Under the pieces are notes generated by a model that was given only the letters and a program-made list of their open reading frames with translations, was not told the origin of the DNA and did no database searches. From Takakia lepidozioides (lineage: Eukaryota > Plantae > Bryophyta): a stretch of DNA of 16,000 bases. This document shows positions 1 to 16,000 of the stretch, in pieces. Location of the stretch: the NCBI GenBank assembly GCA_030704615.1, contig JAKLZA010000080.1:1-16000 (forward strand), in the 5' to 3' direction. Position numbers and translations under genes: made by a program. Positions within the stretch are counted from its first letter, which is position 1. The number at the start of each line of letters is the position of its first letter.

Positions 1-216
1 GCCGTCAAAAGGGATGAAAGGCGGGCTCATTAATGAGTACGGAAAAAGGGAAACGGAACGAACGGCAAGTACAGAAAAGCGGAATTTTTGTCACATGTGT
101 GATCCTAGTGGACTATCCAACAGGGAAAGTCCACTAAAGAAGATAAAATCTAAAATCCAGTCACAGCGGATACAGCCAATAGAAAACCGAGAAAGGATCA
201 AGAAAATGGAGGGAAA

Positions 217-1101
217 TTGAGCGCAAGAGGCGGCGTCGTTCTGAGTAACGGGCGTCTCGACAGGACAGACCATCAATGCTATACCTTGGAAACTATGGAG
301 GAACTAACAGACTATACGCTTGCAATATTACTTACGCAGTGGCATAGACACGAAAGGACAGAGCGGAGCTTTTCTCTTGAGCGATGCTTGCAAGCCCCGC
401 AGGCTTACAAAAAATTACCCATAGCTTTCTGCGGCAACCATACGTTTATGCTTTGTGCACTACAGGCATTCCTATAGTTGTTACAGCCAAAATAGTTCGG
501 TGAGTCTAGAATGAAGAGAGTGAGAGGCATGGAGGAAATCAGGGTGAAGAGCACCACGATTCTGCAGAAACAAACAATTGCTACCCCACAGGCGATACAG
601 TTACTGGAGGAGCTGAGATTGCAAGGATTGCAAAGCCTAGATTGGACACTACACCATAGACAATACATGTTACAATTTTTGCAGAACTTTGAGCCAAGGG
701 CAGGAACAACAACGGTGAAGGGAGTTGAATTGATGATTACTCCCCTATACCTCCAGCAATTGTTTCGATTGCCAGCAGGTCAGGTGCATGTGGAGGAACA
801 CAGGGCAAGACTGCAAATAGGGGACTTATTCCAAGAAGGGAGTTTCTTTAAAACTCAGGGTTATGCTTGTACCAAGGCTGTGTACCCAGGGCTAAAAGAG
901 ATAGGCCAGGTATTGAACGTTCTGATTGCCATGAAACAGAACCAACAGTATTTGAGCAGATCCTTCACGGAGGAAATACTCAAAGGCCTGAAGGGACAAG
1001 AGGTACAATGGCGGACATAATGTACAACGCACTGGTAGAGGAGATGAAAAGATTACAAGGTACTACCGCATAGTCTCCTATAATAGTGTCGGGGGCTGCT
1101 A
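217..1101 (+). pseudogene. Decayed retrotransposon-associated ORF (resembles the 'putative plant transposon protein'/extra-ORF type), 5' part, interrupted by the DNA transposon
   Basis: ORFs 217..477 and 511..1020 are in frame across two TAG codons. A 1-bp frameshift near 1010 leads into ADIMYNALVEEMK. The motif QFLQNF...TVKGVELMITPLYLQQLFRLPAG...GQEVQWADIMY resembles plant LTR-retrotransposon accessory ORFs. Confidence 0.6.
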
Positions 1102-1171
1102 TTTCATGAGCCATGAGCCATGAGCGGCATGAGCCATGAGCAGAGTCGTAAGTGTGGAAAAAAACATGAGC
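1102..1171 (+). repeat. Left imperfect terminal inverted repeat built of CATGAGC units
   Basis: CATGAGC at 1105, 1112, 1119, 1128, 1135 and 1165. It also shares AGTC(G)TAAG with the reverse complement of the right end. Confidence 0.85.
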
Positions 1172-1553
1172 AGCACTATTTTCCGGAAATGAGTGTCCGC
1201 GGGAATAGGGTTTAGGGTGCCACGGTCATAGGGGGAGAAGGACCTCCCGATGAAGGAGGTTCGGCAATGTTATTTAGAATTATATATTGAAAGGCAATGT
1301 TTCGCAAATGGTAGGGTGGTACTGCTCTGTACAATGGGGCCCATTTCAGCCTTACCAGCCATTTGCAAAATTCACCCACACTCCCAATCCCAAACGAAAT
1401 GAGCAATGACGCATTCTCGGAACAATGGACACAGAATAGAATAAAAAGAGGGCACAATGAGGTTTTTATTGATCCACATGAATTGCATTTGAAGCACGTC
1501 TACTGTGCTGATTGTGCCCTCAAATCTTGAGCCCTGTGCCTACTGAATACAAG

Positions 1554-2651
1554 TCACGTTGTCAATGGGACTTCGACTGCTCTCAGAACTAGCTCATGAG
1601 TCCTGGGGCTCCTCCATGTAAAGTCGATTGCAGCCGTTGTACCGCCCCTAGTGATGTTCACCACAATGTCCTGCCCTTCAATCATACCACCATCGAATAT
1701 GGAAATCTTCACGTTTTCGTCGTCCACACCAATGCGAATGTCCCCATACAATGGAGAAGAGGAGCGCACTCCTCGAGGAGAATAGGTCTCTCCGATGGAG
1801 TCCACCCACGTCCAGTGGCAGCAGTTCCACCGCAACAGCATAGCAGTGCGCCTTCTTCTGCATGGGTGACCGTCGTAGCTGGGAAAATCGGAATCGAGGA
1901 TGCGCAGGAGCCACGGACTCCTCAAACCAAGATCGTCACCCCGCTCGAAGGCGTAGTGGCCTACGATATACTCAAAAGCCACCAATGTTTCCACAATCGA
2001 ACCAGTATCTTCTGTGTAATCTGTGTACCAGATAACAATGTCTCCCGATGTGGCCGAATACATTGCATAATCGATGCCTCCAAAGGGGCAGTCGTCCCGG
2101 TTCCGGAAGCACGGCATCCTTGCAAAGGAGGACCTGAGGACGACTTGGATGCCGATGACCTTGCGGACAGCTACGAAGCCCTTAGATTTTGGAAAAGATA
2201 CGAAGCGGAAGAGCAGTCCGGCCTCCAAAATGGAGCATCTGGGTCACACGTACCCACCGACGGAGGTGGAACGTGTTCATCACGCCAGCGGTGGATGAAG
2301 CCATACATCTTTCTCATCAACAAGTTATAGTTTGAGATCTGCCACCGAAGTCCATCCCCCCGGATGGAAATTCGGCGCCGCATTTACATCGAAGAGGGGA
2401 TGGACTTCGTCGTGTCCAGTGGCTATCGGCCCACCTGGCAGTGACTGCCCATAGTTTGCATGGCAGGGTAGGAAACTGAAACGGCTACATTCATGCAGCA
2501 GCCAATCTTCATCGGTCCAGGATCCTGTACGGGGGAAATTTAAATGTGCCCTGGAGTGTGCCCTGGAATGTACCTCACTTCTGTATGACTGTGTTTCATT
2601 GTGTTGAATAACTCTCGGATTTGGCCCACTGTTTACAATTTGATGTCTCAT
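1554..2651 (-). pseudogene. Putative third element gene of unknown function, interrupted by in-frame stops
   Basis: ORFs 2325..2651 and 1554..2228 are in the same frame, separated by TAA/TGA/TGA/TGA codons (compatible with CAA/CGA deamination, or with an unrecognised intron). The C-terminal 224 aa look globular and beta-rich. No family recognised. Confidence 0.4.
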
Positions 2652-2744
2652 TTCTACAATTTGTCTGTCTGGTTGAATAAAGCAGAGTAACCGGTATGTG
2701 AGTCATGTGTCAAGAATATACCAGAGTAACGCCATGTCGGACAT

Positions 2745-3544
2745 TGAAATGCGGCACCGCATTTCCATGTCGGCATCGAAATGCGGCGCCGCATTTCCAA
2801 GTCGGGATCGAAATGCGGCACCGCATTTCCATGTCGGACATCGAAATGCGGCACCGCATTTCCATGTGGGACAAGAAAATGCGGTGCATCATTTCCGTCC
2901 AGGTACACGAAATACCAACACGGGTCTATAAATTGATCAGAAAACGAGGTTGGCATTGCAAATGCGGCGACGCATTTCCAGCTTGGCAATGGAAACTTCT
3001 TTTTGGACAAGGGAATGCGGTGCCGCATTTCCGTCCAACACTTCGAAAAGTGCACCTATTTCCGACCAGCGCGATGGAATGCGTTACCGCATTTCCGAGA
3101 GAGGGTCTGCAAATTGACAAATTGCGATGTCCGTTCTGGAAATGCGGCGCCGCATTTCCATGTCCGTCATCGACTTTTTTTTTACAATGGAATGCGGTGC
3201 CAGTTTTTGCTGATGGGTCTGCAGTTCGAACAACCACCATCCCCAATATGGAAATGCGGCACCGCATTTCCAATCCCGCCATGTCGGCCTCCTTGTTCGA
3301 CCTCCTTGTTCGACCTCTGTAAGCGTGGTGGCATCCATGCAATGAGCGGGAGAGGCCAAAACTGGCGTGTGGACAAAGGAAATTTTGGAAATGCGGCACC
3401 GCATTCCCAATTCAGATTACTTTTTACTATGCCAACATTGAAATGGAAAAATTAGTCCCTCCCCTGTTTTGGAAATGCGGTGCCGCATTTCCAAAAGAGG
3501 TTCTTAGAGTTGCCAAAATTTTGGAAATGCCCTGACCCATTTCT
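2745..3544. repeat. Second, looser array of ~14 copies of the same palindrome
   Basis: Unit starts about 2745, 2777, 2809, 2842, 2875, 2958, 3011, 3075, 3138, 3188, 3250, 3387, 3471, 3523. The first five form a 32-33-bp tandem repeat. Confidence 0.93.
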
Positions 3545-3680
3545 GATTTTGGGAGCGTCCTGGTTTGGGCGATTGTGTGGCTGGAATGCACACTGGAGAG
3601 GGGTCACGAATGTCGGGCAGAATTTTCTTTATATACTCTGGAAGAGAATTTACATTTACAGAGACTTCATTAAAATTCTA

Positions 3681-6600
3681 TTAATCTTGAAAATCATCGG
3701 AATCCTCATCCTGTTCTAGACTGTCCTGCTCCTCCTCCACCCCCTCAGTGCCTCTCTCATCTCCAGCGGACTGCTCGTTGGCCAGGCTTTCGAAAATCCC
3801 ATCTTCCCCTTGCGGAACTGTCCATCTCACCTCCGTTGGGTCGTCTCCTCCCTGTCTGCGTCGCTCTCATCCGCTGAATCACATATGTACTTTCGTACCC
3901 GTCTACCTGTCTGAGCTGCTGCCAACTCTTTCCTTATCCTTCTGTCCTCCCTAGCCCTCTCCAAAATCTGCTCTACTTTACTGGGATTCTCACTTCTTCT
4001 AATCGCTGTATTTGCGAGTTTAGCTGCATAACTAGGAAGGGAGTAGTCCCTCACCGGGCTCGTCATGAAGTCGGCCCTCGCAAAGAACGGGACATTCTTC
4101 CTGGCAGGAAGTGTAGGCCCTACATGTTTCGACCCGGACCCTGCAATCCTGCACATGACAATCATCAACGAGACTAATGAGAACCACAGTCGGGAAATTC
4201 CTTTGACATAAATGACCCAGAAGGCTTTGCAAACTTACAATGTTTGCACTCACTCGTATTCCGGGTTCTCCTCTGCATCAATGTCCACTGTGTCTTCCTC
4301 GGACTCCGACGAATCCGAGGAGACTTCCGCTCTGTCGGGAGCCTTCACATTCCGTTGCAGCCCCTCCAGATGGGATCCCCACACGGATGAATCCTCCTCG
4401 TAGGCAAAGAGGTGCCGGTCGGAAAACCGCCCAGCCCACATTGAGGCACCTGTTACAATGCCATCCACACATTACCACATGGCGCTTCAGATGTTGCGAA
4501 CTACATCCTAACGAGAATTTGCAGAACAGCAGAGATCAAGATTCTGCATACCTGTCCCACAGATGAGGTCCAGCACTGTGCCCTCCACGTCTGTGCATGT
4601 CTCCATAATTGTCTGAATGAAGGCAGGGCTCCGAGTCCGTGAGTACCGCAGGGGTTCCGTTGAAGTGAGGCTATGAGGGAGAAGTTCCTTGGGAACGTTG
4701 TTGAACAGAACGTCGTAATCGAGTGGGTCGCAGTTCGGGTCAACCTTTCCTCCCTCCTTCCGGAAAGCAAAGGTGGAGTTTTCCTTCACAAAGCAGTATG
4801 CATCGAACTGCTTCGTCTGCATACACAGGGGGAAAACGATTAGAAACCGAATGCGGCACCGCATTTGAAAGCACCCAAGCAAATGAATGGACGAGTGCCA
4901 GTGTCGTAATCACCTTCTTCCCTTCCGACCGAAGGCCCAGTGTGTTGATGCACGTCCACTTCTTTTTCAGAATCGGGACGGCGCTCTTGCGGGTCCACTT
5001 CGCAATTCCTGTCTGAGTGTTTTTTCCTCTGCTCGCCAGGACAACCACACAGCCTCTGTCGTCCAACACCATGCGGGCAAGCCCGAATCCTTTCTTCCAA
5101 AAGTCCTCCGAGTACCTGTTCCAAGATGGCAAAGCTTGCAGTCCTTCCACAGGCTCTCCGTCCGGAATATCCAAGATGATCATATCGCAAGACCACTCGG
5201 TGGCATTTCCGCCCCTCCTACAATCCTTGTCTGCACACACCCTCTCAAAGAACGAGACCATATTCTGAAATCCTGGGGTGTCGGAAGGCTCTTCGGCAGT
5301 CGCCTTCTTCAGTGCTCTGCCCTTCAGACCCTCCATGGTCTTCATGTATGCCAACTTGGCTGCCCGTCCATCCAAAGCCGCCAAGAAACTCTCATTTACA
5401 CACTGGACTACAGTTTCGGGAGCCACTTTCGGCCTCTTCATTTCCACCGGCTCGAAAGGGTGCCCCCCTGGGGGGTTGAAGAGTGCCTTCTTTGCCGAGC
5501 CAGTTCTCGTGCCTCTCGTGACAACGGTGGGCACAGGGGAGGCAGCCTGCGTTTGGGGGGTGGGCTGGTTGCAAAGTCTCCATCGGAGTCCTCTTCCTCA
5601 CCCTCTTCCTGAACAGGCTGTTTCTGCTTCTTCGTTTTGGCGGGTGTCACAACAGCTGCTCCTTGCTGGCGAGTCCTCTTCTTCGACCCCTTCTGTTGGG
5701 CCTGCACAGCTGCATCCACCGTCTTTTGTGCCATCTCAGCTGCCTTTCTGGATTCTTCCAGAGCAGCAGATTCCTTTGCCGACTTTGGCCCAGCAGGGAC
5801 ACGTCTTTCCTTTCTCTTCTCTTCTGCCAAGGCGTGCAGATCTTTCTCAGACTCGTCAACAATACCGCCAGACATGTCCAGGTACCACGGGCATCCAACG
5901 AGATGCGCGGGATGCCATTGTTTCTGCATCTCGGGTGTGTAGACACAGCTTGGGCCCGCCACGGTCCAAGCCATGAAGAACGGGGGCTCTTGAGCCAGGG
6001 CCCCTGTCTGAAGGAGCACGTATTTCATATACCTGCAAGGCAGTCAGCATGCGTGAGCAAAACTTGAGACCAACCTACTGGCAGAGTGCCACCGAAAACA
6101 TAAAATGCGAATGCGGTGCCGCATTTCCGAGACAAACCTCGTAACCAGGCTTCGCATACAAGGGCAGCTGTGCTTCACCTGTAAACAATTCGCATTGCAG
6201 CTTTCCCCGCTCCCTCCTGATGTGTAAACTCCACGCTCCTTCTTGCTGTCTGTAGCTCTCTGGCGAAAAGGTTGTCCTTGTACGCACATCTGAAACGTGT
6301 CACGTAGTCTTCCAATGTCTGTGTTCCATCCCATTTGACGTACAAGCCGAACGAATTTGTGTGCATTACGACTTGCTCCTTTGCATTCGACATTACCTGC
6401 CATTCCCAAATGCATTGTCACGTAGCAGTTCAGGGAATTCATGTCAGAAAAGCAAATCTGGGGAAGTACCTTGAATTACCTGGAACCACCAAGTCATGCG
6501 GTTGAGCCACACATCCACTGCAGGGTCGGAAACTTCCAGTGGAAAAGACCACATTGTCCTTATGCTCTCGGATGCATTCCAGATCGACAGCCACCGTGTC

Positions 6601-8802
6601 TGCCATTTCCGATCCAATGTCAGTGGCTGGAAGAGAGTGGCTATTGCTAGGAAGGAAATTCAGTGCATTGAAACCTCACCTTCTCTTTCGCCTCCACACA
6701 TGCCGTTGAGAGGTGATGCAGTTTCTCCAATTGCATGGTCGGCTGCATGGCCCGAGAATAGTGTTTTGCAATCTCGGGGATGAAGTCCTTTCCAAGTGCC
6801 GGATCTGCAATTGCCACCAGCTTCACAAGCTTTGACTTGTATTTGGTTCTGGACTTGACACCGGCTTCCTTCAAGTGCTCAGTCAATGACTGCAACGTTT
6901 TGACCTGCCCCTCACTTTCCATGAAGAAGCGTTTGGCATGGGCCAAATCCAGCTTGATGTTTGACTGCCAACAAAAACATGCAGAAGCGTTACATTCGAT
7001 TCATGTGGAAACATTACTGGAAATTGGGGAAGGATGAGCAGAGGGAAATTGGAGCACGACTTACTTCGTATATCACCTCCACCATTCCATCCATAGTGAG
7101 ACGATACCATGTCCGGTCTGTTTTTGCAACGGCTTTCTGAATGAGCTCCGGCTCCAGCATTTCCGCAAACATCTGCGGATCAGTAAGACCAGTTTTCCTC
7201 ACCCTGTACAGCATATGTGCCATGTGGGTATGCACGTACGCATTCTCAGTGACCCTGCAAGGCACACTCTCCAGTTCAGTACACGGAAGCACGGAATCAA
7301 ACCAGAATGGAAACCGAAATGCGGCACCGCATTTCGAATGTGCTAGGGAGGGTATGAGTATCTTACGAGTTGAGGTCCGCCATGGCATTCTTGAGGAGGG
7401 AGGAGTCTGCCGCCTTCACCTTGAGGATGACACACTCCACCATGTAATGCCAGCCAATGTGCTTGGCATGGTTCTGCTTGATGTACTCCCACCAGGCGAG
7501 AAGTCGGTGATTCCCGTCCCACACAAAGAACATTTTTCCCGACATATGGCCGAAGTCGGGATCACCCTTCAGCGTCGCCTCGAATTCGTGGTTGCGAGTG
7601 TGCCAGTGGGTATCCCACGTTGACAATTCATCGGCAGTGGGTCCACGGGTTTCGCCGTCCTCATTCTCTATGGAAACGTAAAACGCTGCCGATCCCAGAC
7701 GGTACCCTTCTCGAAATGCGAACTTGAGCTTATCCACATCTCCGGGAAGGGCCTGCCTGACGATGGGAAGGGAGACCATGCGACAGAGTGGGATTCGAAG
7801 AGTCCGCTGGAATACCCTGCTGCCCAGAACTCTGCCAATGCTACTGTGTGTCTCCTCCAACATTTTATCCGCTGCACTTTTGAAATCCTCCGGAGACATG
7901 TCTGTAGGTGCAGGTAGTGGCTGAGCAGGTGGAGCATCCTCAACTGGAGCTGCACTCTGGGGCCTGTGTGCGGGCAATTCTGCCACTGCAGAGGCCTCCT
8001 CCGGGCCTGCTAGCTCATCGGTGGTGAGGTCTGCCTGCGAACGTTCAGCGGCAGCACCCTCCTCCGGTACCAAATCGAGATCAACGGTCGATCCCATTGC
8101 CTTCGCTGCAGCAGAGTCGGCCCCAACATCTGCAGGCGGGAAATCCTCCAGGAACTGAGCTTCAGCTCGTGGAAGCGTTTTGCGGGAGATTGTTCGCCCG
8201 TCGCCCTGATTGCCTTCTGCTTCCTCATCCTTGCAGGTGAAGGTGTCTGCTGCAATAGAATCTGTCTTCTACCCTGCTGCTTCATTCGCGTTGGGGGGGG
8301 TGAATCGGCCTGAGCCGGTTCAGAAGCCAGTAGAGGGACGGGCTGCTTCTTCTTCGACTTTGCTGGAGAAGGGCCCGACCCGTGCTGGCGATTCTCCATG
8401 ATCGAAGAACGCGAGTCGATCTCTGAGACTTTGAACTTGCCCTTCGAAGACGCGTCTTTGAATCGCAGAGGGCTAGGCCCGGCAGGAGTACCCGCGCTCG
8501 GGGATCGGGTGGGTGTACGTGCTGCAGCTAGCTCCTCGGACTCTTCCTGCGGCTCTTCGGATTCCTGCGATCCCTCCAGCACGTCCACCTTTCCTGTTAG
8601 GCATGCAAACATGTTCTGCATTCAAGTCTCCTAGCATTCAGTCTAAGAATTACAGAAGCAAAATGGGGGGTTCGGTGCTCGATCAGCTGCGCGCAGCCCG
8701 ATCGCATGGAGCTCTCACTGGTGGCTGGGTTGCCTGAGTGGCCTGCTGCTCGGAGATGGCAATCTCCTCCTGTAGACGCATCTGCTTCCTCCCCTTCGGC
8801 AT
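3681..8802 (-). CDS. Multi-exon (~10 exons, ~1,400 aa) protein: low-complexity N-terminus + ParB/Sulfiredoxin-like domain + central region + beta-class N6A/N4C DNA methyltransferase-like domain + acidic tail; three apparent 1-bp frameshifts
   Basis: Phase-compatible GT-AG exons: 8802-8719 (tentative), ~8600-7367 (acceptor uncertain), 7254-7065, 6964-6680, 6599-6480, 6396-6179, 6032-4914, 4816-4552, 4449-4254, 4148-3681. Motifs: FFVWDGNHRLLAW (DGNHR 7504-7518); CDMIILDIPD (motif IV-like, DIPD 5160-5171); spliced VLDLICGT|GASMWAGRFSDRHLFAYEED (motif I-II, SAM binding). Frame changes at G runs near 8293-8300, 5555-5560 and 3838-3840, and a possible TAG at 8269-8271. Confidence 0.8.
4380..5200 (-). 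other. Beta-class amino-DNA methyltransferase-like domain (N6_N4_Mtase type) split over three exons
   Basis: Catalytic-type motif DMIILDIPD is followed by ARMVLDDRGCVVV (cf. R+LK..G.+++), then RSPAFIQTIMETCTDVEGTVLDLICGTGASMWAG..SDRHLFAYEED (cf. KP..++..++...T..G..VLDPF.GSGTT..A.....R...G.E.D). Motif IV precedes motif I, which is the beta order. Confidence 0.8.
7370..7810 (-). other. ParB/Sulfiredoxin-like N-terminal domain
   Basis: RIPLCRM...VRQ...DVDKLK..F..GY...(insert)...FFVWDGNHRLLAW matches the ParB/Srx layout (IP+..+...R....+..L..S+...G ... ++DGxHR+.A). Confidence 0.72.
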
Positions 8803-9237
8803 TGGCCTACGTCCGAAGTATAATTTCCGGAGCTTGCGACGAGGTCTCCTGTCTGGTGCACGAACTCCCCCCCTCTCAGGTTCGAGCATAAGAAGAACAG
8901 AGAGAGGGAAAAGGGGCAAAGAGTGCAGATGGAAAGGGCGCGAGAGGGGTGACTGAGGAGACACGACAAAAGTAGATGAAACGGCGGTGATGCACCACTT
9001 GGGTTCGAAAGGTTGGACGAAAGTGTCTCCTCGTGGAGTTTGCGTCATTACGAAATTCGAATCGTTGAGGGTACGCCCGCCGTCCGAAAATCAAACATCA
9101 TTATCCAACGGTCAGGCCGCGCCGCCTCATGCCCCTTCAGTCAGATAGAGTGCCGACATGTGCAGCAATTCCGTTGCTCCACGTGTTCACATTTCAAGGC
9201 ATTTCCGTCCCAGCGTCTGATGAGTTGGAGCGAGAAT

Positions 9238-10941
9238 GCGAATGCGGCGCCGCATTTCCGTTAAGTACGATCACTCTGCTACACATCCGTACTTGTTGGA
9301 AGAAAATGCGGCACCGCATTTCCGTTCCACCTTCACATACCTTAGTTGTTGAACGGAAATACGGTGCCGCATTTCCGTCCCACAGCTCCAAGTATGAGAT
9401 TCAGAAGGGAAATGCGGCGCCGCATTTCCGTTCCCACTTCACATACGTTAGTTGATGAATGGAAATGCCGTGCCACATTTCCGTTCGGGAAAGTATAGAG
9501 GTCTCACCTGGACAGAAATGCGGTGTCGCATTTCCGGTCTGGAAAGGTTGAAGGTCTCACATGGATGGAAATGCGGCAACACATTTCCGTAGCACAGCTC
9601 CAGGCCGAATATACAAAACGGAAATGCGGCGCCGCATTTCCGTTCGAGAATGTCGGAAGGTGCGACTCGAACGGAAATGCGGTGCCGCATTTCTGTACCC
9701 GTTGCGCACGATTTTCAGTCAGAATGGAAATGCGGTACCGCATTTCCGTTCTGTAGAGTATTAACGTCTGACGCTGGCGGAAATGCCTTCCCGCATTTTC
9801 GTTCCACAGCTCCATGCCTCACATACAAAACGGAAATGCGGTGCCGCATTTCCGTTTTGGAATGTCGGATGGTGGGACTCCGACGGAAATGCGGTACCGC
9901 ATTTCAATTCCGATGTTTCAGGATATTTCATCAGAACGGAAATGCGGTGCCGCATTTCCCTTTTAAATCTAATACATTCCGTTCTGGAATGTTGGGAGGT
10001 GCGACTCGGATGGAAATGCGCTGCCGCATTTCAGTTCCGATGGTTCACGATTTTCAGTCAGAACGGAAATGCGGTGCCGCATTTCCGTTCTGGCCTGATG
10101 GTAGGTGCGACTCGGATGGAAATACGTTGCCGCATTTCAGTTCCGATGGTTCACGATTTTCAGTCAGAACGGAAATGCGGTGCCGCATTTCCGTTCTGGA
10201 ATGATGGTAGGTGCGACTCGGATGGAAATACGGTGCCGCATTTCAGTTCAGATAGTTCACGATTTTCAGTCAGAACGGAAATGCGGTGCCGCATTTCCGT
10301 TCTGGATAGTGTGAATGTCTCAACCGGTCGGAATTGCGCTGTATGAAGCTGTCGGAATCTTACTCGGCTCCAGGCATCAGATACAAAATGGAAATGCGGC
10401 GCCGCATTTCCTTTATGGAATGTCGAAAAGTGCGACTTTGACGGAAATGCGGTGCCGCATTTCTGTTCCCGTTGTTCATAATTCTCAATCAGAACGGAAA
10501 TGCGGTACCGCATTTCCGTTCCACCTTCACATACCGTGCTTGTTGAATGAAAATGCGGTACCGCATTTCCGTTCTCGAGAGTATGAATGTCTTTTAAGGA
10601 CGGAAATGTGCTGCAGCATTTCTATCCCTCAGCTCCATGCATCAGATACAAAATGGAAATGCGGCGCCGCATTCCCGTTCTGGAATGTCGAAAAGTGCGA
10701 CTCGGACGGAAATGCGGTGCCGCATTTCTGTTCCCGTTGTTCATAAATCTCAATCAGAACGGAAATGCGGTACCGCATTTCCGTTCCACCTTCACATACC
10801 GTGCTTGCTGGATGGAAATGCGTTACCGCATTTCCGTTCTGGAGAGTATAAAGGTTTCCCCCGGACGGAAACTCGGTGCCGCATTTCCGTCGCTCTGTTG
10901 CATGACCAAGATGCAATACGGAAATGCGGCGCCGTATTTCC
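9238..10941. repeat. Array of ~32 palindromes GGAAATGCGG-YR-CCGCATTTCC with a 53-bp period and 31-bp spacers of five recurring types
   Basis: Unit starts: 9302, 9355, 9408 ... 9938 (step 53); 10012 ... 10330 (step 53); 10390 ... 10920 (step 53); plus 9238. It lies between the divergent methyltransferase-like and transposase genes. Confidence 0.95.
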
Positions 10942-11370
10942 GTCCACCAGCAATCGACAGAATCACTCGTGACGGGAAATCTGGAACCTCAATGGGTTGC
11001 ATTGTTCCGAAACAACACAATTGCGGCCAGTCTTGATGAGCACAACTTGGTTGTCTGACCGTTTTAACCAGCAGTCCTGGCACTTGTCAGTGCGAACGTT
11101 CCTGTCTGCACCGAGAATACTGCTGGATCCACCCTCAGGAGAAACTGTCAGGAGATGTTATTTCGTCGCCGAATCGGCCATCATTGTCCTACTCACTGGC
11201 TATGGAATCAAACCTCCCACCTTCATGCATGTAGCTTGAAACAATACTTTCCACTTCAATGTGCGACTTCCAATTGTCGATGGACTCCGCAGATCCACTT
11301 AGATGGTGCCTGTGAGCCTTGGTCTGTCGCTATACTGAACCTCGCACTTGCCAACTCCGTGCGGTGTTCG

Positions 11371-14300
11371 ATGGCTCCGAATTCCTACGCTATAGTTTGC
11401 TGTCCTCCGCAACTTGGGAGAGCCTGGATCCCAAACGAGGGAGGACTTTGCAGAGTGACTGAAACTTACCTTTGTTCCAAATTCAAGCTCAAACCGGGCA
11501 CAGTTTATTTGGAAGAAGAAAGGAAGGATGTTCCTGGACAGGTTGACGAGACCATTGTCGTGCTAGGTAACGACGGAGGTTGCGGAATCGAATGGCACGT
11601 TCCCCCGTCAGACACCATCCTGTACCGAGCTGTGGGAATGCCCATTCCCTTTCCGAATCAGTCGCTGCCCACACCATCCACAAAGGAGTCCGGAAACCGA
11701 GAGGCGGCCACTGCCAACAGAGAGGTATGCAACGATAATCATTCCCGACCTGGACCGTCAAGACCCTCCATAGCTTCTCGTGTGGACGTATTCGACATTT
11801 CCGACGAGGAAGATGATTGCATTGAGGTACCCATGTCCTCCACACGGTCGTTCAAATCCGGCATGGACGTCTCTGTAGGTGCTACGCATGTGCCCTCGAG
11901 CATAACTCCAACCCGGTCCATTGTGCAGCTCCTACGACAACATCACCTCGATGGTTCTCGCTCCGAGCTGGCTGCTCTCGACTATGCCAAATTCCCAGTC
12001 AGAAAGGTAACTTTTCTGCCTCCCGAAGTCGATGGCAATGTCATCTTCGAGTTTCCACCTGTTTCTTCGTCAAAGAAAGCCTCCGGGATGTTAACAGACA
12101 TGGATCGAAAGCATGACGGACACCCCTGGTGTGTGACGAAGACCAGTAGCACGAAAATTGCTGATGGTGTTCGTGTACGATATGTCCTCTGTGCGGGGAA
12201 GCTGAGGTGCCTCAATCCCACCTGCTTCCACTTTCTCTCCAAAGGAGGGCGGAGAAACGAGACGGATTGGACTGGCACAACGCATCATCCATTCATTGTC
12301 TCCAGCCAAGCTCCTGCGGGTTCTTTCAAGTGTGCACATTGCAAAGAACCACCGACGTGCATGTCCATGTGCAGAGCCAAGCAATATTACGTAATCCATT
12401 TGCTCCCGGACTTGACTAGAGCTTGCATACACGTTGGGGTCCACTGCCACCCCTTGGCGAGAGGCAACATGCGTGAGGCTGTGCAGGAAGCACACGACAT
12501 CATAAAAGAGGAGGTGAAATTGAGCCCCGGAGCCAGACCAAAGCAGATTCAGCTGAAGGCAGCCCACAAGATTGCTCTTGGCAAAATCATGTCTGAAGAT
12601 GGTTCCGACCGAGAGCCCTTGACCGAAGACGAGATGCGTGACCTCTTGGAGTCCGTCTCGCACGTTTGTAGTCCGAATGTGCGGAATCACATCGTATCTT
12701 GCAAGCAGGAGTTCGGCAGGGGGTCGGACATGTACTCAATCCTGGAGGTGAAACGAATGACTGGATATGACTACATCCAAGGTAGCAGGTTTCCAGGGCA
12801 AGGCAGCGAATCCGATCGTTGTTACATTTTCAAAATGTCGACGTGTGGGCCTGGGAGTGGAGTCGACTTGGTCACTCGCATGACAACTGGAAACTTGTCG
12901 AATGCTTGGGTGATGTTTGATCACATCAAGCGAATTACAAACCATCAGTGGGTGACTATGGGTGCGCATGTTTATGACTATCACTCCAAGAGGCTCATGA
13001 CGATTGCAATCTGCGAGATGAAAGGGGAGGACACACAGTCCGAGATGCATCTGTGGGAGGGCATAAACGAGCAGATGGCAAGGGCGGGATTGCCAGAGCC
13101 CAATTTCAGGGGATTCATGGCAGACAACGCTCAGGCCAACTGGGCAGCGGTGCGGCGTGTGTACGGTGAGGACCCCAATGTTCCAATGGAGGGGAAAGAG
13201 AGATCCTGTGGATTCCATTGGATGCAGAGTCTATCCCACTACACTACCAAATTTGTTGCTAGCTCATTCCAGGCTGAACACCGTGTCCTTTGTACGGCGT
13301 GGAAGGATGCACCCACATTTGATGACGCGGAGGTTAAGTTTGCTATCATCGAGGCTTGGTGGAACACGTCAGGTGCAGTGGAGACAACCAATCTGGGAGC
13401 ATTGCACAGCTGGTTGGGGTGGTGGCATTTTCGGTATCGACAGTTCGGACAGTACATGCGGGAGGTAGGCTGCTGTCATTTTCGTTCATTTGTCTTTCTG
13501 TTACGGACATTTCGATTGGTCCCTCACCGTTGTTTGTGTCCTTCTAGGAGCGGTGCTTGGATTCCGACACGGACATGCCGAACACGAATATGGCAGAATC
13601 GGTCCACTCCTCCTGGCGAGCGTCTTCTGCCGCACATCTGGTGGACGTAGTGACGGCCACAACGGAGGACATCGACAGAGCAATCATGCAGCAAGCCACG
13701 TACTACAAGTTCCTGAGCGGCAAACAATGGGGCTTTGGGCCGGACAGGGAGGAATTGTTGGTACGAACAGCTTCGAGGTCCAAGAATCCAGTGAAATGGG
13801 CGACAGCATTGCGAGAGAAGATCAAAGGGACGCCTCTGCACCGCAGAGGTGAACACCTAGAGGGGGACGTCCGGACTCGCCCTGTCAGGCGGAGGATTGA
13901 AGAGGAACCCGGGTGCGAAGAGGATTCCTGGAGATCCGACAGGAACATTCGGACAGCACCTCGAGGTCCCGTCATGTTGCCGCACAATGTGTCTTCCAGC
14001 AGTGGAAGCCCAAGAAATTCCAGATCGCCGTCGCCTTCAACCGGGGATTTCGTGCAACAAATTCCCACCGCTCCCTTGCCCCACATTCCGCCCGCTGTTA
14101 TGCAGTATGGCCAAGCCATTGTGGAGACGACTGTGTCTGCCTCACAGTGGAGAATTGCTCGCACAAAGCCGTCGTTTCGAGGAAGGTGTTCCGCAATTCG
14201 TGTGGATACACGGCAACGTTGTTTAGAGATGATAAGGAGGAATCCAGATGGGGCTGTCCCTGCTCCTACTTTTACAGGAAGATTTGTCCATGCAAAGTTT

Positions 14301-14978
14301 GCGGAGGCGACAACCACCCAGTTCTGGTTCTGCAGGCACGACATTATGACTTGCGTGTATGGAAAGCCCAAGTACGGCATACAGACAATGCCAGAGGCTC
14401 CCCCGGTGTGGCCGGTGGAACCAGGCTGCGATCTGAGTCAGGTTGAGGCCGACGCCCTTACCGCCGCAGGATTTCGGATGGTGCAGCGCACTGACGTGCC
14501 CAGACAACCATTTCCGCTTCCACAGCCTCCACCACCGACCCCTGTGAGAGCAAGAACAATGGGACACGACAGCTCTAAGCATCCTACACACCGTTGGGGG
14601 AAACCGAAGAGGCGGCGACCTCCCTCAAAAGTGAACGAGACAAGGATGGGGAATGCACTTCGGATGAACTGTACAATCCAGAGCTCGACAGAAGTGCCCC
14701 CACCAGGATTCGGGCGTGTGTATCAGATGGCCACGGCGGGCTCAGCTGTTCGCAATGAGGTGTACACCATCACCATTTCAGAATTACCCACCTGCAATTG
14801 CACCGACTTCCAGATCATGGCGAACAAGGGGGCATCATACTGCCCTTGCAAGCATTTGTACTACGTGTACCTAAAGAGACTCCGTTGTAATTCCACAACT
14901 CATCACTTCATACATGCACCAGGGTTGAGCCCCCAGGAGGTTCACACTCTTCTGAATATGGATCCAGGGGACCAGTGA
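11371..14978 (+). CDS. Mutator-like DDE transposase with GCM-like N-terminal Zn domain and C-terminal SWIM zinc finger; exons 11371-13464 and 13548-14978 (~1,174 aa; upstream in-frame ATG at 11155 possible)
   Basis: ORFs 11155..13650 and 13557..14978 join through a phase-0 GT-AG intron at 13465-13547 (GAG|GTAGGC...TTCTAG|GAG). MULE-type motifs: WVMFD (D 12919), FMADNAQA (D 13123), CGFHW (CxxH, 13207-13218), TNMAES (E 13596). SWIM CNC..F..CKH at 14793-14855. No stops or frameshifts. Confidence 0.9.
12115..12456 (+). other. GCM-like (WRKY-GCM1 superfamily) zinc-binding DNA-binding domain of the transposase
   Basis: The pattern DGHPW...CAGKLRCLNPTC...CAHC...C...GVHCHP parallels GCM (GWAM...CLGVVVC...C...CPNC...C...GEHDHP). 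Confidence 0.75.
13465..13547 (+). other. Spliceosomal intron (83 bp) in the transposase gene
   Basis: GT...AG ends, T-rich, and it restores the frame between the CxxH region and the catalytic E. Confidence 0.88.
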
Positions 14979-15223
14979 GCTTGGCTTGCGGTCCACATAC
15001 AATGGTACGCCCATCGGATAGTAGAACTGTACTGCTGCCAGTACCTCAGACTCTGGCCACACAAAGGTCCGACATATGTCTTGCCTACCAGTAACCTGTT
15101 TTGATCGAACTAAGATATTACTATATCGTTCACTTGTTTCCACGTGCATGTATTTTTGTATGTTGGAGGGTTCATGTTTTTCTGCTTTCCGAAAACTTGC
15201 TCTCCTCATTCGACCTCCGACAA

Positions 15224-15341
15224 GGAAATGCGGCGCCGAATTTCCAAGTATCGTCGTAGGTACCCCCAGAGGCGGCCTTCGCCAACACCAAACCGCTCCG
15301 AAATTTCGCACGTGCGAACCCTAATGCGGCACCCTATTTCC
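15224..15341. repeat. Two solo degenerate palindrome copies downstream of the transposase
   Basis: GGAAATGCGGCGCCGAATTTCC at 15224-15245 and AATGCGGCACCCTATTTCC at 15323-15341. Confidence 0.8.
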
Positions 15342-15720
15342 CAGTTCAGTTGCAAACCTTTCCCGCCGAATACCCGAAGAAGACAGAATTGTGAAGTACT
15401 GCAGACTGTATTGGTGCAGACTCCATTGGTTCAATCGCGGCAAAAGGGTCAGCTTCATTCCAATGTTAAGGCATGTAAAACCGCGGAATACTCTATACAG
15501 GCCAGTATGCGACGTCCTTTTGCAGTGGTATACTGGATTTCCCGTTGCACGGTCACTTATTTCCATGAGCGGATCTATAAAACCATGAGCGGACTTGTTA
15601 CTGACGACATATCTTCGCCGCATTACATGATCTGGAACGTCCAAAAACGGCAAGGTCAAATAAAAAACTATTATTTTAATACTTGTTTAATCTGCCGCAT
15701 TTCCAAATTTGGAGGAGTCC

Positions 15721-15812
15721 GCTCATGAAATCCGCGTATCTTAGACTTCGGCTCACCGCTCATGCGGCTCATGCGGCTCATGGCTCATGGCTCATGGTTT
15801 CTGCTCATGAAA
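15721..15812 (-). repeat. Right imperfect terminal inverted repeat built of GCTCATG units
   Basis: GCTCATG at 15721, 15758, 15767, 15776, 15783, 15790 and 15803. The reverse complement begins TTTCATGAGC like the left end. Extra forward-oriented CATGAGCGGA copies lie at 15564 and 15584. Confidence 0.85.
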
Positions 15813-15918
15813 TAGTAAACCTCCTTATACGGGATCTGTAGGGTACCCTTAATTTTAGCACAGACTGAGACCTACAGGAGCCTTAGGGGTGACAGCAGCG
15901 CACTGTAGAGGGGGGTTA
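15813..15918 (+). pseudogene. 3' continuation of the interrupted flanking ORF
   Basis: Reads (I)VNLLIRDL*GTLNFSTD*DLQEP*G*QQRTVEGGY. All stops are TAG/TGA, consistent with CAG/CGA deamination as in the left flank. Confidence 0.5.
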
Positions 15919-16000
15919 CACAGCCCGTCACAGTCGTCACAGTCATCACAGCCAACACAGCCAACACAGGCCGTCACAGTCGTCACAGCCGACACAGCCA
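15919..16000 (+). repeat. 9-bp minisatellite (CACAGTCGT/CACAGCCAA), ~9 copies, running off the window end
   Basis: cacagcccgt cacagtcgt cacagtcat cacagccaa cacagccaa cacaggccgt cacagtcgt cacagccga cacagcca. Confidence 0.85.

Follow-up and report, generated by a model that had tools for sequence, protein, structure and literature searches.

Among the systems that come closest to the locus described here are the VANC proteins of Arabidopsis VANDAL elements, whose family-specific motifs lie, as far as the accessible part of the source extends, in tandem repeats as well as in introns and between genes, and are absent from the exon probes tested (PMC5735166). In Ectocarpus, the accessory protein of Sola1-1_Ec32 fuses a ParB-like domain to an N4/N6-methyltransferase. 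Its gene and that of the transposase lie on opposite strands, and the protein has been suggested to attach to, and modify, the element that encodes it (PMC12477816, accessible text); the string 'palindrom' occurs 0 times in the main text of that article. Red-algal EnSpm/Plavaka elements, members of a different transposase superfamily, carry inverted-repeat arrays adjoining ParB accessory genes, and for one such protein, Plavaka PAG3 of Bostrychia, a ParB-homologous N-domain, adjacent tandem inverted-repeat arrays and self-binding have been put forward (10.1101/2025.02.11.637652, accessible part). The same portion of this preprint states that ParB proteins bind palindromes and that accessory genes move between transposon superfamilies; intronic solo sites, a motif rule or phasing were not found there for PAG3 (10.1101/2025.02.11.637652). 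That accessory proteins of the ParB type bind the transposons encoding them has until now been a proposal only, derived from algal domain content and adjacent repeats. In bacteria, the ParB-parS, Noc-NBS and KorB-OB systems use palindromic sites of about 16 bp that are present in multiple copies.

The window, a 16,000-nucleotide stretch of a Takakia lepidozioides contig, holds a Mutator-like DNA transposon of about 14.7 kb (approximately 1099-15815) that is high copy in organism A. Its inverted terminal blocks, the left one with ATGAGC repeats (1099-1175, plus strand) and the right one on the minus strand (15721-15815), share their first 13 bases and contain 7-9-bp repeats; ATGAGC is distinct from the palindrome treated below. 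No target-site duplication (8-11 bp expected for Mutator/MULE) was seen around the predicted ends, which are approximate. A MULE-type transposase is encoded on the plus strand (11068-14978, one intron at 13465-13547); motifs read from the sequence comprise D..D..CxxH..E and a C-terminal SWIM-like finger, which we take to be the Mutator/MULE signature (DDE with CxxH plus SWIM). Pfam gave a SWIM match below cut-off (E 0.063) and no MULE match. Divergent from this gene lies the accessory gene (3846-8889, minus strand; about 1300 aa, nine predicted introns), which in the window carries 1-bp frameshifts at 8176 and 5554, both absent from other samples. ORF 1554-2243 marks a possible third gene of tentative structure.

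The likeness to VANDAL, for which the preliminary description had argued, holds as an analogy: a Mutator-like element carries an accessory gene and a motif specific to its family, which occurs in tandem repeats, in introns and between genes, as in the accessible account of VANC (PMC5735166). It does not extend to the protein. VANC has DUF1985/DUF287 domains and 8-9-bp motifs, whereas the present element has palindromes of 16-22 bp and a protein with a ParB fold, with no Pfam match to the VANC domains on the exons scanned; anti-silencing has been demonstrated for VANC and is a prediction here. Sola1-1_Ec32, likened by domain content as given in its accessible text, shares the ParB-like/methyltransferase-like fusion encoded opposite to the transposase, but is a Sola element of a brown alga, whereas the present one is a land-plant MULE with a degenerate motif IV and defined sites. 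More broadly, the algal ParB accessory proteins, as described in the accessible texts, resemble this locus in joining a ParB-like domain to a domain of DNA-modifying type, on a DNA transposon with inverted-repeat arrays; in PAG3, however, the C-domain is a 2OG oxygenase and the methylase sits in PAG2 (10.1101/2025.02.11.637652, accessible part). The bacterial systems share the ParB N-domain fold predicted here by modelling, and differ in that this is a eukaryotic transposon with no ParA partner and an unrelated site sequence.

The ParB/Srx-fold domain (7369-7899, minus strand) contains conserved VR, DGNHR and M-x-x-x-N motifs, of which VR, G-N-H-R and the terminal N presumably correspond to ParB boxes. 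Its AlphaFold model has a pLDDT of 90 and aligns with KorB over 89 residues (Z 8.2, rmsd 2.4); the top Foldseek matches were Srx, Noc, PadC and ParB, none of them at E<=0.001. The helical region, the candidate place for a site-reading central helix-turn-helix as in ParB, gave a low-confidence fold and only weak matches. By language-model features, the ParB-plus-helical region of homologue P0080 falls into DUF3723 clusters (score 0.97). Fungal Starship DUF3723 (PF12520) is likewise a conserved accessory gene of mobile elements (10.1101/2021.12.13.472469, accessible part), and this link is a lead only, made by language-model clusters with no DUF3723 HMM match and no alignment. Pfam, PHROGs and PDB sequence searches returned nothing above cut-off, a pattern scan of prokaryotic genomes and viral contigs turned up no relatives, and alignments A3 and A4 were excluded from folding because exon fragments were misplaced.

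The methyltransferase-like domain (4350-5200, minus strand) is split by introns 4817-4913 and 4450-4551. Its fold class and motif order (IV ... X-I) would fit a beta-class N4/N6 DNA methyltransferase; a Selaginella homologue was assigned to N6_N4_Mtase clusters (score 0.96), the Pfam PF01555 match was weak (E ~0.05, below cut-off) and a search for homologues of the methylase exon found none. Motif I reads DLICGTG and motif IV the degenerate DIPD; relatives carry D-x-P-x variants, none of them the canonical catalytic (D/N/S)PP(Y/F/W), and the fourth, aromatic residue is absent in all aligned rows but one (DVPF). The domain has probably lost or changed its catalytic activity. An active 4mC/6mA methyltransferase encoded by the element, for which the palindrome would be the substrate and whose marked CG pairs would license the element, is a quite improbable reading: the N6_N4_Mtase-like fold, the retained motif I and, within motif IV, the retained Asp and second Pro speak for it, as does the modification of its own element proposed for the Ectocarpus fusion (PMC12477816, accessible text), but DPPY or SPPY is found in none of the aligned motif IV rows, and the phased arrays described below suggest stable occupancy over a catalytic target.

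The element holds about 50 copies of one palindrome, grouped into two arrays or standing alone, as within three introns of the accessory gene; all are recorded without strand. The exact 16-bp core AATGCGGNNCCGCATT is present three times as a solo, at 4850-4865 (intron 4817-4913, aa ~1112, phase 0), 6110-6125 (intron 6033-6178, aa 738, phase 2) and 7318-7333 (intron 7255-7366, aa 467, phase 2), the last extending to a 22-bp palindrome at 7315-7336. Further solos announced near 2367, 15224 and 15323 are present in degenerate form: one lies at 2369-2384 (1 mismatch), in the region upstream of ORF 1554-2243, and two on the downstream side of the transposase (15227-15338; 1 mismatch at 15227, 2 at 15323). 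Array A (2748-3541) has 13 copies plus one 4-mismatch copy at spacings of 32-137 bp. Array B (9241-10938, 53-bp period) fills the gap between the accessory and transposase genes; it also abuts the latter, ending ~130 bp from the transposase frame. The 15227 solo has a flank in common with array A units, and the solos otherwise match array units only over the 16-22-bp core; there is no support for introns having received array units together with their flanks, as the solos lack array flanks. Joints 6129>7316 in sequencing runs had sides of only 20 letters and were discarded as repeat artefacts. In the transposase gene the intron is empty and no palindrome rises above chance level; the 3-mismatch look-alike at 13795, in an exon, is itself at chance level and was excluded from the phasing and the exon/intron shuffle counts.

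The nine introns of the minus-strand accessory gene are predicted at 8589/8594-8718 (uncertain), 7255-7366, 6965-7064, 6600-6679, 6397-6479, 6033-6178, 4817-4913, 4450-4551 and 4141-4253 (uncertain). The acceptor of the first is probably 8589, still with uncertainty, and a 53-bp model (6627-6679) was dropped for 6600-6679. The preliminary description had placed solos in three introns and never in exons, and both statements are borne out. The three introns are bounded by GT..AG when read on the minus strand, their removal preserves the frame, and the best exon matches (at 4562 and 7229) have 4 mismatches, which is the chance level: the mismatch count of the best match across 400 Markov shuffles was 0 in none, 1 in 2, 2 in 7, 3 in 73, 4 in 269 and 5 in 49. 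Introns make up 957 of the 5044 bp of the gene (19%), and the probability that all three sites fall wholly within them by chance is 0.004. Two other introns of the gene are spliced in a probable RNA run; the three palindrome-bearing ones were not bridged in two runs guessed to be RNA, and a contig of run X10, whose RNA label is a guess, keeps part of intron 4817-4913 unspliced.

The positions of all three palindrome-bearing introns recur in relatives at 31-49% identity. The window's exact motif is absent from 80/80 loci, and relatives carry cognate motifs instead, on which the exon-versus-intron comparison in family members agreed with the window: 30/30 intragenic copies in 13 clusters fall within introns, which make up 37% of the span, with motif lists and thresholds derived from those same loci and an aligner that tends to label unalignable DNA as intron. 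No sites were found inside the transposase matches of relatives, and their upstream sites mostly lie 0.2-2 kb from the ParB exon. Conservation of individual copies is uneven. Introns orthologous to 6033-6178 hold a cognate site in 7 of 18 aligned clusters, plus L076 and L015 (boundaries are uncertain in L015 and L055), whereas no site was found at the position of 7255-7366 in 34 clusters (0/34) or at that of 4817-4913 in eight (0/8). With six of the nine window introns also empty, the claim that sites are kept wherever coding constraint allows is not supported. The spacing of roughly 1.2-1.3 kb is real in the window (1260 and 1208 bp between successive solos), but even tiling is rejected: in relatives a single intron is usually occupied, at aa 594, 665, 738 or 1003. 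In organism D, 0 listed changes fall in the palindrome of intron 7255-7366 vs 8 elsewhere in that intron, 4 of the 37 changes in this comparison being unlisted.

An arm-CG-N4-CG-arm geometry is common to the clade-specific palindromes of 34/42 relative clusters; the other 8 are without any site, and three of these have <800 bp upstream. CG..CG palindromes with a spacer of 4 gave 24 matches in 14 clusters near the gene; ten other spacers gave 0-3, and 3 matches lay outside the gene vicinity. The CGGCGCCG core gave 36 matches, against none in 15 Markov controls and 0-5 with the 15 other cores. The array A spacings are phased to 10.5 bp (mean cos 0.80, p ~1.5e-4; p 0.004 after collapse to 9 classes), and a separate test in relatives gave a best period of 10.5-10.6 bp (p 0.0003-0.003); neither array copies nor related clusters count as independent observations. 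In array B the outer CG is intact in 57/68 arms, a flanking CG in 40/68 and the central CG in 6/34, the outer-versus-central difference being small in decayed relatives (58/218 vs 19/110). The CG-N4-CG rule, helical phasing and intron confinement were not found in the literature searched.

Because of this geometry, the intron confinement, the phasing and the outer-CG retention, function of the palindromes is well supported, in line with the preliminary description, which had preferred function to satellite slippage; core-only sharing points the same way. Neutral relics, spread as satellite units by slippage or conversion and surviving only in introns, or hairpins folding in the pre-mRNA, are very unlikely. 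The arrays are indeed tandem, purging from exons alone would suffice for the intron placement and the cores are able to fold, but the solos come without array flanks, the geometry is kept across clades whose introns cannot be aligned and phasing is a property of double-stranded DNA. The folding z-scores of the three introns (-2.1, +0.7 and -0.8) and the lack of an Rfam match also weigh against RNA structure.

The palindrome arms track the clades of the ParB-domain tree and differ between co-resident clades. Arms that follow the element's tree fit an element-encoded, diverging binder, and a host transcription factor or chromatin reader of paired CGs exploited by the element is the least probable explanation, even if the invariant part, just CG-N4-CG, is so simple that a conserved host protein could read it. 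Since accessory gene and transposase travel together, co-variation does not tell which protein is the binder. The MULE transposase might bind through its N-terminal Cys/His-rich domain, with the sites as internal enhancers of transposition or transcription. MULE N-domains are WRKY-GCM1-like, the window half-site ATGCGG is, as we take it, similar to a GCM site, and array B ends close to the transposase frame. In the accessible part of 10.64898/2026.08.24.746577, the AtMu1 transposase activates cognate copies but peaks at TIRs. The termini here bear a different motif, ATGAGC, the ATGCGG arms are missing from most relatives, the sites hug the accessory gene and neither Pfam nor PDB sequence search gave a GCM match, all of which makes the transposase an unlikely reader.

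The most likely candidate binder is the element's own ParB-fold accessory protein; the word of the intronic solos is the one arrayed on both sides of its gene. We lean towards the view that these solos are double-stranded DNA sites for a dimer of this protein, enabling the element to recognise itself. Each monomer would read one arm and its CG and ignore the central four bases, and phased arrays would set dimers on one face of the helix. From there, dimers could seed a cooperative complex, both over the divergent promoter and on the downstream side of the accessory gene, which the intronic solos would carry into the gene body with the protein code untouched, while the methylase-like domain may act as DNA reader or shield. 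The likely outcome would be VANC-like, keeping the element expressed despite host 5mC silencing, with autoregulation of the two divergent genes as the main alternative. Arms and protein would co-evolve, each family recognising only its own copies.

Locus and relatives offer a site code open to testing, made up of a fixed CG-N4-CG, clade-specific arms, 10.5-bp phasing and solos in introns, along with natural pairs, both cognate and non-cognate, on which binding can be assayed. Should this hold, plants would have a second VANC-like system of self-recognition, built independently and from parts of bacterial type, and a DNA clamp of the CTP type might operate in a eukaryotic nucleus. A bolder and doubtful version is a eukaryotic parS, in which a nucleotide-gated ParB clamp of non-seed-plant transposons would load at phased CG-N4-CG palindromes, read the methylation of the two CGs and spread along the entire element, starting at arrays and at relay sites in introns, a pseudo-methylase shielding it against host 5mC silencing and Starship DUF3723 being the fungal counterpart; the locus could give a first functional handle on that family. 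As a minor observation, the palindrome copy at 2369 lies inside an open frame, upstream of the possible third gene.

One element, about 14.7 kb long, lies in the window (approximately 1099-15815). Its ends are inverted terminal blocks built of ATGAGC repeats; no target-site duplication was detectable. A plus-strand gene at 11068-14978 shows MULE-type motifs together with a SWIM-like finger, and a spliced accessory gene, divergent from it, occupies the minus strand from 8889 to about 3846. A Pfam search of the former yielded no MULE match; it is named transposase here after the MULE-type family signature. Named homologues come only from Selaginella, and the element family is high-copy in organism A, another sample compared with the window. 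Single-base deletions at 8176, 5554, 3845 and 9010 relative to other samples could be assembly errors or else mutations private to the window copy; the accessory-gene frameshifts at 8176 and 5554 are absent in other samples.

A motif scan of the window located exact copies of the palindrome AATGCGGNNCCGCATT at 4850, 6110 and 7318, arrays at 2748-3541 (array A) and 9241-10938 (array B), and degenerate solo copies at 2369, 15227 and 15323. The preliminary description had placed solo copies in introns of the accessory gene and never in its exons, and this was borne out: the exact matches are intronic, the three introns (4817-4913, 6033-6178 and 7255-7366) have GT-AG ends and keep the reading frame, and the best exonic matches carry four mismatches, the chance level in 400 shuffles. 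No exact match arose in 400 shuffles of the gene, and the probability that three of three sites fall in introns is 0.004. Three or fewer mismatches were reached in 82 of the 400 shuffles, and a 3-mismatch look-alike in a transposase exon (13795) was left out of the phasing and the exon and shuffle counts as chance level. The motif contains no stop codon in any frame, so stops do not force its exclusion from exons. Copies are absent from six of the nine accessory-gene introns and from the transposase intron.

Independent support for introns was provided by a spliced aligner that received no intron positions. In one relative locus (L001) it recovered introns at residues 467 (phase 2), 530, 665, 738 (phase 2), about 1112 and 1199 of the accessory protein. 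One metagenome scan gave 282 matching stretches, of which the best 80 were kept; these group into 42 clusters, mostly AT-rich and decayed. The aligner placed introns at residues 467, 738 and 1112 in 34, 18 and 8 of the clusters, many being shortened or decayed. Nine of 14 homologous ORFs end within one residue of the residue-467 boundary and three read on past it into next-exon-like sequence. In a probable RNA run, one contig lacks 6397-6479 and 6600-6679, both bounded by GT-AG, and the family is therefore probably transcribed and spliced. Those two introns differ from the palindrome-bearing ones; a second run, also guessed to be RNA, has a contig in which part of 4817-4913 is still present unspliced. 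Contig 4 (838 bases) of X10, a run guessed to be RNA, matches 4556-4865 exactly and continues as unrelated sequence from the palindrome edge (4865), possibly through a rearrangement or insertion at the palindrome site.

Among the best 80 of 282 stretches, the transposase gene runs divergently at 12 loci, matching the window arrangement, and none of the stretches contains the window motif. Palindromes of 20 bp with the core CGGCGCCG gave 36 matches (C-to-T decay allowed) versus none in 15 controls and 0-5 for each of 15 other cores. Other clades have centres CCGG, GATC, CAAG and other arms, all fitting arm-CG-N4-CG-arm. When spacers of 0-10 were scanned with no arm sequence specified, spacer 4 gave 24 matches in 14 clusters near the gene and other spacers 0-3; three matches lay outside the gene vicinity. 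A site is present in 34 of the 42 clusters (22 from one set of scans and 12 from a later scan; one is a single weak match). At the thresholds used none was found in the other eight, three of which have less than 800 bp upstream. Upstream of the ParB exon, most sites cluster at a distance of 0.2-2 kb, and arm sequences track clades of the ParB-domain tree. That the palindromes are instead transposase sites is unlikely, and binding by a host factor is the least probable reading of all.

Intragenic copies are intronic in 30 of 30 cases (13 clusters), introns making up 37% of the span; boundaries were hand-checked for five clusters and are uncertain for L055 and L015, two of the relative loci. Intronic placement thus recurs, whereas intron choice and the even spacing with which the copies had been said to tile the element do not. 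Of 18 aligned clusters, 7 (most from one clade) carry a site in the orthologue of intron 6033-6178; for 7255-7366 the figure is 0 of 34 and for 4817-4913 it is 0 of 8. Other clades use introns at residues 594, 665 or 1003. The window sits on a long separate branch, and its intronic sites were therefore likely gained independently. Within the intron at residue ~1003, absent from the window's accessory gene, arrays of 4-6 palindromes with a 51-bp period have grown (L018:12473-12747, L023:9309-9531, L064:12511-12732). In L013, tandem repeats of an unrelated 64-bp unit lie both beside and within the accessory gene (87-343 and 2620-2996), probably as an insertion of another element.

Several features point to protein binding. 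In array A, the copies are spaced with a peak period of 10.5 bp (mean cos 0.80, p about 1.5e-4; p 0.004 when collapsed to 9 classes), and in relatives the best period within 8-14 bp is 10.5-10.6 (n=45-77, p 0.0003-0.003; related clusters not independent). Array B has a period of 53 bp; counted slot by slot, 57 of its 68 arms keep an intact outer CG and 40 of 68 a flanking CG, against 6 of 34 for the central CG, and decayed relatives show a small contrast between outer and central CG (58/218 versus 19/110). In organism D, a further sample, all eight listed changes in intron 7255-7366 fall outside the palindrome, 4 of 37 changes being unlisted; this sparing of 7315-7336 weakly favours conservation relative to neighbouring intron sequence. 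No extended flank common to solos and array units was found. The palindrome introns gave no consistent RNA-folding signal, and a neutral or RNA relic is very improbable. The feature is real and probably functional, as had been proposed.

The first conserved domain of the accessory protein folds confidently in the predicted structure (pLDDT 90) as a ParB/Srx fold (KorB, Z 8.2, rmsd 2.4, 89 aligned); its Foldseek matches are all above E 0.001, and at E<=0.001 it is matched by 486 cluster representatives. The middle helical region gave a low-confidence fold and weak matches only. In a Selaginella homologue, the C-terminal domain matches N6_N4_Mtase clusters (score 0.96), and the methylase-like domain reaches E about 0.05 in Pfam. 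Every aligned row has D-x-P-x as motif IV and lacks the canonical PP-aromatic, so that catalysis appears doubtful; that the palindromes are the substrate of an active methylase is improbable. We lean, somewhat beyond even chances, towards a dimer of the ParB-fold protein that would bind each palindrome, with phased arrays nucleating a cooperative complex and intronic solos extending it into the gene body. The outcome would likely be self-recognition against silencing, or else autoregulation. Residues 160-670 of the homologue P0080, a ParB-plus-helical region, resemble Starship DUF3723 in language-model features (score 0.97), which suggests that this fungal protein may be ParB-like; the likeness of the middle helical region is a lead only. 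Selaginella moellendorffii has at least 10 annotated genes of the ParB/methylase-like family (P0005, P0156-P0164), all hypothetical or uncharacterised.

Self-binding has been proposed for Ectocarpus Sola1-1_Ec32, whose accessory protein joins ParB and methyltransferase (PMC12477816), and for red-algal Plavaka elements, whose ParB genes adjoin inverted-repeat arrays (10.1101/2025.02.11.637652). VANC motifs occur in introns and tandem repeats (PMC5735166). In the literature searched, which takes in few subscription journals, such a system is not described from a land plant, and neither the CG-N4-CG rule nor the phasing nor the confinement to introns was found; the supplements of the algal papers may give the repeat sequences.

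A possible third gene (1554-2520, minus strand), between the left end and array A, comprises a 229-aa ORF and upstream frames, without a match in Pfam or among the best 80 of 282 stretches; the 2369 palindrome sits in an upstream frame. The left flank contains a 174-aa ORF without family match (496-1020, plus strand) and the right flank (15918-16000) a 9-bp microsatellite.
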